Source: Rhodospirillaceae bacterium
Lineage (GTDB): Bacteria; Pseudomonadota; Alphaproteobacteria; GCA-2731375
Length of the DNA: 64,000 nucleotides
Reading direction: 5' to 3'
Assembly: GCA_018701215.1 (NCBI GenBank)
Contig: JABIWH010000018.1
Location: 14,861 to 78,860 of the forward strand
Part shown: in pieces, positions 1 through 64,000 of the stretch
Position numbering within the stretch: the stretch's first letter is position 1
Layout: each line of letters starts with the position of its first letter
Made by a program: the position numbers and the translations under genes
Notes under the pieces: generated by a model
What the model was told of the DNA's origin: nothing
Database searches by the model: none
Seen by the model: only the letters and a program-made list of their open reading frames with translations

Positions 1-309
1 ATCGCGCTCTATGCCCTGTTTGATCGCCACCGTCTGGCGGATGCTGTTGCCCGAGGCTTTCTCCGGCTCCTGAAAATCAAAGGCGTTGTGATCGACCTTG
101 CGCTTGGCCAGATAGCCGCGCAGCAATTCCTGCATCTGCTTCAATTTCAGTTCATCATCGGCCCGCAGGGTCAACACTTCGTCCACCCGTTCAATGGTGC
201 ATTGGCTGCCTTTGAAGTCAAAGCGGGTGGAGATCTCCCGCATGGCGCCCTGAATGGCGTTATCGACTTCGGGGATTTCCGTGCGCGAGACGACATCAAA
301 GGAAGCCAT
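1..309 (-). CDS. yajQ: YajQ-family (UPF0234/DUF520) nucleotide-binding protein, N-terminal part only (gene runs off the window start)
   Basis: Reverse-strand translation from ATG at 309 gives MASFDVVSRTEIPEVDNAIQGAMREISTRFDFKGSQCTIERVDEVLTLRADDELKLKQ..., matching the YajQ N-terminus (E. coli YajQ begins MPSFDIVSEVD). An alternative in-frame ATG lies at 363. It is absent from the ORF track because there is no stop inside the window. Confidence 0.55.
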   Translation of the reverse strand, partial: MASFDVVSRTEIPEVDNAIQGAMREISTRFDFKGSQCTIERVDEVLTLRADDELKLKQMQELLRGYLAKRKVDHNAFDFQEPEKASGNSIRQTVAIKQGIERD

Positions 310-378
310 GGCAATCATCTTCTCATTGTTAGTTTGTAGGTGTTGGTTGGTCGTTTCGATCATAGCGTATTCAGCGGA

Positions 379-1845
379 TCAGGAAACCAGCTCGTATTCG
401 TCCAGATCGGGCGCCGACATATCGTCGCAAAATTTGTCAAAGGTAAACGGCCACATGGCTGGATTGCCGTGCTTGTCCAGATACCAGCTTTGACAGCCCG
501 TGACCCAGACCGTGTCGCCCATGGCGTCCTTGACCGAGGCATTGAAACGGTCGGCGGCATCCTGCCTGGCGGAGATTTCGTTGACTGTGCCCCCGCGCCA
601 CAATTCGATCAGCTGCATGATATAGCCCAGTTGGCGCTCCGAAATATCGATCAGGGAGAAATTGCCGATCGGGCTGTTGGGCCCCACCAGCATGAAGTAG
701 TTGGGAAAGCCCGGTAGCGAGATAGAGCGATGCGCCTGGGTTGTCTCGGCCCAGACATCTTTCAGGTCAACGCCGTCCCTGCCGATCAGGTCCATGGGCC
801 GCATGAAGCTGTGGCCGTCAAAGCCCGTGGCCAGAACCAGCACATCCAGTTCATGCAAACGGCCATCCTTGGTCCGTACGCCGCCGGCTTCCACCCGTTC
901 TATGGGGTCGGTCACCAGTTCGGCGTTGGGTTGCTGGATGGCCTCGTAAAAACCGGGCGAAATGATCAGGCGCTTGCAAGCCGCCTGGTAGTCCGGGGTC
1001 AGCTTGGCGCGCAGTTCGGGGTCGCGGACACTATCTTCCAGGTTGGCCCGGCAGGTATCCTCCACCCGCTGCATCTGCTCCTTGTCGCCGATCACCGCCC
1101 GGCCAAAGGTATCCGCGAACAGGCGGGTCAGCGAGGCATGCAGGTCATCCATGGCTTGTGGTTGGTCCCGGAAAACCTGTTTCTCCTGCTCGGAGAAGGC
1201 CGGGTTTTCCTGTGGGAAGATCCACTGCGCCGTGCGTTGGAACAGGGATAGATGCGATACCTTGCCGATCAGGTCATCGGTGATCTGCACGGCGGTGGAA
1301 CCCGTGCCGATGATGCCGATACGCTTGCCCTCCAGGGGCGCGCTGTGGTCCCAGCGGGCGGAATGAAACACCGCGCCGGCAAAATCGTCCACCCCGTCTA
1401 TATCGGGATAGACCGGATGGTGCAGAACGCCGGCGGCCGAGACGATGATATCGACCACATCCAGGGTTTCTTTGCCCCGTTCCAGATGCCACTTGCCGTT
1501 TTCATATCGGGCCCGGGTGATCTCGCTGTTGTATTTTATGAAATCTTCGACGTCGTATTTTTTCGCCACGCCTTCGAAATAGGCCTGGATCTCGGCACCG
1601 GGGGAAAAGCGGTGGCTCCATTCCGCATTCGGCTCGAAGGAATAGCGGTACATGTGCGAGGGCACATCGCAGCACAGGCCGGGATAGGTGTTGTCGCGCC
1701 AGGTGCCACCCAGGCGGCCGGCTTTTTCATAGATGGTGAAGTCGGTGATGCCGGTTTCCTGCAACTTGATGGCGGTCAGAATGCCTGACATGCCCGCGCC
1801 AATAACTGCAATCCGCGGCGATCGCTTCGCTTCCCCGTTCATCAC
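379..1845 (-). CDS. Class B flavin-containing / Baeyer-Villiger-type monooxygenase (FAD/NADP binding)
   Basis: 488-aa ORF with an N-terminal Rossmann motif IAVIGAGMSGI and a second GxGxxG (IGIIGTGSTAV). Overall organisation is that of FMO/BVMO-family enzymes. Confidence 0.8.
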   Translation of the reverse strand: MMNGEAKRSPRIAVIGAGMSGILTAIKLQETGITDFTIYEKAGRLGGTWRDNTYPGLCCDVPSHMYRYSFEPNAEWSHRFSPGAEIQAYFEGVAKKYDVEDFIKYNSEITRARYENGKWHLERGKETLDVVDIIVSAAGVLHHPVYPDIDGVDDFAGAVFHSARWDHSAPLEGKRIGIIGTGSTAVQITDDLIGKVSHLSLFQRTAQWIFPQENPAFSEQEKQVFRDQPQAMDDLHASLTRLFADTFGRAVIGDKEQMQRVEDTCRANLEDSVRDPELRAKLTPDYQAACKRLIISPGFYEAIQQPNAELVTDPIERVEAGGVRTKDGRLHELDVLVLATGFDGHSFMRPMDLIGRDGVDLKDVWAETTQAHRSISLPGFPNYFMLVGPNSPIGNFSLIDISERQLGYIMQLIELWRGGTVNEISARQDAADRFNASVKDAMGDTVWVTGCQSWYLDKHGNPAMWPFTFDKFCDDMSAPDLDEYELVS

Positions 1846-1961
1846 TCATTTACCTCAGAAAAGAACCCAAAACCTGATGATTGCAGTCTCCATAGCATAA
1901 TATTTCGATTGTCGGAACGGATGGGGTAGGGTTGCCGGCGAAGCTTTTTTGGAGAGTGGAA

Positions 1962-3275
1962 ATGGCGAAGTATCTAAAGCAAGGCCTGGGCCAGGCGGAA
2001 GTGGACGAGGCGGACGCCAAGGTGCGGGCCCAGGTCGAGGCAATTTTGGCTGATATCCAGGCCCGCGGCGACGTCGCCGTGCGCGAATTGTCCGAGAAAT
2101 TCGATAACTGGAACCCGGAAAACTTCTCCCTCTCCGAGCAAGAGATCGAGGCCGCCATGGCAAAGGTCGCCAAGCGCGACCTGGACGATATCCGCTTTGC
2201 CCAGGAACAGGTGCGCAACTTCGCCCAGCATCAAAGGGACGCCCTGCGGGATGTGGAGGTCGAAACCATGCCTGGCGTGGTCCTGGGCCACAAGAACATC
2301 CCCGTGAATTCCGTCGGCTGCTATGTACCGGGGGGTAAATACCCCATGGTCGCCTCGGCCCATATGTCCGTGGTGACGGCCAAGGTCGCCGGCGTGCCGC
2401 GCATTGTTGCCTCCGCCCCGCCGCAAGGAGGCGCGCCGCATCCGGCAATTGTCGCCGCCATGCACATGGGCGGCGCGGATGAGATACTGGTCCTGGGCGG
2501 CATCCAGGCGGTTGCCACCATGGCCCTGGGGACTGAAAGCGTCAGCGGTGTCGATATGCTGGTGGGTCCGGGCAATATGTTCGTGGCCGAGGCCAAGCGG
2601 CAATTGTATGGCCGGGTCGGTATCGATCTGTTCGCGGGACCAACCGAAACCCTGATCATCGCCGACGACAGCACGGATGGGGAGCTGTGCGCCATCGACC
2701 TGCTGGGCCAGGCCGAACACGGCCCGACCTCTCCGGCCGTGTTATTGACCACCTCGGAGGCCCTGGCCAAGGACACCATGGCGGAAGTGGAGCGTCAGCT
2801 GGCGATCCTGCCAACGGCGGAGATCGCCCGGGAGTCCTGGGACAATTATGGCGCCGTTATCCTGTGTGACAGCGATGAAGAGATGTTGGCGGAGGCTGAC
2901 CGCCTGGCCTTTGAACATGTTCAGGTGATGACACACGACCCGGAATATTTCCTGGACAACATGACCAACTATGGCGCGATGTTTCTGGGCCCGCGCACCA
3001 ATGTTTCCTACGGCGACAAGGTGATCGGCACCAACCATACGTTGCCGACAAAACGCGCCGGGCGCTACACGGGCGGTCTGTGGGTGGGTAAATTCATCAA
3101 AACCCATACCTATCAGAGGGTTTTGACCGACGAAGCCTCCGCCTTGGTCGGGGAATATTGCTCCCGCCTGTGCATGCTGGAAGGTTTCGCCGGCCATGCG
3201 GAACAGGCCAACGCACGGGTGCGCCGCTATGGCGGCCGTAATGTGCCCCCCTATACGGCGGTGGAGCCGGCCTAG
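1962..3275 (+). CDS. Histidinol dehydrogenase family protein (HisD/HpsN-like NAD-dependent 4-electron dehydrogenase), likely catabolic rather than biosynthetic
   Basis: HisD-like motifs ([17 protein letters not shown], zinc-ligand region). ATG at 1962 follows a GGAGAG RBS. The gene sits in a catabolic gene cluster rather than a his operon. Confidence 0.75.
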
Positions 3276-4204
3276 TGACCGGACACATAGGTATTGTCGG
3301 CGCCGGCCTGGTCGGCGGCGGTTGGAGCATCGTTTTCGCCCGCGCCGGCGAACAGGTCCGCGTTTATGACGCGGCGCCCGCTATCCGCGATGATTTCAAG
3401 ACCGTGGTCGGACAACAGCTGGATGATCTGAAAAGCTATGACCTGGTGGCCGATCCCACCGCGATCATGGCCCGTATTCAGGTCTGTGATAATCTGGAAG
3501 ATGTGGTCAAAGGCGCGCGTTTTATCCAGGAATCCGTGTTGGAAGAGACGGAAGTGAAGACGGAAATTTCCAACGCCATCGGTCCATTGCTTGATGCTGG
3601 TGCCGTTGTCGGCAGCTCCACCTCCGGCATTCCCGGCTCCGCCTTTACCGAACATGCGGTGAACCGGGAGCGTTTCCTGGTCACCCATCCGGTCAATCCG
3701 CCCTATCTGGTACCCGTGGTCGAAGTGGTGCCGACGCCCTGGACCGCACAAGACAGCGTCGACGCCGCCCTGGCCCTGATGACCCAGATCGGCCAGTCCC
3801 CGGTATTGGTCCGCCGCGAGGTCGAGGGCTTCATCCTCAACCGGCTGCAAGGCGCGCTGTTGCGCGAGGCTTGGGATCTGTTCGAGGCAGGCTATGCCTC
3901 GGCCGAGGATATCGACAAAACCGTATCGGAAGGCCTGGGCCTGCGCTGGTCCTTCATGGGGCCGATCGAAACCATCGATCTGAACGCGCCGGGCGGCGTT
4001 GCCGATTATGCCGCGCGTCTGGGGCCGCTGTATCATTCGATCCAGAAATCCCGCACCGATCCCCAGCCGTGGAGCGCCGAACTGATCGGCGATGTGGACA
4101 AGGAACGCCGGGCCGCGCTGCCCAGCGACAAATTGGCGGCACGGCGCAATTGGCGCGACCGCCGGCTGATGGCCCTCGCCGCCCATAAAGCCAAGCAGAC
4201 CTGA
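3275..4204 (+). CDS. 3-hydroxyacyl-CoA dehydrogenase family NAD-binding protein
   Basis: GTG start overlapping the upstream stop by 1 nt. N-terminal IGIVGAGLVGGGWS Rossmann motif. 3HCDH-like middle and C-terminal regions (PVVEVVP, EVEGFILNR). Confidence 0.7.
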   Translation: MTGHIGIVGAGLVGGGWSIVFARAGEQVRVYDAAPAIRDDFKTVVGQQLDDLKSYDLVADPTAIMARIQVCDNLEDVVKGARFIQESVLEETEVKTEISNAIGPLLDAGAVVGSSTSGIPGSAFTEHAVNRERFLVTHPVNPPYLVPVVEVVPTPWTAQDSVDAALALMTQIGQSPVLVRREVEGFILNRLQGALLREAWDLFEAGYASAEDIDKTVSEGLGLRWSFMGPIETIDLNAPGGVADYAARLGPLYHSIQKSRTDPQPWSAELIGDVDKERRAALPSDKLAARRNWRDRRLMALAAHKAKQT

Positions 4205-4968
4205 TGGTTGCTGATACGATTAAGGATTTCCAACTGGACGGCCAGCTCGCCGTCGTCACCGGTGCTTCGCGTGGTTTGGGGCAAGGCTGCGCACTGGCCC
4301 TGGCCGGGGCCGGGGCGGACGTGGCCCTGATCGGGCGCAACCAGGATGATCTGGTCGCCGTCGCCAAGGACATTCAAAAGCTGGGCCGTACCGCGCACGT
4401 TCTGGCCATTGATGTCACCAACATCGACGACCTGGCCGCCATGCTGGGACAGCTGCCGCCCTTTGGGATCTTCGTCAACAACGCCGGCACCAACAAACCG
4501 CAACCGTTTTTGGCAGTGGACGCCGAGACCTACGACATGGTCATGAACCTGAACCTGCGTGCCGCCTTTTTCGCGGCCCAGGCCGCCGCCCGGCTGATGG
4601 CCGCGCGGGGCCAGGGTGGGAGCATCATCAACATGTCGTCCCAGGCCGGCCATCGCGCTCTGCGCGACCGCAGTGTCTATTCCACCTCCAAATTCGCTAT
4701 CGAAGGCCTGACCAAGGCCATGGCCTTCGAGTTGGCGGAACAGAGCATCCGCGTCAACGCGGTGGCGCCGACCTTCGTTGAAACGCCCATGACCCAGGCC
4801 GGCCTGGCCCAAAAAGATTTCCGCGAATATGTGGAGGGCAAGATCAAGTTGCCGCGCCTGGGCCAAATCGGCGATGTTGCCGCCGCCGTGCTGTTCCTGG
4901 CCTCGCCCGCGTCAGCCATGATCACGGGCACTTCCCTGCTGGTCGACGGCGGTTGGACCATTCATTAG
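4204..4968 (+). CDS. Short-chain dehydrogenase/reductase (SDR)
   Basis: TGASRGLG cofactor motif, NNAG, the S...YxxxK catalytic pattern (YSTSK) and the PGxxxT C-terminal motif. ATG overlaps the upstream TGA (TGATG). Confidence 0.85.
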   Translation: MVADTIKDFQLDGQLAVVTGASRGLGQGCALALAGAGADVALIGRNQDDLVAVAKDIQKLGRTAHVLAIDVTNIDDLAAMLGQLPPFGIFVNNAGTNKPQPFLAVDAETYDMVMNLNLRAAFFAAQAAARLMAARGQGGSIINMSSQAGHRALRDRSVYSTSKFAIEGLTKAMAFELAEQSIRVNAVAPTFVETPMTQAGLAQKDFREYVEGKIKLPRLGQIGDVAAAVLFLASPASAMITGTSLLVDGGWTIH

Positions 4969-4990
4969 ATTTAGTACGGAGCGAACCTTC

Positions 4991-5956
4991 ATGTCCGATC
5001 TCACCACCACCGATCACCGTGTTGAAAGCAGCCAGGCGGCACTATCGGTGTTCGTACGCAACAAGCATCTGTCGAATGGCGGCGGCTTTTCGCCGGCCCG
5101 GACGGTGCTGTTCGTCCACGGCGCGACCTATCCTTCGACCGTGACCTTCGATTACGCCATCAATGGTGAATCCTGGATGGATATCATGGCCAGGGCCGGC
5201 TTTGATGTCTGGTGTGTGGATCTGCTGGGCTATGGCGCATCCGACCGTCCGCCGGAGATGTCGGTGCCCGCTGACGACAATCCCCCCGTGGTGGATACCG
5301 ATGATGCGGTAGCCGATGTCACGAAGGTCGTCGATTTCATTCTGCAACAACGGCAGCTGCCCCGCCTGGCGCTCATCGGCTATTCCTGGGGCACCATGAT
5401 TTGCGGCACCTACGCGGGTCAGCAACCGGAAAAGGTGGAACGCCTGGTCCTCTATGGCTGCGCCTGGATGGGCACGGGTGGTGCCATTTCCACGGGCCAG
5501 ATGCCGGGTGCCTACCGCATGGTGGATGCGGCGGCGGCAATTGCCCGTTGGCAGAGGGAACTGGAGGATGACCAGATCGCCAGTATCGCCAGCCCGGCCC
5601 ACATGGCGGCCTGGGCGGAGGCATTCCTGGCTTCCGACCCGGAGGCCGCCCGCCATGATCCGCCCCAGGCCCGCGCCCCCGCCGGCGTGGTCAAGGATGT
5701 CCAGGAGCGTCTGCAGGGCGGCGTGCGGCCCTATGATCCCGGCTTGATACGGGCTCCGACCATGATCGTGGTCGGCGAGTGGGACCGTGAAACCAGGCCA
5801 GAACAGGGCCGGGCCGCGTTCGAACTTTTGTCGAATGAAATTGAACGGCGCTATGTCATGATCGGCGGCGCCACTCATTCCATGTTGATCGAAAACCAGC
5901 GCGGTGCCCTGCAACGGGCCGTCGATGGTTTCTTGCAGGAAGGTTGGGAAAGATGA
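4991..5956 (+). CDS. Alpha/beta-fold hydrolase
   Basis: FVHG oxyanion region and a GYSWG nucleophile-elbow (GxSxG) motif. 321 aa. Confidence 0.75.
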   Translation: MSDLTTTDHRVESSQAALSVFVRNKHLSNGGGFSPARTVLFVHGATYPSTVTFDYAINGESWMDIMARAGFDVWCVDLLGYGASDRPPEMSVPADDNPPVVDTDDAVADVTKVVDFILQQRQLPRLALIGYSWGTMICGTYAGQQPEKVERLVLYGCAWMGTGGAISTGQMPGAYRMVDAAAAIARWQRELEDDQIASIASPAHMAAWAEAFLASDPEAARHDPPQARAPAGVVKDVQERLQGGVRPYDPGLIRAPTMIVVGEWDRETRPEQGRAAFELLSNEIERRYVMIGGATHSMLIENQRGALQRAVDGFLQEGWER

Positions 5957-6597
5957 GTGACGGCATTGTTCTGTGGGGTGCGGTTTCGATCAGAGCCTTG
6001 CGGGTGCATTGGGCTTTGCAGGAACTGGGCTTGGACTATCAGTTTCGCCCGATCCTCTCGCGCAGCGGCGAGACTCTGACGGCGGAATACACCGGCCATA
6101 ACCCGAAACAAAAAATACCGTGTTTGCAGGACGGCGAATTCACCCTGACGGAAAGCCCGGCCATCGTGAACTACCTGTTCAATGCTTATGGCGAGGGCGC
6201 GGATGTCCACCTGTCCCAGACGGTGGAGGAGCAGGCCAGAGCGGATGAATGGAGCTATTTCGCCATGATGGAGATGGACGCGCACTCACTGTATGTGATC
6301 CGCCGGCACAAATTCCTCTCGGAGATCTATGGCGAGGCACCGGTGGCAGTGGCCTCGGCGGCGGAATATTGCCTGAAACAGATCAACGCCGTGGCGCCCG
6401 CCGTAGCCGAATTTGATCCCTATATCTTTGGTGACCGGATCTCCGCCGCCGACATTCTGTTGGCCAGCACCATTAATTTCGCCGAACGCTACGAGGTCGA
6501 ATTGCCCGCATCCTGCCGGGCCTATCGCGACCGCGCCTATGCCCGGCCTGCCTTCCAGGCCGCCAATGCCCGAAATGAGGATCTCGATGCAACTTAG
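5953..6597 (+). CDS. Glutathione S-transferase
   Basis: GST N-terminal thioredoxin-like fold (ESPAIVNYL) and a C-terminal helical domain. ATGA overlap with the upstream hydrolase. Confidence 0.7.
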   Translation: MSDGIVLWGAVSIRALRVHWALQELGLDYQFRPILSRSGETLTAEYTGHNPKQKIPCLQDGEFTLTESPAIVNYLFNAYGEGADVHLSQTVEEQARADEWSYFAMMEMDAHSLYVIRRHKFLSEIYGEAPVAVASAAEYCLKQINAVAPAVAEFDPYIFGDRISAADILLASTINFAERYEVELPASCRAYRDRAYARPAFQAANARNEDLDAT

Positions 6598-7927
6598 CGC
6601 CCGCGACAATTTGGAAGCCGCTCTTGCCGCCATCGAGGCCCACGGCGAAGCTATCAATGGCATGATCACGGTCACCGCCGATCTGGCCCGCGAAGCCGCG
6701 GACGCCGCCGACAGGGCCGCGGCGGAGGGCGGCTGGCTGGGCCTGCTGCACGGCATGACCTTTGCCATCAAGGACAATATTCAAACCGCGGGCGTACGCA
6801 CCACCTCGGGCTCGTTGCATTTCAAGGACGTGGTGCCGAACCAGGATGCCTTCGTGGTGCGGCGCCTGAAGGCCGCCGGCGCGGTGATCGTGGGTAAGGC
6901 CACCATGCAGGAGCTGGCCTTTGGCATCCGCTCCGACAATCCGGTCAGCGGCCAATGCCACAATCCCTGGGACCAAACAAAAGTGCCCGGTGGCTCATCG
7001 GGCGGTTCCGGCGCCGCGGTCGCCGCCGGCATGGCACAGGGGGCGTTGGGCACGGACACCGGCGGCTCGGTCCGCCTGCCCGCCGCCATGAACGGCATCG
7101 CCGGCCTGCGCCCGACCCATGGCCGGGTGCCCAACCATGGTTCCACCCCGGTCAGCGCCGGTTACGATACCATCGGTCCCATGGCCCGGCGGGTGGAGGA
7201 CCTGGCCCGTATCCTGGCGGTCACGGCCCATGAAGAACCAGGCTCGGCGCCCACATCGGCACCGGATCTGGGCAATTTTCTGCCCAGCCTGCACGACGGC
7301 GTGGCCGGCCTGCGCCTGGGTATCCCGCGCAATCACTACTTCCTGGATTGTGGCGACGGCATCGCCGAGGCGGTAATGGCGGCGGCCCGCGCGCTTGAAG
7401 CCCAGGGTGCCAGGATTGTCGAGGTTGACGTTGATGGTGCCGAGGCCACCCACCAATGGGCCACCATTCAGGTCTATTCCGATGCCTGCGCCTATCATGG
7501 GTCTCGTCTGGACAAACAGCCGGAATTGTTTTCCCCCGCTGTGCTGGAGCGTATGTTGGTGGGGCGGAGTTTCAGCGGCGTAGACTACGCCAATGCTTGC
7601 CGCGCGCGGGAGGCCTGGCAACGCACCTTGGCTGGCCTGTACCAGGATATTGATATCCTGATCTCGCCCACCACGCCGGCGCCGCCGCCGCCGATCAAGG
7701 AAGATAAATCGTTGCTGGAGGCGACCCGCGATGCCTCGCGCAACACATATGCGGGCGGATTTGGTGCCAATCCGGGTCTGTCCCTGCCATGCGGCTTTGA
7801 TCCGGGCGGCCTGCCGATTGGCATGCAAATGGAAGCGGCCTGGTGGCGGGAGCCCATGTTGTTGCGCGCCGGGGCGGCGTATCAGGCAGCGAGCGATTGG
7901 CATTTGGCCGAACCGCCTTTATCGTAG
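6586..7927 (+). CDS. Amidase (amidase-signature family, GatA-like)
   Basis: AS-family motifs GGSSGGSGAAVAAG and TDTGGSVRLPAA, plus a K...S-cisS catalytic arrangement. The longer ORF from 6413 overlaps the GST, so the start at MQLSARDN (6586) is preferred. Confidence 0.8.
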
Positions 7928-7962
7928 GGCGCAAAATACAGAAGCATAGGAAATCCATCGTC

Positions 7963-10900
7963 ATGAGTATTGAGAAACTGCTGGTCGCCAATCGCGGCGA
8001 AATCGCCATTCGCATTCTGCGCGCCGCCGCTGACCTGGGTATCCCCACGGTGGCGGTGTATGCCGGGGATGAAGCGGCATCCCTGCATCTGAGCAAGGCG
8101 GACGAAGCCGTGGCCTTGCCGGGCCGTGGCGTGCCGGCTTATCTGGATGGCGCGGCTGTCTTGGCCATCGCCCAGGAAAAGAACTGCGACGCCATTCATC
8201 CCGGCTATGGTTTCTTGAGTGAGAATGCCGATTTCGCCAATGCCTGCGGCCAGGCGGGTGTCGCCTTCGTGGGGCCGGGCGCGGAAACCCTGGACATGTT
8301 TGGCGACAAGGCGGCGGCGCGTGATTTGGCGGAGAAAAACGGCGTCCCCGTGTTGCCGGGCAGCCAAGGCGCGACGGATCTCGGCGCGGCGGAAGCATTT
8401 TTTGACATCCATGGCCCGACCATGATCAAGGCCATTGGCGGCGGCGGCGGGCGGGGCATGCGCGCGATCCTCGACAAGCGCGACCTGGCGGCTGCGTTGG
8501 AGCTGTGCCAGGCCGAGGCGCTACAGGCATTCGGTAACGGCGATGTCTTTGTCGAACGCTTGCTGGAAAAGCCCCGGCATGTGGAAATTCAGATCATCGG
8601 CGACGGCAGCGGCGCCATCTGCCATCTCGGCGAGCGGGAGTGCTCGATCCAGCGCCGCCATCAAAAGCTGGTGGAAATGGCTCCCGCCCCCGGCCTGGCT
8701 AGCGATCTGCGCGATAAGCTGACCGAGGCCGCTGTTACCCTGGCGGGCGCGGTGGACTATCGCAATTTGGGCACTTTTGAATTTCTGCTTGCCGGCGATG
8801 ATTTCTTTTTCATCGAAGCGAACCCGCGCCTGCAGGTCGAACACACGGTGACCGAGGAAGTCTGGGGCGTCGATCTGGTGCAAACCCAGCTACATATCGC
8901 CGGCGGCGCCTCGCTTGCGGAACTGGGCCTGACCCAGGTCGAGGCCGGCGCGCCACGTGGCCAGGCCATGCAGGTCCGCATCAACATGGAAACCATCGAG
9001 GCGGATGGCAGCGTGCGACCCACGGGCGGCATACTGGAAAGTTTCGAGATGCCGTCGGGCCCCGGCGTGCGTGTCGACAGCTTTGGCTATGCCGGCTACC
9101 GCACCTCGCCCAGCTATGATTCCCTGCTGGCCAAATTGATCGTTCATGCGCCGGGCAATGACTTCACCGTGCTGGCGCGGAAAACCTATCGGGCGCTGTG
9201 CGAATGCCGCATTGCCGGTCTGTCCAGCAACATTCCATTTCTGCAAAATCTGCTGTGCCATGGGGAGTTCCAGGCCGGCGAGATCAACACGCATTTTATC
9301 GACACCCACCTGGATGCCCTGGTCAGCGGCGCGGCGCATCAGCGCATGTTCTTCGAACCAGCCAGCGAGGCCCCGGCGGATGCCAATCTGGTGGGCGTCA
9401 AGGTCGATGCCTCCGACCCCTTGGCGATCCTGAGCCACGGCAGGTCCGAGGCGGCGCCCACGGTAACCGAGGCGGCAGGCAACAATCTGTCCGGCCCCGA
9501 CGGCACCGTCGCCATCCCCGCGCCCATGCAGGGTACCATTGTCAGCATTGATGTGGCCGAGGGCGACGATGTCTATCCCGGCCGCCAGGTGCTGGTTATG
9601 GAAGCCATGAAGATGCAGCATGTGATCGAGGCCGAGATCTCTGGCGTCTTGCGGCAACTGCCCGTGGGACCCGGCGATACCGTGTTCGAAGGCCATGCCC
9701 TGGCCTATGTGGCCGAGCAGGACGTGGTGATCCCGGATGCCGGTGAAGTGGTCGAGGTGGATCTGGATTACATCCGCCCCGATCTGGCGGAGGTCATGGA
9801 GCGCCAGGGCATCACCCTGGATGACCGCCGCCCCAACGCGGTGGCCCGGCGGCGCAAGACCAACCAACGCACGGCGCGGGAAAATATCGAGCAATTGTGC
9901 GACGAGGGTTCCTTCAGCGAATACGGCTCGCTGGTGCTGGCGGCGCGGCGGCGCATGCATACGCTTGATGAATTGATCGAGCGGACCCCCGCCGATGGCC
10001 TGATTACCGGCCTGGGCCGGATCAATGGCCAGCACTTTCCCGACGAAGCCGCCCGCTGCATTGTGATGTCCTACGACTACACCGTGTTGGCCGGCACCCA
10101 GGGTAAGAACAATCACAAGAAAAAGGACCGCATGTTCGAGATTGCCGAGAAAATGCGCCTGCCGGTGGTGTTTTTCACCGAGGGCGGCGGCGGCCGGCCC
10201 GGCGACACGGATATGATCTTCGCGGCCAACCTGCACGTTCCCGCCTTCAATCTGTTCGGTAAACTCAGCGGCCTGGTGCCTTTGGTGGGGATTACCTCGG
10301 GGCGTTGCTTTGCTGGTAATGCGGTGATGCTGGGCTGTTGCGATGTGATCATCGCCACCCAGAACTCAACCATCGGTATGGGCGGCCCGGCGATGATCGA
10401 AGGCGGCGGCCTGGGTGTTTTCCGGCCCGAGGAAGTCGGCCCGATGTCGGTGCAGGTGCCTAATGGCGTGGTTGATATCGCCGTGGAGGATGAGGAAGAG
10501 GCGGTCGAGGCGGCAAAGAAATATCTCAGCTATTTCCAAGGCACGATCGAAGAATGGGACTGCGTCGATCAGCGCCTGTTGCGTCAGGCCATACCGGAAG
10601 ACCGCCTGCGCATCTATGATGTGCGCAAGGTGGTGGAGCAAATATGCGATACCGGCTCGGTGCTGGAACTGCGCGCCGGTTTTGGCCTCGGGATGGTCAC
10701 GGCTCTGGCCCGTATTGAAGGCCGGCCGGTCGGCATCGTGGCCAATAATCCAAGCCATCTGGCAGGTGCTATCGATAGCGACGCCTCGGACAAGGCGGCG
10801 CGTTTCCTGCAACTTTGCGATGCCTACGACATTCCCCTGGTCTTCTTGTGCGATACGCCGGGCAATATGGTCGGGCCGGAGGCCGAGAAAGAGGCCCTGG

Positions 10901-11328
10901 TGCGCCATTGCTGCCGCATGTTCGTGATCGGCGCCAATGTCACCGTGCCGACCTTTACCATCGTCCTGCGCAAGGGCTATGGGCTGGGCGCGCAGGGCAT
11001 GGGCGCCGGCGGCTTTCACGCGCCGTTCTTCACCATATCATGGCCGACCGGCGAATTCGGCGGCATGGGCCTGGAGGGCGCGGTAAAACTGGGCCGCCGC
11101 GACGAGTTGATGGCGATCGAGGATCCGGAAGAACGCATGGAGAAGTACGAGGAAATGGTCGCCGCCATGTACGCCCAGGGCAAGGCCATCAACACCGCCG
11201 CCTTGTTCGAGCTGGATAATGTTATCGATCCGGCTGATACCCGGGAATGGATCATGGCCGGTCTGCGCGCCGCCCCCCCCGTACCTGCGCGCGAGGGCAA
11301 GAAACTCCCGTGGATTGACGTATGGTGA
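7963..11328 (+). CDS. Single-polypeptide biotin-dependent acyl-CoA carboxylase (biotin carboxylase, then biotin carboxyl carrier, then carboxyltransferase, fused)
   Basis: N-terminal ATP-grasp biotin carboxylase (MSIEKLLVANRGEIAIRILRA, EANPRLQVEH). Central biotinyl domain with EAMKMQH. C-terminal ~520-aa carboxyltransferase (crotonase-like repeats, propionyl/methylcrotonyl-CoA carboxylase beta-like). Start at 7963 after an AGGAAA RBS. Confidence 0.85.
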   Translation: MSIEKLLVANRGEIAIRILRAAADLGIPTVAVYAGDEAASLHLSKADEAVALPGRGVPAYLDGAAVLAIAQEKNCDAIHPGYGFLSENADFANACGQAGVAFVGPGAETLDMFGDKAAARDLAEKNGVPVLPGSQGATDLGAAEAFFDIHGPTMIKAIGGGGGRGMRAILDKRDLAAALELCQAEALQAFGNGDVFVERLLEKPRHVEIQIIGDGSGAICHLGERECSIQRRHQKLVEMAPAPGLASDLRDKLTEAAVTLAGAVDYRNLGTFEFLLAGDDFFFIEANPRLQVEHTVTEEVWGVDLVQTQLHIAGGASLAELGLTQVEAGAPRGQAMQVRINMETIEADGSVRPTGGILESFEMPSGPGVRVDSFGYAGYRTSPSYDSLLAKLIVHAPGNDFTVLARKTYRALCECRIAGLSSNIPFLQNLLCHGEFQAGEINTHFIDTHLDALVSGAAHQRMFFEPASEAPADANLVGVKVDASDPLAILSHGRSEAAPTVTEAAGNNLSGPDGTVAIPAPMQGTIVSIDVAEGDDVYPGRQVLVMEAMKMQHVIEAEISGVLRQLPVGPGDTVFEGHALAYVAEQDVVIPDAGEVVEVDLDYIRPDLAEVMERQGITLDDRRPNAVARRRKTNQRTARENIEQLCDEGSFSEYGSLVLAARRRMHTLDELIERTPADGLITGLGRINGQHFPDEAARCIVMSYDYTVLAGTQGKNNHKKKDRMFEIAEKMRLPVVFFTEGGGGRPGDTDMIFAANLHVPAFNLFGKLSGLVPLVGITSGRCFAGNAVMLGCCDVIIATQNSTIGMGGPAMIEGGGLGVFRPEEVGPMSVQVPNGVVDIAVEDEEEAVEAAKKYLSYFQGTIEEWDCVDQRLLRQAIPEDRLRIYDVRKVVEQICDTGSVLELRAGFGLGMVTALARIEGRPVGIVANNPSHLAGAIDSDASDKAARFLQLCDAYDIPLVFLCDTPGNMVGPEAEKEALVRHCCRMFVIGANVTVPTFTIVLRKGYGLGAQGMGAGGFHAPFFTISWPTGEFGGMGLEGAVKLGRRDELMAIEDPEERMEKYEEMVAAMYAQGKAINTAALFELDNVIDPADTREWIMAGLRAAPPVPAREGKKLPWIDVW

Positions 11329-11414
11329 TTAACGATTGGCGATCGATCTCTGGTGAACGAGTATCCATGCGGCTACATTAGCTTGATAATCAAGAGCGGT
11401 TGGGAGAGATCACC

Positions 11415-12410
11415 ATGAACACGGAAAACGCGGCGACGCATCACAAGGTTCGGCGGCTCTCACCCGACGACCTTGATGGCGCGGTGGCTATTGATAGGGA
11501 GATCGTCGGCCATTCCCGGCGCGGCTATTTTGAAAAACGCCTGGCCGCCGCCCTGCGTGATCCCGACGGCCATATGCAGTTCGCCATTGATGGCCCGGAT
11601 GGCCTGGAAGCCGCCGTGTTGGCTCGTGTGCAAAGCGGCGAATTCGGCCGCGAGGCGCCTGCCGTCATGCTGGAAGTCATCGACGTCGCGCCAGATCAGC
11701 AACACCTTGGCCATGGCGCGGCGTTGCTTGCCGCATTGGAAGCGGAGATGCGCCAGCGTGGCATTGCCGAGCTGCAAACCGCCATTGCCTGGACCGATCA
11801 TGTGATGGCGAAGTTTTTCGCCGCCGGCGGTTTCGCCAAGGCGCCGCGCCATATTATCGCCGTGGCCGTGGACCCGGCGCGCGCGGCAATGGCCCTGTCG
11901 GATGACAGCGATGACGATGACGATCATGACGACGATGATAGGGCCGACAATTTGAAGGCCCTGCCCCGCGACCGTATCGACGTGGCATCGCTGACCGAGC
12001 AGGATCTCGACGCCCTGGTTGTGATCGACAGCAAGCTGACCGGGCGGGACCGGCGGCCCTATATGATGGCGAAATTGAATGAAGCCCTGGTAGATTCCGG
12101 CATCCGCATTTCACTTGCCGCCAGGTCTGACGGCATCGTCGCTGGTTTCATCATGGCGCGGCTTGATTTCGGTGATTTTGGCCGGACCGACGCGGTCGCC
12201 GTAATTGATACTATCGGCGTGCATCCCGATTTTGCCGGCCATGGCATTGCCCACGCCCTGTTGTCGCAATTACTTGTCAACCTGAACGGTCTGCGCGTTG
12301 AAAGCGCCGAGACGACAATTGCCCTGGACGATTTCGAACTGCTGGGTTTCCTCTACCGTTCCGGCTTCCAGCCCACCCAGCGCATTGCCTTGGCGAAGCA
12401 GACCGGCTAA
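11415..12410 (+). CDS. Tandem GNAT-family N-acetyltransferase (two acetyltransferase domains joined by a poly-Asp linker)
   Basis: Two GNAT-like halves (…QHLGHGAALLAALE… and …GHGIAHALLSQLL…) separated by SDDSDDDDDHDDDD. GGGAGAG RBS 6 nt upstream of ATG 11415. Confidence 0.6.
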   Translation: MNTENAATHHKVRRLSPDDLDGAVAIDREIVGHSRRGYFEKRLAAALRDPDGHMQFAIDGPDGLEAAVLARVQSGEFGREAPAVMLEVIDVAPDQQHLGHGAALLAALEAEMRQRGIAELQTAIAWTDHVMAKFFAAGGFAKAPRHIIAVAVDPARAAMALSDDSDDDDDHDDDDRADNLKALPRDRIDVASLTEQDLDALVVIDSKLTGRDRRPYMMAKLNEALVDSGIRISLAARSDGIVAGFIMARLDFGDFGRTDAVAVIDTIGVHPDFAGHGIAHALLSQLLVNLNGLRVESAETTIALDDFELLGFLYRSGFQPTQRIALAKQTG

Positions 12411-12426
12411 CCCGACACGGCAGCTG

Positions 12427-12493
12427 CCCGCCGACATCAACATCTATCGCCCAGACCTGATCCGGGCGATAGATAGATGTTGAGGTCGGCGGG
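12427..12493. terminator. Long near-perfect inverted repeat (~26-bp arms) between convergent genes; bidirectional terminator-like hairpin
   Basis: CCCGCCGACATCAACATCTATCGCCC ... GGGCGATAGATAGATGTTGAGGTCGGCGGG lies between the GNAT gene (+, end 12410) and cobM (-, end 12500). Confidence 0.5.
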
Positions 12494-12499
12494 TTGGTA

Positions 12500-13258
12500 T
12501 TAACCGTCTGGCCGTAGAATATGACGATGATCAGCGGCATAAAGGCGGCTGTCGGTAGCCTTGTCCGTATCCAGAACCCGGCCAACCAGGACCAGGGCAG
12601 TGCGGGTCAACTTGGCGGCGCGGGTTTTCTCGCGAATGTCGGCCAGGGTACCACGAATAATCTCCTGATCGGGCCAGCTGGCGCGGTAGACCAGGGCGAC
12701 GGGGCAGTCTTCGCCATAGTGGGGGATCAGATCACGGCAAACCTGGCGCAGGTTCCGGGCCGAGAGATGAATAGCCAGGGTCGCGCCGGAGCGCCCCAAG
12801 CTGGCTAGCTCCTCCCCCGCCGGCATGGCGGAGCTTTTCATCGCCGTGCGGGTTAGAATGATGGTCTGGCTGATATCCGGCAGGGTCAGCTCCAACCCCA
12901 GGGCCGCCGCCGAGGCCGCGAAGGCCGGCACCCCGGGGGTGATGGTGTAATCTATGTCCAACGCCTTCAAGCGTTTGATCTGCTCGCCAATGGCGCCATA
13001 CAGCGACGGATCGCCGGAATGCACCCGGGCGATATCCTGGCCTCTTCCGTGGGCGGCTTCAATCTCCGCCATGATCTCATCCAGATTCAGGGACGCGGTA
13101 TCGATTACCCGGGCATCACTTGGCGCAAATGCGACGACTTCCGCCGGCACCAGGGATCCGGCATAGAGGCAAACCGGGCAGGCGGCGATCTGGTCGCGGC
13201 CGCGCAGGGTAATCAGGTCCGGCGCGCCGGGCCCCGCGCCAATGAAATGCACGGTCAT
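12500..13258 (-). CDS. cobM: Precorrin-4 C11-methyltransferase
   Basis: Tetrapyrrole methylase fold starting [18 protein letters not shown]. CobM/CbiF-like length (252 aa). Sits inside the cob operon. Confidence 0.85.
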
Positions 13259-15075
13259 GCTTGGTTATCCTTAATCAGAGGGGTTTGCTTGGCGGCATAG
13301 CCGCGCGGGGTATAGACCGACCAGCTGCCGTCGCCGCGCTGCCGCGCCCGGGTCTCGGACGAGCCGATCATCACCAGGGTCAGCATATCCACGTCGTCCA
13401 CCTGCAGATCAACCAGAGGCAGCGCGATCACCTGCTCCTCGGCCCGGCCCAGATTGCGGGCCAAGATCACCGGGGTATCCTCGGGCCGGTGGCGCAGCAA
13501 CAGATCCCGCGCTAGCGCCAACAGATCGCGGCGCCGTTTGCTGACCGGATTATAAAAGGCGATGACGAAATCAGAGGCGGCGGCGGCCACGACGCGGCGC
13601 AGGATTACCTCGCGCGGGGTCAAGAGATCCGAAAGCGAGATGGCGCAGAAATCGTGCCCCAGGGGGGCGCCCACCCGCAAAGCGGCGGCCTGCATGGCCG
13701 AAATACCCGGCAGCAGTTCCAGCGATATACGGTCCCAATGATCGGGCGCCTCGTCGCGGTCCAGCAATTCATGGGCCAGGGCGCCCATGGCAAAAACCCC
13801 GGCATCGCCCGAAGAAACCAGCGCCACGTTCCGGCCCGATGCCGCCATATCGATGGCGGCGGCCACCCGCGCCTCTTCCTCGCCCAGCTGGTAAGCGCGG
13901 CAGTCCTTGTCCGCGATCAGATCGGCAATCAGCTCCAGGTACAGGCCATAACCGACGATGATATCCGCCTGCCGCAGGGCGGCCTCCGCCGCGCCGGTGC
14001 GCCAATCGGCCCGGCCCGGCCCGATACCGACGATAGCCAGATGCCCCCGCGCCGTGCCCAACGTCGTCGGATCAATAATCTTATCCGCGCGGGCGATGGC
14101 GCAGGTCGCGCGTTGGCTCTTGCGTTTCTCCACAATCAGCTCATCACCTGCCGCAAGGGCCGCCGCTTCCGCCACGCCACTGACGCCAACCTCCCGCTTC
14201 ACCACTTCGGAGGGGTTGGCGAGGCGGGATTCCTGGGCCTGAAGCGCCGCAAGATCAAAGAAGCGCGCCGGAATATCGAAATGCGCGGCGGCGGCATGAA
14301 TAGCCGCCTCGTCGGTCTTTAGATCCAGCGAGAAGATACCGGCCAGGGATAGGGCCGGAAGATTTTTCAGCCTCAGGGTTTCGCTGATCAGCCCGATCAA
14401 TTCCTCCCGTTCCACGCCCCGTTCACAACCGAGGCCAAGCGCCAAGGTCTGGCGATGGTAAACCAAATGACCCTTGTCGCCGGCCAGCGCAACATCCGAA
14501 ACGGTGATGCGCAGGGCGCCGTCCTCGGCCTGCGGCAGAGCGCTGGCGCGCAACCAATCCGCCCCGTCACCGCCCTTGATCATCACCGCAGCGCCGGCGC
14601 GCAACTCGGCGACGAAGGCCTTCATGTCGGCGGGATTAGCCAGACGCCAGCCCTGCGGCGGTTCGTCCAGGGCAATGGCGAACGCGGTATCACTGGCCGT
14701 GGTGATGGCTGGCAAGATGTCGAGAATTTCCCCGATGTGCCGGGCCAGATCATTGCCGCCGTGGTGGCCGCCCAACAAAGGCACCACGGCGCTGCCATCC
14801 TCGGCCAGGGCCAGCACCGGGGCATCGTCATGTTTGTTGCCCAGGCTTGGCGCCAGATGACGGATGACGATGCCAGCCGCGCACAGGGCGATCAACGGCT
14901 CGCCAGTGGCGAAACAATCCCGCAAGGCAGCCGCCACATCATCAAAGGGCCGGACGTCGGCCGCTTGTACGCGCTTGCCATAGCCGTGGATAACGCCGCC
15001 AAGCTCGGCTTGCAAACGCCGCGCGGTGGCCAGACCCGTCTCGCCCAAAACCAGATAATTTAATGAATAATTCAC
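13255..15075 (-). CDS. cobJ: CbiG-like (cobalt-precorrin-5A hydrolase-like) N-terminal domains fused to precorrin-3B C17-methyltransferase (CobJ/CbiH)
   Basis: 606 aa. The N-terminal ~330 aa are CbiG-like. The C-terminal ~250 aa are a TP-methylase domain ([17 protein letters not shown]...). Overlaps cobM and cobI by 4 nt. Confidence 0.8.
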
Positions 15076-15773
15076 AGGCCTACTCCAGACTTGCGCACCA
15101 GGATCATGGCGAAATAGGGCACCTCTTCCGGGTCGATATCCGCCAGCATTTGCACTTGCTGGTCCGGCATGGTGGCGTGGGCCACGTAATGTGCCCGGTC
15201 CAACAGGTCCAGATCCCGCAGAACCGCAAAAACTTTCGGTGTGTGGCGGCCCAGTTTGATGATCGCCGCCGCGTCCGTCCGCAAAAGCCGCTCACGCAGA
15301 TCCGCCGCCGCCATGGGCGCGGGTAGAATGCTCAAGACTTCATTGCGCGCTGCCAAGGGCGTCAACGAGGCCCCGGCACAGGCCATCAGGGACGAAATAC
15401 CGGGCACCACCTGGATTGGGAATGCGTCGGTCAACCGATTGAACAGGTACATGAAACTGCCATAGAAAAACGGATCACCCTCGCATAATACGGCGACATC
15501 CTCGCCGCCGCGCAGCGCCTTGGCGATTTCAGCCGCGCCTTTATCGTAGGCGCCACGGTCGGGGAAACGCTTCGGGTCCAGGGGCATGCGGATGATGATC
15601 TCGCGCCGGCCCGCCGGTATGTGCGGCGCGGCGATGCGGCGGGCCAGGCTGTCGCCCACTTCCGGTGCCGGATAGGCAATGACCGGCGCGGCCTGCAAGA
15701 CTTTGTGCGCCTTCAGCGTGATCAAGTCGGGATCGCCGGGTCCGACGCCAACGCCATATAGCGTACCGATCAT
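15072..15773 (-). CDS. cobI: Precorrin-2 C20-methyltransferase
   Basis: TP methylase starting GTLYGVGVGPGDPDLITLKA. CobI/CbiL-like, 233 aa. Confidence 0.85.
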   Translation of the reverse strand: MIGTLYGVGVGPGDPDLITLKAHKVLQAAPVIAYPAPEVGDSLARRIAAPHIPAGRREIIIRMPLDPKRFPDRGAYDKGAAEIAKALRGGEDVAVLCEGDPFFYGSFMYLFNRLTDAFPIQVVPGISSLMACAGASLTPLAARNEVLSILPAPMAAADLRERLLRTDAAAIIKLGRHTPKVFAVLRDLDLLDRAHYVAHATMPDQQVQMLADIDPEEVPYFAMILVRKSGVGL

Positions 15774-16972
15774 GACTTCACACCTCGGTATTGCGTCACC
15801 GGGCGCATGGCGCGCCAGGCGTGCAGATCGCCCATGCCATCCAGATGGGAAACCTCGATCCGCGTTATCCCGCCGCCTCTAGCCCGCATTAACTCAAACA
15901 GTGCAGTCTCTCCCTCGATGGTCACCGCATTGGCGATCAGGCGTCCGCCCTTGGGTAGGGCCCTCCAACAGGCGTTCAAAACCTTGCGGTCACTAACCCC
16001 GCCGCCAATGAAAATCATATCGGGCCTGGGCAAGCCTCTCAGGGCAGCCGGGGCGGTACCTTTGACAATGCGTAAATTCTGTACGCCCAGGTTCTCGCCG
16101 TTGACGCGGATACTGCCGGCGCGCTTTCGGCTTTGCTCTATGGCGATGGCCTGGGCCGTGGGCTCCATGCGCAGGAATTCGATGGCGATGGAGCCCGCGC
16201 CCGCGCCCACATCCCACATCAACGCACCAGGCGCCGGCGCCAAGGCGGCCAGGGTGACGGCGCGGACGTCGCGCTTGGTCAACTGACCATCGTGTTGAAA
16301 CAGCTCGTCGGGCAGACCCGCCGCCCGCATTAAACGCGGCATCTCTCCAGCGGCCACGCACTGCAGGGCGATGGTGTTCAGATCAGCGGTCTTGCGCCGC
16401 CAGGTCCTGGCCGTGCCGTCGTGGCGTCTTTCCCGTGGCCCGCCTAAATGCTCAAAGACCGTCATGGTGCTATCGCCATAGCCGCCAGCCCGCAGCATCC
16501 TGGCCACATGCTTTGGTGTATCGCCATCCCCGCTCAAAATCAAAATCCGCGCGTTGGGCCGCAGGTGCTGGTTCAGCAGGCCCAGGGGACGGCCATGCAG
16601 GGTCGTGCAGTCCACGTCGGCCAGCGGCCAGCCAAGACGGGCGCAGGCCAGGGAAAAAGCTGATTGGTGCGGGATCACCAGACAGCTTTCGGCGCCAAAT
16701 TCCCGGCACAAGGTGACGCCGATGCCGTAAGACATGGGATCGCCCGTAGCCAGGACGCAGACCCGCTGCCCTTTATAATTGGCCAATTTGGCCACCGTTG
16801 CATGTAGCGCGTTGTCCCATGTCAGGCGCGGGCGCTGATCATCGCCCAGCATGGCCAAGTGCCGCTCGCCGCCGACCACGATCTCGGCCCCATCGATGGC
16901 GGCGCGGGCGGCTTCGCCAAGCCCGGCCAGGCCGTCCTCGCCAATGCCAATGATGGAAAGCCACTTCTTCAT
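15770..16972 (-). CDS. cobL: Precorrin-6Y C5,15-methyltransferase (decarboxylating), CbiE+CbiT fusion
   Basis: N-terminal TP methylase (KKWLSIIGIGEDG) and a C-terminal class-I SAM methyltransferase (VGAGAGSIAIE). 400 aa. Confidence 0.85.
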   Translation of the reverse strand: MKKWLSIIGIGEDGLAGLGEAARAAIDGAEIVVGGERHLAMLGDDQRPRLTWDNALHATVAKLANYKGQRVCVLATGDPMSYGIGVTLCREFGAESCLVIPHQSAFSLACARLGWPLADVDCTTLHGRPLGLLNQHLRPNARILILSGDGDTPKHVARMLRAGGYGDSTMTVFEHLGGPRERRHDGTARTWRRKTADLNTIALQCVAAGEMPRLMRAAGLPDELFQHDGQLTKRDVRAVTLAALAPAPGALMWDVGAGAGSIAIEFLRMEPTAQAIAIEQSRKRAGSIRVNGENLGVQNLRIVKGTAPAALRGLPRPDMIFIGGGVSDRKVLNACWRALPKGGRLIANAVTIEGETALFELMRARGGGITRIEVSHLDGMGDLHAWRAMRPVTQYRGVKS

Positions 16973-17610
16973 GCCGGCAACCGCGCCAGGGCGTTGACAG
17001 CGGCGGCGGCGATGGCACTGCCGCCCCGGCGTCCGCGCAGGGTCAGATAGGGAATATCGCCGGCGCCATCGATCAGGGCCTGTTTCGATTCCGCCGCGCC
17101 GACAAAGCCAACTGGAAAGCCCAATATGACCGCCGGTTTTGGTGCGCCTGTCCCCAGCATCTCAAGCAGGCGGAACAAGGCCGTCGGGGCATTGCCGATA
17201 CAGACCACGGCGCCGGCCATATCCTCGCGCCATTTCTCTACAGCGACGGCAGAGCGGGTATCGCCACGTTGCTTGGCGGTTTTTTCCACGCCAAAGGTAT
17301 TCAGGGTACAGATGATCTGATTTCCCGCCGGCAGCACCCGGTCGATGATGCCGTGGCGCACCATCATGACATCCACCAGGATCGGCGCACCGCGCCGCAA
17401 TGCGGCACTTCCAGCGGCAGCCGGATCGCCGCCCCAGGCCAGATCGCTGGGCAGATCGGTCATGCCGCAGGCATGGATCAGGCGCACGGCGACGTCATGC
17501 AGGCTTTCGGGCAATTGGGAAAAATCCGCCTCCTCCCGGACGATGGCGAATGACTTGTCATAGATCGCCTGGGGGTCGCGCAGATAGCCGTATGCGGCGG
17601 GATCGCCCAT
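16969..17610 (-). CDS. cobH: Precorrin-8X methylmutase
   Basis: CobH/CbiC-like 213-aa protein (DPQAIYDKSFAIVREE..., GNAPTAL). Confidence 0.85.
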   Translation of the reverse strand: MGDPAAYGYLRDPQAIYDKSFAIVREEADFSQLPESLHDVAVRLIHACGMTDLPSDLAWGGDPAAAGSAALRRGAPILVDVMMVRHGIIDRVLPAGNQIICTLNTFGVEKTAKQRGDTRSAVAVEKWREDMAGAVVCIGNAPTALFRLLEMLGTGAPKPAVILGFPVGFVGAAESKQALIDGAGDIPYLTLRGRRGGSAIAAAAVNALARLPA

Positions 17611-17617
17611 GGCAGGC

Positions 17618-18691
17618 CTATTTTTTCAGCATGCTGCGCGGACCCAAGGGATGGTCCGCGTGCGGGTAGGGATGGTGGGCATGATCGTGTCCGCCATCGT
17701 GATCATGCGAGTGATCATGCGAGTGGTCGTGCCCGTGTTCATGCCCGTGCCCATGCTCGTGCTCATGCCCCTGATGCACATGCGCGGTGGGGTCAAAATC
17801 CTCGTCGGAAATCTTGCCCGTGCCGATGCCCTCCACGTGGTGGTGATGGCTTTCCTGGGGCAGACCGACTTCAACCTCGAAGCCCAGGACCTGTTCCCGG
17901 TACTTGCAGCTCAGGCAGTTCATGTTGTTGGCGCCTTCCAGGGCTTCGTTAACCCGGTCGGCGAAGGCATCCAACACCAGGGGATGGTCATTCAGATATG
18001 GCGCCTTGACGAATTCGATCTCCGGATGATCCGCCGCCACCACGTCGGCATAGTGATAAATCCGCCGGACCAGAATGCCGGTAAACAGAAAATACGGAAA
18101 CACGATGATCCGCTTATAGCCCAGTTTGGCGGCATGCCGCAGGCCCGGCTCCACCAAGGGAAAGGTGACGCCGGAATAGGCCACCTCGGCCCAGCCGAAA
18201 CCAAGGCCTTCCCATAACAGGCGGCAGACTTTCGAGATATTGGAATTGGCATCCGGATCGGACGCACCCCGGCCCACCACCACCAGCAGGGTTTCCTCCG
18301 GGCTGATGTGATCGCCGGCGGCATCCATGGCTTCGCGCACCCGATCGCCGGCGGCGCGGATCAGCTTCATATCCAGTCCCAGATCCCGGCCATAGGTAAT
18401 GTCCAGCTCCGGGTGCTGGGCGCCATAGGTGTTGATCACGGAGGGTAGGTCGTTCTTCACATGGCCGGCGGCGAACAGCATGCCGGGAATGGCGATAATG
18501 CGCTTGTTGCCGCGCTCTCGCAGGGCGTCCAGGCGTTCGCGGATGATCGGCGTGGCGAACTCCAGAAAGCCACTGTCCACGTCATATTGCGGCAGGCGGG
18601 CGCGGATACCGTCCGCGACGCTTTGAAATTCGGTGACGGCGTCCACATCTCGGCTGCCGTGGCCACAAACCATAATACCAATGTTCGTCAT
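17618..18691 (-). CDS. cbiX: Long-form sirohydrochlorin cobaltochelatase CbiX (CbiX-L) with MxCxxC cluster motif and His-rich C-terminal tail
   Basis: Two CbiX halves (MVCGHGSRD..., LLVVVGRGASDPDAN). MNCLSC matches the MxCxxC [4Fe-4S] motif of B. megaterium CbiXL. The C-terminus reads HEHEHGHGHEHGHDHSHDHSHDHDGGHDHAHH. Start chosen at MTNIGIMVCGHG (18691); the ORF extends to 18748. Confidence 0.75.
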   Translation of the reverse strand: MTNIGIMVCGHGSRDVDAVTEFQSVADGIRARLPQYDVDSGFLEFATPIIRERLDALRERGNKRIIAIPGMLFAAGHVKNDLPSVINTYGAQHPELDITYGRDLGLDMKLIRAAGDRVREAMDAAGDHISPEETLLVVVGRGASDPDANSNISKVCRLLWEGLGFGWAEVAYSGVTFPLVEPGLRHAAKLGYKRIIVFPYFLFTGILVRRIYHYADVVAADHPEIEFVKAPYLNDHPLVLDAFADRVNEALEGANNMNCLSCKYREQVLGFEVEVGLPQESHHHHVEGIGTGKISDEDFDPTAHVHQGHEHEHGHGHEHGHDHSHDHSHDHDGGHDHAHHPYPHADHPLGPRSMLKK

Positions 18692-18783
18692 GATTGCCTT
18701 ATCCACTTCCGGTACGCCACGCTTGCTCTCTGTTGGGTAATGCGGCAAACCTGCTGGCTTCGCGGCTTAGCACAGCGGTAAGC

Positions 18784-19746
18784 ATGATTGAATTCGTTTT
18801 TCCCATTCAGGCGGTATTTCTCGCCCTGGCGCTGGATCTGTTGTTCGGCGAGCCGAAATGGCTCTACGCACGCATAGCACATCCCGTCGTCTGGATTGGA
18901 AATCTGATCGCGGCGCTGGAGGCGCGCCTGTATCGGCCCCATGGCCAGATATTCGCCGGCACGGTGTTGGTCGTGGTTACCGTTCTGTCGTGCGCACTGG
19001 CGGGCGTCTTTGTTGCCTGGCTGAGCGCGCAAACAGAGCATGGCTGGGTGGTGGCGGGTATCGCCGGCTCGGTCTTCCTTGCCGCCCGCAGCCTGCATGA
19101 CCATGTCGCCGCCGTCGAAGCCGGCCTGTCGCGGGACCTGGATGCGGGGCGCGAAGCGGTCAGCCATATAGTGGGCCGCGATCCAGGCCAGCTTGACGAG
19201 GCCGGCGTCGCCAGGGCGGCTTTGGAATCCCTGGCCGAGAATTTCTCCGATGGTGTGGTCTCGCCGCTGTTCTGGTTCTTGCTGGCCGGCCTGCCGGGTC
19301 TGCTGGCCTATAAGGCGGTCAATACTCTGGACAGCATGATCGGTCACCGGAACCCGCGCTATCTGTATTTTGGCCGGGCCGCGGCGCGCCTGGACGATGT
19401 GGTGAATTGGCCGGGCGCCCGGATCACCGGTCTGTTGCTCTGCCTTGCCGCGTTGCTGTCGCCGGGCCTGGACGCCGGCCGGGCCTGGTGCGTCATGTGG
19501 CGCGACAACGGCAAGCACGCCTCGCCCAACGCCGGCTGGCCCGAGGCCGCCATGGCCGGCGCCCTGGGCCTGGCGCTGGCCGGGCCGCGCAGCTATCAGG
19601 GCGAAGTCACCGATGGCCCCTGGCTGGGTGATGGCGGCGGACAGGCAGGGCCAGGTGATATCGGGCGCGGTTGCAGCCTGTACCGTTGGACCTGCGGCAT
19701 GATCATATTGATCATGCTCGCCCTGTTGCTCGTTGCTTGGCTGTAG
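18784..19746 (+). CDS. cobD: Adenosylcobinamide-phosphate synthase
   Basis: CobD/CbiB membrane protein (ALALDLLFGEPKWLYARIAHPVVWIGNLI...). Start at MIEFVFPIQ. Divergent from cbiX with a 92-bp intergenic region. Confidence 0.8.
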   Translation: MIEFVFPIQAVFLALALDLLFGEPKWLYARIAHPVVWIGNLIAALEARLYRPHGQIFAGTVLVVVTVLSCALAGVFVAWLSAQTEHGWVVAGIAGSVFLAARSLHDHVAAVEAGLSRDLDAGREAVSHIVGRDPGQLDEAGVARAALESLAENFSDGVVSPLFWFLLAGLPGLLAYKAVNTLDSMIGHRNPRYLYFGRAAARLDDVVNWPGARITGLLLCLAALLSPGLDAGRAWCVMWRDNGKHASPNAGWPEAAMAGALGLALAGPRSYQGEVTDGPWLGDGGGQAGPGDIGRGCSLYRWTCGMIILIMLALLLVAWL

Positions 19747-19747
19747 C

Positions 19748-21223
19748 TCAGGCCGCATGGGCGATCTCCAGCATATGGTCGAGGTCCAGGTTGGCTTCCA
19801 GATGCACGGCCAGATCATCCAGCGTTCTGTCGATCAAGGCATCGTGATTGACGCCGCTCTGCCGCCGCGCGCGCAGCGATGACAGATAGGCATGGCGAAA
19901 GCCATCGGACTGCATCAGGCCATGCAAATAACAGCCTTCAACCCGGCCATCGGCACTGCGCGCACCATCCGCCGCGCCAGCAATTTCCAGAAAAGGCCGG
20001 GCCCGGTCCGGGCCTTCGCTAAGGCCCAGATGAATTTCATAGCCGTGCAAAGCCTTGCCGCTCTCCACATGTTTGCCGGCCCGCTCGCCCAGGCTTTTCT
20101 CTGGCGAGAGCACGGTTTCAATATCCAGCAGGCCCAGACCCTCCGCCTCCCGCACGCTGCCTTCGATGCCGTCGGGGTCGGCGACGGTCCTGCCCAGCAT
20201 CTGGTAGCCGCCGCAGATGCCCAGGATGCGGCCGCCGCGCCGGTGATGGGACAGAATATCGACATCCCAGCCCTGACGCCGCAGAAAGGCCAGATCGGCG
20301 ATGGTCGCCTTGCTGCCGGGCAGTAGGATCAGGTCCGCATCGACCGGGATAACCTCGCCAGGCGCGACAGTCCGCACCTCCACATCCGGTTCCGCGTTCA
20401 AAGGATCCAGATCATCGAAATTGGCGATGCGCGACAGTTTCGGCACCGCGATCAGAATGGCGCCGCCACCAGGTGTGTTTGGGGATATGGCTGGTTTGTC
20501 CAGGGCCACAGCGTCTTCCGCCGGCAGATGCACCGCGTCCGAAAAATACGGCGCGATACCTAAAGAGGCCCAGCCCGTGCGTGACGTGATTTCCTCCAGC
20601 CCCGTATGGAACAGTGAAACATCACCACGGAATTTGTTGATGATATAGCCCTTGATGCGGGCGCGGGCATCAGCGTCGATCACCGCATGGGTGCCGACAA
20701 GGCTGGCAATGACCCCGCCCCGGTCAATATCCGCGACCAAGATCACCGGCACCTGGGCGGCGGCGGCGAAACCCATATTGGCGATATCTCGGCCCGGCAG
20801 ATTGATTTCCGCCGGACTGCCTGCCCCTTCGACCAGGACCAGATCGGCCCTGGCTGCGTTGATCTGGTAACTCTCCAGCACCTCGTCCAGCAAACCGGCC
20901 TTTTGGTGCTGATACTCCCGCGCATTGGCAGTACCGCGCACCTGGCCGCGCACGATAATTTGGGCGCCAATATCGCTCTGCGGCTTCAACAGTACGGGGT
21001 TCATATGCACGCTGGGCGCAACGCGGGCAGCCAGGGCCTGCAAATGCTGGGCCCGCCCGATCTCGCCGCCGTCGCCCGCAATGGCCGCGTTGTTGGACAT
21101 GTTCTGCGGCTTGAACGGCCGCACCGCCAGGCCCCGGTTGGCATAGGCCCGCGCCAAACCCGCGACCATGAGCGATTTGCCCACGTCGGATCCGGTGCCT
21201 TGAAACATGAGAGCCTTGGTCAT
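19748..21223 (-). CDS. cobQ: Cobyric acid synthase
   Basis: CobQ/CbiP: N-terminal DTB-synthetase-like domain (GTGSDVGKS) and a C-terminal glutamine amidotransferase domain. 491 aa. Confidence 0.9.
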
Positions 21224-21231
21224 GGCGGTGC

Positions 21232-21852
21232 CTAGAACTCGATGCCTTTTTGGGCCTTTACGCCGGAGCGGAAGGGATGTTTTATCTGGGTCATTTCGGT
21301 GACCAGGTCGGCGATCTCGATCAATTCATCCTTGGCATTTCGGCCCGTGACAATGACGTGCAGGTCCTCGGGCTTGTTGGCCAGGGTCTCGATAATTTCC
21401 TCCAGGGGCAGGTTGTCATAGCGCAGAACGATGTTCAGCTCGTCCAGCAGGATCATATCGAATTCCGGGTTCGGCCCGCGCGAGGCCTCGATCATCTGCT
21501 TGGATTTCTCCCAAGCCTTGCGCGCGGCGGCAATGTCGCGGGCCTTGTCCTGGGTTTCCCAGCTGAAGCCTTCGCCCATGGCGTGGATCTCGATCTGCTC
21601 GGGGAAATGCTCCAGAATATCACGCTCCCCGGTCTCCCACTTGCCCTTGACGAACTGGATCACGCCGACCCGCATGCCGTTGCCCATGGCGCGCACCACT
21701 AGACCGAAGGCGGCGGTGGACTTGCCCTTACCCTTGCCCGTGTGGACGATCAACAGGCCCTTTTCGATGGTCTTCGACGCCAGCATTTTTTCCCGGGCGC
21801 GCTTTTTGTTGGCGGCCTTTTCGTTGGCGCGGGCGTATTGGTCATCACTCAT
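21232..21852 (-). CDS. cobO: Cob(I)yrinic acid a,c-diamide adenosyltransferase
   Basis: P-loop [15 protein letters not shown] typical of CobO/BtuR. Start MSDDQY forms an ATGA overlap with the cobN stop. Confidence 0.85.
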
Positions 21853-24800
21853 TGTTGCTCTCCCATAGTCACCGATTGATTGGCCGCGATCAGATCGCGC
21901 AGGGCATCCGGCGTCGAATTGGACCGGGTCTGCCACAGGCCGCGTTCCAGCGCTTCCGCCAGCCGCTCCGCCATTTCCTTTAAAGCGGCAGGATTGTTTT
22001 GGCGCAGAAACTCCAGCACCTCGTCGTTATTCAAATAGGCCTCGTAGACCGCATCGAAATGATGGTCGGAAACCACCCGCGCCGTGGCCGCGAAGGCAAA
22101 CAGGTAATCCACCGTTGCCGCCATCTCGAAGGCGCCTTTGTAACCATGGCGCATGACGCCGGAAATCCATTTCGGATTGACCACCCTGGATCTGACCACG
22201 CGGCCGATTTCATCTTCCAGGCTGCGGATTTTCGGCGCGAAGGGCCGGCTGTGATCGTTGTGATAGATCGCCGGCTGGGCGCCTGAGTAATGCCGCACGG
22301 CAGCGGTCAGGCCGCCTTCGAACTGGTAATAGTCATCCGAATCCAGCAGGTCATGCTCACGGTTGTCCTGGTTCTGCACCACGCCTTGGGTGGAGGACAG
22401 CAAGGACTGGAATTGGCCATGCGCGGGCCGGCCGGATTTCTTGCCGCCATAGGCATAACCGCCCCAGGCCAGGTAGGCGCGGGCCAGATCGCCGTCATCT
22501 TGCCAGCCCCGCTCATCCATCAAGGCCTGCAATCCGGCGCCATAGGCCCCCGGTTTAGAGCCAAAAACGCGGGCGGCGGCCAGATGTTCCGCATCTTCTG
22601 GGTCATGGCCGGCCTGGCGCAGGCGTACGGCGTCCGTGCGGGCGCGGGCCGCCAATGGATTGTCGCGCTCGCTCTCATCCAGGGCGGCGACGTCCCGGGC
22701 CGCACTGTCGAACAGGTCGATCTGGGTGGGAAAGGCATCGCGGAAAAAGCCCGATATACGCAGGGTCACGTCCACCCGGGGCCGGTCCAGCATATGGATC
22801 GGCAGGATGTCAAAGCCGATGACCCGGCGGGAGGCCGGTTCCCATTTTGGCTGTACCCCCATCAGGGCCAATGCCTGGGCGATGTCATCGCCGCCCGTGC
22901 GCATGTTGGCGGTGCCCCAGGCGCTGATCGCCAGGTGTTTCGGCCATTCGCCGTGGCTCTGGCGATATTCGTCCAGCAACAGGTTGGCGGATTTCCAGCC
23001 CAGCTGCCAGGCGGCGGGGGTGGGCACAGTGCGGCTGTCCACGGAATAGAAATTCCGCCCCGTGGGCAACACGTCCAAGCGTCCCCGCGTTGGTGCGCCG
23101 GACGGTCCCGGTTCGACGAACCTGCCGTCCAGGCCTTGTATCAAGGCGGATATTTCGGCCGCGCCACAGGCATCCACGGTGGGCCCGACGTCGTCCCTGA
23201 TCGCGTCGAGCACGGCGCGGGTCGCGGTCCATTCCGGCTGCGCCAAAGTCGTACCGTCAACCAGGTCCGCGGCCAGTTCCTCCAAACGTTCCACGGTGTC
23301 GCCATGACTGCGCCACGCCGCCCCGCCCTCCAGCACGGCCGGTTTTGCGCCGTTCCAGACATCGCCCAAGGTGCTATCCAGGGGATCGAAGGCAAGCTTC
23401 AGATCATCGGCCAGCGCTCTGATCAATGATGCATCACGGGGCTCGCCGCCTTGCCGGGGTAGCCGGGTCAGGGCCACCAACAGATCCCGGCGTAGGCGGC
23501 CTTCCAATGGTTGGCCCAGAATATGCAGGCCGTCGCGGATCTGCATTTCCTTCAAATCACAGAGGTAATTATCCAACTTGGCCAGGGCGGCCGCCTCGTC
23601 ATCCGCTTCGGCGATGCCGGCATCCTTGTCCAGGCCAATATCGCGGGTCAGCGCCAGGATCTGTCCGCGCAACAGGTTCAGGCGGCGCGGATCCAGCCCG
23701 GCGGCCTCGTAGAATTCATCGACCAAAAGTTCCAATTCCGCCAGGGGGCCGTAGCTTTCCGCCCGCGTCAGCGGTGGGGTCAAATGGTCCACGATCACCG
23801 CCTGGGCCCGCCGTTTGGCCTGGGTGCCCTCGCCTGGATCGTTGACAATGAAGGGATAGAGATGCGGCAAAGGCCCGAATACAGCCTCCGGGAAGCAGCT
23901 GTCGGAAAGTGCCAGTGACTTGCCCGGCAGCCATTCCAGATTACCATGCTTGCCCATGTGAATGATGGCTTGGGCCTGAAAACCCTGCCGCAGCCAACCA
24001 TAGAAGGCCAGATAACCATGGGGTGGTACCAGATCGGGATCGTGATAGCTCGACTTGGGATCGATGTTGTAACCCCTGGCCGGTTGCAGCCCGATCACCA
24101 CATTGCCTTGGGTGAAGGCCGGCAGGACGAAATCATCGCCAACTACGAAGGGGTCTTCTTCGGGCGCTCCCCAGCGCGTGATAACTTGCGCCCGCACCGC
24201 CTCGGGCAGAGCGTCGAAGAAGCTTTGATAATCGGCCAGGGCAAAGGTAATGCCTCCCGAACGGCTGGCGCGGTCCTTCAGGTTGTTGGTTGGCCCGGCG
24301 GCCAGCTTGCGGATCAGATCATCGCCCTTGCCCGGCAGCTCGCCCACGCCATAGCCCTGATCCGCCAGGGCCTCCAGCAGGTTCAGGGCCGAGGCGGGGG
24401 AATCCAACCCGACGCCGTTGCCCATGCGGCCGTCCTTGTTGGGGTAATTGGCGAAGATCAGGCCTAGACGCCGCTCCGCCGGCGGCGTGGCCGCCAGCGC
24501 CAGCCAGTTGGCGGCCAGTTGGCAGACGAAATCAATACGGTCGGGCACGCCCTGGTAGGCGATCACCGGCAGCTGCGTGGTTTCATCAAAGCGCGCCTCC
24601 GCCTTGAAAGAGACGGCGCGGGAGATGATGCGGCCATCAACCTCCGGCAGGGCCACGTTCATGGCGATGTCGCGGGCGCTCAAGCCATTGAGGTTATTCC
24701 GCCAATCATCCTCGTTGCCGCCCGCGAAAATCATCTGGATGACTGGCACACCGGGCCGCTCCAGGGGCGAATCCGACCGTGCGCCGTTGGGTTTGGAGAC

Positions 24801-25610
24801 GGCGAAACCCGTGGCGTTGAGGATCACGCCGGGTGGTTCCTCGGCAAAAATAGAGTTTACGGTTTCCGCCGATACGGCTTCTTTCAGGGAGGCGACGAAG
24901 ACCGGCAGGGGGTTCAGGCCCCTTTCGCGCAAGCTTTGGATGACGCCATCCACGGGGTCCAGGTTGCCGGCCTGGTATAGCGCCCGATAGAACGTTACCG
25001 CGGCCACCGGCGCGCCGGGTTGCCAATGCTGGCGTAGATCATCCAAGGAAAGATTGCCCGTGCCAGGCCAGTACAGGCCCGCCCGTAACAAGGGCGCCGG
25101 TTGCCGCCATTCCGTCGGTTGACCCAACAGATCGGCGGCATAGGCCAGCAGATTGCCGCCGTTGTCCGGACCGCCATGGACAAAATACTGCCACAGGCGG
25201 TGACAGCTCTCCGCCGGCAGGGTCGAGAGGCCATGCAGTTCCGCATCGGGCTGATCGTCGCCAGGAATAATCGCCAGGGCGATGTTGTCCCGCCGGCAGC
25301 ATTCCACCACCTGTTCCACGCCATAGGGCCAGTAATTCACGCCACCCAGCAGGCGGACGATCACTAGCTTGGCCGCGCCGACAATATCGCCGACATAAAG
25401 ATCGACGGACATGTTGTGGCTCAGGTTCATCAGGTTGGCTAGGCGCAGACTTGGCAGACTGGGTGCGTTCGAATCCCGCCGCGCCGCCGCCAGCATCTGT
25501 AAATCAGTATCCGCCGCCGACAGGATGACGATGTCACCGGGGCTTTGGCCCAGATCGACCGCCTCCGCGCCATCGGAGATTCCACCCGGTTTAGCTGCGA
25601 GCAAATGCAT
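21849..25610 (-). CDS. cobN: Cobaltochelatase large subunit (hydrogenobyrinic acid a,c-diamide cobaltochelatase)
   Basis: 1253-aa CobN/Mg-chelatase H-family protein. Confidence 0.9.
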   Translation of the reverse strand: MHLLAAKPGGISDGAEAVDLGQSPGDIVILSAADTDLQMLAAARRDSNAPSLPSLRLANLMNLSHNMSVDLYVGDIVGAAKLVIVRLLGGVNYWPYGVEQVVECCRRDNIALAIIPGDDQPDAELHGLSTLPAESCHRLWQYFVHGGPDNGGNLLAYAADLLGQPTEWRQPAPLLRAGLYWPGTGNLSLDDLRQHWQPGAPVAAVTFYRALYQAGNLDPVDGVIQSLRERGLNPLPVFVASLKEAVSAETVNSIFAEEPPGVILNATGFAVSKPNGARSDSPLERPGVPVIQMIFAGGNEDDWRNNLNGLSARDIAMNVALPEVDGRIISRAVSFKAEARFDETTQLPVIAYQGVPDRIDFVCQLAANWLALAATPPAERRLGLIFANYPNKDGRMGNGVGLDSPASALNLLEALADQGYGVGELPGKGDDLIRKLAAGPTNNLKDRASRSGGITFALADYQSFFDALPEAVRAQVITRWGAPEEDPFVVGDDFVLPAFTQGNVVIGLQPARGYNIDPKSSYHDPDLVPPHGYLAFYGWLRQGFQAQAIIHMGKHGNLEWLPGKSLALSDSCFPEAVFGPLPHLYPFIVNDPGEGTQAKRRAQAVIVDHLTPPLTRAESYGPLAELELLVDEFYEAAGLDPRRLNLLRGQILALTRDIGLDKDAGIAEADDEAAALAKLDNYLCDLKEMQIRDGLHILGQPLEGRLRRDLLVALTRLPRQGGEPRDASLIRALADDLKLAFDPLDSTLGDVWNGAKPAVLEGGAAWRSHGDTVERLEELAADLVDGTTLAQPEWTATRAVLDAIRDDVGPTVDACGAAEISALIQGLDGRFVEPGPSGAPTRGRLDVLPTGRNFYSVDSRTVPTPAAWQLGWKSANLLLDEYRQSHGEWPKHLAISAWGTANMRTGGDDIAQALALMGVQPKWEPASRRVIGFDILPIHMLDRPRVDVTLRISGFFRDAFPTQIDLFDSAARDVAALDESERDNPLAARARTDAVRLRQAGHDPEDAEHLAAARVFGSKPGAYGAGLQALMDERGWQDDGDLARAYLAWGGYAYGGKKSGRPAHGQFQSLLSSTQGVVQNQDNREHDLLDSDDYYQFEGGLTAAVRHYSGAQPAIYHNDHSRPFAPKIRSLEDEIGRVVRSRVVNPKWISGVMRHGYKGAFEMAATVDYLFAFAATARVVSDHHFDAVYEAYLNNDEVLEFLRQNNPAALKEMAERLAEALERGLWQTRSNSTPDALRDLIAANQSVTMGEQQ

Positions 25611-25617
25611 CGCTGGT

Positions 25618-26688
25618 TCAGTCCACGATCATGGCGCGGATGGCTGCCTCGTCCAGACCGTGCAGGCCGATCACCACGAGCTGGGAGGCGCGCGCCTCGC
25701 CCTGGCGCCAATCGCGGTCGTAATAGTGCTGATAACGGTCGCCAACGCCTTGTACCAACAGGCGCATATCCTTGCCTGCAACGGCGATAAAACCCTTCAT
25801 ACGCAAGACATCGTGGGCGGCGGCGGCTTGGCGTAGCTTGGCGACCAGCGCCTCCGCCTCGGCCACGGCATCGAATGTCACCACGAAACTGTCGAAATCG
25901 TCGTGTTCGTGGTCGTCCTCGTCATCATGGTGCGAAGGGCGGTTGTCCAGGTCGTCTTCCGCCGCGGCGTCCAGGCCCAACAGCGTATCGGCGGCAATGG
26001 CGCCGTGTTGCGCCGTCACCACACGGACGGATGGACGCAAGGCGGCTTGCAGTTCCTCGGCCACGCGGGCGCCTTCGTCCACCGCCAGCAGGTCGGATTT
26101 GTTCATCACGACCATGTCGGCGCAGGCTAGTTGATCGGTGAACAACTCCGCCAGCGGACTGTCGTGGTCCAACGCCTCGTCCGCCTGCCGTTGCGCCGCC
26201 ACGGCGTCGGGATCATCGGCGAACAGACCGGCCGCGAAAGCCGGCCCATCGACCACGGCAACCACGCCATCGACGGTGATGCGGGTGCGGATCGCCGGCC
26301 AGTTGAAGGCTTTCAGCAATGGTTTCGGCAAAGCCAGGCCCGAGGTTTCGATAATGATGTGATCGATGCCGTCGGGCCGGTCCAGCAAGGCCTCCATGGT
26401 GGGCACGAAATCATCCGCCACGGTGCAGCAGATGCAGCCGTTGGCCAGTTCGACAATATCTTCTTCGGCGCAGTTTTCGGCACCGCAGGCCTTTAGGATA
26501 TTGCCGTCGACCCCTATATCGCCGAATTCGTTGATGATCAGAGCCAGGCGCTTGCCATTGGCGGTCTGTAGCAGATGCCGGATCATCGAGGTCTTGCCGG
26601 CGCCCAGAAAGCCGGTGATCACGGTGGCGGGAATACGTTGCAAATTGCTCATGGACGGCATGGCCTTAGCTGACGACGGCAGTGACAA
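25618..26688 (-). CDS. cobW: CobW (COG0523 metallochaperone GTPase)
   Basis: GxxGxGK[ST] P-loop (GFLGAGKTSMI), a GCICCTV (CxCC) metal motif and the His/Asp-rich insert DNRPSHHDDEDDHEHDDFDSF. Start may be at 26649 (MSNLQRIP). Confidence 0.85.
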   Translation of the reverse strand: MSLPSSAKAMPSMSNLQRIPATVITGFLGAGKTSMIRHLLQTANGKRLALIINEFGDIGVDGNILKACGAENCAEEDIVELANGCICCTVADDFVPTMEALLDRPDGIDHIIIETSGLALPKPLLKAFNWPAIRTRITVDGVVAVVDGPAFAAGLFADDPDAVAAQRQADEALDHDSPLAELFTDQLACADMVVMNKSDLLAVDEGARVAEELQAALRPSVRVVTAQHGAIAADTLLGLDAAAEDDLDNRPSHHDDEDDHEHDDFDSFVVTFDAVAEAEALVAKLRQAAAAHDVLRMKGFIAVAGKDMRLLVQGVGDRYQHYYDRDWRQGEARASQLVVIGLHGLDEAAIRAMIVD

Positions 26689-26759
26689 TGCTGCCGCGCT
26701 TGTGAATATGGGGAGGAATTCATGGTGTAGCGCCCTCCCTCCGAGGATCGGTTACATAG

Positions 26760-26970
26760 GTTACAACGAGCCGCGCGCGTCTCCTGGCTTTGGGTCATCG
26801 GTCGCGGGGCCTTCCCGGCGGACACGCCGCCAGTGACAGTTTCCCGTTTCCTCGCCATTCACAGTTGCGGGGGCAGCGCCGGATTTTAGAGACCTTGCAG
26901 CCTTTCGGGACAAGGATGGAACACCGGCTTCCGCGCCACGGCGAGCGCAATCTAGCACGCATGGTATCTT
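26760..26970 (-). ncRNA. Cobalamin (adenosylcobalamin) riboswitch in the 5' leader of cobW-cobN-cobO-cobQ
   Basis: Read on the minus strand: ...GAAGCCGGTGTTCCATCC...GCTGCCCCCGCAACTGTGAA...GTCACTGGCGGCGTGTCCGCCGGGAAGGCCCC...AAGCCAGGAGACGCGCGCGGC. The conserved CACUG / GGGAAGGC elements and a B12-box-like AGCCAGGAGAC(G)CGC (plus-strand coordinates 26767-26789) are present. It lies in a 380-bp leader upstream of cobW. Confidence 0.6.
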
Positions 26971-27067
26971 GGCGGCAATCGGCTAAAGGAATTGCCGCTG
27001 GCAAAACTTGGTGCGCCAGCGTAAAGCTAGATATTGTTCAGGTGCGCGTATTTTTTTGGATTTTCCG

Positions 27068-27784
27068 ATGACTACAATTCTTGCCATGGGTTTCCTGTTG
27101 GGGTTGCAACACGCCATGGAGGCCGATCACATCGCCGCCGTTGCGGCGCTGGCCGCCGGCAAGGGCCGCCTGCGCTGGATCATGCGTCATGGCCTGTTCT
27201 GGGGCTTGGGCCATGCCTTGGCACTCGGCGCTTTCGCGGCTGCCGTGATGCTGGCGCGGGGCAATATTCCGGCGGAGCTGAGCGCGGGTCTTGAGTTTGC
27301 CGTTGCCTGCATGTTGATCGCCCTGGGTACAATGGTGATTTGGCGCCTGGTACGGGAGCGGCTGCATTTTCATCTGCACCGCCACAGCGACGGCAAGCTG
27401 CATTTTCACGCCCATAGCCATGCCGGCGAGCAACAAATACACGACAAAAACAGGCATGATCACCAACATGACGGCAACAGCGTCCGGCGCAGTTTGGCCG
27501 TGGGCGTGATGCATGGGCTTGCCGGCTCCGCCGCGCTTATCGCCCTTGCCGCGCCGGGACAATTTCTGGAGGGCATGGGGTTTATCTTTCTGTTCGGCGC
27601 CGGCTCTATTTTGGGCATGTTGGTGCTGTCCTCGGTCATTGCCTTGCCCTTGTTGTTGTCGGGCCGGCTGCTGACCGGCCTTGATCGCATCCTGCGGCTT
27701 GGTATTGGCATGGTCTCTATCGGTATTGGCTGTTTCTATGCCTACGCCGGGGCGCCCATGATGTTGGCCCTGCTACAGTCATGA
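27068..27784 (+). CDS. NiCoT/NicO (RcnA-like) family nickel/cobalt transporter with His-rich loop; probable cobalt transporter given context
   Basis: Six predicted TM segments. HAMEADHI (HX4DH NiCoT signature) in TM1-2 and a second GVMHGLAGSAA motif. Central loop HFHLHRHSDGKLHFHAHSHAGEQQIHDKNRHDHQHD. Divergent from the riboswitch; followed by cobC. Confidence 0.7.
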   Translation: MTTILAMGFLLGLQHAMEADHIAAVAALAAGKGRLRWIMRHGLFWGLGHALALGAFAAAVMLARGNIPAELSAGLEFAVACMLIALGTMVIWRLVRERLHFHLHRHSDGKLHFHAHSHAGEQQIHDKNRHDHQHDGNSVRRSLAVGVMHGLAGSAALIALAAPGQFLEGMGFIFLFGAGSILGMLVLSSVIALPLLLSGRLLTGLDRILRLGIGMVSIGIGCFYAYAGAPMMLALLQS

Positions 27785-27802
27785 TGCGGGCATGACACGG
27801 GC

Positions 27803-28798
27803 ATGAAACAGGGCCCAACAGGCTTGCCGCACGGCGGCGAACCCCCCCAAGGTATATCGAAGGACGGCGTTGATTGGCTTGATCTGTCCACGGGCATCGC
27901 GCCATTTGCCTATCCGTTTACCCCGCCACCGGAGAGGGCCTGGCGCAACCTGCCCCGCCGGCTGGAAGAACAAACGTTGCTATCCGCCGCCGCCAGCTCT
28001 TTCGGCTTGGTCCGCCTGGATGATATTTGTCTTGGCCCCGGCTCTCAGGCGCTGTTGCAGCTGTTGCCCACGCTGTTGCCCGAGGGAGCCGCCGCCGTGC
28101 TGGCGCCAACCTATAACGAGCATGCCCACCGCTGGGCGCGCGCCGGCCATCGGGTCGAAGAGATATCGGTCCTTGCCGAGCTGCCGGCGCAATGCCGTTA
28201 CCTCGTCGCGGTCAATCCAAACAATCCGACGGGCGAAGTGCAAGACCGCACGGCGCTGTCGGCGTTGGCGGAGAAAATGGCGGCGCGGGACGGCTATCTG
28301 ATCGTGGACGAGGCCTTTTGCGACCTATTGCCTGATGCCAGTCTGGGGCGGGAGGCCGGGCGGCCCGGCCTGCTGGTGTTACGTTCATTCGGCAAGTTTT
28401 TCGGTCTGGCGGGTTTGCGTCTGGGATTTCTGCTGGGACCGGCGGCATTCATCGCCATGGCGCGGGAACGCATCGGGCCTTGGCCCGTGAACGGCCCGGC
28501 CCTGGCGATCGCGGCCCAGGCCTATGGCGATGCAGCCTGGATCGCGGCCCACCGGCAGGCCTTGGCCCAGCAAGCCGCAAAGCTGCGACAGGTACTGGCG
28601 CGCCACGGCCGTATCATCGGCGGCACTGATTTATTTGTTCTGCTGCAAGCGGATAACAGCGCGGCGCTTCATGCCGGTTTGGCGGCGGCCCGCATCCACG
28701 TACGGGATTTCGCCGAACAGGGCGCATGGCTGCGCTTTGGGCTGCCGGGCGAGGAAACCGCCTGGAAGCGTTTCGAGGCCGCGCTGGCCCTTATCTGA
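27803..28798 (+). CDS. cobC: L-threonine-O-3-phosphate decarboxylase (CobC/CobD, class-I/II aminotransferase fold)
   Basis: PLP-enzyme motifs ([40 protein letters not shown] with the PLP-binding lysine). Typical cob-cluster member. Confidence 0.7.
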
Positions 28799-29819
28799 GG
28801 TGGCAGGAAACCACGTGGTCGGGGCCGAATTGCTTTAGCTGCGGCACTTCCACCTTGCAGCGTTCCTCGGCATAGGGGCAGCGGGTGTGGAAATGACAGC
28901 CCGGCGGCGGCTTGATTGGACTGGGAACATCGCCTTGTAGAATTGTCTTCTTGCGCTTGATCGTGGGATCAGGAACGGGCACCGCCGACAGCAACGCCTC
29001 GGTATAGGGATGCTGCGGATTGGTAAACAGGGTTTTCTTGTCGGTGTATTCGACGATCTTGCCCAGATACATCACCGCGATGCGATGGCTGATATGTTCG
29101 ACCACGGCCAGATCATGGGCAATAAACAGATATGACAGGTTCAACTCCGCCTGCAGATCCATCAGCAGATTTATCACCTGGGCCTGGATCGAGACGTCCA
29201 AGGCCGAGACCGGCTCGTCACCGATGATCACACTTGGATTCAAGGCCAGTGCCCGGGCGATGCCGATGCGCTGGCGTTGACCGCCGGAAAATTCGTGCGG
29301 GAAGCTTTCCAATTGCGCCTTGCGCAAGCCAACGCGTTCGAACAATTCCGCCACGCGCTCTTTACGCTCGGCCGGGGTGCCAATGCCATGGACGCGCAGC
29401 ATTTCCTCGACGATGCCGCCAGCCGTCATGCGCGGGTTCAGCGAAGAATAAGGATCCTGGAAAATAATCTGCATTTCGCGCCGAACGGGACGCATCTCCG
29501 TCTTGCTCAAATGCGTGATATCACGGCCATTCAGCTTGATGCTGCCGTCGGTCGGATCCAGCAAACGCAAAACCGTGCGGCCAACGGTCGACTTACCGCA
29601 ACCGCTTTCCCCGACCAAGCCCAGAGTTTCGCCCTGGTTGATGTGAAAGCTGACACCGTCAACGGCATAGACCTTGGATTGATCACGCGAAAACAATCCC
29701 TTGGCGAGGGGAAAGTGTTTCTTCAGATCGCTGACTTCCAACAATGGCGGCTGGGGCGGCTGGGGCGGCTTGCCATTGCTGGTCGATACATCAGTGGATA
29801 TTTGGGATGAATCAGTCAT
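28791..29819 (-). CDS. ABC transporter ATP-binding protein (DppF/OppF/NikE-like)
   Basis: Walker [10 protein letters not shown], signature LSGGQRQR, Walker B. C-terminal Opp/Dpp-type Cys motif [14 protein letters not shown]. Start MTDSSQ at 29819. Confidence 0.85.
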
Positions 29820-30891
29820 TCTGACCTCCATACAATCTGTCAGAATGCCAACAGGCGGCCCAATGTCCGGGCCGTTTTTCTTCATAGGGCGGGTATTCCG
29901 CACGACAGTGGTCATCGGCGAATTTGCAGCGCGGTGCAAAGACGCAACCCGGCGGCAAGTCATTCAACGGCGGCACGATGCCGGGGATCTCCTCCAACCG
30001 TTCAGCCAGATGATCGCCACTGCCCTGTTCCACGCCGCTCATGATTTCAAGCTGCGGCACCGAGGCCATCAGGCCATGGGTGTAGGGGTGCATGGGTTCG
30101 GCGAACAGAGGCTCCACATCCGCTTCTTCCACCTTGCGGCCGGCATACATCACCACCACCCGCCGCGCGGTTTCCGCGATGACACCCAGATCATGGGTAA
30201 TCAGGATCACCGCCGTGCCCAGTTCCTCTTGCAGCTGCACGATCAGATCCAGGATCTGCGCCTGAATGGTCACGTCCAGTGCCGTGGTCGGCTCGTCCGC
30301 GATCAGGACTTTCGGGTTGCAGGCCAGGGCCATGGCAATCATTGCCCGCTGCCGCATGCCGCCCGACAGCTGGTGTGGATACTCCTTGGCACGCTGCGCC
30401 GGTTCCGGGATCTTGACCAGATCCAGCATCTCCACCGCCCGTTCCAGGGCCCTGGCCTTGGAATAATCCTGATGCAGGATCAAGGCCTCGGCGATTTGAT
30501 AACCGATGGTCAGAACCGGGTTGAGCGAGGTCATCGGCTCCTGAAAAATCATCGAGATATCGTTGCCACGGATACCCCGCATCTCTTCCTCGCTCAAGGC
30601 CAGAAGGTCCGTGCCATCCAGCTTTACCGAGCCGCCAATAATCCGGCCGGGAGGTTCGGGCACCAGACGCATAACGGAAAGGGCGGTGATGCTTTTACCG
30701 CAGCCGGATTCACCGACAATGCCCAGGGTCTCGCCCTTGCGCAGATTGAACGAGACGCCGTCCACCGCCTTGACCGTGCCTTGTCTGGTGAAAAAGTACG
30801 TCTGCAGCCCTTCCACTTCCAAGGCGATTTGATCGTCTTGGGGCGCAACCCGCGCCGAAGGATCAAGATCATTGTTTGCTAGATCTGTCAT
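29812..30891 (-). CDS. ABC transporter ATP-binding protein (DppD/OppD/NikD-like)
   Basis: Walker A GESGCGKS, signature LSGGMRQR, C-terminal [14 protein letters not shown]. Confidence 0.85.
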
Positions 30892-30902
30892 GCTGCTACT
30901 GC

Positions 30903-31796
30903 CTAACTACGCTGTCTTGGGTCGAGAATATCGCGCAGGGCATCACCAAACAGATTGGCGCCAAACACGGCCATCGAAATTGCCAAGCCAGGAAAGATCA
31001 CCAGCCAGGGCGCGACACGAACATACTCGGCGGCTGATTCCGACAGCATGCGGCCCCAGGACGGATGCGGCTCCGGCACGCCAAGTCCGAGGAAGGACAG
31101 CGAAGCCTCGACAAGAATGGCAGCGCCAAGCTGGGCCGTGAACAAGACGATCAAGGGTGCCAGGATATTTGGTAGCACATGGCGCAGCGCGACGCGCATT
31201 TCGCTCATCCCCGCGGCGCGGGCCGCCTCGACAAACGGCATCTCGCGTAACGACAGGGTGGAGGAACGCACCACCCGGGCCACATTTGGTACCAGCGGAA
31301 TGGAAATGGCGATAATCGTATTCTCCAACGATGGCCCCAACGAGGCCGCCATCACCAGGGCCAGCACCAACAATGGCAGTGCCTGCATGATATCGATCAG
31401 GCGCTGCATGAGCAGGTCGAACCAGCCCATGAGGTACCCCGACATCAAGCCGATGAATACGCCAATAAAGCCGCCCAGCATGATGGACGCGACCCCCACC
31501 GTCAGCGAGATCCGGGCGCCATGGATGATCCGGCTGTACATATCCCGCCCCATCATGTCGGCGCCCATGACAAACTCGGCATTCGGCGCCGATAGCGAGG
31601 CCCTGGCCCTGGTCTGTAGCGGGTCGTGCGGCGCAAGAACGTCGGCGAAGATTGCCGAGAATATAAAAATCACCATGATCACCGCACCGATGGCGCCCAG
31701 GGGATAGCGGCGGGCATAGAAAAGCGTCTTGTCCCAGCGGCTCGAGACATGCGCGCCGGCTTTGACCAGTTCAGCTTGATGGTCGATATCAGCCAT
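30903..31796 (-). CDS. ABC transporter permease (DppC/OppC/NikC-like)
   Basis: BPD-transporter inner-membrane component, 297 aa, hydrophobic, EAA-like loop ([21 protein letters not shown]). Confidence 0.8.
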
Positions 31797-31837
31797 TCTC
31801 TCTGTTCCCCGCCAAAGCCATCAAATTCAGGAATTTT

Positions 31838-32785
31838 CTAGTCGGCATATTTGATCCTCGGGTCTAAAACCGCGTACAACAGATCGACCGCAAAATTGAT
31901 CAACACCGTAACCAAGGCGATTAGCATGACCAGGTTCTGCACGATCGGGTAATCCCGCATCAAAATCGCCTCGACCAGGAAATGCGCCACGCCTGGAATA
32001 TTGAAAACGGTCTCGGTAATAATCAGGCCGCCGATCAGGAATGCCGCCTCGATACCGATGATCGTCGTTACTGGCAGCACCGCGTTCTTCAAGGCGTGAT
32101 GATAGTTGATGGAATTTTCCGAGGCGCCCTTGGACCGCGCCGTGCGGATATAGTCCTGGCGCATGACCTCCAGCATGGATGACCGCGTCAGCCGCATGAT
32201 CAGGGCGGAGGATCTGAAGCCCACCGCCGCCGCCGGTATGGAATACAGCAGCAGTTCATCCCACAGGTTTTCCGGCGGGTCCATATAGATCGGGATATCG
32301 CCAAAGTACGTCACGCAGAACATTAATATCAGCAGCGCCAGCCAGAATGACGGCAGGGACAGGCCGCTCAACGAGATAACCCGCAGAGTGTAATCAAGCC
32401 CCGTGTCCTGCTTCACGGCGCAGATCACGCCCAGGGGCAGCCCGAACAGGACGGAGAAACCCAGGGCCAGGGCCGCCAGCTTCGCGGTAATGGGAATGCG
32501 GGGACCCAGTTCATCGACCGCCGGCATTTCAGAGACGAAGGAAAACCCCAGGTCCCAGACCAACAGGCCCTTGATCCAATGGTAATATTGCACCGGAATT
32601 GGCAGATCCAGGCCGAGTTCTTTTTCGATCTGCGCCTTTTCCGCCGGGTCAACGAAGCCGGCGGAATCGAACATGATATCGGCGATATTGCCCGGCATCA
32701 GCCGCAGCAGCACGAAGATGATGATGGAAATCCCGATCAATGTCAGGACCATCAACAAGAAGCGTTTCACTAAGTATGAGCCCAA
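31838..32785 (-). CDS. ABC transporter permease (DppB/OppB/NikB-like)
   Basis: 315-aa DppB-type permease (N-terminus MGSYLVKRFLLMVLTLIGISIIIFVLLRLMPG). Confidence 0.8.
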   Translation of the reverse strand: MGSYLVKRFLLMVLTLIGISIIIFVLLRLMPGNIADIMFDSAGFVDPAEKAQIEKELGLDLPIPVQYYHWIKGLLVWDLGFSFVSEMPAVDELGPRIPITAKLAALALGFSVLFGLPLGVICAVKQDTGLDYTLRVISLSGLSLPSFWLALLILMFCVTYFGDIPIYMDPPENLWDELLLYSIPAAAVGFRSSALIMRLTRSSMLEVMRQDYIRTARSKGASENSINYHHALKNAVLPVTTIIGIEAAFLIGGLIITETVFNIPGVAHFLVEAILMRDYPIVQNLVMLIALVTVLINFAVDLLYAVLDPRIKYAD

Positions 32786-32922
32786 CGTTTATTCCGCCCG
32801 TCCTTGGTCTTGCCGCGCCAAAAAAATGCCTTAAAAAAATTGTCGGAATACTTGGCCAACCGGGGCGCCGCCACAAACTTATCCGTGGCGCCGCCCCGGC
32901 TCTTGGCCAAAAAGGCTGGGAC

Positions 32923-34521
32923 TTACTTGTCCAGCCAGACGTCTTCCATGCGCCAGTTGTTATAAATACTGTTCACATGAGTTACGAAGCCTTTGACATA
33001 CGGCTGCCAGCACTGCGCTGCCTTGCCGTGCATGATCATCGGCCGGGCCGCATCTTCCTGCAGCTTCTTGTCGATCTCCCAAACCAGCTTCTTACGCGCT
33101 GCCTGGTCTTCCATCATGGATTGCTTCTCGAACAAAGCCTCCATTTCCGGCTTGCAGTAGCCCGTGTAGTTGCGCTGCGAACCGCAGGAGTAGTTCTCAT
33201 AGAAGTTGGCGTCCGGATCATCCACGCCGATACCAGTCAGGTTCAGGCCGACCATGTAGTCCTTGCGGGCCACCTTGGCATGCCAGTTACTGGTTTCCAC
33301 CGTATCCAGGGTGGCGTCGATGTAGATCTCCTTCATGTGATCAATCAGGATCACCGCCGGGTCACGATAGACCGCGATGTTGCGGGTCGAGACCTTGACC
33401 TTCAGCTTGTTGTCCGGGCCATAGCCGAGACTTTCCATGATCTTCCGCGCCTTGGCCCGGTTGCCGGCTACGTCCGAACTATAACCAGCCACGGTCTTCA
33501 GGAACTCCGGAGGCATGCCCCAGACACCCGACGGCGGCGGCATCATCGCCCCGCCCTGGACGTTCTGACCTTCGCTCAGAATGTCGATGAAGGCCTTACG
33601 GTCCATCGTCATGACCATCGCCTTGCGGATCTTGGCGTTGTCAAATGGCGGCTTGAACTGGTTGACGATGAGATTGAAGGAAACGTTCGTGGTCACCAAT
33701 TCACAAATCGCATGTGGCGCCTGCGCCTTCACGTCCTTCAGCAGCGGAATGGTCACATCCACATTAAAGGTGAAGTCGAATTTGCCCGCGACAAAGGCCA
33801 GAACCCGTGTCGAACGGCTTTTGATAATGGTCCAATTGATGCCGTCAAGATGGGGCAGGCCCTTTTTCCAGTAGTTCTGGTTCTTGACGAATTTCACATG
33901 CTCGTTCTGTTTCAGGCTGACGAATTTGAACGGCCCGGTGCCGATGGGATGGGTGCGCATCTTCTTGGGCGATACGTGGCAGGGATAGACCGGCGAATAG
34001 CCGCCCGCCAGCAATGCCACGAACGCGGGCTGCTTGCGTTTCAGATGGAAGGTCGCCTGGTAATCGTTATCGGCGGTGACCTTGTCCAGGTTCTTGTACC
34101 AGGATTTGCGCGGGTTCTTGCGCAGCTTGGCCTTGCCTACGCCCTTTACTAGGTTCCAGGTGCAGACCACGTCCTTAGCCGTGAAGGGTTTGCCGTCGTG
34201 GAACGTCACGCCCTTGCGCAGGTTAAAGGTCAGCTTGGTCTTGTCGCCGTTCCAGGACCACTTGGTGGCCAGATCGGGGACGATGGTGTCCAGGCTTTCG
34301 ACTGCCTTGGCTTGATCATACATGATCAGATTGTTGAACACGCCCATATAAGGCGCGACGGTTGAGTTCGTGGCTTCTTCATGGATCGAGCCACTGGGTG
34401 GGGTGCCACGGTGGTAGGCTTTTAAGACGCCACCGTTTTTTTGCGCCATGGCCGCCTCGGCGCTGAGCATCAGCCCAACCATCGAAACCGCGGACGCAAT
34501 TGTAAAGAGTTTACGCTGCAT
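32923..34521 (-). CDS. ABC transporter substrate-binding protein, family 5 (peptide/nickel-type SBP)
   Basis: 532 aa with a signal peptide (MQRKLFTIASAVSMVGLMLSAEAAMA) and an SBP_bac_5-type sequence. First gene of the transporter operon. Confidence 0.8.
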   Translation of the reverse strand: MQRKLFTIASAVSMVGLMLSAEAAMAQKNGGVLKAYHRGTPPSGSIHEEATNSTVAPYMGVFNNLIMYDQAKAVESLDTIVPDLATKWSWNGDKTKLTFNLRKGVTFHDGKPFTAKDVVCTWNLVKGVGKAKLRKNPRKSWYKNLDKVTADNDYQATFHLKRKQPAFVALLAGGYSPVYPCHVSPKKMRTHPIGTGPFKFVSLKQNEHVKFVKNQNYWKKGLPHLDGINWTIIKSRSTRVLAFVAGKFDFTFNVDVTIPLLKDVKAQAPHAICELVTTNVSFNLIVNQFKPPFDNAKIRKAMVMTMDRKAFIDILSEGQNVQGGAMMPPPSGVWGMPPEFLKTVAGYSSDVAGNRAKARKIMESLGYGPDNKLKVKVSTRNIAVYRDPAVILIDHMKEIYIDATLDTVETSNWHAKVARKDYMVGLNLTGIGVDDPDANFYENYSCGSQRNYTGYCKPEMEALFEKQSMMEDQAARKKLVWEIDKKLQEDAARPMIMHGKAAQCWQPYVKGFVTHVNSIYNNWRMEDVWLDK

Positions 34522-34624
34522 TACAGTCCTCCCTTATTGGTTTTCTAAATTCAAGGAGGAGTATGGGCAAACAATTGGCTTATGCCAAGTGACTCGTTAA
34601 CCATTTGGTAATTTCACCGCCGCC

Positions 34625-35044
34625 TTAGATCCCCTTGTCGAGCAGAGCTTTGATCTTCGGCTTGCTGGTTTGCGCCACCAGACGGCCCACTTCCCCGCTC
34701 TCCCTTATCATGACCAGGGTGGACTGATAGGGCACCTTGTATTGCTTGGCGATGGGCGCATCCCGGTAGGTGTCCCAGTCCACATAGATGAAGGTAATCT
34801 TCTCATCATAGGTTTTGTTGGCGCTTCGTAATGCCTTGATCGCACGGATCTGGCTGCGGCAGGTGCCTCACCAAGGGGCCGCGAATTCCAACAGCACCGC
34901 GCGGCCATCGGCCAGGGCGGATTTCACGGTCTCGGGACTGTAGGGGGCGGTGTCGCTGTCCGCCTGTGCCGCCGATGGCGCCGCCAATGGCGCCAACAGG
35001 GCCGTGACGATGGCGGCCTGCAGAAAAAGTCTACGTAGCATCAT
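34625..35044 (-). CDS. Periplasmic thioredoxin-like protein with in-frame TGA at the first redox-Cys position (candidate selenoprotein, W-U-G-T-C)
   Basis: Minus-strand ORF with an AAGGAA RBS and an ATGATG start. Product: MMLRRLFLQAAIVTALLAPLAAPSAAQA (signal peptide) ...AVLLEFAAPW-[TGA at 34868-34870]-GTCRSQIRAIKALRSANKTYDEKITFIYVDWDTYRDAPIAKQYKVPYQSTLVMIRESGEVG...KGI*. The same frame is open on both sides of the TGA, and the TGA replaces the first Cys of a WCxxC thioredoxin motif. Absent from the ORF track because of the internal stop. Confidence 0.5.
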
Positions 35045-35101
35045 CAAAATTCCTTGTTACCAACATCATACCAGCGCCAATCCAGCTGCAAACCCAGGGG
35101 C

Positions 35102-35839
35102 TCAAACCGAAACGGAGAGATCCTGCAGCCATGCCGGCAGGATATCAAGCAGCTGGTTTTCCAGCCAGTGATCTACCCCAAACAGAATGCCCATGCCCAC
35201 TAACAAGAACGTGATGCCCAGGATCGGCTTGGCCTTGCCGGCCAGCAATCTGAGCGCCCGTTGCCGTTTCACCACCACTTCCCGGGTGCCGAACGCCAGG
35301 GCCAGCACGATGGTGGAAACTCCCAACGCGAAGGCGGTCATGATGGCGCCGGACCAGATTACGTCCTGGCCTTGCGAGGCCAGGGATATGGCCCCGCCCA
35401 GGGTGGGGCCGATACAGGGCGACCAGACCGCCCCCAGCATGGCGCCGCCCAGGAACTGTCAGCGCAGCCCAGTATCGGTGCCGGTGCTATCGCCGCTGCT
35501 CCCCATGGCGTGCAGGCGGGCATCAGCGGTGGCGGCGAACCCGGCGGTGGCGGTGGCAAAGCGCTCGTTCAGGCGCGGGATCAACAACACCAGGCCAAAG
35601 CCGATCATCATCCAGGCGCCGATTTTGGTCATCAATCGCTGGTCAAGGCCGATGGACGATCCCAGCACGATGACGAACAGCCCGACCAGGACGAAAGACA
35701 GGCTCAACCCCGCCGCCAGTGCCAACGGGCCCCGGCGGTCGGCCTGTAACGAGGCCGCCAGGACAATGGGCAGCACCGGCAAGACGCACGGGTTCAAAAG
35801 GGTCAACAACCCGGCGATAAAAGCAAAAAACAATTCCAC
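35102..35839 (-). CDS. ccdA: CcdA/DsbD-family thiol-disulfide transporter (cytochrome c biogenesis protein CcdA) interrupted by a single in-frame TGA
   Basis: The N-part (35459..35839, MELFFAFIAGLLTLLNPCVLPVL...) and C-part (35102..35440, ...AVWSPCIGPTLGGA...) lie in the same frame. They are separated only by TGA at 35459-35461 (...GTDTGLR-TGA-QFLGGAMLGAVWSPC). Both conserved CcdA cysteines (NPC and SPC) are present. Either selenocysteine/readthrough or a nonsense pseudogene. Confidence 0.5.
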
Positions 35840-35982
35840 GAGCGAACCACTCCATGTCCCTGCGGGTCAACTTATCGAGGCTCGATATCACGGCTATTGC
35901 CCAGGCGACAACATGGCGCCGGTCACGATAGCGTGTCCCATCAACGTTGCGCCAAGGCCGGCGGGACGACTACAATCCCGCC

Positions 35983-36588
35983 ATGTCCTCAGCAAACCGT
36001 CAACTCGCCGCCATTGTGATCGCCCACACGGTCGGCGCCCACGAACGTAGCGGCGAACTGTTGCAGGACATCTTCAGGCCGTACCTGAAGCAGTACAACG
36101 GCCGCCTGCTCAAAGCCGGGGACGATCGTCTCGTGCTGGCCTTCACCTCCGCCGTGGCGGCGGTGAATTTCGCGCTTGATGTCCAGCGGACCCTGCCGAT
36201 CCACCAAAGCGACTGGCCCCAGGGCCAGCGCCTGCGCTTTCGCCTTGGCATAAATCTGGGCGATATCGTCGTCGACGGTGATGCTGTCCACGGCGACGGT
36301 GTCGACGTGGCAGCCGGCCTCGGCGCCCTGGTGGAACCGGGCGGCATCCTGATCGCGGGCAATGTCCTCAACCAGGTGCGCCGCCGCCTCGATCATGTGG
36401 CGTTCGAGGATATGGGGCCGCAAAACGTGGCCAATGGGCCCGGCCCGGTGTCCAGCTACCGGGTGCTGCTTGATCCCCCCGCCGTTGCCGCGGCGGGCGG
36501 CGGCGGCAGGCTCTTGACCGGGCGGCAGCTCGCCCTGGCTCTGCTGGTCCTGATACTTTTTTCCGGCATGGTGTATTGGAAGCTATAG
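35983..36588 (+). CDS. Adenylate/guanylate cyclase (class III CHD) domain protein with C-terminal membrane anchor, possibly catalytically degenerate
   Basis: CHD-like LKAGDDRLVLAF and GINLGDIVVDGDAVHGDGVDVAAGLGALVEPGGILIAGNV. The first metal-binding Asp position reads AHTVG instead of F.D.xGFT. C-terminal hydrophobic LALALLVLILFSGMVYW. Confidence 0.5.
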   Translation: MSSANRQLAAIVIAHTVGAHERSGELLQDIFRPYLKQYNGRLLKAGDDRLVLAFTSAVAAVNFALDVQRTLPIHQSDWPQGQRLRFRLGINLGDIVVDGDAVHGDGVDVAAGLGALVEPGGILIAGNVLNQVRRRLDHVAFEDMGPQNVANGPGPVSSYRVLLDPPAVAAAGGGGRLLTGRQLALALLVLILFSGMVYWKL

Positions 36589-36722
36589 GGCCGGGCTTAG
36601 GGACAGGCTTAGGGGCTGGGCATGCAGACTGCGCCGGAGCCGTACGTTTCTCCTTGCGCGGCGGGGGGCTATTGTTAGATTGCCCATAAATGTTGCGTAA
36701 AAATTGTAGTGAGGAAACGGCA

Positions 36723-37397
36723 ATGGATTTCGAGACGCTGGTTAAAGAACGCAGAAGCATCCGTGGCTATAAGCCCGACCCGGTGCCAAAAGAAGTCATC
36801 GAGGAAATTGTCGAGATCGCCAAGGGCGCGCCGTCCTCGATGAATACCCAGCCCTGGTTCCTGCACGTGGTTACCGGCGCGCCGTTGGACCGCATCCGCG
36901 AGGGCAATACCGAACGCATGCTGGGCGGCGCCAAGGTCAACCGCGAGATCCCGGTGCATGATGCCTACAAGGGCATCCACCGTCAGCGCCAGATCGAAAT
37001 CGCCATTCAGCTGTTCGAGGCCATGGGTATCGAGCGCGACGACAAGGAACGGCGCCAGGATTGGGTGCTGCGCGGCTTTCGCCAGTTCGACGCGCCGGTC
37101 TCCATCGTTCTGGCCTATGACAGCAGCCTGGAGCCGGCCACCATCAGCCATTTTGACCTGGGCGCCATCGTCTACGGCCTGACCCTGGCCGCCTGGACCC
37201 GCGGCCTGGGCACGGTGATCAACGGCCAGGGCATCATGCAGTCGGACGTGGTGCGCGAGCACGCCAAGATCCCCGACTGGCAAACCATCATGACCTGCGT
37301 CGCCATGGGCTACCCGGACGAAGATTTCTCCGCCAACAAGGTAAAATCCCGGCGCACGCCAAACGACGAGATCATCAGCTACGTCGGTTTCGAATAA
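36723..37397 (+). CDS. Nitroreductase-family NAD(P)H flavin oxidoreductase
   Basis: Nitroreductase fold (RRSIRGYKPDPVPKEVIEEIVE..., PSSMNTQPWFLHVV). GAGGAAACGGCA-ATG start context. Confidence 0.8.
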   Translation: MDFETLVKERRSIRGYKPDPVPKEVIEEIVEIAKGAPSSMNTQPWFLHVVTGAPLDRIREGNTERMLGGAKVNREIPVHDAYKGIHRQRQIEIAIQLFEAMGIERDDKERRQDWVLRGFRQFDAPVSIVLAYDSSLEPATISHFDLGAIVYGLTLAAWTRGLGTVINGQGIMQSDVVREHAKIPDWQTIMTCVAMGYPDEDFSANKVKSRRTPNDEIISYVGFE

Positions 37398-37467
37398 GGC
37401 GACGTTAGATCGCGCGGGATCGCGCCAGCGGTCCCAGGGGCGAAATTTGCAGCCAGTTGTTGGGGCT

Positions 37468-37495
37468 GTTCCCGATAACTTTGCTTATCGGGAAC
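37468..37495 (+). terminator. Hairpin downstream of nitroreductase (GTTCCCGATAA-CTTTGC-TTATCGGGAAC)
   Basis: Perfect 11-bp inverted repeat 70 bp after the stop. No U-tract, so it could equally be a REP-like element. Confidence 0.35.
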
Positions 37496-37761
37496 GGCCC
37501 CTTGCCGCCTGGTATTAATCTATGGGCGCGCCGTGACAGGGTGGCCGGGCATATTAGCCCGGCTTATTGTCGGATCGCCGCCTGTTGGCCCTGGATGCCC
37601 GGATCAAGTCCGGGCATGACATTTTAGCGGAATTCAGCCAAAGCCTTTCCCACTTCGTCATTGCCGGGCTTGACCCGGCAATCCAGGGCAACCAAATCAA
37701 ATGCTTGCAGCCCTGGCTCACCCGGGGCTCCCGGGGGTCTCCGCGTCATTCCGCCCAAGTG

Positions 37762-39057
37762 TTAAAAGGGTAGCGTCCCCTTTGATTCCCTTGTGTCTAC
37801 ACCAACAACGTATTCAGTTTCCCAGTCAGGAAACGACCCCCGTTTGATCAAGGTTCGTGCAACGCTTGCGCATAAGTTGGCTGCGTCTTCCAACAAATCC
37901 TTAGGGGGCGGCCCATTATACTTCTTACCCATTTTGAGTTCACCGGTATGCACGGCTTTGGATCTCAAATCATAGGCAACTCTAAGAAGCTTGAAGGTTT
38001 TCATTCGATCCTGTTGGCTGCCGCCCAGGAATGTTGCGCCTCGGATTGATGCCCGGTATGTCATTTCCGTACGTTCTCTAATGCCGTGAAGCAGCATTAC
38101 TTCCAACGAAATTCCAAGATCGATCGCCCGGTCCACAATTTCTTCCCTACCCAGCGCCAGGTTAAGTCGGTCCAAGCCAATTCGCATTACGTTTATTTCC
38201 GCAGGAGAAAATTCTCCGAAGTCATGAAAAAATCTAGTGATAAGTTCCCCATCTAACGCTCTCGGATTCCGAGTTGCCAAATGAGCGGAAACATCGGACA
38301 GAGCTGGTCCTTTGGAATAAGACCGAGCAAAGCAAAGGGTTGCGACCTGTTGTTCGAATTGCGCCCAATGTCCAAGCGCCACCACATGGCTTTCATTCAA
38401 GGCCGCGACACACCGCACCATGTCGTCAACCAATAGTTTGTTTTGTTTGCTGCTCTCGGTTGGAGGAAGTCTTCCCGCTGCCTCGGCTTGTTTGAATGAT
38501 GGAAATAATACCTGGTTTGACGCCGTGCGAAATCGCAATGCGAGGTCGCCCTTTGGCTGCATGGATCTATGCGGAACTTCATCAAATACTGCCTTCTGAT
38601 ATCCATCTGGAACGTCTCCCCAAGGCAGGAGGTCAACGTCACCTCTTAGACTGACGGCTTTGTCCAGTGTGGCTCCGGCCAAAGGTGTGTAAATTTCGGT
38701 TGCGCACGCCGGAGCGGCCGCAAATGCCCGCGCTTCCTCAACGAGCTTCTTGGCGGATTGGCCGTCCATCACGCAATTAATTAGTTGATAAGGAAACGCG
38801 CGGGACTGCACCTGATGGCCGCCACCAAACGCGTCTTGAATCCATCCGTTGCGAATATCTCCAAAAGACGGGTCCTTACTAAAGGCGGCTAATAACTGGG
38901 CCGCGCCACTTTGCTCTACCTCGAATGCTCGCAAAATTACCTCACTCCCAAAATGGCTGCGTGCACTCTCCATATGAAGCAAAGTCTCTTGCGCCTCACT
39001 AGCGGCCTGTTCCGCGAGGCTCACAATATCCATTTCATTTTGCACACCCTTTGCCAT
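37762..39057 (-). CDS. HEPN-superfamily protein (Rx4H motif) with an unrelated ~330-aa N-terminal region; candidate stand-alone defence/toxin (Abi/ApeA-like) gene in a low-GC islet
   Basis: 431-aa ORF at ~50% GC against ~65% in its flanks. The C-terminal region contains LRSKAVHTG (R-x4-H HEPN catalytic motif) inside a predicted helical segment. It is flanked by 360-bp and 230-bp non-coding regions carrying several hairpins. No close family recognised from sequence alone. Confidence 0.45.
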   Translation of the reverse strand: MAKGVQNEMDIVSLAEQAASEAQETLLHMESARSHFGSEVILRAFEVEQSGAAQLLAAFSKDPSFGDIRNGWIQDAFGGGHQVQSRAFPYQLINCVMDGQSAKKLVEEARAFAAAPACATEIYTPLAGATLDKAVSLRGDVDLLPWGDVPDGYQKAVFDEVPHRSMQPKGDLALRFRTASNQVLFPSFKQAEAAGRLPPTESSKQNKLLVDDMVRCVAALNESHVVALGHWAQFEQQVATLCFARSYSKGPALSDVSAHLATRNPRALDGELITRFFHDFGEFSPAEINVMRIGLDRLNLALGREEIVDRAIDLGISLEVMLLHGIRERTEMTYRASIRGATFLGGSQQDRMKTFKLLRVAYDLRSKAVHTGELKMGKKYNGPPPKDLLEDAANLCASVARTLIKRGSFPDWETEYVVGVDTRESKGTLPF

Positions 39058-39290
39058 CTCCAGAATCTATCAGAGAATGGCGCCGCAATCACGCGTCGCA
39101 TTCGGTTGGTCACTTGCACCTACCGCCACTCAGACATATATTTGAGGCCGCGGTGGAGACCCGGCGGGCCGGCCAACCATCCAATCCATCGCACCAGCTC
39201 AGACCCGGTCGTCCAGGTTTTTCTTTGCCCGATCAGATCCAAGTCAATCTTTCCGATCAACGGGGTCAAAGTAAATTGATTTGGCCGCGC

Positions 39291-40625
39291 TCAATCGGTC
39301 ACTGGAAAAAACTGGTTCTCCGGCCGGGGCAGACCGAGGTTTTCCCTCAATGTCATTCCCTCGTATTTACGGCGAAACAGGCCGCGGCGTTGTAGTTCCG
39401 GTACCACTTGGTCGACGAAATCGTCCAGGCCGGCGGGCAGGTAGGGGAACATGACGTTGAAGCCGTCGCAGGCGTCGGTTAGCAGCCATTCCTGCATTTG
39501 ATCGGCGATCATCGATGGCGTGCCGACCATGGCCAGGCCGGAATAGCCGCCCAGGCGTCCGGCCAGTTGCCGTACGGTCAGGTTTTCCCGTTCGGCCAGG
39601 GCCAACACCCGTTCGCGGCCGCTTTTCGAGGCATTGCTCTCCGGGATCGCAGGCAAAGGTCCGTCCGGATCAAAGCCGGAGGCATCATGGCCCAGGGCGA
39701 TGGACAGGGAGGCAATGGCGCTGTCGTAATGCACCAGGCTATCGAGCAAGGCGCGTTTTTCCTTGGCCTCGGCCGCCGTCTCGCCGACCACGACAAAGGC
39801 GCCGGGCAGGATTTTTAGATGCGCCCGCGCCCGGCCCAGCTGGTCCATGCGGCCCTTGACGTCGGCATAGAACGCCTGGCCGTCCGCCAGATTGGGCTGG
39901 GCGGCAAAAATAACCTCCGCCGTTTCCGCCGCCAGCTGCCGGCCCGCGTCCGAGGCGCCGGCCTGCACGATCACCGGCCAGCCCTGGGGCGGCCGGGCAA
40001 TGTTCAGCGGCCCGCGCACGGATAGAAATTCGCCATTGTGGTCCAGTACATGCAGTTTGTCGGGATCAAAAAATACGCCGCTGTCCACATCGCGGATGAA
40101 GGCGTCATCGGCCCAGCTGTCCCACAGCCCGGTGACCACATCGACGAATTCCCGGGCCCGGCGGTAACGCTCGCCATGCTCCATATGATCCTGCATGCCG
40201 AAATTCAGCGCCGCATCCGGATTGGAGGTCGTGACCAGGTTCCAGGCGGCCCGGCCGCCGCTGATATGATCCAGGGAGGCAAAGCGCCGGGCAATGGTAT
40301 AGGCCGGCTCGAACGTGGTTGAAGCCGTCGCGATCAGGCCCAGGTGTTCCGTCACCATGGCCAGCGCGGGCAACAGGGTCAGGGGATCGAATGAAGTTGA
40401 AGTCGCGCTGCGTTTCAACGCCTCCATGGGCATGTTCAGCACGGCCAGATGATCGGCCATGAAAAAGGCGTCGAATTTGCCCTGCTCCAGCTTTTGGGCA
40501 TAGCCCGTTAGGGCCTTAAGGTCGAAGTTGGCGTTCGGCGTACCGCCGGGATAACGCCAAGCGGCGGTGTGGATGGAGGCCGGGCGCATGAAGGCGCCCA
40601 GGCGTAGTTGTCTTTCTGATGTCAT
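39291..40625 (-). CDS. LLM-class flavin-dependent monooxygenase (NtaA/SnaA/DszA/SsuD-like)
   Basis: 444 aa. Luciferase-like monooxygenase sequence (LGAFMRPASIHTAAWRYP..., FFMADHL, insertion region typical of NtaA/DszA group). Confidence 0.8.
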   Translation of the reverse strand: MTSERQLRLGAFMRPASIHTAAWRYPGGTPNANFDLKALTGYAQKLEQGKFDAFFMADHLAVLNMPMEALKRSATSTSFDPLTLLPALAMVTEHLGLIATASTTFEPAYTIARRFASLDHISGGRAAWNLVTTSNPDAALNFGMQDHMEHGERYRRAREFVDVVTGLWDSWADDAFIRDVDSGVFFDPDKLHVLDHNGEFLSVRGPLNIARPPQGWPVIVQAGASDAGRQLAAETAEVIFAAQPNLADGQAFYADVKGRMDQLGRARAHLKILPGAFVVVGETAAEAKEKRALLDSLVHYDSAIASLSIALGHDASGFDPDGPLPAIPESNASKSGRERVLALAERENLTVRQLAGRLGGYSGLAMVGTPSMIADQMQEWLLTDACDGFNVMFPYLPAGLDDFVDQVVPELQRRGLFRRKYEGMTLRENLGLPRPENQFFPVTD

Positions 40626-40632
40626 TGCAGTC

Positions 40633-41238
40633 TCATTTCTGGCGCTCGATCTCTTCCTCGACGCCCGCTAGGCGGTCCTTGCCAAAGAAAATCTCGTCGC
40701 CGACATAGAAGGTCGGGCTGCCAAAGGTGCCCCGCTTGGCCGAGGCCGTGGTGTTGGCCAGCAATTCATCCTTCACGGATTGCTCCTGAATACCTGCCGC
40801 CATGGCCGCGCCATCCAAGCCATCCCTGTCCAGGGCAGCCTTGATTACCTCGGCGTCATCCATTTTCAGGCCGTCTTCCCACATATGGCGATACACGGCG
40901 TCCACGTATTGTTCGAAACAGCCCTGGCGCTTGGCCCAAATGGCGCCGCGCATGATTTGCACCGTGTTGACGGGGAAGTGCGGGTTGCGCGCATAGGCGG
41001 TCAGGCCGTGTTTGGTGATAAAGCGCTGCATCTCCAACTGGCCGTATTCGTTTTTGTTTTTGATGCCTTGAAATTGTTCCATTGGCGATTTGTTGTTGGT
41101 CAGTTTAAAAACACCCCCAAGCAATACAGGCACATAGTCACAGGCCACGCCCGTACGTTCGACGATGCCGGGGATCAACTTGTGCGCAATGTAGGCATTG
41201 GGGCTGCCAAAATCGAAATGAAATTCAAACGTAGGCAT
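40633..41238 (-). CDS. 2-hydroxychromene-2-carboxylate isomerase / DsbA-like thioredoxin-fold protein
   Basis: FHFDFGSPNAYIAHK N-terminus and FGSPTFYVGDEIFFGKDRL C-terminal motif typical of HCCA isomerase (DsbA-family, kappa-GST-like) proteins. Confidence 0.7.
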   Translation of the reverse strand: MPTFEFHFDFGSPNAYIAHKLIPGIVERTGVACDYVPVLLGGVFKLTNNKSPMEQFQGIKNKNEYGQLEMQRFITKHGLTAYARNPHFPVNTVQIMRGAIWAKRQGCFEQYVDAVYRHMWEDGLKMDDAEVIKAALDRDGLDGAAMAAGIQEQSVKDELLANTTASAKRGTFGSPTFYVGDEIFFGKDRLAGVEEEIERQK

Positions 41239-41270
41239 GGCGGACTTCCCTTTTCATTTGGCCTGGGTAC

Positions 41271-42515
41271 ATGACTTTGTCCCATGATATCCCGGCCATG
41301 CATGAAAGCGAAACCTCTCTATGGCGTGACACCAGGGCGCTGTCGTTTGTTATCTGGCTGTCCATCGCCCAGACCGTGTCCTGGGGCATCATGTTCTATG
41401 GCTTCGCGGTCTTCATCAAACCCCTGACGGCGGAGTTTGGCTGGAGCAAGGCCGAGATCACCGGTGCCTTCACCGTGTCCCTGTTGGTGGTCGGGCTGCT
41501 GTCGGTCAGCGCCGGCACTATTCTGGACCGTTTCGGCGGCCGTTGGTTGATGACCGGGGCCTCGGCCCTGGGCGCGGTGATCTTGTTGGGGGCGGCCTAT
41601 ATCGAAACCCTGACGGCCTATTACGTGGTCTGGATCGGTTTGGGCCTGGCCATGTCGGCGACGCTATATCCCGCCGGTTTCGCCGTGGTGGTGGCGACGT
41701 TGGGTCCGCGGGCACGCCAGGGGGTCACCATCATGACCCTGATCGCCGGCTTTGCCTCCACCGTATTCATTCCCTTGATCAGCCTGCTGCTGGAACTGAT
41801 GCACTGGCGAGACAGTTTCACCATGCTGGGCCTGATCCTGGCCGGCATTTGCGTGCCCATCCATGCCTATGTGCTGCGCCTGGAACGGATACCCGGCACC
41901 GGCCAGACCGGCCGCCCCAGGATATTTACCATCGATCTGAAGGACGGCCCCGTGGCTGCCGGACTGCGCAACCCAGCGTTCTGGTGGATCGGCATCTGCT
42001 TCACCGCCAACTCCCTGGTCATGGCCGGCGTCACCGTGCATATCATTCCCCTGATGCTGGAGCGCGGCTTTGCCATGACGGCCATCGTCGCCACCATCGC
42101 CATGATCGGGCCCATGCAGGTCAGCGGCCGGGTCGTTGTAACGGTGTTTGAGAAATGGCTGGATTTTCGCAAGGCCGGTCTGATGTCCGGGATCTTTCTG
42201 CTGCTCGGCTTCGCCCTGCTGTCCATGGCCCAGCCGGGCAACTATCTGAACTATCTGTTCCCGATCTTTTACGGCGGCTCCCTCGGCATTATCACGATCG
42301 TGCGTGCCCTGGCGGTGCCCGAGTTGATCGGATCGGAAGCGTATGGCGCCCTGAACGGTCTGTTGGGCCTGGCGTCGTCATTGGCGCTGGCCGTCACGCC
42401 GGTGCTGATCAGCTGGGTCTGGCTGCTCGGTCAATCCTACACCGCGCCCCTGATCGTCCTATCGGCGATCGGGTTGGCCTCGCTGCTCAGTTTCATCGTG
42501 GCGGTGCGGCGATGA
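41271..42515 (+). CDS. MFS transporter
   Basis: 414 aa with 12 predicted TM helices and an MFS-type organisation. Confidence 0.8.
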   Translation: MTLSHDIPAMHESETSLWRDTRALSFVIWLSIAQTVSWGIMFYGFAVFIKPLTAEFGWSKAEITGAFTVSLLVVGLLSVSAGTILDRFGGRWLMTGASALGAVILLGAAYIETLTAYYVVWIGLGLAMSATLYPAGFAVVVATLGPRARQGVTIMTLIAGFASTVFIPLISLLLELMHWRDSFTMLGLILAGICVPIHAYVLRLERIPGTGQTGRPRIFTIDLKDGPVAAGLRNPAFWWIGICFTANSLVMAGVTVHIIPLMLERGFAMTAIVATIAMIGPMQVSGRVVVTVFEKWLDFRKAGLMSGIFLLLGFALLSMAQPGNYLNYLFPIFYGGSLGIITIVRALAVPELIGSEAYGALNGLLGLASSLALAVTPVLISWVWLLGQSYTAPLIVLSAIGLASLLSFIVAVRR

Positions 42516-42573
42516 ACGGCTTCCAACAACGGCGGCGATTGTCTACAATTTGCCGCAAATTGGAGAGCGCACA

Positions 42574-42678
42574 ATGGCCGGACCCGTAAAACGCCTGTCA
42601 AAGGCCCATCGTTACGGCATCGCCGCCGTCATCGCGGCGCTGGTCGCCTATTATTCCTATCAGATCTGGTACGGCTAA
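42574..42678 (+). CDS. Possible small membrane protein (34 aa)
   Basis: ATG preceded by GGAGAG 8 nt upstream. Product MAGPVKRLSKAHRYGIAAVIAALVAYYSYQIWYG with one TM-like segment. Below the ORF-track size cutoff, so speculative. Confidence 0.25.
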   Translation: MAGPVKRLSKAHRYGIAAVIAALVAYYSYQIWYG

Positions 42679-42701
42679 CAGAGAGCACTCCAACAAAAAG
42701 A

Positions 42702-42725
42702 CCGGATGCACATGCATGCATCCGG
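42702..42725. terminator. Palindromic hairpin CCGGATGCA-CATGCA-TGCATCCGG between convergent transcription units
   Basis: Perfect 9-bp arms around a self-complementary loop. Sits between the + strand MFS/small ORF and the - strand P460-like gene. Confidence 0.45.
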
Positions 42726-42768
42726 CCAGTCTTGGAGGTATGACAACAGGTAGGACTAACTCGTCGGG

Positions 42769-43962
42769 TTAACGCACGCGGTACTCATCGGGTAAGAACA
42801 TCAGGCTGTCCTGTTCCTCGGCAACCGCCATGTGGCATTCGTAGCAGAAGTCCATCTTGGCCGAACCGGCGCCGTTGGTGGTGCCGAATACCTGGCCGTT
42901 GGGCAGCACCATGGTGTAACGCCAGTTGCCGGACACCTTTTTGAAACCAGCCGGCATTTTCTCCATCAGGAACAACGGTCCCGCCGCCAGCTTGCCGTTC
43001 GCCTTGGCAACGAAGCTGTCCTTGGCCAGGATGGCGCCAACGGGCATGCGGCCCGCCGCTTCATACTTGCCGTAGTTGCCGGCGGTGGTGTTGCCGTAGT
43101 TGTTGACGTAGCGGCCGCCATGGGTGTCCGAGACATAGGGTTGCGAGGAATAGTTCTTCCAGTCCTTGTAGTGGCCGGCCACGGTCAGGCCGGATTTGCC
43201 ATAGCCGGCGACAAGATCCTTGACCAGGCAGTCATAGGCCTTGCGTGCCTCGCCCGCCGTCAACTCGGCCACGGCGCCGGCGCCACAGGGATTACACGGG
43301 TTGCAGGGATTGCACGGGCCGCAGCCCTTCTTGGCGGCGCAGGGGTTGCACGGGCTGCAAGCTTTCTTGGCGGCACATGGATTACAGGCGCCGCAGTTTT
43401 TCTTTTTCGCCGCGCAGGGATTACACAATGCCGCCTTGACCAGTCGCGGGATGGCGCATTTTAGCGAGGCCGAGGCAGCGCCCGCACCGCATGGGTTACA
43501 GGGATTACAGGCACCACAGCCTTTTTTCGCGGCGCAGGGGTTGCACGGATTACAGGCTTTCTTGGCAGCGCAGGGATTACAGGCGCCACAGCCTTTTTTC
43601 GCCGCACATGGATTACAGGCACCGCAACCTTTCTTCTTGGCACCGCAAGGGTTGCACGCACCGCAGCCGCGTTTCTTGCTGGCGCACGGGTTGCACGAGG
43701 CGGCTACCTGCATTGGGCTCTGCTGTCTTGGCGCGGCAGGCGCGTTAGGCTGCTGGCCACTAGCCGCGGCTCCCCTGGCGACAGCCGCCGGATTGAGGCC
43801 ATGACTGGCGCCGGACGCCGGTATAGCGGCTCTGGCAAAGGCGACATCGGCCAACGGGATCGCCGCCCCGGCCGTCAAGGCCGCCCCCATAACCACATGC
43901 AACACGGATGATTTGATGATTTTGCTTTTTGTTGATCGCACGATCCAGCCTCCAGCATTCAT
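42769..43962 (-). CDS. Secreted cytochrome P460-family protein (C-terminal CxxCH) with N-terminal Cys-rich C-N-P-C tandem-repeat module
   Basis: Signal peptide (KIIKSSVLHVVMGAALTAGAAIPLADVAFA). About 17 C[NS]PC motifs in 9-12-aa repeats (CNPCAAKKGCGA...), arranged as two blocks each ending CNPCNPCGAGA. C-terminal ~170 aa (..QPYVSDTHGGRYVNNYGN...LFLMEKMP...GNWRYTMVLPNG...MDFCYECHMAV..FLPDEY) follow the cytochrome P460 / c-prime-beta pattern with heme-binding CYECH near the C-terminus. Start chosen at MNAGGW (43962); the ORF extends to 44025. Confidence 0.55.
   Translation of the reverse strand: MNAGGWIVRSTKSKIIKSSVLHVVMGAALTAGAAIPLADVAFARAAIPASGASHGLNPAAVARGAAASGQQPNAPAAPRQQSPMQVAASCNPCASKKRGCGACNPCGAKKKGCGACNPCAAKKGCGACNPCAAKKACNPCNPCAAKKGCGACNPCNPCGAGAASASLKCAIPRLVKAALCNPCAAKKKNCGACNPCAAKKACSPCNPCAAKKGCGPCNPCNPCNPCGAGAVAELTAGEARKAYDCLVKDLVAGYGKSGLTVAGHYKDWKNYSSQPYVSDTHGGRYVNNYGNTTAGNYGKYEAAGRMPVGAILAKDSFVAKANGKLAAGPLFLMEKMPAGFKKVSGNWRYTMVLPNGQVFGTTNGAGSAKMDFCYECHMAVAEEQDSLMFLPDEYRVR
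43255..43700. repeat. Coding tandem repeat (27/36-bp period, higher-order ~220-bp duplication) encoding the CNPC module
   Basis: Recurrent GGATTACA(C/G)GG(G/C)..GCAGCC..TTTCTT(G)GC units are visible in the sequence. They are coding, not a CRISPR array. Confidence 0.7.
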
Positions 43963-44087
43963 TTGATTGTTCCCCAATTTTGCGTGCCCTAAATCTGCAC
44001 CCGCCGCGCGGTGGAAACGAGTCACATCAACTCAAACTTCCGTGAGCGGGTCTGGGAATTTGGTGATGTCGTCTGTAATTTCACAGC

Positions 44088-44990
44088 ATGAGGAAACTTA
44101 TGAAGCGCGGACCGGCCATCGTGATCGCAATATGCGCCGTCATCATCGGGGCCGCAGCTGCCAGTGCGGAGGTTGCCAGGGTGGCGGCGGAAGAGATCCC
44201 GGTGCCGGCAACCGTTGCCGTTCCGGCGGGCGGCTTCATCGCCGGTTCCGATCAGGCCGAGCGTGACGCCGCCTATGACCTGGACCAGGCCGCTTATGGC
44301 CATGACCGTACCCGCCAATGGGGCTGGTATGATGATGAACGGTCCCGGCGACGCCATCATCTCGCCGCCTTTGCCATCACCCGGACCGCCATTACCAACC
44401 GGCAATACGCCGCCTTCATCGCGGCCACCGGGCACCCCGCGCCGGATGTCAAGCCAGAGACCTGGCGCGGCTACCGCCTGATCCATCCCTATCAACGCAC
44501 CCGGCGCCATGCCTGGCGCGGGCAATCGCCGCCGCCGGGGCGGGTCGACCATCCGGTGGTTTTGGTTTCCCACAACGATGCCTTGGCCTATGCCGCATGG
44601 TTAAGCACCGAAAGCGGCAACAGCTGGCGACTGCCAAGCGAACTGGAATGGGAAAAGGCGGCGCGAGGTGTTGGTGGCCGGTACTTTCCCTGGGGTAATG
44701 AATATGACTCCGGGCGCCTGAACAGCCACGATGGCGGTCCTTTCGATACCATGGCGGTGGGCCGGTTCGCGCGCGGCGCCAGTCCGTTTGGCCTGTTGGA
44801 CCCCGCCGGCCAGGTCTTTGAATGGACTGCCACGCCGGCAAACGGAAAAAAGGGCCGGCCGGGCCGCTATCTGGTCAAGGGCGGTTCCTGGGACGACAAG
44901 GGTTGCGGCGTTTGCCGGCCCGCCGCGCGGCATGGCCGGCCCGCCGCCATAAAGCATATCCTGATCGGCTTTCGGCTGATCAGGGAATAG
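44088..44990 (+). CDS. Formylglycine-generating-enzyme family (SUMF1/EgtB/PvdO/NirV-like) protein with N-terminal signal/anchor
   Basis: FGE-sulfatase domain features: RTAITNRQYAAFIAATGHPAP, HPVVLVSHNDALAYAAWL, WRLPSELEWEKAARG, GNEYDSGRLNS, KGGSW. Divergent from the P460-like gene. Confidence 0.65.
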   Translation: MRKLMKRGPAIVIAICAVIIGAAAASAEVARVAAEEIPVPATVAVPAGGFIAGSDQAERDAAYDLDQAAYGHDRTRQWGWYDDERSRRRHHLAAFAITRTAITNRQYAAFIAATGHPAPDVKPETWRGYRLIHPYQRTRRHAWRGQSPPPGRVDHPVVLVSHNDALAYAAWLSTESGNSWRLPSELEWEKAARGVGGRYFPWGNEYDSGRLNSHDGGPFDTMAVGRFARGASPFGLLDPAGQVFEWTATPANGKKGRPGRYLVKGGSWDDKGCGVCRPAARHGRPAAIKHILIGFRLIRE

Positions 44991-45053
44991 GGCAGAATGC
45001 CCATAATGGCTCAACGAATAACGGCTCAACGAAGCCAGATGAGGAATAGTGTC

Positions 45054-45755
45054 ATGAGCTTGTTTGATGAACTATCACGGGAACGGCTGGAGAAAATGGC
45101 CGCCGCCGGCGCGGAGGTTCTGGAATGCTACCGCGTCCTGGAAAAAACCTCCGCCAATATCGTGGGCCAGGTGATCGAGCATGGCGGTACTTTTTACGAA
45201 TGGGACCATTACCCCGAAGGTGATGTCTATGACCACGAAACCTACGGGCAATATTACTATCATTCCCACCGCCCGGAAGCGGGCGAGCACGGCCATTTCC
45301 ACATCTTCATCCGGCGCGAAGGCATCCCCGACCGCATGCAAACGATTCCCTTCGCCGGCACCGGGGAATGGCCCGAAGGCGACGAGATCATCTGCCATCT
45401 GATCGCCATTGCCATGGATCAAAAGGGCTTTCCAACGCATCTGTTCACCACCAACCGCTGGGTTACCGGCGAACACTGGTATGGCGCAGGGGACGTGACC
45501 GAGCTGTTGGACCGCTTTCTTATCGACCACACCTTTCCGTCCTGGGCCGTCAACCGCTGGATCACGGCCATGGTGGCGCTGTACCAGCCGCAGATCGCGC
45601 AATTGCTGATCGAGCGTGACACAGCGGTGCAGGCCTGGTCCGATAGTCACGATGAAGATGTGCTGGAGGACCGGGATTTGGAGCTGACCTCGAAAATCTC
45701 CCTGGACATCCCGCACCAGATCAAGCAAATCAAGAAGGCATTGAAGAAGTTCTAG
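45054..45755 (+). CDS. Conserved hypothetical protein (His/Tyr-rich putative metal-binding core [19 protein letters not shown])
   Basis: 233-aa ORF with a GAGGAA RBS and no recognisable family from sequence. Immediately downstream of the FGE-like gene (6-bp gap), suggesting an operon. Confidence 0.45.
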
Positions 45756-45775
45756 GGGATTTTTGGGGGAGCGGG

Positions 45776-46174
45776 ATGGACAAGATCAGCAAGACGGATG
45801 CGGAATGGCGGGCGCAACTCAGCGACGAGGAATTTCATGTCGCCCGCAATAAAGGCACAGAGCGGCCCTTTGGCCCCGGCTATAACAGCTGTCATGACGC
45901 GGGTATTTACACCTGTGTCTGTTGCGGGCTGGAGCTGTTCTCATCCGAGACGAAATTCGATTCTGGCACCGGTTGGCCCAGCTTTCATGCCCCCCTGGTG
46001 CCGGAAAATGTGGCCGAGGAATCGGACAATTCCCTTTTCATGCGGCGTACGGAGGTTATGTGCGCCCGTTGCGATGGCCATCTTGGCCACGTCTTTCCCG
46101 ATGGTCCGGCGCCCACGGGCTTGCGCTATTGCCTGAATTCGGCTTCCTTGCGCCTGGTTGCAGACGATAAATAG
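45776..46174 (+). CDS. msrB: Peptide-methionine (R)-S-oxide reductase
   Basis: SelR/MsrB motifs: two CxxC zinc sites (CVCCGLELF and [12 protein letters not shown]), GWPSF and the catalytic RYCLNSASL. Confidence 0.9.
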
Positions 46175-46186
46175 AAAGAAAATCGT

Positions 46187-46846
46187 ATGAGTACGCAAGG
46201 TAACGCCATCAAGGCCGTATTGTGGGATTTCGGCGGGGTTTTTACCACCTCGCCCTTCGCCGCCTTTGCCCGCTACGAGGACGAGCACGGCCTGCCCAAG
46301 GATTTTATCCGCTCCATCAATGCCACCAACCCGGACGCCAATGCCTGGGCCAAAATGGAACGGAACGAGGTCAGCCACGCGGAATTCGGCGACCTGTTCG
46401 AGGCGGAATCCCGCGCCGCCGGCCATGCGGTCAACGGCAGCGAAATCCTGCCGCTATTGTCGGGCAGCCTGCAGCTGGAAATGGTCACCGCCTTGCGCAT
46501 CGTTGCCAACAGCTACAAGACCGCCTGTCTGACCAACAACATGCGCACGGGCCACGGCCCTTCCATGAGCCGGGACCCGGAGAAAGCGGCGCAGATCGAT
46601 AAGGTCATGGAAATCTTCGAGAAAGTGGTCGAATCCAGCCAGGTAGGCATTCGCAAGCCGGAGCCGAAATTCTATCAGATTGCCTGCGACATGCTGGGCG
46701 TGGAGCCATCCCAAGCGGTCTTCCTTGATGATCTGGGCGTCAACCTGAAGCCGGCCAAGGCCATGGGCATGACCACCATCAAGGTGCTGTCCGCCGGCCA
46801 GGCCATCGACGACCTGGAAGCGGTGCTGGGTATATCCCTGCGTTAG
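46187..46846 (+). CDS. HAD-superfamily hydrolase (subfamily IA, epoxide-hydrolase-N-terminal-like)
   Basis: DFGGVF motif I (DxG), motif II TNN, motif III K...DD (VFLDDLGVNLKPA). Confidence 0.7.
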   Translation: MSTQGNAIKAVLWDFGGVFTTSPFAAFARYEDEHGLPKDFIRSINATNPDANAWAKMERNEVSHAEFGDLFEAESRAAGHAVNGSEILPLLSGSLQLEMVTALRIVANSYKTACLTNNMRTGHGPSMSRDPEKAAQIDKVMEIFEKVVESSQVGIRKPEPKFYQIACDMLGVEPSQAVFLDDLGVNLKPAKAMGMTTIKVLSAGQAIDDLEAVLGISLR

Positions 46847-47769
46847 GCGAGACGTTTCATCCGATAGCCCATGCGGGGGAAGTGTACGCAGACCCGACCG
46901 ACCTGGTCATCTTGGCGCAGAATGGCCGCGTGGTTGGCTGATAGACTGTGCAGGCGCCCGGTGACCTGCGGGCCGCCGGATGCGGGTTCGATGCCGATCT
47001 GATCGCCGATATTCAAACCCAGCGGATCGCCGGGGTCCGCCTGTTCCGGGGTTTGCGGATTTGCCTTGCTGGCGATCTGCAGAGCCTCCAGGTCACTCAT
47101 ATCCTCCGGCTGGCCATGGCCGATGGCCTTGACCCGTTGTTCCCAGGCCATCAGGTTTCGGAACTGGGAGAGGAATTCATCGCCTGCTGCCATGCGGTCG
47201 CTCAGGAACCAGACCAGATAATAGGCCAGGGCATCAGGCAGGCCTGGATGATCACCCAACATGAACGCGCGGGCGGCGACACGTTCGTCCATCCAACCGA
47301 ATTGAGCCCGGATATTCGCCAGGCATTGGGCATATTTGGCCTTGATATCATCCAGGCTGAAATCCGGGCCGAAATACAAAGGCCCGCGGTCAGCCAGGAA
47401 TTCAGCCGGCATATTCGGGCTCATCTCGACCAGGGCAACATTGATGACATCCTGGAACAGCGGCCCATCGGTCCATTGCCCGACACCCCAGGCCATGCCG
47501 GCGGCCCCACCGGGAAACAAGGTGGGTTCGGGAAAGCGTTGCTCCAACGCGCGGATGATGCATTGGGTATCGCAATAGATATCGGCACCGATCTGCATCA
47601 CCGGCGTCAGGCGATAGCCCCCCGTTAGCGGCATCAGTTTCGGTTTTGGCGGCAGCCGTGGGATTTCCACGGATTTCCAGGCCAGGTTCTTCATGCCCAG
47701 CACGACGCGGACCTTTTCGCTGACCGGCGATTGCGGATAGTGGTGCAGGATGACCTGATCTTGGCTCAT
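46843..47769 (-). CDS. Glutathione S-transferase-like protein with C-terminal extension
   Basis: GST N-terminal thioredoxin-like domain (LHHYPQSPVSEKVRVVL...PVMQIGADIYCDTQCI) and a GST C-terminal helical domain followed by ~70 extra residues. Start at MSQDQ. Confidence 0.55.
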   Translation of the reverse strand: MSQDQVILHHYPQSPVSEKVRVVLGMKNLAWKSVEIPRLPPKPKLMPLTGGYRLTPVMQIGADIYCDTQCIIRALEQRFPEPTLFPGGAAGMAWGVGQWTDGPLFQDVINVALVEMSPNMPAEFLADRGPLYFGPDFSLDDIKAKYAQCLANIRAQFGWMDERVAARAFMLGDHPGLPDALAYYLVWFLSDRMAAGDEFLSQFRNLMAWEQRVKAIGHGQPEDMSDLEALQIASKANPQTPEQADPGDPLGLNIGDQIGIEPASGGPQVTGRLHSLSANHAAILRQDDQVGRVCVHFPRMGYRMKRLA

Positions 47770-47841
47770 TGCTGTTTCCCCGTTGATAAAACAGGGGAGT
47801 TGTAGCCGGCCCATAGCAGCCCGCAAGGCACGATTTGGTGA

Positions 47842-48780
47842 TCAGACTACCAGGTGCCGTCCTGTGCCGTTCGTGTCTCGCAGCCAGGCTTGCTTACCGC
47901 CGCCTCGGCGCAACAGTTCCGCCGCCCTTTCGGGGGGCGATAGATACAGCGCCGTGGACAGGGCGTCGGCGGCGGCCGCGGTGCGGGCCAGGACGGAGAC
48001 GGCGGCATAGTGCCGGGCGCTGCGGCCGGTAACCGGATGCAGCAGATGATGCGGGCCTTCCCCTGCCGCGAAAGGACTGCCCGCGCCGGCGGAGGTGGCG
48101 ACGGCGGCATTCGTAAGATCCAAGGTCGCAACCCTACCCGGCAGCGCGACCGACCAGGGGCGTCCTGGTAGGGCGCGGATCTCGCCCAGGTTCAACAATA
48201 CGTCCGACCAACCCCTGGCGCGGAGCAGATCAGCGACCCGGTCGGTGATATAGCCTTGCGCGATACCGTTCAGAGTCAGGGCCATGCCGGGTTCAAGGTG
48301 GATAGCTTCGGCGCCGATGGCAATGCGCCGGTAGTCGATATGCTGCTGTACCGCCCTGATGGCATCGGGCGAAGGCCCGGCAAGATCGTCGGGATGGTTG
48401 ACGAAATGTTCGGCGTATAGTTGCCACAACGGCTGTATCGAGGGATCGAAGGCGCCCTGGCTCAGATCGCAGTACTGCCGGCAAAGCTGTAACAGGCGGC
48501 GCATGTCGTGGGATGGCGCCGTCAATTGTCCGGCTGCGTTCAATCTATTCAGTGCGGAGCCGGCACGATATAGGCTGAACTCGTTCTCCAAACGGGAAAT
48601 TTCACCCAGGCAGGCCTTGATCGCGGCTTCGGCGGCGGCTTTATCGGGATGATACAGCACGATTTTCGCCTCGGCACCCAAGGCGCCGCCTTGCCATTCA
48701 AAGCGCCGCGGCTGGGCCGCCGCGGCACCAGGCAACAGCGTGGCGGTAGCCGCGATGGCGATAAAGCGGCGCCGGGTCAT
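47842..48780 (-). CDS. nirX: FAD:protein FMN transferase (ApbE family), NirX/NosX-type
   Basis: Tat signal MTRRRFIAIAATATLLPGAAAA. ApbE fold. Located directly downstream of nirI, as in the Paracoccus nirIX operon. Start chosen at 48780 to avoid overlap with nirI. Confidence 0.7.
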   Translation of the reverse strand: MTRRRFIAIAATATLLPGAAAAQPRRFEWQGGALGAEAKIVLYHPDKAAAEAAIKACLGEISRLENEFSLYRAGSALNRLNAAGQLTAPSHDMRRLLQLCRQYCDLSQGAFDPSIQPLWQLYAEHFVNHPDDLAGPSPDAIRAVQQHIDYRRIAIGAEAIHLEPGMALTLNGIAQGYITDRVADLLRARGWSDVLLNLGEIRALPGRPWSVALPGRVATLDLTNAAVATSAGAGSPFAAGEGPHHLLHPVTGRSARHYAAVSVLARTAAAADALSTALYLSPPERAAELLRRGGGKQAWLRDTNGTGRHLVV

Positions 48781-48815
48781 ATTGGGGCTCATGGTGGGGA
48801 CAGCACCCGTACGCA

Positions 48816-51026
48816 TCAGCTTGCCCTTTCCACGTATGCGGCCTGCTTGGCGGCCCGTTCTTCCTGACGCTTGCGCCGGGACACCAACGGCGGACATTTC
48901 CCATTGTCATAGAAATTTGCCTGACAGGCCAGGCAATGAATGCATTCATTGGGATTGATGGAGCCATCGGGATGGATCGCCTGCACGGTACAGTTCACGG
49001 CGCAGAGGCGGCACTCGCGGCCGCACTGAAAGCGCCGCTTCAACCACTCGAACATGCGCAGCCGCGCCGGAATGGCCAATGCCGCGCCCAGGGGACACAG
49101 ATAACGGCAGAAAAACCGCTCTATGAACAGGCCCAGGAACAACAGCCCGCCGACATAGGCCACGAATGGCCAATGGCGCACGAAGTGCATGGAGATCGCG
49201 GTCTTGAACGGCTCCACTTCCGAGCCGGCGATGGCCATGATCGTTGAATGCAGCGAGACCGCGAACAGGCCGAGAAAAATGATGTGCTTGATCGGCCAGA
49301 GGCGTTCGTGCAGCGCGAACGGCACGGTGATTTGCGGAATGCGTAACAGCCGCGCCCCTTCGTTCAGCAATTCCTGTAGGGCGCCAAAGGGGCACAGCCA
49401 GCCGCAGAACACCCCTCGGCCCCAGAACAACAGGGTCACGGCGACATAGCCCCAAAGAATGAAAATCAACGGATCAAGCAGGAAGAATTCCCAGCGGAAA
49501 CCGCTCAAAAGGGATTGCACGAAAGTCAGCACATTTATCACCGACAACTGCGCGCCCGCGTACCAGCCGATCCAGACCAGGGTCACCGTCAAATAGACCA
49601 GCCGGACCGAACGATAGAGCCGCTGCCGCTGTACCAAATTATCCTGAAAAACCAGTATCGCGCTTAGGATCGCCAACAAACCCAACAGCGTCGCGATCCG
49701 GCCCACCCGGTCGCGCCAGTTGCGCAGCCACAGGGCGGGTTCCCCCTGGGTCAGCTGTTGCTGCAAATAAAACAGTACCCGGTCCATCTGATTGTCCGTC
49801 TGCGCCGCCGTTTTTACGTCGCCGCCAAGGCGGTAGCGTGCGGGTAATACATAGGACAACGGAAAATCCAGGTGCACCAGGCCGCCCTGTTTGGTTTCCC
49901 GGCTGACCAGTAGTTCCAGGCGCCATTCGGCCAGGGGATTGAAACCGGTATCGGCGGGCAGGACAAAAACCCCGGTCTCGCGCAGCGACGGCGCGGTGGC
50001 GATTTTCACGGACTCAACAAAATGATAATGCTTTTTCACTAGGCGAATAATCTTGTCGCCCTGCACGATCTGAATGCGGTCGAACAGGCCGGAACGGCGA
50101 TACCGCGTCCCCTTGTAGGAATAGATCCCGTTGCCGGCGATGAATATGGCCTGATCCTTTGGGCTCATGTCCCGCAAAAGGCGATTGAAGGCCTGCGGGC
50201 CCAACAGATTCTGGCCAACCCGGGGCGGCGTAATCAGGGCCGTGTAGAGTTCGGAATACAGCTCCTCGGGCGCTTGATCGCCGGGAAATTCCGCACCCGG
50301 AATGGCGACCCTGTCGCGGTAGGCCTGTTCGATATTACCGTGATTAAGGATCAGGTGGGCAATGGAGCCATCGGCGCGCAGTTCCTGCCAATCAGCGGGT
50401 TCATAAGTCTCGCGGTCAAGGCGAACCTTGGCCTGCACCGCCGCCAGCAAACCGCGGCTACGCGCCACGGTTCGGGCCGCCCGGACCACCGAGTCAGCGA
50501 TCACCGAGCTGGAAATGGTGGCGCCCGAAATCGCATCAGGTAGCGCGCCGAGGCGGTTGGCGACTTGGCGCACTTGCCCTGGTTGGTGGATATCGACACC
50601 GGCAAAACCCGCGACAAAATCCCGCAATGCCTGATCAGGAATGCCGATTACCAGAATTGGTTCATTGTGGCTGCGCAACAGCGCGCCGGTGATCAGGCCC
50701 TTATTGGTAATGCCCACCATGATATCGATAGGCTTACCGGAAAACCCAACCGATCCGACAACATCCTGAGTTGAAAAAATATAACCAATGCGGGCGCCGC
50801 CCTTGAAGACCGAGGCCGCCAGAGGCTTGCCAGCCAGGGAACCGGCCCGATCGGCGCCGGGAAACACCTGGGCCAGGGTTTCGGGACCAATGCGCTCACC
50901 CTGCTTGGCCCAGCTGGGCCCGGCAAACAAGATCAGAGGCGATATCAGAGCCAATATCAGAGCCAAATGCAGCGCTCGTGCGTCAATCGTGGAGCGCGCC
51001 TTGCTGAATATCATGCTGAATATCAT
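48816..51026 (-). CDS. nirI: NosR/NirI-family membrane-bound FMN-binding iron-sulfur regulator of nitrite reductase expression
   Basis: 736 aa. Periplasmic FMN-binding domain, 6 TM helices, two C-terminal ferredoxin-type cysteine clusters (CGWLCPFGALQE, CRYLCPLGA, CGRECRLCAVNC, CIHCLACQ). Divergent from nirS. Confidence 0.85.
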   Translation of the reverse strand: MIFSMIFSKARSTIDARALHLALILALISPLILFAGPSWAKQGERIGPETLAQVFPGADRAGSLAGKPLAASVFKGGARIGYIFSTQDVVGSVGFSGKPIDIMVGITNKGLITGALLRSHNEPILVIGIPDQALRDFVAGFAGVDIHQPGQVRQVANRLGALPDAISGATISSSVIADSVVRAARTVARSRGLLAAVQAKVRLDRETYEPADWQELRADGSIAHLILNHGNIEQAYRDRVAIPGAEFPGDQAPEELYSELYTALITPPRVGQNLLGPQAFNRLLRDMSPKDQAIFIAGNGIYSYKGTRYRRSGLFDRIQIVQGDKIIRLVKKHYHFVESVKIATAPSLRETGVFVLPADTGFNPLAEWRLELLVSRETKQGGLVHLDFPLSYVLPARYRLGGDVKTAAQTDNQMDRVLFYLQQQLTQGEPALWLRNWRDRVGRIATLLGLLAILSAILVFQDNLVQRQRLYRSVRLVYLTVTLVWIGWYAGAQLSVINVLTFVQSLLSGFRWEFFLLDPLIFILWGYVAVTLLFWGRGVFCGWLCPFGALQELLNEGARLLRIPQITVPFALHERLWPIKHIIFLGLFAVSLHSTIMAIAGSEVEPFKTAISMHFVRHWPFVAYVGGLLFLGLFIERFFCRYLCPLGAALAIPARLRMFEWLKRRFQCGRECRLCAVNCTVQAIHPDGSINPNECIHCLACQANFYDNGKCPPLVSRRKRQEERAAKQAAYVERAS

Positions 51027-51171
51027 GCGATACAGGGCCTAGTCTTGCAGCGGCATGGTTGGGCCATGGTCAACCCCATGGCCGTCCCTGCCGTGATGCC
51101 TTTCCGACATGGAGAACCCCGCTCACTCAATTTCGCACCATAAAGGATGCCGGCATTTTTCTTACCCGAAA

Positions 51172-51185
51172 ATGACCACGGTCAA
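51172..51185. promoter_or_regulatory. NNR/FNR-type box (ATGAC-CACG-GTCAA) in the nirI-nirS divergent promoter region
   Basis: 13/14 match to TTGAC-N4-GTCAA, centred ~67 bp upstream of the nirS ATG. Confidence 0.45.
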
Positions 51186-51212
51186 GGATTGTTAACTTCG
51201 TATCGCTAATGA

Positions 51213-52997
<1,785 letters not shown>

Positions 52998-53023
52998 GAC
53001 GGACGTCTAATCCAATGTGGCGT

Positions 53024-53051
53024 GGGATCGAAAAGTTAACCTTTTCGATCC
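53024..53051 (+). terminator. Perfect hairpin GGGATCGAAAAG-TTAA-CTTTTCGATCCC after nirS (terminator/attenuator-like, no U-tract)
   Basis: 12-bp perfect inverted repeat 27 bp after the nirS stop and before nirE. Confidence 0.4.
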
Positions 53052-53119
53052 CGCCGTCCGCTACAATCTATGTAGTCGAATTTTACCTAGACGACGCGTG
53101 ACCGCGGGGGACGCTCTAG

Positions 53120-53923
53120 ATGACCAAAGCGAGTACAGTATTTCTTGTCGGCGCCGGGCCAGGGGATCCGGAGTTGTTGACGATGAAGGCGCACCGATTG
53201 CTGCAGGCCGCCGAGGTGGTGGTTTATGACCGGTTGGTTTCGGCCGAAATTCTGGCCCTGATCCCGGCGGGCGCGACCCTGATCAGCGTTGGCAAACAGC
53301 CGCATAACCATCCCATTCCGCAGCCCGAGATCAACCAGTTGCTGGTCCGCCTGGCCAGGGCCGGCCGCAATGTCGTCCGCCTGAAGGGCGGTGACCCTTA
53401 TGTTTTTGGCCGCGGTTCGGAAGAAGCCATAACCTTGGTCGAAAATAACGTGCCATTCGAAGTCGTACCGGGCATTACCTCGGCCTCGGCCTGCTCGGCC
53501 TCCGTCGGCATGCCCTTGACCCATCGCGGCCTGGCCACCGGCGTTCGTTATTTGACCGGCCATTGCCGGGAAGACAGCGAGCTGGATTTTGACTGGCAGG
53601 GCCTGGCCGATCCATCGACCACCCTGGTGATCTATATGGGCATGGCCAATGTGGAACAAATCACCGAGAACTTGATCAAACACGGCGCCGACCCGAAATT
53701 GCCCGCCGCCGCCATCAACAATGGCAGCACGCCGGCGCAACGGCACGTCGTATCCAGCTTGGAAAAACTGGCCGGCGATGCCAAGGCCGCTGAATTCAAT
53801 GGACCGGTATTGTTCGTCGTCGGTCAAGTCGTGGCCCTGCATGCCATCCTGGGCGTGCAAGTGGATGCCAATCAAGATCAGGCTCAAGACGATGAACAGC
53901 CGAATTCCGCCGTGGGCAGCTAG
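53120..53923 (+). CDS. nirE: Uroporphyrinogen-III C-methyltransferase (SUMT) of the heme-d1 pathway
   Basis: TP methylase starting VFLVGAGPGDPELLTMKA. CobA/CysG-C-like, 267 aa. First gene after nirS. Confidence 0.9.
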   Translation: MTKASTVFLVGAGPGDPELLTMKAHRLLQAAEVVVYDRLVSAEILALIPAGATLISVGKQPHNHPIPQPEINQLLVRLARAGRNVVRLKGGDPYVFGRGSEEAITLVENNVPFEVVPGITSASACSASVGMPLTHRGLATGVRYLTGHCREDSELDFDWQGLADPSTTLVIYMGMANVEQITENLIKHGADPKLPAAAINNGSTPAQRHVVSSLEKLAGDAKAAEFNGPVLFVVGQVVALHAILGVQVDANQDQAQDDEQPNSAVGS

Positions 53924-53987
53924 AGCAATTCCGATCCAATGTGGATCGCCCAAGAGCCCTGAGCGATTCTAAGTGCCAAGATTGTCG

Positions 53988-54374
53988 ATGGGAAAAATTG
54001 CTCTATTCTTAAGAATCAGAGCATTTCCTATTCGGAAATGCTTTAGGGCCTGCCTGACCGCTGCCTTGTTTGCGACGTCGATCACTCCAGTTTGCAGCGA
54101 AGAAAGTATTTCGACGGCGCGGCAGACGGAATTGCTGTATCTCTTGCAACAGGATTGCGGCTCCTGCCATGGCCTGACCCTCAAGGGCGGCCTGGGCACG
54201 CCGCTGTTGCCGGAAAATTTAGCGGACAAGCCCGATGATGCCCTGGTTGAGATAATCATGCAAGGGCTGCCGGGTACGCCCATGCCGCCCTGGCGCTTTC
54301 TGCTCAAGGAACAGGAAGCCGCGTTCCTGGTACGGGCCATGAAGACGGGCCAGACACTGAAAATCGAGCAATGA
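53988..54374 (+). CDS. nirC: Cytochrome c55X
   Basis: Signal peptide plus the single heme-c site CGSCHG, then GLPGTPMPPW. ~128 aa. Position between nirE and nirF. Confidence 0.7.
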   Translation: MGKIALFLRIRAFPIRKCFRACLTAALFATSITPVCSEESISTARQTELLYLLQQDCGSCHGLTLKGGLGTPLLPENLADKPDDALVEIIMQGLPGTPMPPWRFLLKEQEAAFLVRAMKTGQTLKIEQ

Positions 54375-54384
54375 AAGTCGAAAA

Positions 54385-55587
54385 ATGAGGTCTTTAGGGA
54401 AAATTTCCACCTTTCTGGCAACGGCCGCTCTGCTCATCTCGGCCATGGCCAACGCCCAAGCTGATGATGGTTTGAAACTGCGCGGCACCGGCGATCTGGG
54501 CCTGGTGATTGAACGCGCCCATGGCAGCATCCAAATTATTGACACGACCCAGCGCGCGGCCCTGGGCCGGGTCAAGGGCCTGGGCGATCTCAGCCATGCC
54601 TCCGCCGTCTATTCCAGGGATGGGCGCTATGCCTATATCTTTGGCCGCGACGGCGGCTTGAGCAAGGTCGATATCCTGCAACGGCGCATCGCCAAACGTG
54701 TCGTGCAATCGGGCAACAGCATCGGCGGCGCGATTTCCCAGGACGGCAGCCTGGTGGCCGTCTCCAATTACAAGCCGGGCGGGGTCAAGGTGTTTGATGC
54801 GGCGACGTTGGAATTGGTGGCCGACATTCCGGCCCAGGCCAGTGACGGCAGCGGCCTCTCCAAGGTGGTTGGCCTGGCCGATGCGCCGGGGCAACGCTTT
54901 ATCTTCTCGCTTTATAACGCCGGCGAGATTTGGATCGCTGATTTTTCAGACCGCGGCAACGTTAAGCTGACCAAATATACTGATATTGGCGAGCTGCCCT
55001 ATGACGGCCTGATCACCGATGATGGCCGCTATTACATCGCCGGCCTGTTCGGCGAGGACGGCATGGCAATGCTGGATCTGTGGCAGCCCGAAAAAGGCGT
55101 GCGCCGTATTCTGGACGGCTATGGCCGGGGCGAGGAGAAGCTGCCGGTCTACAAGATGCCCCATCTGGAAGGCTGGGCCCGGGCCGGTGACGTGATTTTT
55201 CTGCCCGCCGTGGGCCGCCATGAAGTCCTGATGGTCGCGCCCGGCAGCTGGAAAGAGGTTGGGCGCATTGCCGTCCATGGCCAGCCGATCTTTGCCGTGG
55301 CCCGGCCCGACGGCCGCCAGGTCTGGGTCAATTTCGCCCATCCGCTGAACGACACGGTGCAGGTTATCGACGTGCCCAGCCGCAAGATCGTGCACGAATT
55401 CAAGCCGGGCAAGGCAGTGCTGCATCTGGAGTTCACGCCCAGGGGCGAGCAGGTCTGGATTTCCGTGCGCGATGCCAACCGGGTCGATGTCTATGACACC
55501 GAAAGTTTCGCGCGGCTGCAAACCCTGCCGGCGCAAAAACCATCGGGAATTTTTCTCACCGCCCGGGCCAATCGGATCGGGTTATAG
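54385..55587 (+). CDS. nirF: Heme d1 biosynthesis protein NirF (cd1-like beta-propeller, dihydro-heme d1 dehydrogenase)
   Basis: Signal peptide and a 400-aa WD/propeller protein homologous to the NirS d1 domain. Confidence 0.85.
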   Translation: MRSLGKISTFLATAALLISAMANAQADDGLKLRGTGDLGLVIERAHGSIQIIDTTQRAALGRVKGLGDLSHASAVYSRDGRYAYIFGRDGGLSKVDILQRRIAKRVVQSGNSIGGAISQDGSLVAVSNYKPGGVKVFDAATLELVADIPAQASDGSGLSKVVGLADAPGQRFIFSLYNAGEIWIADFSDRGNVKLTKYTDIGELPYDGLITDDGRYYIAGLFGEDGMAMLDLWQPEKGVRRILDGYGRGEEKLPVYKMPHLEGWARAGDVIFLPAVGRHEVLMVAPGSWKEVGRIAVHGQPIFAVARPDGRQVWVNFAHPLNDTVQVIDVPSRKIVHEFKPGKAVLHLEFTPRGEQVWISVRDANRVDVYDTESFARLQTLPAQKPSGIFLTARANRIGL

Positions 55588-55591
55588 GCCG

Positions 55592-56050
55592 ATGCCTGCC
55601 GTGCAAGCCATCACGGAACAGGAGCGGGCGCTGCTGAACAGCTATCAGCGGGATTTCCCGCTGCAAGCCCGCCCTTACGCGGCCATGGCGGACGCTTTGG
55701 GGATGGACGAGGATGCTCTGTTGGCAATGCTGCGGGGCCTGCAGGAACGCGGTATCCTGGGCCGGGTCGGTGTCACGGTGCGGCCCAACAGCGCCGGCGC
55801 CTCCACCCTGGCCGCGCTTGCCGTGCCGCCCGCGCGCCTGGATGCGGTGGCCGATCAGGTCAGCGCGCTGAAGTCGGTAAATCACAATTACGCCCGCGAA
55901 CATGACTTTAATCTGTGGTTTGTCCTGACTGCCGCCGATGACGCCGGGCTTGACCAGGCCTTGGCCGAAATAGCAAGCACGACCGGCCTGACGCCCATCA
56001 AGCTACCGCTGGATGCGGAATACCACATTGATCTGGGGTTCACCCTATGA
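55592..56050 (+). CDS. nirD: Siroheme decarboxylase subunit NirD (Lrp/AsnC-like)
   Basis: ~150-aa AsnC-type HTH + RAM-like protein, first of four paralogous genes (nirDLGH). Start at MPAVQAITEQE. Confidence 0.8.
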   Translation: MPAVQAITEQERALLNSYQRDFPLQARPYAAMADALGMDEDALLAMLRGLQERGILGRVGVTVRPNSAGASTLAALAVPPARLDAVADQVSALKSVNHNYAREHDFNLWFVLTAADDAGLDQALAEIASTTGLTPIKLPLDAEYHIDLGFTL

Positions 56051-56550
56051 TCGAAATCGCCGACAAGGATCATCAGCTGCTGGCACGCCTGGCCGACGGT
56101 TTGCCCCTGGTATCGCGGCCCTATGCCGAGATGGGAGCTGAATTGGGCTTGTCGGAAGACGATGTAATCGCCCGTCTGCGCCATCTGGTAGACAGCGGCA
56201 TCATCCGCCGTTTCGGCCTGATCGTGCGGCATCATGAACTGGGCTATCGGGCCAACGCCATGTCGGTCTGGGACGTCCCCGACGACGAGGTCGATGCCCT
56301 GGGCGCGGATTTGGCCGCCTACCCCTTCGTCACCCTGTGCTACCGCCGACGCCGCCAGCCGCCGCGCTGGCCCTATAATTTGTTCGCCATGGTGCACGGC
56401 AAGGAACGGGCCCATGTGCTGAGCCAGATCGCGCAACTGAACGAACAGCTTGGCCTGGAGCATCTGCGCCACCACGTCTTGTTCTCCACCAAGCGCTATA
56501 AACAAAGCGCGGCCCGCTTCGGCGACCGCGGCCTGGCGAAAGCCGGCTGA
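56047..56550 (+). CDS. nirL: Siroheme decarboxylase subunit NirL
   Basis: Paralog of NirD/G/H (AsnC-like). 4-nt overlap with nirD. Confidence 0.8.
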   Translation: MIEIADKDHQLLARLADGLPLVSRPYAEMGAELGLSEDDVIARLRHLVDSGIIRRFGLIVRHHELGYRANAMSVWDVPDDEVDALGADLAAYPFVTLCYRRRRQPPRWPYNLFAMVHGKERAHVLSQIAQLNEQLGLEHLRHHVLFSTKRYKQSAARFGDRGLAKAG

Positions 56551-57011
56551 TGACGGAAAAACACCCACTGGACGAGATCGACCGCCGGATCATCAATGGT
56601 CTGCAGGGCGGCTTTCCCATCTGTTCTTCACCCTATGCCGCCGTGGCACATGATATGGGCCTTGCCGAGGATGACCTGCTGCGCCGTTTGCAGCGTCTGC
56701 GCACGGATGGTTTGTTGAGCCGTTTTGGACCCATGTATCACGCCGAAAAACTCGGCGGTGCCCTGACCCTGGCCGCGATCTCCGTGCCCGAGGACCGCTA
56801 TGATGCGGTGGCCGAGCAGGTCAATGCCCACGCCGAGGTCGCTCACAATTACGCCCGTGAACATCAACTGAATATGTGGTTTGTTCTGGCAACGGAACAA
56901 TTATCCCGGATCGACGAAGTGATCGCGGAGATCGAAGCGGAAACCGGCCTGAAGGTCTACAACATGCCGAAGAAGGAAGAGTTCTTTATCGGCCTGAGAT
57001 TTGAAGCATGA
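56550..57011 (+). CDS. nirG: Siroheme decarboxylase subunit NirG
   Basis: Paralog of NirD/L/H. ATGA overlap with nirL. Confidence 0.8.
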   Translation: MTEKHPLDEIDRRIINGLQGGFPICSSPYAAVAHDMGLAEDDLLRRLQRLRTDGLLSRFGPMYHAEKLGGALTLAAISVPEDRYDAVAEQVNAHAEVAHNYAREHQLNMWFVLATEQLSRIDEVIAEIEAETGLKVYNMPKKEEFFIGLRFEA

Positions 57012-57021
57012 GGTTCGAGGC

Positions 57022-57516
57022 ATGAGCGAAAGCAGCGATCTCCTGGACGAAACCGACCGGCGCATCATCGTCGCCACCCAGGGCGGCCTGCCGCTGGTGG
57101 CGGAACCCTATGGGGCGGTGGCGGATGAGTTGGGCCTGGATGTTGATGATGTCATGGCGCGCATGCAACGGATGCTGGACGGCGGCCTGATCCGCCGCAT
57201 CGGCGCCGTGCCGAACCATTACGCCCTGGGCTATCGCGCCAACGGCATGTCGGTCTGGGATGTCCCGGATGAAGACATCTCGGAGATCGGGAAAATGGTG
57301 GGGGATTTGGATTTCGTCTCGCACTGCTATCATCGGCCCCGGCATTTGCCGTACTGGAGCTATAACCTGTTTGCCATGGTGCATGGCCGGGACCGGGATG
57401 AAGTATCGGACAAAGTTGAACGGATCGCAAAGTTGATGGGGATCAAGGACCGCAGGCACGAGATTTTATACTCTCACCGCATCCTGAAAAAGACGGGTTT
57501 GCGTTTCACGGCCTGA
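57022..57516 (+). CDS. nirH: Siroheme decarboxylase subunit NirH
   Basis: Paralog of NirD/L/G. Start MSESSDLL. Confidence 0.8.
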   Translation: MSESSDLLDETDRRIIVATQGGLPLVAEPYGAVADELGLDVDDVMARMQRMLDGGLIRRIGAVPNHYALGYRANGMSVWDVPDEDISEIGKMVGDLDFVSHCYHRPRHLPYWSYNLFAMVHGRDRDEVSDKVERIAKLMGIKDRRHEILYSHRILKKTGLRFTA

Positions 57517-57568
57517 GATCGAGTGAAAAGGCCGCAGGGATAAACCGAATAAATTTGGGGACACATTC

Positions 57569-58795
57569 ATGTTTCGTATTAGTCAATATATGCGCGAAAT
57601 AGCTTCGCCCACACCGTTGCCCGCACCCGGTGCGCCAAAGCGTGGACCGTCCGGGCCGGTGGTGATCTGGAATTTGATCCGGCGCTGCAATCTCAATTGC
57701 AAGCATTGCTATTCCATTTCCGCCGACACCGACTTCGCCGGCGAGTTGAGCACGGGTGAAATCTTCACCGTGATGACAGACCTGCGCGGCTTCGGCGTGC
57801 CGGTATTGATCCTCTCGGGCGGCGAGCCGCTGTTGCGCCCGGACATTTTTGAAATTTCGGCCAAGGCCAAGGAGATGGGGTTCTACGTCGGCCTGTCGTC
57901 GAACGGAACCTTGATCAATGACGGCAATATCGAAGCCATCAAAGCGGCCAACTACAACTATGTGGGCGTTTCCCTGGACGGCATTGGCGCCACCCACGAT
58001 GCCTTTCGCCGTAAAGAGGGCGCTTATGACACCTCGCTGGCCGGCGTGCGGTTGTGCCTGGAGGCCGGGATCAAGGTCGGCCTGCGCTTTACCATGACCA
58101 TGGATAATGCCCACGAGCTGCCCAACATGCTGTCCCTGGTCGAGGCCGAGAAAATCGATAAATTCTATCTCTCCCACCTGAATTATGCCGGGCGGGGTAA
58201 CCGCAACCGGGCCGACGATGCCCAGCATGCCAACACCCGGGAAGCCATGGACCTGATGTTTGATACCGCCTGGGATCATGTCGAACGCGGCCTGGATACG
58301 GAATTCGTCTCCGGCAACAACGATGCCGACGGTGTCTACCTGCTGTTCTGGCTGCAAAAACGCTTCCCCGACCGGCCCGAGCTGTTGGCCCACATGCGGG
58401 CTAAGCTGGCACTGTGGGGCGGCAATTCATCCGGCGTCAACGTCGCCAATATCGACAACCTGGGCAATGTGCATCCCGATACCATGTGGTGGCATTACGA
58501 TCTGGGCAATGTGCGCCAGCGGCCATTTTCCGAGATCTGGGTGGATACTTCCGATCCCATCATGGCCGGCTTGAAACAAAGCCCGCGCCAGATCAAAGGC
58601 CGTTGCGGCGCCTGCCAGTATTTCGATATCTGCGCCGGCAACACCCGCGTGCGCGCCCTGCAATTGACCGGCGATGCCTGGGCCGAGGACCCCGCCTGTT
58701 ATCTGAACGATCAGGAAATCGGTATCGAGGACGGCGGTGAACGGCTGGCGGTAACGCCCTATACGCGGGAGAGCCAACGTGCGTTGGGTCTATAG
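57569..58795 (+). CDS. nirJ: Radical-SAM heme d1 biosynthesis protein NirJ
   Basis: CNLNCKHC (CxxxCxxC) radical-SAM motif. C-terminal SPASM-like cysteines (CGACQYFDICAG). 408 aa. Confidence 0.85.
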   Translation: MFRISQYMREIASPTPLPAPGAPKRGPSGPVVIWNLIRRCNLNCKHCYSISADTDFAGELSTGEIFTVMTDLRGFGVPVLILSGGEPLLRPDIFEISAKAKEMGFYVGLSSNGTLINDGNIEAIKAANYNYVGVSLDGIGATHDAFRRKEGAYDTSLAGVRLCLEAGIKVGLRFTMTMDNAHELPNMLSLVEAEKIDKFYLSHLNYAGRGNRNRADDAQHANTREAMDLMFDTAWDHVERGLDTEFVSGNNDADGVYLLFWLQKRFPDRPELLAHMRAKLALWGGNSSGVNVANIDNLGNVHPDTMWWHYDLGNVRQRPFSEIWVDTSDPIMAGLKQSPRQIKGRCGACQYFDICAGNTRVRALQLTGDAWAEDPACYLNDQEIGIEDGGERLAVTPYTRESQRALGL

Positions 58796-60368
58796 CATTG
58801 CCCTATTGCTGGGTGGTTTGAATTCAACGGCGGCGCTGGCCAGCCAAGCCCAGCCCGAGGCAGCAGCTGCCAACGCGCCCGCGCTGTACACCAAACATTG
58901 CGCCGAATGCCACGGCGCCGATCGCCTGGGGCGGATCGGGCCGGCGTTGCTGCCACAAAACCTGCGCCGCCTGCGCCAGCCCAAGGCGGTCAAGGTCATT
59001 ACCAAGGGCCGTATCGCCACCCAGATGCCCGGCTTCGGCGAGGTTCTGAACCAAAACGAAATCGCTTCCCTGGCCAAACTGATCTACACCCCCCTCGCAA
59101 CGCGCCCCGTATGGGGCAAGGCCGAGATCGAGGCCAGCCGGGTGGTCGAGAAAGATGCTCTGAACCTGCCGAACAAGCCAGTCTTCAAGGCCGATCCCTT
59201 GAACCTGTTCGTGGTGGTGGAAACCGGCGATCATCACGCGAGTATCCTGGATGGCGACAGTTTCGAAAGACTGCACCGTTTCCCGACCCGCTTTGCCCTG
59301 CATGGCGGGCCGAAATTTTCGCCGAAAGGCCGTTTTGTCTATTTCGGCTCCCGCGATGGCTGGGTCTCCAAGTACGATCTGTATAATTTCCGCCTGGTGG
59401 CGGAGGTCCGCGCCGGCATCAATATGCGTAACATCGCCATCTCCGCCGATGGTAAATACCTGGCGGCGGCGAATTATCTGCCGCATTCCATCGTGCTGTT
59501 GGACGCCCATGATCTCTCGCTGATGAAGCTGTTGCCGGTGCTGGATTATTTCAAGAAAAAAACCTCGCGGGTTTCCGCTGTCTATCAGGCCCGCCCGCGC
59601 AATTCCTTTATCGCCGCCCTGAAGGACGTACCCGAGATCTGGGAGATCTCGACCGATCCCAACGCCCCGCCCGTGGTCACCGGCCTGGCCCATAGTAATG
59701 AGCAAGGCCATGAAGAGACCCTGACAAACGCCAACAAGGGCCTGTTCGCCCTGCGCCGGATCCTGATCAAGGAACCCTTGGACGATTTCTTCTTTGATCC
59801 GCCCTACCGCAACCTGATCGGCTCGTCACGAGACGGCAAACATGGCGTGGTGGTCAACCTGAACGTGGGCAAGGTGATCCGCAGCGTCGGCCTGCCCGGC
59901 CTGCCGCATCTCGGCTCCGGCATCACCTGGGAATGGCAGGGCCGGCCGGTGATGGCGACGCCGCATCTGCGCGGTGGCCGGGTCTCCGTGATCGACATGC
60001 AGGAATGGAAAGTCATCAAGAGTATCGAGACCAAGGGACCGGGATTTTTCATGCGCGGCCATGAGAACAGCCCCTACGCCTGGGTCGACGTATTCTTTGG
60101 CCCGAACCGGGATCTGATGCATATCATCGATACCCGCAGCCTGGAGATCATCAAGACCCTGCGGCCGGCGCCGGGCAAGACCGCCGCCCATGTGGAATTT
60201 ACCCGCGATGGTTCCCACGCCCTGGTATCGATCTGGGACATGGACGGGGCCCTGGTGGTCTATGACGCCAAGACCCTGCAGGAAGTAAAACGCATCCCCA
60301 TGGTTAAGCCGTCGGGTAAATACAATGTCTTCAACAAGATCACCCTGTCGGCGGGAACCTCCCACTAG
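58779..60368 (+). CDS. nirN: NirN (cytochrome c + cd1-like propeller; dihydro-heme d1 dehydrogenase)
   Basis: Signal peptide, heme-c site CAECHG, then a NirS/NirF-like propeller. 529 aa. Confidence 0.8.
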   Translation: MRWVYSIALLLGGLNSTAALASQAQPEAAAANAPALYTKHCAECHGADRLGRIGPALLPQNLRRLRQPKAVKVITKGRIATQMPGFGEVLNQNEIASLAKLIYTPLATRPVWGKAEIEASRVVEKDALNLPNKPVFKADPLNLFVVVETGDHHASILDGDSFERLHRFPTRFALHGGPKFSPKGRFVYFGSRDGWVSKYDLYNFRLVAEVRAGINMRNIAISADGKYLAAANYLPHSIVLLDAHDLSLMKLLPVLDYFKKKTSRVSAVYQARPRNSFIAALKDVPEIWEISTDPNAPPVVTGLAHSNEQGHEETLTNANKGLFALRRILIKEPLDDFFFDPPYRNLIGSSRDGKHGVVVNLNVGKVIRSVGLPGLPHLGSGITWEWQGRPVMATPHLRGGRVSVIDMQEWKVIKSIETKGPGFFMRGHENSPYAWVDVFFGPNRDLMHIIDTRSLEIIKTLRPAPGKTAAHVEFTRDGSHALVSIWDMDGALVVYDAKTLQEVKRIPMVKPSGKYNVFNKITLSAGTSH

Positions 60369-60382
60369 GGGCCAGGATAGGA

Positions 60383-61132
60383 ATGAATAGGAATGAGGGC
60401 GGCGGCGGCGACAGCCTGCTGATCGTGGTTGGTCATGGCACGGGCACGGCGGCGGGTGATGCCACGCTGCATGCCTTGGCGGCCAAATTGGCGGCCTCCG
60501 GTAATTTTGATCAGGTCAGGGCGGCGGTCCTGCGCGGTACGCCGGCGCTCGTTGATGTTCTAAGCCAGCTTGACGCCGGGCCAGGCGGTCAATTGCCCTG
60601 CCTGCTGCCATTCATGATGAGTGATGGCGTGACCTTCCGTCGGCGCCTGATGGAGGCCATGGCCCATATTCCAAGTCCGCATAGGCCGCTTTTATATCCC
60701 CCCCTTGGCTTGAACCCCGGTCTGGCCCAATTGATCGCCAGGCGGGGTAAAAAGGCGGCCGATGCAGCAGCCTGGGCGGCGGCGGATTGCCGTCTGCTCT
60801 TGATTGCCCATGGCTCGCTGCGGGATCCGGCCTCGGCCCAGGCCGCGCGGGCGCACCAGGAACGTATTGCCGCCCAGCATGAATTTGCCACAGTCGAGGT
60901 CGCGTTTCTCGATCAAGCACCGCATTTGGACGACGTTCTGGCCCAGACTGGCAGCCCTTTGCTTGGTGTCGGTCTATTCGCGGGCGAGGGGCGGCATGGC
61001 GCCGATGATATGAACCAGGCTTTTGCCCTGGCCGCCTGCCCAGCCCGCTATTGCGGCACCATTGGCGGTGATGACGGCTTGGCCACCCTGGCCGTCGGAC
61101 ACTTGAAATCCGCCCCCCAATCGAACCTGTAG
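60383..61132 (+). CDS. CbiX/SirB-type class II chelatase (likely sirohydrochlorin ferrochelatase for siroheme/heme-d1 supply)
   Basis: Two CbiX-like halves (LLIVVGHGTG and LLLIAHGSLRD). 249 aa. Last gene of the nir biosynthetic operon. Confidence 0.65.
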   Translation: MNRNEGGGGDSLLIVVGHGTGTAAGDATLHALAAKLAASGNFDQVRAAVLRGTPALVDVLSQLDAGPGGQLPCLLPFMMSDGVTFRRRLMEAMAHIPSPHRPLLYPPLGLNPGLAQLIARRGKKAADAAAWAAADCRLLLIAHGSLRDPASAQAARAHQERIAAQHEFATVEVAFLDQAPHLDDVLAQTGSPLLGVGLFAGEGRHGADDMNQAFALAACPARYCGTIGGDDGLATLAVGHLKSAPQSNL

Positions 61133-61167
61133 CTCGGCCTGAAGTAGCCCCGCGCATTGTCCTGATC

Positions 61168-61181
61168 TTTGACGCGGGTCA
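61168..61181. promoter_or_regulatory. Perfect NNR/DNR/FNR-type box TTGAC-GCGG-GTCAA upstream of hemerythrin-like gene
   Basis: Perfect palindrome ~55 bp upstream of the ATG at 61236. Confidence 0.5.
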
Positions 61182-61235
61182 AGGCGTCAAAGCGCACTTA
61201 AGAATAACTTTACGCTGGAAGCAGGAGGTGGCGGA

Positions 61236-61829
61236 TTGGTTAAGAATTCAAAAACTGAAAAGCCGCGCAAGCGGGAACCACTGGTCCTGGAACTGATTCC
61301 AGAGAACCTGTTGCGCGAGCCCATCGAGTATATTTTCGCCGATCACTACCGCATGCGCCAAATCATCGCCACCATGGACAGATTTCTAATCGAAGGTATC
61401 TATGCCCAAGCGCCGGTCGACGATGACGTCATCGCCGACATGGCGGTCATCGAGGCCTATCTGCGTACCGAGCTGCCGCCACACATCGCCGACGAGGAAG
61501 AAGATCTGTTCCCCTGTCTGCAGCGGCGCAGTCCAGGTGACCACGAGACAAAACAGATCCTGGCCACCTTGCATCAGGAGCACGAGGAAGACTTTGCCCT
61601 GTTGCCATCGCTTATCGCCGGCCATGAGGATTTGCTGGCCGCCAGGCCGGTGGCCGCGCGGGAGCTGTTTGAAACTTCCGTCGTCCGCTTCGTGGAAACC
61701 CAGCGGCGGCACGTTATCTGGGAGAATAATATTGTTCTGCCCCTGGCCCGGCGCCGTCTCAGCGCCGAGGACATGGAAAAAATCGGCCGCAAAATGGCGG
61801 CCCGCCGGGGCCTCGAATATCCGGCCTAG
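61236..61829 (+). CDS. Hemerythrin-like (HHE cation-binding) domain protein, probable NO/nitrosative-stress responsive
   Basis: Hemerythrin-type His/Glu ligands spaced as in HHE domains (DHYRMRQ, LPPHIADEEEDLFP, LHQEHEE, ETQRRHVIWENN). Preceded by a perfect NNR box. Confidence 0.65.
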   Translation: MVKNSKTEKPRKREPLVLELIPENLLREPIEYIFADHYRMRQIIATMDRFLIEGIYAQAPVDDDVIADMAVIEAYLRTELPPHIADEEEDLFPCLQRRSPGDHETKQILATLHQEHEEDFALLPSLIAGHEDLLAARPVAARELFETSVVRFVETQRRHVIWENNIVLPLARRRLSAEDMEKIGRKMAARRGLEYPA

Positions 61830-61868
61830 CGCTCGTTTTACGGCTGCCAAAGCTATATAATCGCAGAA

Positions 61869-63794
61869 ATGAACAAGTCTCTTCCTGAAAACAGCGTTTC
61901 CACTGGTGTAATCGGCCGGTTTTTGCGGCTGTTCGTGCCCGTCGCCGTTATCTGTGTCGGCGGGGCGATTATCCTGTTTCGTTCGGAATTGGATGCCGAC
62001 CTGACAAAAATTCGCGCCTCGGAAACCATGTCCGTGCAGCTGGGCGTCAGCTCGATTGGCCGTGTGGTGCAGGCGATCACCCGAGATGCCGCGTATCTGG
62101 CGGCCCAGGGGCGGCTGCTGGATGAGGTGTCCGGCATCGCGGCGGACGAAGACGGCTATCTTGCCGCGGACTGGCTGACCTTTTCCCGGACCAAGGGGAT
62201 CTATGATCAAATTCGCCTGCTTGATGCGACCGGCCAGGAACGTGAACGGGTAAACTATAATAATGGCTACCCGGCCAGTGTTCCGAAGGAGAAACTGCAG
62301 AACAAGGGGAAGCGTTACTATTTCACCGACACCATCAAGCTGAACCGCGGCGAGTTCTTTATTTCGCCGCTGGATCTCAACATCGAAGGCGGCAAGGTCG
62401 AGATGCCGGTGAAGCCGATGATCCGGATCGGCACCCCGGTTTTTGACCGGCAGGGACGGAAACGCGGCGTTGTCCTGTTGAACTATTTTGGCGGCAGGAT
62501 GCTCGGGGAATTTGACCGCAGCATGGGGGCGGACCATTCCAGGGCCTGGTTGCTCAATGGCCAGGGATATTGGCTGAAGGGGCCATCGGATGATCTGGAA
62601 TGGGGCTTCATGCGGCAACGGCCCAAGGCATCCATGGCGCAGCTCTACCCGGAGGCTTGGCAACGGATGCTGGCCGCGGACAAGGGGCAGTTCGAGAATG
62701 AGCAGGGCCTTTGGACCTTCGCCACCGCCGTTCCACTGATCGAGGGGCAAAAGACCTCTTCCGGCACCCACGAAGCCTTTGCACCCAGCCGATCCGAGTT
62801 GGAAAGCCGGGATTATTTCTGGAAAGCGGCGCTTTTGCTGCCCCGGGAAGCCTATCGGGCCTCCATGTGGCAGACCGGCATCAATATATTCGCGGCGACC
62901 GCCATCCTGCTCGCGGGCCTGTTTTTTGGCTGCTGGCGCCTGGCCAGTGCCTGGGTGCGCCAGGAGCGGGCCGAGGCGGAGGTGCGGCGGGTCAACCAGG
63001 GCCTGGAAGTCATGGTGGATGCGCGGACGGAGGAGCTGCGGACGAAGAACGATGAACTGGAAAGCCTGATATATGTGGTCTCGCACGACCTGCGCGCACC
63101 GCTGCTGAAATTCCAGGAATTCAGCGCCTTGTTCGAGAAATTGGTCCGCAACGTCGAGGGCCGCCTGAAGGAAGGCGAGCCATCCATCCAAGAACTGGAA
63201 ACGATCGCCGCGCAGCTTGGCGGGCAAATCCCCGCCGCGTTGCATACGATGCTTGAGAATACGGATCGGATGTACCCTCTGGTGAACGGCTTGCATCATA
63301 TTTCACGCGCCAACCGGGCCATCCTTGATATTCAGCCCCAGGATATGAACGCCATGTTGGCGAAAATTGCCGCCAAGCTGGAGGTCGAGCTAACGGATAC
63401 GGGCGGCGCGATTGAAGTCGCCCAATTGCCCCCTTGCATGGGCGATACGGCGCATTTGGAGATGGTTTTCACCAATCTGCTTGGCAACGCCATTAAGTAC
63501 CGCCATCCCGACCGCCCCCCCGCCGTGCGGGTGTCGGGCGAAGTGAAGGATGGCCGCGCGGTCTATGAGATTTCGGACAACGGTGCCGGATTTGCCGCCG
63601 AACATTGCCAGCATGTTTGGGATCTATTCTATCGCCGGGTTCTGATGGGCGAGACGGAAGGCCAAGGTCTCGATTTGACCCTGGTCCGGCGCATCATCGA
63701 GCGCCATCACGGACGGATATCCCTGGAATCCGAAGAAGGCGCCGGCAGCCGGTTTATTGTCGCCCTGCCACCGGCGGTAAAATCTACAGAATAA
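61869..63794 (+). CDS. Sensor histidine kinase with periplasmic Cache-like sensor domain
   Basis: TM1 ([17 protein letters not shown]), ~270-aa periplasmic domain, TM2 ([17 protein letters not shown]), coiled coil, HisKA H-box VSHDLRAPL, and HATPase N/G boxes (GNAIKY, DNGAGF, GQGLDL). Confidence 0.8.
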
Positions 63795-64000
63795 ACTTCG
63801 AAAGATCGGCGTTTTTGGCCAAATCGCCCATGTTGTCGCGCACGTATGCGGCATCGATTGTCACGGTTTCGCCGGGCCGGTCGGTGGCGGTGAAGCTGAT
63901 TTCGTCCAGCACCCGTTCCAAAATCGTGTGCAGGCGCCTGGCGCCGATATTCTCCACATTCTGGTTGACCTCGGCCGCGACGGCGGCGATTTCATCGATG
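63784..64000 (-). CDS. hslU: ATP-dependent protease ATPase subunit HslU, C-terminal end (gene continues beyond window)
   Basis: Minus-strand translation ...[71 protein letters not shown] matches the conserved HslU C-terminus (…DLSRFIL). The stop overlaps the kinase 3' end (convergent). Confidence 0.8.

Follow-up and report, generated by a model that had tools for sequence, protein, structure and literature searches.

A probable selenocysteine codon at the redox motif of a predicted exported, CcdA-linked thioredoxin-like protein in marine Rhodospirillaceae

The 64-kb window (the whole stretch of DNA analysed here, from a Rhodospirillaceae bacterium) contains a small thioredoxin-like gene on its minus strand, the frame of which is interrupted by a TGA at the place of the first cysteine of the CxxC redox motif. 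Upstream of it lies a ccdA gene which carries an in-frame TGA of its own. Does the UGA in the thioredoxin-like gene encode selenocysteine (Sec), or is the gene dead, and does the second TGA have any bearing on the matter? The features of the thioredoxin-like gene on which the question turns are the following.

34625..35044, minus strand: thioredoxin-like gene, predicted to be exported and probably a selenoprotein gene; 139 codons including that for Sec; active site W-U-G-T-C
35051..35055, minus strand: Shine-Dalgarno-like AAGGA, read from the sequence, 6 nt 5' of the ATG at 35044
34961..35044, minus strand: predicted N-terminal signal peptide MMLRRLFLQAAIVTALLAPLAAPSAAQA; motifs within it: RR-x-F-L (twin-arginine-like) and AQA (cleavage)
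34868..34870, minus strand: probable Sec codon UGA, at the first (nucleophilic) Cys position of CxxC; TGA in 14 distinct orthologs
34859..34861, minus strand: TGC codon of the presumed resolving Cys of U-G-T-C, invariant in alignment A1

Read from the sequence of the minus strand, the frame runs MMLRRLFLQAAIVTALLAPLAAPSAAQA-DSD...LLEFAAPW-TGA-GTCRSQIRAIKAL...DKGI-TAA, with the TAA stop codon at 34625-34627. There are two possible ATG starts, at 35044 and 35041, and the latter, as an alternative start, agrees with the MLRR... start found in relatives. The signal peptides of close relatives keep MLRRxFLQ, and many Cys forms have MKRRxFL. The N-terminal signal peptide predicts export of the protein, and its motif suggests Tat as the export route; no match to a TAT-signal HMM was listed for the protein in the Pfam and NCBIfam profile searches. 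With Cys written at the TGA, residues 38-137 match the Pfam family Thioredoxin (PF00085) with 46 bits against a cutoff of 23.5, and the match covers profile positions 7-102 of 103. When the family profile was compared with the PDB, the nearest solved structures were classical thioredoxins (E=5e-23). By these matches the protein has a thioredoxin fold. It is no canonical TrxA: Thr replaces the Pro of the canonical W-C-G-P-C in its W-U-G-T-C motif, and Ser, in the family's conserved Q/R-S-T-L, aligns with the cis-Pro P76 of E. coli. The ribosome-binding site, signal peptide and thioredoxin fold that the first-pass annotation had ascribed to this gene are thus all present. So is its single in-frame stop, the TGA, which had been placed at the first Cys of W-C-G-x-C in a frame open on both sides; we found no other stops and no frameshifts.

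The next question is how the rest of the family treats this codon. An exhaustive HMMER search with the part of the protein that follows the TGA yielded 139 representatives. WC[GSPT]TC is found in most of the full-length ones, and the closest match, P0004, reads APWCGTCRT. About 25 hits were ORFs of only 70-84 aa beginning some 10 residues past the motif, and in the DNA of such short-ORF hits TGA was found exactly at the Cys codon in L005, L006, L007 and L091-L095. Their motifs are AKW-U-STC (L005), AKW-U-PTC (L006), SSW-U-GTC (L007), ASW-U-PTC (L091/L092) and ASW-U-SSC (L093-L095). L008 and L009, also considered as Sec forms, are in fact Cys forms, the one on a frameshifted long-read contig and the other at a contig edge.

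A genome scan with a single-protein query had earlier given no match. Alignment A3, used for seeding away from the CxxC motif in place of the too divergent alignment A2, recovered 11 loci in GTDB species representatives. Eight of these (L096-L103) have TGA; all are Alphaproteobacteria/Rhodospirillaceae MAGs with 45-82% identity, originating from Saanich Inlet, the Arabian Sea, Antarctica and elsewhere. The remaining three are Rhodobacterales and have TGC. A metagenome scan seeded on AxWC[GPS]TC[RK]xQ returned Cys forms only, and 80 loci from it were reused as negative controls. Codon counts in the first 95 loci were 54 for TGC, 28 for TGT and 13 for TGA. Altogether, 14 distinct sequences, which represent nine or more species-level lineages (37-82% protein identity) and include eight other GTDB species of marine Alphaproteobacteria/Rhodospirillaceae, have TGA at the aligned codon, and 81 distinct homologs have TGC or TGT. 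The orthologs are therefore not uniformly Cys; uniform Cys, with no conserved stem-loop, is what the first-pass annotation had named as evidence against a Sec reading.

In bacteria, Sec insertion would call for a SECIS element shortly after the UGA, and a candidate is present in the window:

34833..34854, minus strand: candidate mini-SECIS, GCC-A-GAUC-CGUGC-GAUC-AA-GGC
34847-34850 with 34838-34841, minus strand: its upper stem, GAUC/GAUC
34842-34846, minus strand: its apical pentaloop CGUGC, beginning 21 nt after the UGA

Below the upper stem there is an internal loop (A / AA) and a lower stem GCC/GGC. The hairpin GAUC-CGUGC-GAUC, which had been noticed about 20 nt past the UGA and described as weak, is real and spans 34838-34850. 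It is also conserved where it should be. When the region 10-45 nt after the codon was searched for a CGUGN pentaloop closed by a stem of 4 bp or more, the hairpin was found in 14/14 distinct Sec forms and in 0/81 distinct Cys forms (Fisher p=5e-17, not corrected for phylogeny). By comparison, shuffles give 0.2%, and native window sequence gives a background of 0.28% per 36-nt interval (10 hairpins in 128 kb). The stem occurs in three versions: GAUC/GAUC (or GGUC/GAUC) at +21 nt, GCAC/GUGC or CGCAC/GUGCG at +26 nt, and AGCUC/GAGCU at +39 nt. Because these versions differ in codon phase and cover non-homologous codons, the conservation of the hairpin is not explained by protein coding; the loop is common to all of them, and only the loop and its closing C-G pair (C-CGUGN-G) are invariant. 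In alignment A4, two of the four core pairs (7-17 and 8-16) vary on both sides, pair counts which are partly circular since A4 was chosen for pairing; independent control comes from the Cys forms, from shuffles and from native background sequence. The A4 covariation score is 0.40 versus 0.10 for shuffles, with 0/500 shuffles reaching 0.40, and registers shifted by 1-3 columns pair in just 16-49% of cells. A low-resolution NJ tree joins the +21 and +39 types as sisters in one all-Sec clade, which implies that the hairpin has apparently moved within a Sec lineage.

Published criteria for bacterial SECIS elements (bSECIS) comprise an apical loop of 3-9 nt, an upper stem of at least 4 bp, a distance of 16-37 nt from the UGA, a G in the first two loop positions followed by G or U, and a stability of -7.5 kcal/mol or lower (PMC13188914). 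The window hairpin has the bSECIS geometry, with the 5-nt loop CGUGC, a 4-bp upper stem, G-U at loop positions 2-3 and a spacing of 21 nt. The hairpin of the L101 subgroup, at 39 nt, lies just beyond the range and sits behind an intervening covarying hairpin. As for stability, the 23-nt window element folds at -5.9 kcal/mol against the criterion of -7.5 kcal/mol. A stretch of 48 nt past the UGA gives -11.5, in the form of two separate hairpins, and the L096/L097 element reaches -16.3 through an added lower helix. The minimum free energy of the region after the UGA is not different from that of shuffles (z=-0.38), and folds of 60-80 nt after each UGA give z=-0.38 to +0.66, a measure uninformative for so small a hairpin. 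Rfam gave no SECIS family match at either gathering or permissive thresholds. Like the SECIS elements of E. coli fdhF and fdnG, the window element is a stem-loop in the coding sequence after the UGA, with a small apical loop and G then U near its 5' side. Unlike them, it is smaller, with a 4-bp upper and a 3-bp lower stem, and has a lineage-specific invariant C-CGUGN-G pentaloop. With 7 bp in total, it remains below the standard bSECIS stability cut-off, and SECIS-first searches would for this reason miss the family. The C-CGUGN-G pentaloop offers a concrete candidate for a SelB recognition motif in this alphaproteobacterial group.

Selection on the frame agrees with the above. Relative to L096/L097, dN/dS is 0.16-0.18 over the 79 codons after the UGA and 0.21-0.28 over the 30 codons before it, and the window protein has one lineage-unique substitution, a conservative one. 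Given this purifying selection downstream (dN/dS ~0.17), the sequence past the UGA is evidently translated. We put the probability that the in-frame UGA of the thioredoxin-like gene encodes selenocysteine at about 0.9, a figure which draws on sequence comparison. What had been proposed as a candidate UxxC selenoprotein can now be backed by TGA-keeping orthologs and by a UGA-specific, covarying hairpin.

Can the neighbouring gene be counted as further support? Its relevant features are two.

35102..35839, minus strand: ccdA, coding for a thiol-disulfide transporter of the DsbD_TM family (Pfam PF02683/PF13386), upstream of the thioredoxin-like gene
35459..35461, minus strand: premature TGA within ccdA, at the codon for the conserved Gly of L-R-G-Q-F before TM4; judged not to be a Sec codon

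A ccdA-like gene adjoins the thioredoxin-like gene in 83/95 loci and in 8/11 genome loci. It is found upstream in close relatives and downstream in the L093 group, and the L101 subgroup is without an adjacent ccdA. This adjacency and the export signal place the two genes in a predicted CcdA-linked extracytoplasmic reductase module. A low-GC ORF near the locus had no PADLOC or Pfam match. The ccdA gene of the window does carry one in-frame TGA, as the first-pass annotation had stated; its argument that this makes a random pseudogenising hit less likely was wrong. The residue at the TGA position in homologs is Gly in 56 cases, Ser in 5 and Cys in none, and ccdA is intact, with GGG or GGT, in all close Sec-form relatives (74-87% identity). 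No CGUGN motif was found downstream of the ccdA TGA. The ccdA UGA is followed at 23 nt by a GC-rich hairpin, GGGGCG-GUCUGGU-CGCCCU, with its loop at 29 nt; because this hairpin also forms in L099 and L100, which keep the Gly codon, we regard it as a by-product of coding for G-A-V-W-S-P-C.

Among ccdA cluster representatives, the best full-length one shares 88% identity with the window protein, and ccdA fragment clusters hold 245-aa members which are identical to it and have Gly127. The DNA of these members (L107 and L108) has GGG in place of the window's TGA. Over 1,931 nt, the only differences between L108 and the window are two changes in that one codon, and L107 retains the TGA of the thioredoxin-like gene alongside an intact ccdA GGG. 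The nonsense allele was found on ~180 contigs versus 3 for the intact allele. L109 and L110 were weighed as divergent-strain carriers of the ccdA TGA but are mosaics, the TGA-bearing part of which is identical to the window. The gene is without signs of decay (three lineage-unique substitutions, dN/dS 0.05-0.07 after the TGA), which is to be expected even of a dead gene because the GGG->TGA change is very recent. By all these comparisons, the ccdA TGA is a recent, high-frequency, polymorphic nonsense mutation at a conserved Gly, with no support for a Sec reading. Being without a SECIS motif, missing in all relatives and replaced by GGG in otherwise identical DNA, it cannot serve as support for the selenoprotein next door.

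One may nevertheless ask whether the ccdA TGA is a second recoded codon, read as Sec or by programmed read-through, so that both genes of the operon would be UGA-recoded. The dominance of the nonsense allele and the low dN/dS after it would suit this idea, as would the position of the GC-rich hairpin and the UGA-C context of the stop, reportedly the weakest terminator in E. coli. Against it stand homologs which have Gly or Ser and never Cys, the intact gene in all close relatives, the missing CGUGN loop motif of the lineage, the formation of the same hairpin in relatives with the Gly codon, and the very recent origin implied by a GGG allele that differs by that codon alone. We consider a second recoded codon unlikely. 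The same holds for the possibility that, in a Sec-decoding cell, decoding of the ccdA UGA as Trp or Sec is frequent enough to sustain CcdA function. Such read-through may draw on the weak UGA-C context and on a fortuitous GU-loop hairpin with its loop 29 nt downstream; if this were true, the population would present a snapshot of a new recoding site arising beside an established selenoprotein gene. That one codon took two substitutions while the surrounding 1.9 kb is unchanged is a hint of selection, or of a multinucleotide event, as opposed to drift.

For the UGA of the thioredoxin-like gene, three explanations other than Sec have to be weighed. It could be decoded as Trp or Cys, by near-cognate read-through or by a suppressor tRNA, with the hairpin merely stimulating read-through. 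Neither the 64-kb window nor the fetched flanks contain selA, selB, selD or tRNA-Sec, and a second in-frame UGA, that of ccdA, exists at high frequency in the same population; both observations would be in line with non-Sec decoding. No tRNA genes were found in the window, and no tRNA-Sec in 15 related loci. Sec use is documented in Alphaproteobacteria, including Rhodospirillales (PMC8124441). However, the codon falls at the redox Cys of homologs, and in its spacing and its G-U loop the hairpin resembles a bacterial SECIS. A Trp in place of the nucleophile would leave the enzyme inactive, which fits poorly with the purifying selection on the gene. TGA ends 28/55 predicted genes in the window (61% G+C), many of them Pfam-supported. 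Therefore the code of this genome is not reassigned, and the use of UGA as a stop in about half of the genes also argues against general suppression. Other in-frame TGAs detected in the window by a GC3-based scan were just shadow frames. Overall, we find decoding as Trp or Cys quite improbable.

Alternatively, the gene could be a pseudogene, hit by chance with a nonsense mutation at the catalytic Cys codon in an operon that is decaying, as the stop in ccdA might suggest. It is true that the ccdA next door carries a genuine premature stop in the window genotype and that the local hairpin is weak (-5.9 kcal/mol). A chance hit is very hard to reconcile, however, with a TGA shared by 14 distinct sequences at 37-82% protein identity, with intact ccdA wherever it is adjacent in the eight other species that have the TGA, with dN/dS of ~0.17 after the TGA, and with a frame free of further stops and frameshifts followed by a hairpin confined to TGA forms.

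The TGA is, finally, well attested as a codon. Four independent assemblies (L001-L004, from ENA, NCBI and JGI) agree in every letter of the two-gene region, the NCBI copy being on contig JABJJR010000047 of MAG GCA_018660755.1. An exact 58-aa fragment that stops in front of the TGA with ...APW is known from 156 contigs, and at least five NCBI MAGs named 'Rhodospirillaceae bacterium' carry it as a hypothetical protein; the C-terminal fragment, predicted from the DNA past the TGA, is known from 152+55 contigs. NCBI MAGs annotate the gene as two hypothetical proteins. With the same DNA in assemblies of three sources, both TGA-bounded fragments on so many contigs, TGA also in related species and no evidence found in its favour, an assembly or sequencing error for a true TGC or TGT has a negligible chance of being the explanation.

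If the UGA is indeed a Sec codon, the protein might be made and used as follows. As the ribosome nears the UGA, SelB-GTP-Sec-tRNASec would bind the mini-hairpin at its apical loop, 21 nt past the codon, and Sec would be delivered at the UGA in competition with RF2. The product would be exported by its N-terminal signal peptide with RR-x-F-L. In the periplasm, its selenolate would attack substrate disulfides or oxidised thiols, giving a selenenylsulfide to be resolved by Cys63. The oxidised U-C pair would then be re-reduced by membrane CcdA with electrons from cytoplasmic thioredoxin. In the dominant genotype with the ccdA nonsense mutation, the reductant may be lost, may come from another DsbD/CcdA, or may be kept at a low level via UGA-C read-through. 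The interrupted ccdA could also mean that the module is starting to decay. The ccdA polymorphism could show whether the selenoprotein depends on its neighbouring electron supplier.

CcdA-dependent extracytoplasmic thioredoxin-like reductases are exemplified by ResA and StoA of B. subtilis, Etrx1 and Etrx2 of S. pneumoniae, and CcmG/TlpA. These are Cys proteins of the TlpA/redoxin class, membrane-anchored or lipoproteins. By analogy, we infer that the window protein may act as a periplasmic reductase recycled by CcdA, with Sec as the attacking and Cys63 as the resolving residue. As with ResA, StoA and Etrx, a small exported thioredoxin-fold protein is encoded beside the gene of a CcdA/DsbD-type transporter, the presumed reductant. 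Unlike them, the window protein is nearest to classical thioredoxins, has a predicted cleavable signal peptide, and would use Sec.

Thioredoxin-fold selenoproteins with UxxC are themselves not new. They are abundant in marine metagenomes, with 321 sequences of Trx-like 1 and 212 of Trx-like 3 in the GOS data, alongside thousands of Cys homologs (PMC2398784). The Trx-like 1/2/3 selenoproteins were described by Zhang & Gladyshev from the Sargasso Sea in 2005 and from GOS in 2008 (PMC2398784), and the table of a 2026 review has several Trx-like families, including 'Thioredoxin (Trx) PF00085 UxxC' (PMC13188914). The window family shares with them the thioredoxin fold, Sec as the first residue of CxxC, the occurrence in marine bacteria, an excess of Cys homologs over Sec forms, and a bSECIS right after the UGA. 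It differs from Trx-like 1/2/3, to which the match is one of class, in being apparently exported, usually encoded beside ccdA and built on W-U-G/S/P-T-C, and in having Ser at the cis-Pro site of classical thioredoxin. None of the NCBIfam selenoprotein models covers the window protein, and we found no literature link between CcdA and a Trx-like UxxC selenoprotein.

TsoB (NF045694, rhodanese/DsbD fusion-like) is similar in combining a DsbD-type membrane domain with a thioredoxin-like domain that has Sec. In contrast to TsoB, the window genes are separate, there is no rhodanese domain, and the Sec motif is different (UxxxxU in TsoB). Membership in TsoB was rejected, as the window proteins gave partial matches of 23.6 and 14 bits versus the NCBIfam cutoff of 805.

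The window gene thus adds to a long-known class a member which annotation has missed: a real gene in many Rhodospirillaceae-like MAGs from marine oxygen-minimum zones, split today into two "hypothetical proteins". It would extend the Sec-using envelope redox proteins by an exported, CcdA-linked thioredoxin. The new points are minor ones, namely the exported CcdA-linked context, the very small SECIS with its lineage-specific pentaloop, and the neighbouring nonsense polymorphism. A separate CGUGG hairpin at ~41149, in a DsbA-like gene, was considered as the mark of a second selenoprotein in the window and rejected as a chance hairpin; the gene has no TGA. The product of this DsbA-like gene is of the HCCA-isomerase type with FGSPNAY.

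In ccdA, the upstream neighbour of the thioredoxin-like gene, the premature stop differs from the intact allele by a GGG to TGA change, that is, by two substitutions in a single codon (35459-35461, minus strand). The intact codon was located in two homologous loci:

L107, 1182-1184: ccdA codon, intact allele
L108, 1131-1133: ccdA codon, intact allele

Over the 1,931 nt compared between L108 and the window, this codon was the sole difference. Counted by contig, the nonsense allele was found about 180 times and the intact allele 3 times. Candidate causes of the change are a multinucleotide mutation with a subsequent sweep, an adaptive loss, and a tolerated read-through. Two further contigs carry a mosaic ccdA:

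L109, 651-1151: mosaic ccdA
L110, 441-1091: mosaic ccdA

In both, a 5' part of about 270 nt that shares roughly 80% identity with the window is joined to a 3' part of 100% identity. The junction reflects either a chimeric assembly or recombination between species that occur together.

The CGUGN hairpin, the mini-SECIS of the Sec forms, is placed unusually in one subgroup. It lies 39 nt past the UGA in loci L101, L102, L103 (3983 onward) and L007 (213 onward), which is beyond the usual range of 16-37 nt. The gap between the two is occupied by a second hairpin of 6 bp, in which a compensatory change from C-G to U-A was observed (GCACGC/GCGUGC versus GUACGC/GCGUAC). This second hairpin may shorten the effective spacing between UGA and SECIS. 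In L007, moreover, the fifth codon ahead of the UGA is a TAG, at the place where L101 encodes Tyr. Elsewhere in the window, another such hairpin was considered as the mark of a second selenoprotein:

40633-41238, minus strand: DsbA-like gene of the HCCA-isomerase type, with a 6-bp CGUGG hairpin (loop at about 41149)

This candidate was rejected, since the protein has FGSPNAY instead of CxxC and the gene contains no TGA; the hairpin is thus a chance match.

The thioredoxin-like family has a conserved R/Q-S-T-L at the thioredoxin cis-Pro site (Q-S-T-L in the window, region 34700-34720; columns R107/S109 of the protein alignment A1), where E. coli TrxA has I-P-T-L. Such a loss of the cis-Pro is unusual among thiol-disulfide oxidoreductases. 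The signal peptide of the window gene contains a twin-arginine-like RR-x-F-L motif (MLRRLFLQ, 35020-35044), present as MKRRxFL in many Cys-form homologs and absent from the L101 subgroup. By its sequence the motif suggests that Tat export of the selenoprotein is possible; no TAT-signal HMM was among the matches listed for the window protein. Four homologs (P0036, P0069, P0089 and P0130) look like CcdA/thioredoxin-like fusions, in which the thioredoxin-like domain directly adjoins either the C-terminal part of CcdA or its first transmembrane helix (…LTLINPCVLPVLPIV…). Three repeat proteins of about 2,000 aa (P0005, P0006 and P0129) each contain 10-22 distinct segments that match the C-terminal fragment, the part after the TGA, over its residues ~13-51.

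The wider gene content of the window includes the following features:

26757-26979, minus strand: cobalamin riboswitch (88.6 bits)
37762-39057, minus strand: 431-aa ORF
48816-61132: denitrification cluster, with cytochrome cd1 nitrite reductase, cytochrome-d1-domain proteins and a radical-SAM gene
51246-52997: cytochrome cd1 nitrite reductase, nirS-like

The 431-aa ORF, 3 kb away from the thioredoxin-like/ccdA pair, has a GC3 of 0.49 against about 0.75 in its neighbours, and searches with Pfam and PADLOC returned no match; it is probably foreign DNA. Downstream of the riboswitch, at about 12.5-26.7 kb, is a cluster for cobalamin biosynthesis of the cobW-cobN type. Besides the nitrite reductase, the denitrification cluster holds two more cytochrome-d1-domain proteins and the radical-SAM gene, of the heme d1 biosynthesis type, and is consistent with an organism of oxygen-minimum zones.

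Follow-up and report, generated by a model that had tools for sequence, protein, structure and literature searches.

The CcdA proteins of Rhodobacter capsulatus and Bacillus subtilis are six-transmembrane (TM) thiol-disulfide electron transporters that carry one Cys in TM1 (within an NPC motif) and one in TM4 (within an SPC motif). The same six-TM transporter, again with the NPC Cys in TM1 and the SPC Cys in TM4, is known from Thermus thermophilus (PDB 5VKV and 2N4X). CcdA has also been described in pairs with extracytoplasmic thioredoxins, such as ResA/StoA of Bacillus, Etrx of Streptococcus, and TlpA/CcmG of proteobacteria. Here, a ccdA gene was analyzed that lies within a stretch of 64,000 nucleotides of marine alphaproteobacterial DNA, the whole of which is referred to as the window. 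Compared to the Thermus protein, CcdA of the window is cut by a stop codon between TM3 and TM4, and it contains a lineage-specific insertion rich in Gly, Ser, and Thr in the TM3-TM4 loop. As in the known pairs, ccdA adjoins a gene for a thioredoxin-fold protein (trx), whose hydrophobic N-terminus resembles a signal peptide as judged by eye; unlike ResA, StoA, Etrx, TlpA, and CcmG, the partner encoded in the window and in several related alphaproteobacterial metagenome-assembled genomes (MAGs) would have selenocysteine (Sec) in place of its first Cys.

Thioredoxin-fold selenoproteins with a UxxC motif are known in the Trx and thiol:disulfide interchange families (PMC13188914). The trx gene shares with them the position of the TGA, the presence of Cys-containing orthologs, and a hairpin, whereas ccdA is unlike them in that its TGA stands in a column of Gly and no homolog has anything equivalent. 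There is no CcdA family in the published inventory of prokaryotic selenoprotein families (PMC13188914), and a literature search for CcdA selenoproteins or split CcdA proteins returned nothing relevant beyond a selenoproteome review of 2026. The only DsbD-related entry among known selenoprotein families is TsoB (NCBIfam NF045694), a rhodanese/DsbD fusion-like selenoprotein, whose architecture and Sec motif (UxxxxU) differ from those of the window genes; CcdA of the window did not match this family, and trx gave a weak partial match of 23.6 bits versus a cut-off of 805. With natural nonsense polymorphisms and young pseudogenes, ccdA has several features in common: one stop, no other damage, a sense allele that persists, and restriction to one lineage. 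It differs from them in that the stop allele is the majority form and in that two substitutions fall within one codon. The coordinates of both genes and their elements are collected in Table 1.

Table 1. Elements of ccdA and of the downstream trx gene (window coordinates).
Feature	Position	Strand	Remarks
ccdA (CcdA/DsbD-family membrane thiol-disulfide electron transporter)	35102..35839	minus	245 codons + stop, GTG start, one internal TGA
In-frame TGA of ccdA, codon 127	35459..35461	minus	followed by C (UGA-C); replaces an almost invariant Gly
ccdA N-terminal half, 126 aa, TM1-3	35462..35839	minus	NPC Cys18 at 35788..35786
ccdA C-terminal half, 118 codons + stop, TM4-6	35102..35458	minus	SPC Cys142 at 35416..35414
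G/S/T/D-rich TM3-TM4 loop	35468..35518	minus	directly 5' of the TGA; from alignment A1 and DNA alignment
ATG (Met134), six codons past the ccdA TGA	35438..35440	minus	putative restart codon for the C-terminal half
GC-rich hairpin past the ccdA TGA	35417..35450	minus	predicted by folding; GGGG or UCUGG loop depending on the fold
trx, thioredoxin-fold gene	34625..35047	minus	PF00085, E = 5.6e-12; W-TGA-G-T-C; downstream of ccdA
TGA of trx, first Cys position of CxxC	34868..34870	minus	conserved in 8 loci
Hairpin past the trx TGA, GCC-A-GAUC [CGUGC] GAUC-AA-GGC	34833..34854	minus	candidate bacterial SECIS

The minus-strand frame of ccdA, from the GTG at 35839 to the stop at 35104..35102, contains a single internal TGA, around which the residues and codons read ...GTDTGLR-TGA-QFLGGAMLGAVWSPCIGP. 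The joined protein of 245 residues matched the Pfam families DsbD_TM (PF02683, 49.4 bits with a cut-off of 27.1) and DsbD_2 (PF13386, 31.4 bits with a cut-off of 24.9). Hundreds of full-length CcdA proteins (237-258 aa) aligned with it over 100% of its length with E-values of 1e-118 to 1e-123, the top match having E = 3e-123 and 87% identity. Judged from these alignments, the match of the interrupted frame to the CcdA family is far beyond chance. The original prediction, made from the letters alone, had regarded two open reading frames (ORFs) here as the halves of one CcdA with both Cys motifs, lying in the same frame and split by one TGA ahead of TM4. This picture is borne out, as the joined frame aligns end to end with full-length orthologs and the homology is contiguous across the codon. 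No residue is lost at the junction, where the TGA fills exactly one column (...GLR-x-QFLGG...) of an alignment of CcdA proteins (A1). All 61 invariant columns of A1 are kept, including those of Cys18 and Cys142, and the C-terminal half has no second lesion and retains every invariant residue. A frameshift was also tried as an explanation and is ruled out, as had been proposed, because the homology enters and leaves the TGA codon in one frame; the argument first given for this, that the other two frames are closed, was wrong, since the site lies within an open minus-strand frame other than that of ccdA (ORF 35359..35559). When the window was scanned for further pairs of ORFs split by a single TGA, only the noise of spurious frames in GC-rich sequence was found besides ccdA and trx.

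The TM3-TM4 loop, which directly precedes the TGA column, is a hot-spot of length variation in the CcdA clade of the window. Close relatives differ here by 0 to +16 residues, and the inserts are rich in Gly, Ser, Thr, Gln, and Asn and partly repetitive (e.g., GQNAGQNTGQNT; examples occur in five proteins). Divergently from ccdA, a plus-strand gene of ~201 aa (35947-36588) was observed that has no Pfam match in the lineage of the window; its counterpart in a related contig (L134) matches Guanylate_cyc (PF00211), and the gene is found beside ccdA in close relatives as well. Farther on, the GC content is 0.49-0.54 at 37500-39300 versus ~0.62 in the flanks. This segment, which may have been acquired horizontally, overlaps a minus-strand ORF of 431 aa (37762-39057) without a Pfam family.

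The residue that occupies the TGA column was examined in homologs from several sources. All 29 close homologs aligned in A1 have Gly, a few distant members have Ser or Thr, and none has Cys. Among 119 loci drawn from species-representative genomes by a degenerate DNA pattern for QF-x-[GA]G-xx-LGA[VI]W[ST]PC, 116 have Gly, two Thr, and one Ala, and neither Cys nor TGA occurs (codons GGC 52, GGG 43, GGT 12, GGA 9, ACG 2, and GCG 1). The column aligns with Gly112 of Thermus CcdA (PDB 5VKV; E = 2.7e-11). The remark in the original prediction that this TGA is not at a known Cys position therefore holds. The alignment with orthologs that it had proposed as a check, naming a non-Cys sense codon as part of the outcome that would speak against Sec, returned just such a codon, for Gly. 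A scan of JGI metagenomes, in which TGA was fixed ahead of a degenerate QF-GG-LGAVWSPC pattern, gave one match; this contig reads STGTDTGLR-TGA and thus comes from the window's own population, which is under-sampled in that collection (one locus returned versus 43 JGI contigs in the protein index). In addition, a search with the 126-aa N-terminal piece gave 104 truncated relatives (105 hits), 32 of which were read, chosen for matching length or for lying on long contigs. None of the 32 stops at the TGA column; all are frameshifted or partial, and several are on short contigs or labelled 'partial' at the source.

The ccdA TGA is a real, derived Gly-to-stop allele that is confined to one nearly clonal population of marine Alphaproteobacteria, whose MAGs are labelled 'Rhodospirillaceae bacterium' in NCBI. 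The assembly collections list the exact 126-aa N-terminal product in 181 index blocks, and the TGA allele is present in ~189 contigs, including 138 from NCBI, Logan, and ENA, 43 from JGI, and eight with minor single-residue variants. Over 7.9 and 12.4 kb, two contigs, each from a different sample, share 99.96-100% identity with the window, and around the TGA they agree with it base for base. A sense allele was also found: in the same 90%-identity cluster, two proteins (P0127 and P0133) are full-length (245 aa), have Gly127, and are otherwise identical to the translation of the window. They are encoded by four contigs from four samples (L006 to L009), in which ccdA matches the window at every base except for the codon itself, GGG versus TGA. 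In ~8.5 kb of aligned flanks only two further differences from the window were observed, both in L006. Thus, TGA on ~189 contigs compares with GGG on four, in a population whose divergence is about 1 in 4,000-12,000 bases; the cluster also has a few amino-acid variants, which were left out because they come from short or error-prone contigs (one with T-to-P changes in both halves).

Because the next lineages out carry GGG (L004, L005, and L132 to L134) or GGA (L003), Gly is the ancestral state and TGA the derived one. From the comparison of the two alleles, the change from Gly to TGA is younger than any other substitution in ccdA. Given such a recent change, there has been no time for decay, and the undamaged C-terminal half is therefore uninformative on whether it is used. 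Similarly, no selection test on this half is possible, since nothing besides this codon separates the TGA allele from the GGG allele. In the GGG allele the two redox cysteines are on one uninterrupted polypeptide, whereas in the window allele the TGA lies between them. Two mosaic contigs from two samples (L010 1-1151 and L011 1-1091, covering window positions 35839-35192) were also noticed. Their 5' part is identical to the lineage of L132 and L133, which is ~12% diverged, and their 3' part, TGA included, is identical to the window, with the switch within a 29-nt stretch common to both lineages. They represent either a natural recombinant, which would place the TGA allele in a ~12% diverged lineage, or an assembly chimera.

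The two alleles have only the middle base of the codon in common, while the background is ~2.4e-4 differences per site, and the expected probability of two independent neutral changes in one codon is ~5e-4. Neither GGA nor TGG was seen as an intermediate among the contigs of the population. Since the alleles differ at two bases of one codon, one random point mutation is insufficient; the candidates are a multi-nucleotide mutation in one event, conversion over a very short tract, or two steps by way of a GGA intermediate that was not sampled. By itself the two-base difference is no argument for function, as GGG cannot reach any stop in one step. Apart from this difference and how common the stop allele is, nothing about the locus merits a further look.

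The neighbouring trx gene presents a different case. That it has a TGA at a CxxC position had been noted at the outset and was confirmed (W-TGA-GTC). The motif W-TGA-[GS]-T-C occurs in eight loci of at least four lineages (the window, L003, L004/L005/L065, L052, L072, and L128), and Cys is found at the TGA position (DWC[STG]TC) in seven of seven Cys-form genomes among those listed, which include Thalassovita and a Granulosicoccaceae MAG and have the motif at the same place downstream of ccdA. In the eight Sec-form loci and the seven Cys-form genomes listed, the W-C/U-x-x-C motif lies 0.5-0.6 kb downstream of ccdA. Past the trx TGA, the sequence CAG-[AG]TC-CGT-G[CT]G-ATC is conserved even at third codon positions. 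The predicted hairpin has a 4-bp upper stem, all four pairs of which are kept in six of six sequences (no compensatory changes were seen), and a CGUG[CU] apical loop that starts 21 nt past the TGA and has G and then U at positions 2-3. On the strength of these comparisons, trx is a credible UxxC periplasmic selenoprotein, and its product is likely to be a periplasmic client of CcdA.

With trx as a credible selenoprotein gene, Sec is very probably decoded in the organism. Within the window, no tRNA gene was detected, and none of 20 scanned window proteins matched the SelA, SelB, or SelD families. Searches of the window with Rfam and ARAGORN found neither tRNA-Sec nor a SECIS family and returned only a cobalamin riboswitch (RF00174, 88.6 bits; 26757-26979, minus strand). 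This riboswitch is located upstream of a long run of minus-strand ORFs, and two ORFs farther along that strand (12500-15075) match cobalamin and tetrapyrrole methylase families.

Taken together, the ccdA TGA is probably a genuine derived nonsense allele at a conserved Gly, either loss-of-function or leaky. According to this explanation, a Gly codon (GGG in the nearest relatives and in the minority contigs) would have been changed to TGA in one nearly clonal marine population. As UGA is the ordinary stop of the organism, translation should mostly end past residue 126, and the product would be a three-TM fragment with one of the two redox cysteines. Such a fragment should be unable to pass electrons on from thioredoxin in the cytoplasm to the periplasmic one that is encoded downstream, and CcdA function would be lost or strongly reduced in the TGA allele. 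Among the options of the original prediction was an inactivated operon; inactivation is, beside the UGA readthrough also proposed there, one of the two possibilities left standing for the ccdA allele, but it does not extend to the operon as a whole, in which trx is intact. Several observations sit less easily with a nonsense allele. That a harmful null should be the majority form is odd, unless the population is clonal or the cell can do without the gene or gains from its loss, and the change at two codon positions is more than one random point mutation can account for. Moreover, some full-length protein may still arise in the UGA-C context, the organism probably has Sec machinery as judged from trx, and an ATG with a usable Shine-Dalgarno (SD)-like sequence lies 15 nt past the stop.

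In the window, TGA is the stop codon of 21 of the 44 confident genes, ccdA included, and reassignment of UGA to Gly (table 25) or Trp (table 4) is thereby ruled out. In E. coli, UGA-C is the weakest and leakiest of the tetranucleotide termination signals. By analogy, some read-through of the ccdA stop, and hence some full-length CcdA, is plausible. It could then be supposed that a near-cognate tRNA, classically tRNA-Trp, decodes UGA-C at a rate sufficient for the little full-length CcdA that the cell requires, so that the allele is hypomorphic and not null and is tolerated for that reason, an explanation that we consider unlikely. It is favored by the context, which closes only two of the 21 genuine TGA-terminated genes in the window, by the abundance of the allele in nature, and by the undamaged C-terminal half; for the reason given above, however, the last point says nothing. 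In addition, read-through would substitute a bulky residue for a Gly whose conservation extends from Thermus to Alphaproteobacteria, a stimulatory element is not evident from downstream folding, and at this position the cluster shows Gly as the only sense variant, with no Trp.

A very unlikely possibility is that translation stops at the UGA and restarts at the downstream ATG, and that two three-TM halves with one redox Cys each assemble non-covalently into a split transporter. The cut does fall at the junction of TM1-3 and TM4-6, and the arrangement would resemble the two-fold repeat found within the CcdA/DsbD fold. The sequence upstream of the ATG is predicted to pair with the anti-SD sequence at -5.7 kcal/mol, a value that corresponds to the better half of the real starts in the window and is equalled at 9.7% of random positions. 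A restarted C-terminal half would thus be mechanically possible, although it would be devoid of QFLGGA, which includes two invariant residues (F129 and G132). Met134 and its surroundings are also present in relatives without the stop, so that nothing has evolved for a restart, and such a split was found in no other lineage among the 119 genomes and the 32 truncated relatives read.

It is still less probable that the TGA is a second Sec codon of the operon, at which SelB would use the GC-rich hairpin to insert Sec at residue 127 and could couple CcdA synthesis to selenium supply. According to the bacterial SECIS rule, a G should be present within the first two positions of an apical loop located 16-37 nt from the UGA (PMC13188914). 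Downstream of the ccdA TGA, a 72-nt fold has a GGGG apical loop that begins with G at 24 nt and satisfies this rule, whereas the minimum-energy fold of 60 nt has a UCUGG loop and violates it. The SECIS look-up suggested at the outset did find a hairpin, but one no better than background: 25% of 3,000 random window positions satisfy a simple implementation of the rule, and the folding z-scores relative to shuffled sequence are +0.50 and -0.67. The sequence 3' of the codon is identical in the GGG and TGA alleles, while synonymous sites vary in relatives, and because the GGG allele has this identical sequence, nothing downstream, such as a SECIS, has evolved together with the TGA. Both features by which a comparison of homologs would reveal Sec, i.e., a Cys/Sec pair and the presence of TGA in other lineages, are absent at this column, which is Gly and has TGA in no homolog. 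Thus, the proposal of two Sec codons in one redox operon found no support, and Sec at the ccdA TGA was rejected; the little weight that it keeps comes solely from the neighbouring trx, whose conserved CxxC-position TGA and hairpin make it very probable that the organism decodes Sec.

Finally, an artefact of sequencing or assembly in the window, for which it can be said only that single in-frame stops are common artefacts, has practically no chance of being the explanation, since the same TGA occurs in the ~189 independently assembled contigs from different projects and pipelines of NCBI, JGI, ENA, and Logan, two contigs from other samples are identical to the window here, and the other allele differs by two bases rather than one.

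The wider context gives some indication of the physiology of the organism. Denitrification-type genes are present at 47842-55587, including cytochrome cd1 genes (NirS/NirF-like) at 51246-52997 and 54385-55587, a large Fer4_5 protein (48816-51026), and ApbE (47842-48897), and a protein with a cytochrome P460 domain is encoded at 42769-44025. From the nirS-type cd1 nitrite reductase genes, it follows that the organism makes periplasmic c-type cytochromes.

It is decidedly unlikely that the stop allele is functional, either through conditional full-length CcdA made by leaky decoding or by SelB with the help of a fortuitous hairpin, or through separately made halves that assemble, and no finding here requires function. 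If it were, the allele would bear on the tolerance of the CcdA fold to a cut at the boundary of its internal repeat and on the electron supply to a Sec-dependent periplasmic thioredoxin. Assembly of the halves would make this the first DsbD/CcdA family member known to be split in nature, whereas decoding of UGA-C could yield full-length CcdA possibly in step with the selenium supply for its Sec-thioredoxin client. In either case, TGA and GGG would be kept side by side as a polymorphism by which a denitrifying marine bacterium tunes its periplasmic reducing power. As a nonsense allele, by comparison, the ccdA TGA is an ordinary kind of thing. Its value is then mainly one of caution: an in-frame TGA beside a real selenoprotein gene suggests a second Sec codon, which the comparative data reject here, and what looks like an intact 'split gene' can turn out to be a nonsense allele of very recent origin that is the dominant form in a nearly clonal environmental population.

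Follow-up and report, generated by a model that had tools for sequence, protein, structure and literature searches.

The question raised by this locus is what a solitary gene of low GC content, lying between metabolic genes, encodes and does. Within the stretch of DNA that was analyzed, a 64-kb segment here called the window, the complete gene occupies positions 37762..39057 on the minus strand, with its stop codon at 37762-37764, and encodes a protein of 431 amino acids, as the initial annotation had read from the open reading frame listing. The protein is NCBI MBT3370933.1, annotated as "hypothetical protein," and an exact copy from a Rhodospirillaceae MAG is found in NCBI, JGI, and ENA. The flanking genes encode a nitroreductase, an LLM monooxygenase, DSBA, and an MFS protein. 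No tRNA gene was found within the window, in agreement with the earlier reading of the locus. The GC content of the open reading frame is 0.509 against a mean of 0.608 for the window (z = -3.9), which is the minimum over all windows of 1296 bp in the 64 kb, and its GC3 is 0.49 against 0.69 to 0.83 in 12 other genes. The initial annotation had described the segment 37400-39290 as dropping to about 50% GC between flanks of about 65%. The dip is real, but the segment as a whole has 53.5% GC and the flanks about 61 to 63%. The low GC is confined to the open reading frame and the 233-bp spacer upstream of it (39058..39290, minus strand; GC, 0.56), while the 364-bp downstream spacer (37398..37761, no strand assigned) is host-like at 0.61.

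Comparison with related genomes suggests how the gene arrived. It is absent from the four closest syntenic relatives, whose resemblance to the window ends where the LLM gene reaches its 3' end (39304-39316). Relatives with LLM genes of 85 to 89% identity retain the P460-MFS-DSBA-LLM arrangement without the gene under study, and the content downstream differs in each of them. Judged by its foreign GC3 and its absence from these relatives, the gene would be a horizontal acquisition, and the earlier proposal to that effect withstood the comparison. The upstream spacer was probably acquired along with the gene, as suggested by its composition and by the point at which synteny ends, and presumably contains the promoter and 5' untranslated region of the gene. 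It has no inverted repeats and folds no better than shuffled sequences (z = +0.25). A phage origin was considered and rejected, as 2.9 million viral contigs gave one match only, to the C-terminal domain alone.

The initial annotation had assigned the C-terminal helical region to the HEPN RNases on the basis of an R-x4-6-H signature in LRSKAVHTG. This motif is present as R365-S-K-A-V-H370 (37948..37965, minus strand) and is the sole R-x4-H in the protein. The motif alone is within chance, as at least one R-x4-H occurs in 50% of shuffles of the 431-residue protein, and the assignment was carried instead by conservation and structure. R365 and H370 are kept in 46 of 46 close and 26 of 26 distant homologs, and the polar residue after the arginine, S366, in 71 of the 72. 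AF2 models almost the entire protein with confidence (pLDDT, 89.9; pTM, 0.87), and in this model the C-terminal 145 residues form a compact four-helix HEPN bundle. The domain (residues 285-431; 37765..38205, minus strand) has predicted helices at residues 285-303, 307-323, 332-344, 348-371, and 385-406, and helix 348-371, which is helix 3 of the bundle, has the R-x4-H at its C-terminal end. The structural neighbors of the bundle in fold searches are HEPN proteins. Of the two outcomes that the initial annotation had named as refuting its reading, an Rx4H outside a HEPN four-helix bundle and conservation of the gene at this locus at normal GC, neither was obtained. The HEPN superfamily is described as a four-helix up-and-down bundle of about 100 to 150 residues, in which R-x4-6-H ends helix 3 with a polar residue following the arginine, and a conserved acidic residue, often within E-x3-[KR], lies upstream of the motif; its members dimerize to form a composite active site that cleaves RNA independently of metal (Anantharaman et al. 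2013). The acidic residues here are D313 and E319, carried upstream of the R-x4-H by the helix motif A311-I-D-L-G-I-x-L-E319 (38101..38127, minus strand), which was recognized from invariant columns in the close and distant homolog sets (profiles A1 and A2). An E-x3-[KR] pattern is also present as E331-x3-R335, which shows little or no variation in the close family and is for the most part retained in distant members. Together, R365/H370, D313/E319, and the polar S366 constitute, as predicted from sequence, the features of metal-independent HEPN RNases.

Some HEPN domains, for example, that of MtlR, are noncatalytic, and some copies in the present family are truncated or contain stop codons, so the gene might be a decaying remnant whose HEPN fold no longer cuts RNA. 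We regard this as highly improbable. R297, D313, E319, Y362, R365, H370, and G372 are invariant in 72 of 72 homologs, with the window protein sharing R365, H370, and the acidic residues; the model shows confident structure nearly throughout; and the open reading frame is full length and intact in all 12 population copies that were read. Those copies show only two SNVs, too few for purifying selection to be read from them.

Model libraries did not name the family. Pfam, NCBIfam, and PADLOC gave no match for the window protein, 46 close relatives, 25 distant relatives, or 4 plasmid relatives. The Pfam result says nothing about kinship to ApeA, because genuine ApeA is also without a match in the same copy of Pfam. 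Foldseek searches with the whole protein against the PDB and the viral BFVD returned nothing significant, and a full-length profile against PDB sequences gave noise only (NusB; E = 0.7).

A link to ApeA emerged only with a profile confined to the C-terminal domain. Searched against 177,635 PDB sequences, this profile gave ApeA cryo-EM chains as the top matches (E values of 0.01 to 0.06, in two colinear segments), and hhalign against the ApeA HEPN domain gave a probability of 74 to 85% (E values of about 6e-6 to 3e-5; reversed control, 0.4%), in each case for a link that is confined to some 55 alignment columns surrounding the active site and has borderline E values. ApeA is a defense system of Gao et al. 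2020, for which cryo-EM structures of Ec1ApeA to Ec4ApeA are available (9HXB-9HXN). BLASTP aligned YDLRSKAVHTG of the window protein to YRTRNLIVHTG of ApeA, placing R365...H370 on R502...H507 of Ec2ApeA, including the catalytic R502, whose replacement in the R502A variant inactivates ApeA. The A311-E319 helix motif aligned weakly but colinearly to the "LWIAIESL" helix of ApeA. Both proteins carry Y-x-x-R-[SN]-x-x-V-H-[ST]-G, after which comes a helix 4 that is alike in the two, and upstream of it both have an h-[WG]-I-A-h-E helix. From these alignments, the ApeA HEPN domain is predicted to be the nearest characterized relative of the HEPN core, and ApeA structures were absent from the matches listed in the fold searches.

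It might be supposed from this that the protein is a true ApeA ortholog. It would then form a doughnut-shaped decamer or dodecamer, be switched on by 5'-phosphorylated deoxydinucleotides binding between its N-terminal and HEPN domains, and cut tRNA anticodon loops, as ApeA does. The overall logic is the same, with a single protein, a large N-terminal region, a HEPN domain at the C terminus, and no partner gene, and two proteins of the family bear the name "Apea-like HEPN" in JGI. However, the PADLOC ApeA model PDLC02157, which recognizes Ec1ApeA (1385 bits) and Ec2ApeA (E = 1.3e-12), did not match the window protein at E <= 10 or 25 of its relatives at E <= 1. The protein is also shorter than ApeA, at 431 residues against about 583 to 601. 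The HEPN domain of ApeA is split by insertions, such that 131 residues separate E371 from R502, whereas the domain here is compact, with about 145 residues in total and 46 between E319 and R365. The N-terminal 284 residues showed no detectable kinship to the N-terminal and Mid domains of ApeA (ApeA residues 1 to about 310); in hhalign with profiles A1 and A2, the probability was 0.1 to 0.2%, equal to that of the reversed control. On these grounds, orthology to ApeA is quite unlikely, and membership in the ApeA family proper is not supported. The initial annotation had described an ApeA-like single-protein system, and this description is upheld for the architecture and the catalytic core only.

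Three other groups of HEPN proteins were compared with the window protein. HepS, from the Gifsy-1 prophage, is an abortive-infection protein and tRNA anticodon nuclease dependent on the HEPN histidine; it senses a phage tail-tip protein directly, and its homologs were limited to under 250 amino acids. Like HepS, the window protein is a stand-alone HEPN protein without a partner or inhibitor gene, but HepS is a minimal HEPN protein and the window protein has an additional N-terminal region of about 285 residues, and this difference in architecture rules out a common family. DARNA (PD-T7-3), at 456 amino acids close to the window protein in size, is a HEPN tRNase that acts as a single protein; a noncatalytic domain in it senses single-stranded DNA, and it forms higher-order oligomers. 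Its domain order is the reverse of that seen here, with an N-terminal HEPN domain (R117-x4-H122) followed by a C-terminal helical sensor, and it was set aside as the same family on the basis of this opposite architecture and the silence of PADLOC. HepT of the type II/VII toxin-antitoxin pair HepT/MNT and further minimal HEPN toxins (such as 7ae2, 5yep, 2hsb, and 1wwp) are about 120 to 150 amino acids long and adjoin a nucleotidyltransferase antitoxin gene, whereas no nucleotidyltransferase neighbors the gene here or at the 34 family loci compared.

The part of the protein preceding the HEPN domain (residues 1-284; 38206..39057, minus strand) is of mixed alpha/beta structure in the AF2 model. 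The initial annotation had put its length at about 330 residues and had recognized nothing in it. It is shorter, at about 285 residues, and the second statement holds, as whole-protein fold searching gave this region no neighbor among solved structures. W72, P145-W146, and W231 are among the residues that the close family conserves, and conserved motifs are "PW-x2-hP-x4-K" and "LR-x-GW." The region is presumably a sensor or regulatory part.

Some HEPN toxins are kept in check by a separate antitoxin, which may be an RNA, as in AbiF, or a protein, as in HepT/MNT, and the initial annotation had offered as an alternative that the gene is the toxin of such a pair, with the antitoxin a small open reading frame or structured RNA in the flanks. 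The 364-nucleotide downstream spacer invites this idea, since it is extraordinarily structured, with a minimum free energy of -185 against -143 +/- 5.6 kcal/mol (z = -7.6). Hairpins had been reported in both flanks; those at 37462-37501 (with 17-nucleotide arms), 37595-37617, and 37660-37682 are real and represent three of the eight perfect hairpins with a stem of at least 9 in the whole window, but all of them are in the downstream spacer. That spacer is bounded by the nitroreductase and HEPN genes, which converge on it with their 3' ends, and has host-like GC, unlike the gene itself, while the upstream spacer is unstructured. Its strong structure was seen in the window only among 32 family loci, with nothing comparable after the 31 other genes. 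The spacers contain no tandem repeats, and their direct repeats are short, at chance level, and not of the ToxI type, such that the tandem-repeat array of type III toxin-antitoxin systems (ToxIN/AbiF-like) is not found here. Rfam gave no match in the flanks, and no open reading frame of at least 40 amino acids recurs beside 34 family genes. These results speak against a flank-encoded antitoxin, and we consider such a pair very unlikely.

The absence of a partner extends to the family. The initial annotation had noted no partner gene at the locus, where the neighbors are metabolic, and no neighbor family recurs across 34 family loci or among 121 neighbor open reading frames. Its members move as lone genes, unaccompanied by any conserved partner. 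Because there is no antitoxin gene, we propose that the restraint resides in the N-terminal region and that the HEPN RNase is probably self-regulated. In this proposal, the protein would dimerize through its HEPN domains, both subunits contributing to a single composite active site as they do in other HEPN enzymes, and the N-terminal region would hold the RNase off until it meets an infection cue, whether a ligand, some nucleic acid, or a protein of the phage. Once active, the enzyme would cleave RNA of the cell or of the phage (the precedent from ApeA, DARNA, and HepS being tRNA anticodon loops), leading to arrest of the cell and abortion of phage spread. We infer a defense or toxin function, and the protein is most likely an abortive-infection-type defense protein by prediction. 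The complete reading, of a stand-alone, horizontally acquired HEPN endoribonuclease with an N-terminal sensor that triggers RNA cleavage upon infection, is one that we favor with modest confidence.

The distribution of the family bears on whether it acts against phage at all. At 50% identity, the superfamily falls into about 9,000 clusters, with homologs scattered patchily over more than 10 phyla. Most chromosomal relatives, like the window gene, sit among housekeeping genes and not in defense islands, most members in MAG chromosomes having unrelated housekeeping genes around them, and these surroundings count against a defense function. In each population contig that was read, the gene is also fixed at this locus, which would fit a domesticated cellular function as well, and all 12 population copies are intact. 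The enzyme could then serve RNA processing, a stress response, or growth control in place of phage defense. We judge this rather unlikely, though deserving of consideration, in view of the strongly foreign GC3, the lack of the gene in the closest syntenic relatives, and the patchy occurrence of homologs whose GC is below that of their own locus in 23 of 26 cases. The truncated or stop-containing copies are likewise as expected for dispensable conflict genes. In addition, a minority of loci do show a defense or mobile association. One relative is accompanied by HsdR and an AbiJ-like protein, another by a Type ISP restriction-modification enzyme and phage CRI, a third by an integrase and a TIR protein, and a fourth by an integrase, HNH, HipA, and IS4. 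A relative on a conjugative plasmid is found with Wadjet-like genes, an Abi protein, and integrases.

PADLOC v2, Pfam, and NCBIfam do not cover the superfamily. We tentatively suggest, as a possibility that falls somewhat short of probable, that it constitutes an unrecognized and very widespread one-protein antiphage system, in which an ApeA-type HEPN domain is joined to a different sensor with a trigger other than deoxydinucleotides, and which occurs as naked single-gene inserts between housekeeping genes without a recognizable mobility gene. In ApeA, DARNA, and HepS, a HEPN tRNase and its sensor are built into a single protein. Each of the three responds to a different cue, and they serve as models of how one polypeptide can both sense infection and execute abortive infection. 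The present family joins an ApeA-like catalytic core to an unrelated, uncharacterized front domain, is abundant in environmental bacteria that are poorly covered by current defense catalogs, and was missed by the PADLOC version tested. If the window protein acts in defense, it would open the way to finding a sensor domain and a trigger that are both new, and would show how far solitary low-GC genes outside defense islands conceal defense capacity. If it does not, it would be an ordinary "HEPN domain-containing hypothetical protein."

The palindromes of the downstream spacer lie outside the module and are probably REP-like elements of host type or terminators. They are GC rich, by which they might tentatively be likened to dispersed REP-like repeats of Alphaproteobacteria, and in addition to the perfect hairpins they include a palindrome at 37544-37563 and an imperfect one of about 100 nucleotides at 37588-37688, whose arms hold the hairpins at 37595-37617 and 37660-37682. 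An integron cassette with an attC site was judged unlikely, as inspection by eye revealed no R''/R' core sites in the spacer and no integron integrase or cassette array is nearby. Elsewhere in the window there is no similar palindrome unit, and in 1.1 Mb of the loci compared there is a single one, at locus L058.

The open reading frame at 37762..39057 on the minus strand, encoding 431 amino acids, lies exactly where the initial annotation placed it. Its product is called hypothetical by NCBI (Rhodospirillaceae MAG GCA_018660755.1), and neither it nor its relatives had any match in Pfam, NCBIfam, or PADLOC. An R-x4-H motif arises in half of this protein's shuffles and carries little weight alone; its significance comes from being the only one in the protein and from the conservation of R365 and H370 in 46/46 close and 26/26 distant homologs. 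An AlphaFold2 model built from the 46-sequence alignment was of high confidence (pLDDT 89.9, pTM 0.87) and predicts a mixed alpha/beta N-terminal region (residues ~10 to 280), followed by C-terminal helices at 285-303, 307-323, 332-344, 348-371, and 385-406. About 285 residues precede the HEPN bundle in this model, not the ~330 first estimated. R365...H370 forms the C-terminal end of helix 348-371, in exact agreement with the HEPN census (Anantharaman et al. 2013), in which the R-x4-6-H motif ends helix 3; an R-x4-H outside a HEPN bundle, raised initially as grounds for rejection, is thus not what the model predicts. The census also looks for a polar residue after the arginine, here S366 in 71 of the 72 homologs, and for upstream acidic residues, here the invariant D313 and E319; E331-x3-R335 is conserved as well. 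As modeled, the fold is that of a HEPN protein and the catalytic residues are intact and invariant, and we regard an inactive remnant as highly improbable, more so than the main rival reading, a domesticated cellular RNase.

For comparison with ApeA, a known antiphage HEPN protein, full-length Ec1ApeA and Ec2ApeA were recovered as controls from E. coli genomes via DNA fragments in the supplement of a 2026 ApeA preprint. Both are themselves without a match in the Pfam copy used, so the Pfam negative for the window protein is uninformative on ApeA. The PADLOC ApeA model picked up both controls (1385 bits and E = 1.3e-12) and gave no match to the window protein or 25 relatives. The best BLASTP segment aligned residues 358 to 410 with ApeA 495 to 540, placing YDLRSKAVHTG over YRTRNLIVHTG, the ApeA stretch with the catalytic R502. 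Searched against all 177,635 distinct PDB sequences, a profile restricted to the C-terminal domain had ApeA cryo-EM chains as its best matches (E 0.01 to 0.06, two co-linear segments), and no other HEPN family was among the matches listed. The same domain aligned with the ApeA profile in hhalign at 74 to 85% probability (E ~6e-6 to 3e-5), against 0.4% for the reversed-sequence control, while residues 1 to 284 scored 0.1 to 0.2% against the ApeA N-terminal and Mid domains, equal to the reversed control. Nothing found matched the N-terminal part, and whole-chain Foldseek against PDB and viral models was empty. Neither fold search listed ApeA chains; the PDB sequence copy does include them, but the fold libraries may not. 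In the compact HEPN domain of this protein, E319 and R365 are separated by 46 residues, whereas the ApeA domain is split by insertions (E371 to R502, 131 residues).

These comparisons point to a protein in which an unrelated front part precedes an ApeA-like HEPN core, an arrangement that is unsurprising in principle; it would resemble ApeA in working outline yet falls outside the ApeA family as now defined. Database names agree with such a core: JGI labels two family members "Apea-like HEPN," and PGAP/UniRef call others "HEPN domain-containing protein." The proposed ApeA likeness survives for the catalytic core and outline but fails for the N-terminal part, the PADLOC model, and the split HEPN domain, and a strict ApeA ortholog is improbable, less likely than a domesticated RNase. 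By analogy with established HEPN enzymes in general and with ApeA, DARNA, and HepS, two HEPN domains would dimerize into a composite metal-independent RNase site, the N-terminal region may autoinhibit the RNase until an infection cue is sensed, and the activated enzyme could then cut tRNA or other RNA, leading to growth arrest. Regarding the controls themselves, Ec2ApeA (2605-4356 of its locus in E. coli JNQH497) lies inside a P2-like prophage, with baseplate/tail genes on one side and virion-morphogenesis genes on the other, and is only a "hypothetical protein" in PGAP; Ec1ApeA carries the name "HEPN family anti-phage protein ApeA" and adjoins a MobQ relaxase gene.

The low GC content was borne out. 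The ORF, at 0.509 against 0.608 for the window (z = -3.9), is the minimum among all 1296-bp windows of the 64 kb, and its GC3 is 0.49 compared with 0.69 to 0.83 in twelve other window genes. The low-GC segment includes the 233-bp upstream spacer (0.56) but not, contrary to the initial annotation, the 364-bp downstream spacer, which is host-like (0.61); the flanking genes measure 61 to 63% rather than ~65%. No tRNA occurs in the 64-kb window, and the neighbors are metabolic: an SBP_bac_5 protein, a DsbD-like protein, a nitroreductase, an LLM monooxygenase, DSBA, an MFS transporter, and a cytochrome P460-like protein. The HEPN gene occupies the same locus in every population contig read. Among 80 metagenomic loci with LLM orthologs, the P460-MFS-DSBA-LLM order is kept only in the four closest (85 to 89% identity). 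Each of these loses its similarity to the window at 39304-39316, where the LLM gene has its 3' end, and has neither the HEPN gene nor the nitroreductase; the genes downstream of LLM differ in each relative whose contig runs past the junction. This places the gene at a variable junction and makes it lineage specific; the contrary expectation, a gene conserved here with ordinary GC, proved false. The HEPN gene is foreign in composition and lineage specific in presence. One syntenic relative (L034) has at this position (1879-3315) a second LLM-family gene fragment and a further LLM oxidoreductase, then a P450.

An exhaustive profile search for relatives gave 9,163 cluster representatives (50% identity) at E <= 1e-3 and 811 at E <= 1e-30, mostly 370 to 460 amino acids long and aligned over nearly full length. 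Reference-genome relatives came from Bacteroidota, several Alpha-, Beta-, and Gammaproteobacteria, Marinimicrobia, Hydrogenedentales, Desulfobacterales, Verrucomicrobiota, Terriglobia, Saccharibacteria, Gemmatimonadales, Chloroflexi, and Actinomycetes. GC was below that of the surrounding locus in 23/26 relatives (e.g., 0.48 versus 0.61, 0.47 versus 0.61, and 0.37 versus 0.48). No neighboring ORF of at least 40 amino acids within 2.5 kb recurred across 34 family loci, in keeping with the stand-alone architecture first proposed, and 121 neighbor ORFs from 18 genome loci mapped to 107 different Pfam families, most of them housekeeping. The family is thus mobile as one gene and is usually met as a lone insert. 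In a minority of members the setting is clearly one of defense or mobility: beside HsdR and an AbiJ-like protein; beside a Type ISP R-M enzyme and a phage CRI protein; in an island that also has an integrase and a TIR protein; in an unannotated element with an integrase; on plasmids, adjoining integrases, an HNH nuclease, HipA, and IS4; and beside a Wadjet-like cluster and an Abi protein. Others sit amid housekeeping genes, as the window copy does, a setting that would also suit a domesticated cellular RNase, a reading that we consider unlikely. Viral contigs gave a single family match, to the C-terminal domain alone. Degraded copies, which fit a dispensable, often-lost gene, include a superfamily copy with an internal stop at codon 451 (L005 9767-11224), a 122-amino-acid C-terminal fragment on an Aminobacter plasmid (L031 8010-8378; HEPN domain protein in PGAP), and a 240-amino-acid C-terminal copy, P0049, from the integrase-TIR island (L112 674-1396).

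The hairpins noted in the initial annotation are real and more extensive than stated. The 364-nt spacer between convergent gene ends (37398-37761) contains a hairpin with 17-nt arms (37462-37501), a 7-bp hairpin (37544-37563), and an imperfect palindrome of ~100 nt (37588-37688) whose arms hold two 9-bp hairpins. It has 3/8 of the window's perfect hairpins with stems of at least 9 and an MFE of -185 versus -143 +/- 5.6 kcal/mol for shuffles (z = -7.6); the upstream spacer is unstructured. Among 32 family loci, strong downstream structure was found in the window alone (z = -8.1; others > -2.4), the flanks have no ToxI-type repeats, and the spacer matched no Rfam family. For these reasons, and given its host-like GC, the spacer is outside the module. 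The same findings speak against the suggested flank-encoded antitoxin, and a toxin so paired is very unlikely, below a domesticated RNase. The palindromes are most likely host-type REP-like palindromes or bidirectional terminators and may constitute a family of REP-like elements in this lineage; a similar unit was seen once elsewhere (L058, another retrieved locus, 10016-10032).

Several other features of the window were observed. Between the DsbD-like and nitroreductase genes lies a 213-amino-acid ORF (35947-36588, plus strand) without a Pfam match at E <= 1e-3, kept in population contigs, where it is called at 201 amino acids. The DsbD/CcdA-type membrane protein gene (35102-35839, minus strand) has one in-frame TGA (...TDTGLR-TGA-QFLGGAMLGAVWSPC...) dividing it into ORFs of 126 and 112 amino acids. 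Gene calls in several population contigs (L119, L120, and L124) show this division too, which is therefore no assembly error of the window; the TGA could mark a pseudogene or a site of read-through or recoding. The cytochrome P460-like protein (42769-44025, minus strand) has a long Cys-rich N-terminal region, and its gene contains 36-nt tandem repeats at 43304-43404 and 43499-43636 that code for ~12-amino-acid units of the type CNPCAAKKGCGA. The length of this repeat region differs among relatives, one of which (L032) gave multiple offset matches.

Follow-up and report, generated by a model that had tools for sequence, protein, structure and literature searches.

To our knowledge, cytochromes P460 have been studied almost solely in nitrifiers and methanotrophs, as enzymes that convert NH2OH to N2O or NO. 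Solved structures exist for the P460s of Nitrosomonas europaea and Methylococcus capsulatus (PDB 2je3, 6hiu) and for the related cytochromes c'-beta of Thermus thermophilus (7ead, 8brk), N. europaea (7s5o) and M. capsulatus (6hih). In the P460 of N. europaea (NeP460), Lys70 is the haem cross-link lysine, attached at the gamma-meso carbon, and in the cytochromes c'-beta Phe or Met takes the place of this lysine (PMC11928373, Table 2). The potentials of P460 haems are very low, about -400 mV (PMC11928373). In a 2025 review of the P460/c'-beta proteins the words fusion, extension, repeat and cysteine-rich do not occur, and our literature search found no description of a P460/cysteine-repeat fusion, of DUF6969, of CNPC or NPCAAK repeats, or of a periplasmic metallothionein.

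The stretch of DNA analysed here (64 kb, hereafter the window) carries a gene that very probably encodes a Sec-exported, periplasmic c-type haem protein with the P460/c'-beta fold and a disordered arm rich in Cys and Lys. The protein appears to combine a known fold with a new architecture, a P460/NPC-repeat fusion that is common but undescribed. Our first-pass annotation knew of no such fusion, and indeed no paper was found that describes one; it is not rare, however, as relatives are present in 475 species genomes, chiefly of marine Alphaproteobacteria, and form at least 886 protein clusters. The protein is only 17–22% identical to the P460s of N. europaea and M. capsulatus. Compared with these it has an additional N-terminal helix containing Cys245 and a 137-aa cysteine-repeat arm, while the 9-residue segment that holds the catalytic Glu96 in canonical P460 has no counterpart. 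The hosts differ as well: they are marine Alphaproteobacteria, heterotrophic or denitrifying, and not nitrifiers or methanotrophs. Cultured carriers include Sneathiella litorea, S. sedimenti and S. chungangensis.

The gene and its haem domain

According to the ORF list, a single reading frame (42769..43962) occupies the minus strand at this position and stays open back to a GTG at 44025. The ATG at 43962, which had been taken as the start and would add 7 aa, is unconserved in 11 orthologous loci. The GTG at 43941 is most likely the conserved start of the gene: it is preceded at 7 nt by a ribosome-binding site (GGAGG), both elements are kept in the 11 loci, and a database protein of 390 aa from a different sample (P0001), 99% identical over its 390 aa and with an identical repeat module, begins at the same GTG. 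Among the ORFs of 40 aa or longer in all six frames of the window, no other contains "NPC" more than once. Two plus-strand ORFs antisense to it (42832-43464 and 43241-43804) are not genes but arise from the repeat DNA as mirror-frame products. The features are collected in Table 1.

Table 1. Features of the P460/NPC-repeat gene and its neighbours. Residue numbers, here and throughout, refer to the 397-aa frame that begins at ATG 43962.
Feature	Position	Strand	Residues	Remarks
P460/NPC-repeat protein CDS	42769..43941	(-)		GTG start, 390 aa plus stop
Sec-type signal peptide, predicted	43834..43941	(-)	8-43	assigned by eye from sequence
Linker, Ala/Pro/Gly/Gln-rich	43696..43833	(-)	44-89	weakly conserved (alignment)
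NPC-repeat block 1	43489..43695	(-)	90-158	8 CxPC motifs
Conserved spacer	43426..43488	(-)	159-179	G-A-G-A-A-S-A-S-L-K-C-A-I-P-R-L-V-K-A-A-L
NPC-repeat block 2	43285..43425	(-)	180-226	8 CxPC motifs, end C-N-P-C-N-P-C-N-P-C
Cytochrome P460/c'-beta-fold haem domain	42772..43284	(-)	227-397	171 aa
Cys245	43228..43230	(-)	245	first helix of haem domain; co-varies with repeat arm
Lys314, haem cross-link lysine position	43021..43023	(-)	314	aligns with Lys70 of NeP460
Haem c attachment motif C-Y-E-C-H, predicted	42832..42846	(-)	373-377	
Candidate promoter/operator block	44017..44046	(-)		sense strand CTCACGGAAGTTTGAGTTGATGTGACTCGT; divergent intergenic region
FGE-sulfatase-fold protein, secreted	44088..44990	(+)		divergent; C-G-V-C pair after GGSW
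DUF6969 protein	44997..45755	(+)		His-rich, signal peptide absent
MsrB	45776-46174	(+)		Pfam, NCBIfam; in 21/84 loci
HAD-family phosphatase	46187-46846	(+)		Pfam, NCBIfam; in 20/84 loci

The N-terminus shows a basic n-region, a hydrophobic core (VLHVVMGAALTAGAAIPLA) and a cleavage-like A-F-A, with no twin-arginine motif, a signal-like pattern that is also kept in aligned homologues; from this we infer export to the periplasm via Sec. The linker that follows is predicted with very low confidence (AF2 pLDDT 29-37) and evolves with a dN/dS of 0.15-0.2. Upstream of the gene, the core TCAC.GAAGTTTGA of the candidate promoter/operator block is invariant in the 11 orthologous loci amid diverged intergenic DNA. 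The block looks like an ECF-sigma promoter (GGAAG-N17-CGTT), a reading that was dropped, as the generic motif occurs in 6 of 78 sense and 3 of 78 antisense sequences and is unenriched family-wide. No FNR/NnrR box, which would be a sign of N-oxide regulation, was found between 43940 and 44090 at up to 2 mismatches.

The C-terminal domain had been assigned to the P460 pattern with a CYECH haem site, and this assignment stands. Residues 264-383 match Pfam PF16694 (Cytochrome_P460) over profile positions 3-120 of 125 with 30.2 bits, above the gathering score of 27 (E 6.8e-7), and the domain is predicted (AF2 pLDDT 93) to be mainly beta-sheet, as in the solved P460/c'-beta members. This kinship is visible only via Pfam, fold searches and profile-profile comparison; sequence searches of the PDB with the full-length and domain-only profiles matched no P460 entry. 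The C..CH of the motif is invariant across 101 family members and aligns with the CATCH of NeP460, and CYECH is predicted to be the single C-terminal CXXCH haem c attachment site, with its His as proximal ligand.

Lys314 aligns with Lys70 in hhalign comparisons with the NeP460 sequence alone (query 99% identical to the N. europaea entry) and with a canonical profile built from 20 sequences (75% probability, E 2.5e-5), and it is invariant both in 112 and in 101 sequences. An invariant lysine where cytochromes c'-beta have Phe or Met places the domain, as judged from the alignments, on the P460 side of the superfamily and not on the c'-beta side. Oxidation of NH2OH would need a precisely placed distal carboxylate as proton relay (Glu96 in NeP460, or Asp102). 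Glu96 falls in the 9-residue segment missing here and is left unaligned by hhalign; a near-invariant Glu334 lies next to the invariant Lys335 in the neighbouring strand.

The cysteine-repeat arm and its distribution

As first described, the module in front of the haem domain consists of two blocks of cysteine repeats, but it is smaller than had been stated, with 137 aa instead of ~180 and with 32 of the 35 cysteines in the protein instead of ~55. The estimate of ~17 C-N-P-C copies was close, as there are 16 overlapping CxPC motifs, 15 of them C[NS]PC and 14 CNPC. The core unit of the repeat, N-P-C-A-A-K, is densified here to C-N-P-C-A-A-K-K-G-C-G-A, and block 1 is built of units reading C-N-P-C-A-A-K-K-(G/A)-C-G-A or C-N-P-C-N-P-C-A-A-K-K. 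With 23% Cys, abundant Lys and neither aromatic residues nor His, the composition is metallothionein-like, in agreement with the first description. All repeats have AF2 pLDDT values below 50 (30-48), and the N-terminal arm is predicted to be intrinsically disordered. Its sole ordered part is the spacer, modelled as a strand and a helix (pLDDT 75-91), which holds Cys169 and the motif C-x-x-P-R-L; this motif recurs in 62 of 82 repeat-bearing relatives and also in a LysM/NPC protein that has no P460 domain.

Among 112 homologues the Cys, Asn and Pro columns of the repeat are nearly invariant, and the repeats have a dN/dS of about 0.03, compared with 0.10-0.13 for the haem domain, values that point to strong purifying selection on the module. 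The family-wide constant is N-P-C, while the spacing of the cysteines varies from one per six residues up to three per eleven. At the DNA level the tandem repeats have periods of 18, 36 and 72 nt and are imperfect (period 36 nt, 73-80% matches in TRF). The proposal of a hypervariable region was correct for the copy number, which in a comparison between species ranges from 8 to 57 NPC units among complete-looking relatives, but not for the sequence itself, which is more constrained than the haem domain.

The repeat is not bound to P460. Used by itself as the query, it gave 449 matches; among the 119 that were listed and analysed, 79 are no longer than 135 aa, 18 have a CxxCH, and the Pfam partners are SoxA-TsdA_cyt-c, CCP_MauG and LysM. 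The repeat thus also forms secreted mini-proteins of ~90 aa on its own, and it flanks SoxA/TsdA-like monohaem cytochromes. The partner domains that can be named are mostly haem c domains reactive towards small molecules. SoxA and TsdA have a His/Cys-ligated haem, and in the SoxA-like members, as in those proteins, a further Cys (MVQFC) is conserved some 39 residues past the CxxCH. Conversely, most of this P460 subfamily lacks the arm, which is present in 22 of 121 complete-looking representatives at 50% identity, and in one locus (L085) the P460, an NPC mini-protein and DUF6969 are separate neighbouring genes. By these comparisons the NPC arm is a portable accessory module.

Its presence is reflected within the haem domain: of 82 members with NPC repeats, 80 have Cys245, compared with just 2 of the 19 paralogues or fragments that lack the repeat. 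This co-variation suggests that the arm is functionally coupled to the haem domain.

Gene partners of the repeat

The divergently transcribed neighbour has the FGE-sulfatase fold (Pfam PF03781, E 1.4e-42), a fold of Cys-modifying enzymes, but reached no NCBIfam equivalog model. Its nearest solved relatives are ToxD, CalU17, pFGE and FGE, with ToxD and CalU17 closer than the true FGEs. Its cysteine pair, of which both members are at least 80% conserved among 43 orthologues, is a CxxC where true FGE has CxxxxC. Our locus sets comprise the best-scoring 80 of each scan, many with short flanks, so that the frequencies are estimates; in these sets 42 of 84 loci have the FGE-like gene no more than 8 kb away from the P460/NPC gene, in arrangements that vary. 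It also adjoins NPC-repeat proteins with other core domains, one of them in a Nitrospinota-like organism. The neighbouring nir locus had been read as a clue to N-oxide handling, a reading that did not extend beyond the closest relatives: of 84 related loci, only 5 have homologues of nirS, nirI or apbE at a distance of up to 8 kb. By these distributions, the FGE-like gene tracks the repeat module and not nir, and the nir context is lineage-specific.

The next gene encodes a DUF6969 protein (Pfam PF22308, E 7.9e-82). This family is adjacent in 41 of 84 P460/NPC loci and lies within 2 kb of 5 of 7 NPC proteins that were chosen purely by repeat similarity, and in the reciprocal search about 48 of 80 DUF6969 loci had an ORF with at least three NPC. 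The window contains the same gene set, a secreted protein with at least three N-P-C and a DUF6969 gene within a few kb. Judged by gene order, DUF6969, which the first-pass annotation had not picked out, is the strongest genetic partner of the NPC-repeat proteins, the coupling of the FGE-like gene being looser, and about half of the P460/NPC loci, including those examined in Sneathiella and Kiloniellaceae, have neither gene within 8 kb. Pfam searches up to E 10 related the protein only to DUF6969 itself, and searches of the PDB yielded no credible match; to call it cupin-like or thiol-dioxygenase-like would be a guess, made from its His-rich motifs.

The MsrB and HAD phosphatase genes run in the same direction as the FGE-like and DUF6969 genes and are co-conserved in this clade only, with the same order in L001, L003 and L004. 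A DSBA-like gene (40633-41238 in the window) is shared with close relatives (76-93% identity in 14 loci; three further loci match weakly, with about 32%). Other thiol- or sulfur-related neighbours in related loci are Redoxin with DsbD_N, Redoxin, and thioredoxin with Sulf_transp and DUF302, and L085 also carries SCO1/SenC. No metal transporter, metal-efflux or metal-sensor gene is recurrent in the ~170 loci examined.

Possible roles of the arm

Of the possible explanations for the protein as a whole, we favour, with a probability of roughly 0.4, a P460-type haem protein whose arm provides thiols to the haem. The mechanistic part, which draws on architecture and gene neighbourhood, is tentative: the arm may be a flexible multi-thiol partner of the haem domain, with electrons or covalent adducts passing between the two. 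Arm cysteines, relayed through the arm-specific Cys245, would give or take electrons via thiol/disulfide cycling, or alternatively they would trap reactive haem-bound intermediates as covalent Cys adducts, in the form of an NO+/HNO equivalent on the P460 haem and of sulfane sulfur or thiosulfate on the SoxA-like relatives. Setting up, restoring or recycling the cysteine states would fall to the FGE-like protein, to DUF6969 and to neighbours of the thioredoxin-fold or DsbD type. The nearby nir genes suggest NO or NH2OH as the local substrate, a link that is clade-specific.

Such an arrangement is reminiscent of SoxXA and SoxY, where a haem c enzyme acts together with a flexible peptide that bears a reactive Cys, and sister NPC proteins do carry a SoxA/TsdA-type cytochrome flanked by the same repeats. 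The likeness is an analogy of working only, as the SoxY fold, its GGCGG motif and nearby sox genes are all absent here, and the arm is in cis, multivalent and disordered, with a putative role as covalent carrier. Further points speak against this explanation. The proton-relay carboxylate has no assigned place in the alignment, and many of the loci lack both the FGE-like and the DUF6969 gene. With a P460 haem potential of about -400 mV, plain electron donation from thiol to haem is not obviously favourable, and DUF6969 appears to be cytoplasmic while the arm is secreted.

The main rival, somewhat less probable than the thiol arm, is that the arm is periplasmic and metallothionein-like, forming thiolate clusters with Cu(I), Zn(II), Cd(II) or Hg(II) as a buffer, store or metallochaperone. 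It would be tethered to haem proteins or just co-exported with them, and the mini-proteins would be free periplasmic metallothioneins. The composition of the module argues for this reading and against the thiol arm, as does the recurring C-G-x-C-x-x-C: the C-G-A-C-N-P-C units fit the CGxCxxC signature of Zn-binding CXXC fingers, and a PDB profile search of the repeat region matched CXXC fingers only (E 0.15-1.1). The predicted disorder of the apo state is typical of metallothioneins and is shared with SmtA and MymT, as is the Cys/Lys-rich, aromatic-free make-up; SCO1/SenC lies at L085, and the FGE-like neighbour retains a Cys pair, canonical FGEs being Cu(I) enzymes. However, the CXXC zinc finger (PF02008; TET1/TET3, CFP1) was rejected as a match. 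With 15.9 bits it stays below the gathering score of 26.5, which is passed only by some homologues with more repeats (28.7 bits in P0018); no match spans the full domain, and both the DNA-binding context and the eight-Cys, two-Zn topology are missing, so that the likeness is probably compositional. N-P-C-A-A-K is not among the known metallothionein patterns, and no metallothionein family model of Pfam or NCBIfam matched. Metallothioneins and Csp1 also differ in lacking the predicted Sec secretion and the haem-domain fusion found here, and Csp proteins are Cys-lined helical bundles rather than disordered repeats. What is conserved is N-P-C, at densities down to one Cys per six residues, and not a chelating spacing of cysteines; the partner domains are catalytic haem domains and not metal enzymes. 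The co-variation of Cys245 with the arm and the lack of recurrent metal genes likewise count against metal binding.

Quite unlikely is a disulfide sink or relay in which CxxC dithiol/disulfide cycling passes electrons between the haem and Dsb or thioredoxin proteins and on to the quinone pool, with no adducts formed. This corresponds to the heme-independent electron relay of the first-pass annotation and overlaps with the thiol arm to a degree that makes the two inseparable by sequence alone. The 16 CxPC motifs would suit it, as would Redoxin, DsbD_N and thioredoxin near some related loci and the DSBA-like gene of the window and its close relatives, but that gene is conserved only in the closest clade, and many members have a lone Cys per unit (NPCAAK) and so lack any CxxC.

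It is very improbable that the arm is a structural or cross-linking tail, in which the FGE-like protein as an oxidase would make formylglycine that condenses with Lys, tethering haem enzymes in a periplasmic or cell-surface matrix. The A-A-K-K context does resemble elastin cross-linking domains, a fusion to the cell-wall-binding LysM exists, and an FGE-fold gene recurs across phyla beside these proteins rich in C-x-P motifs, an arrangement like that of an FGE-sulfatase pair. C-N-P-C also agrees with the FGE motif C-x-P-x-R at positions one to four. The arm was nevertheless rejected as an FGE substrate, as the repeats continue C-N-P-C-A with no Arg at +4, and the C-A-I-P-R of the spacer (C-x-x-P-R) is off register by one residue. 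The spacer motif shows no clean correlation with an FGE-like neighbour, being present in 34 loci with and 28 without one, and the C-x-x-P-S variants of the Sneathiella type mostly lack a nearby FGE (9 vs 1). Moreover, the neighbour is nearer to ToxD/CalU17 than to true FGEs, it is not nearby in half of the loci, and cross-links would not need every Cys to be nearly invariant.

An assembly artefact or a functionless, slippage-prone low-complexity expansion, as might be suspected from tandem DNA repeats and a copy number that varies by species, is effectively refuted, and the repeat is genuine: the DNA copies are merely 73-80% identical, the independent sample P0001 has the same module, dN/dS is about 0.03, the motif columns are near-invariant in more than 100 homologues (475 species), and the module has dedicated, conserved gene partners.

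Returning to the thiol arm, a wider and rather unlikely extension is that NPC proteins, DUF6969 and the secreted FGE-fold protein, joined in other lineages by DUF302, thioredoxin-fold partners and a secreted protein of ~160 aa, would constitute an undescribed but widespread periplasmic "cysteine-arm" system. Disordered arms would act as covalent carriers or sacrificial reductants for haem c enzymes with no fewer than two unrelated folds, P460 and SoxA/TsdA-like, and the FGE-like and DUF6969 proteins would modify or reset the arm cysteines enzymatically. In the present case the arm would link protein thiols to a P460 haem cross-linked by Lys, and S-nitrosation or the capture of HNO in the course of denitrification would be examples of such chemistry.

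The results point to a large, uncharacterised branch of P460 proteins that retain the lysine in marine heterotrophic and oxygen-minimum-zone Alphaproteobacteria, which bears on the sites of possible marine N2O and NO chemistry. The NPC arm also offers a first functional clue to DUF6969, for which no role has been described, and it is common to sulfur-type cytochromes and abundant secreted mini-proteins. If the arm binds metals, these proteins would be the first periplasmic metallothionein family, as we know of none so far. If instead it partners the haem covalently or by redox exchange, this would represent a new mode of wiring periplasmic haem enzymes.

The P460-fold haem domain and its cysteine-repeat arm

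The P460/NPC protein is a P460-family haem protein whose N-terminal arm consists of two blocks of N-P-C(-A-A-K) units around a C-x-x-P-R-L spacer (residues are numbered in the 397-aa frame of the first-pass annotation, an earlier description made from the sequence alone). That observation is confirmed with corrected numbers, and its interpretation is partly supported. The repeat module spans 137 aa instead of the claimed 180 or so and holds 32 of the protein's 35 cysteines, where about 55 had been counted; the estimate of some 17 copies in two blocks was close, as there are 16 overlapping CxPC motifs, 14 of them CNPC. At the DNA level the repeats have a period of 36 nt and match by only 73–80%. 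Two antisense ORFs over them, 42832-43464 (+) and 43241-43804 (+), translate into G-L-Q/G-L-H repeats; we reject these as mirror-frame artefacts of the repeat DNA, which for the same reason appear in every related locus. The ATG at 43962, originally chosen as start, is not conserved in an upstream-region alignment of 11 orthologous loci; a GGAGG and a GTG/ATG 7 nt downstream of it, the latter at 43941, are both kept. P0001, a database protein from another sample with 99% identity, starts at the equivalent position and has 390 aa.

Features of the P460/NPC gene, its neighbourhood and related loci (window positions unless marked aa or preceded by a locus number)
Feature	Position	Strand	Remark
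P460/NPC ORF	42769-43962	-	extends to GTG at 44025 in the ORF list
Predicted Sec-like signal peptide	aa 8-43	-	ends A-F-A; read from sequence
Ala/Pro/Gly linker	aa 44-89	-	low conservation
Repeat block 1	aa 90-158	-	
Conserved spacer	aa 159-179	-	...S-L-K-C-A-I-P-R-L-V-K-A-A-L
Repeat block 2	aa 180-226	-	
C-terminal domain	aa 227-397	-	171 aa; C-Y-E-C-H at aa 373-377
Secreted FGE-sulfatase-fold protein	44088-44990	+	divergent from P460/NPC gene
DUF6969	44997-45755	+	His-rich; without signal peptide
MsrB	45776-46174	+	same operon-like row
HAD phosphatase	46187-46846	+	same operon-like row
ApbE	47842-48897	-	
NirI/NosR-like FMN-bind + 4Fe-4S membrane protein	48816-51026	-	
cd1 nitrite reductase nirS	51246-52997	+	
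nirE-like uroporphyrin methylase	53120-53923	+	
nirF-like protein	54385-55587	+	
Denitrification cluster, whole	47842-55587		ApbE to nirF-like
Arm-less P460-subfamily paralogues	L027:7211-7855, L051:7049-7693, L049:9024-9734 and similar		tandem with repeat-bearing gene
NPC-flanked monohaem SoxA/TsdA-like cytochromes c	L101:1366-2346, L109:2801-3649, L119:5092-5886, L134:1753-2502, L146:140-991, others		

The proposed P460/cytochrome c'-beta pattern of the C-terminal domain, with its CYECH haem site, held up. Pfam Cytochrome_P460 matches with 30.2 bits (gathering score 27), and the seven significant Foldseek matches of an AlphaFold2 model of aa 227–397 (112 homologues, mean pLDDT 93.3), all with probability 1.0, are exclusively M. 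capsulatus P460, the c'-beta proteins of T. thermophilus and N. europaea, and N. europaea P460 (NeP460). PDB sequence searches, profiles included, did not reach the solved P460s, so that the relationship to them is remote.

Cytochromes P460 are defined by a lysine–haem cross-link (Lys70 in NeP460) at a position where c'-beta proteins have Phe or Met, and NH2OH oxidation additionally requires a distal carboxylate, Glu96 (2025 review, PMC11928373, Table 2). A profile–profile comparison of 43 family members with 20 canonical P460s (probability 75%, E 2.5e-5) pairs Lys314 with Lys70 and CYECH with CATCH; the invariant Lys100 is matched by Lys335. The Lys314/Lys70 alignment was also run in a single-sequence version; the NeP460 query is 99% identical to the database entry 'cytochrome P460 family protein [Nitrosomonas europaea]'. 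Lys314 is found without exception among all relatives examined and, because this is the cross-link position, the protein would by sequence be a P460 proper and not a c'-beta. Glu96 falls inside a 9-residue segment that is missing from the P460/NPC protein in the profile–profile alignment, close to its near-invariant Glu334. The protein is predicted to be periplasm-targeted and has a P460-fold haem domain that keeps the cross-link lysine.

The arm as a portable N-P-C module

The first-pass annotation knew of no P460 with such a repeat. The architecture is indeed undescribed and unnamed, but it is common. At E up to 1e-3, a full-length search gave 886 clusters; repeats are present in 119 of the 120 listed, most of which are unnamed, 'hypothetical' or 'cytochrome P460 family protein'. 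Scanning one genome per species identified relatives in 475 genomes, and the best 80 of these loci are mostly from uncultured marine Alphaproteobacteria (among them Rhodospirillaceae, Kiloniellaceae, Sneathiellales, Minwuia and Anderseniella, with three cultured Sneathiella species). Our literature search found no paper on a P460 with a cysteine repeat arm, on the repeat module or on the neighbouring DUF6969 (PF22308), and the terms fusion, extension, repeat and cysteine-rich do not occur in the 2025 review (PMC11928373). 

When 1.84 billion cluster representatives were searched exhaustively with HMMER, the haem domain alone gave 561 matches at E up to 1e-3, 106 of them at E up to 1e-30. As only 22 of 121 complete-looking top matches bear the repeat, most being proteins of ~200–245 aa without it, members of the subfamily mostly lack the arm, which is an add-on. 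Arm-less paralogues stand in tandem with the arm-bearing gene in Kiloniellaceae and at one examined Sneathiella MAG locus. A small monohaem cytochrome c of c2 type lies inside the 8-kb flank of 14 related loci.

A search with the repeat alone (aa 88–231), as the first-pass annotation had proposed, gave 449 matches, many of them stand-alone mini-proteins: 79 of the 119 listed matches analysed have at most 135 aa, a signal peptide being followed by about four C-N-P-C-N-P-C-A-A-K-K units, and 18 contain CxxCH. Pfam partner domains among the listed matches are SoxA-TsdA_cyt-c, CCP_MauG, LysM and Cytochrome_P460; in the SoxA/TsdA-like cytochromes, repeats bracket the haem domain on both sides. These cytochromes have an extra conserved cysteine (D-E-M-V-Q-F-C) ~39 residues past CxxCH, which may act in His/Cys haem ligation, and their genes usually accompany those of DUF6969 and a small NPC protein.

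The unit constant over all NPC proteins is N-P-C-A-A-K, with cysteine densities from one per six residues (A-K-N-P-C-A-A-K...) up to three per eleven or twelve in the P460/NPC protein. With pLDDT values of 30–48 in the full-length AF2 model, the repeats are disordered; the spacer is predicted as strand plus helix (pLDDT 75–91). Since the C-x-x-P-R-L motif also occurs in a LysM/NPC protein without a P460 domain, the spacer is part of the arm.

Complete-looking relatives carry 8 to 57 NPC units and 19 to 92 cysteines, a copy-number comparison that had also been proposed. The extreme arms belong to L077 (582-aa ORF) and L099:6383-7732, one with 92 Cys and 57 NPC, the other with 65 Cys and 41 NPC. 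The tract varies in copy number, but the earlier suspicions of a hypervariable region or an assembly artefact can be dismissed, because pairwise Nei–Gojobori dN/dS against three orthologues is ~0.03 in the repeats, a value that protein-similarity alignment of repeats can bias, against 0.10–0.13 in the haem domain and 0.15–0.2 in the leader. The arm is a disordered (by its model), selected, portable N-P-C module.

Gene neighbourhood and linkage to DUF6969

A role in N-oxide handling had been proposed from the adjacent nir locus. The locus is real, with nirS ~7.3 kb from the P460/NPC gene and a GST also lying beyond the operon-like row toward it, but a family-wide link did not emerge: nirS/nirI/apbE occur in only 5 of 84 related loci (the genome scan supplied 80 and contig look-ups 4), all close relatives, and no FNR-type box with up to 2 mismatches was found in the gene's upstream intergenic region. 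An N-oxide context is plausible for the source genome but is not conserved across the family. The window has a single zero-mismatch FNR/Dnr-type match, the perfect palindrome TTGATGGGGATCAA (57433-57446), which lies downstream of the nir genes.

Within 8 kb of the P460/NPC gene, an FGE-like gene (formylglycine-generating-enzyme fold) is present in 42 of the 84 loci and DUF6969 in 41, in at least three placements (the pair upstream and divergent; one on each side, FGE upstream and DUF6969 downstream; both on the same strand). That they are retained despite rearrangement argues for a functional linkage. In ~21 loci MsrB and HAD are present as well. The FGE-fold neighbour in the window has a signal peptide and, right after GGSW, a C-G-V-C pair kept in at least 80% of 43 orthologues; true FGEs have a Cu-binding CxxxxC pair at this position. 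Among solved structures, ToxD and CalU17 stand closer to it than FGE does. In 11 orthologous but otherwise diverged intergenic regions, a block of about 30 nt at 44017-44046 is kept. Read along the sense strand of the P460 gene it is TCACGGAAGTTTGAG..GATGTGACTCGT, and it may serve as promoter or operator; its interpretation as an ECF-sigma site had no family-wide support.

The linkage was followed with NPC proteins chosen by repeat similarity only. The mini-proteins P0157, P0202 and P0235 each lie directly 5' of DUF6969, P0135 is one gene downstream of it, and the NPC-flanked cytochrome P0159 stands beside FGE-like, DUF6969 and DUF302 genes. At L085 the fusion is split: a 140-aa P460, a 91-aa NPC protein and DUF6969 are encoded by three neighbouring genes, near an FGE fragment and SCO1. 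P0132 is downstream of Redoxin and DsbD_N genes, and Redoxin and FGE-like genes lie near a Nitrospinota-like NPC protein whose core domain differs. Linkage to DUF6969/FGE-like is a property of the arm, not of the P460 domain.

Reciprocally, in ~48 of 80 metagenomic DUF6969 loci from a profile search an ORF with at least 3 NPC lies within the sequence covered, compared with a single ORF having even two in the whole 64-kb window; 27 lack an NPC or other Cys-dense ORF, ~20 of these being on contigs under 3 kb. Recurrent neighbours are FGE-like (~33, tblastn), DUF302 (18), Sulf_transp (7) and thioredoxin (6). The linkage of arm to DUF6969 is conserved, that to the FGE fold less tight. DUF6969 adjoins secreted NPC proteins in many metagenomes (L085–L174) as well as in the window; no relatives of it were detected. 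Directly downstream of it, 20 of 85 loci (e.g. L101:4922-5404) encode an unannotated secreted ~160-aa protein with V-G-C-Q-F, D-C-x-x-I-N, K-P-G-x-Y and C-P-L-N-P-T-P-D-Y motifs and no Pfam match. At the gammaproteobacterial L173:1609-2819, the DUF6969/NPC genes are immediately preceded by genes for an ECF sigma factor and a DUF3379 anti-sigma-like protein, a possible sign of control by envelope stress.

Possible role of the arm

We favour a process where the arm would serve as multi-thiol partner of the haem site, in electron exchange or covalent capture of intermediates; its logic would resemble that of the Sox system, where SoxXA works on the cysteine arm of SoxY. A still plausible alternative, and the strongest one, is that the arm binds Cu(I), Zn or Cd like a periplasmic metallothionein, which fits its composition and its C-G-x-C-x-x-C units. 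What is conserved is the N-P-C context and not a chelating spacing, which speaks for the multi-thiol partner. Such a partner is also suggested by the nameable partner domain, usually a reactive haem c, of two unrelated folds, and by recurrent neighbours from cysteine and sulfur chemistry, either enzymes or carriers. It is further suggested by Cys245, a first-helix residue of the haem domain that covaries with the arm: 80 of 82 arm-bearing members have Cys there, against only 2 of 19 paralogues or fragments that lack the arm, with Lys314, Lys335, His281, Trp347 and CxxCH invariant in both. This covariation, seen at the sequence level, is the sole evidence that would couple the arm functionally to the haem domain, as opposed to an independent appendage.

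A P460 specialist would not have foreseen that marine heterotrophs carry a P460 branch with both the lysine and a cysteine-repeat arm. The pairing with NPC proteins is the first functional association for the DUF6969 family, and N-P-C arms and DUF6969 may be the core of an undescribed periplasmic system.
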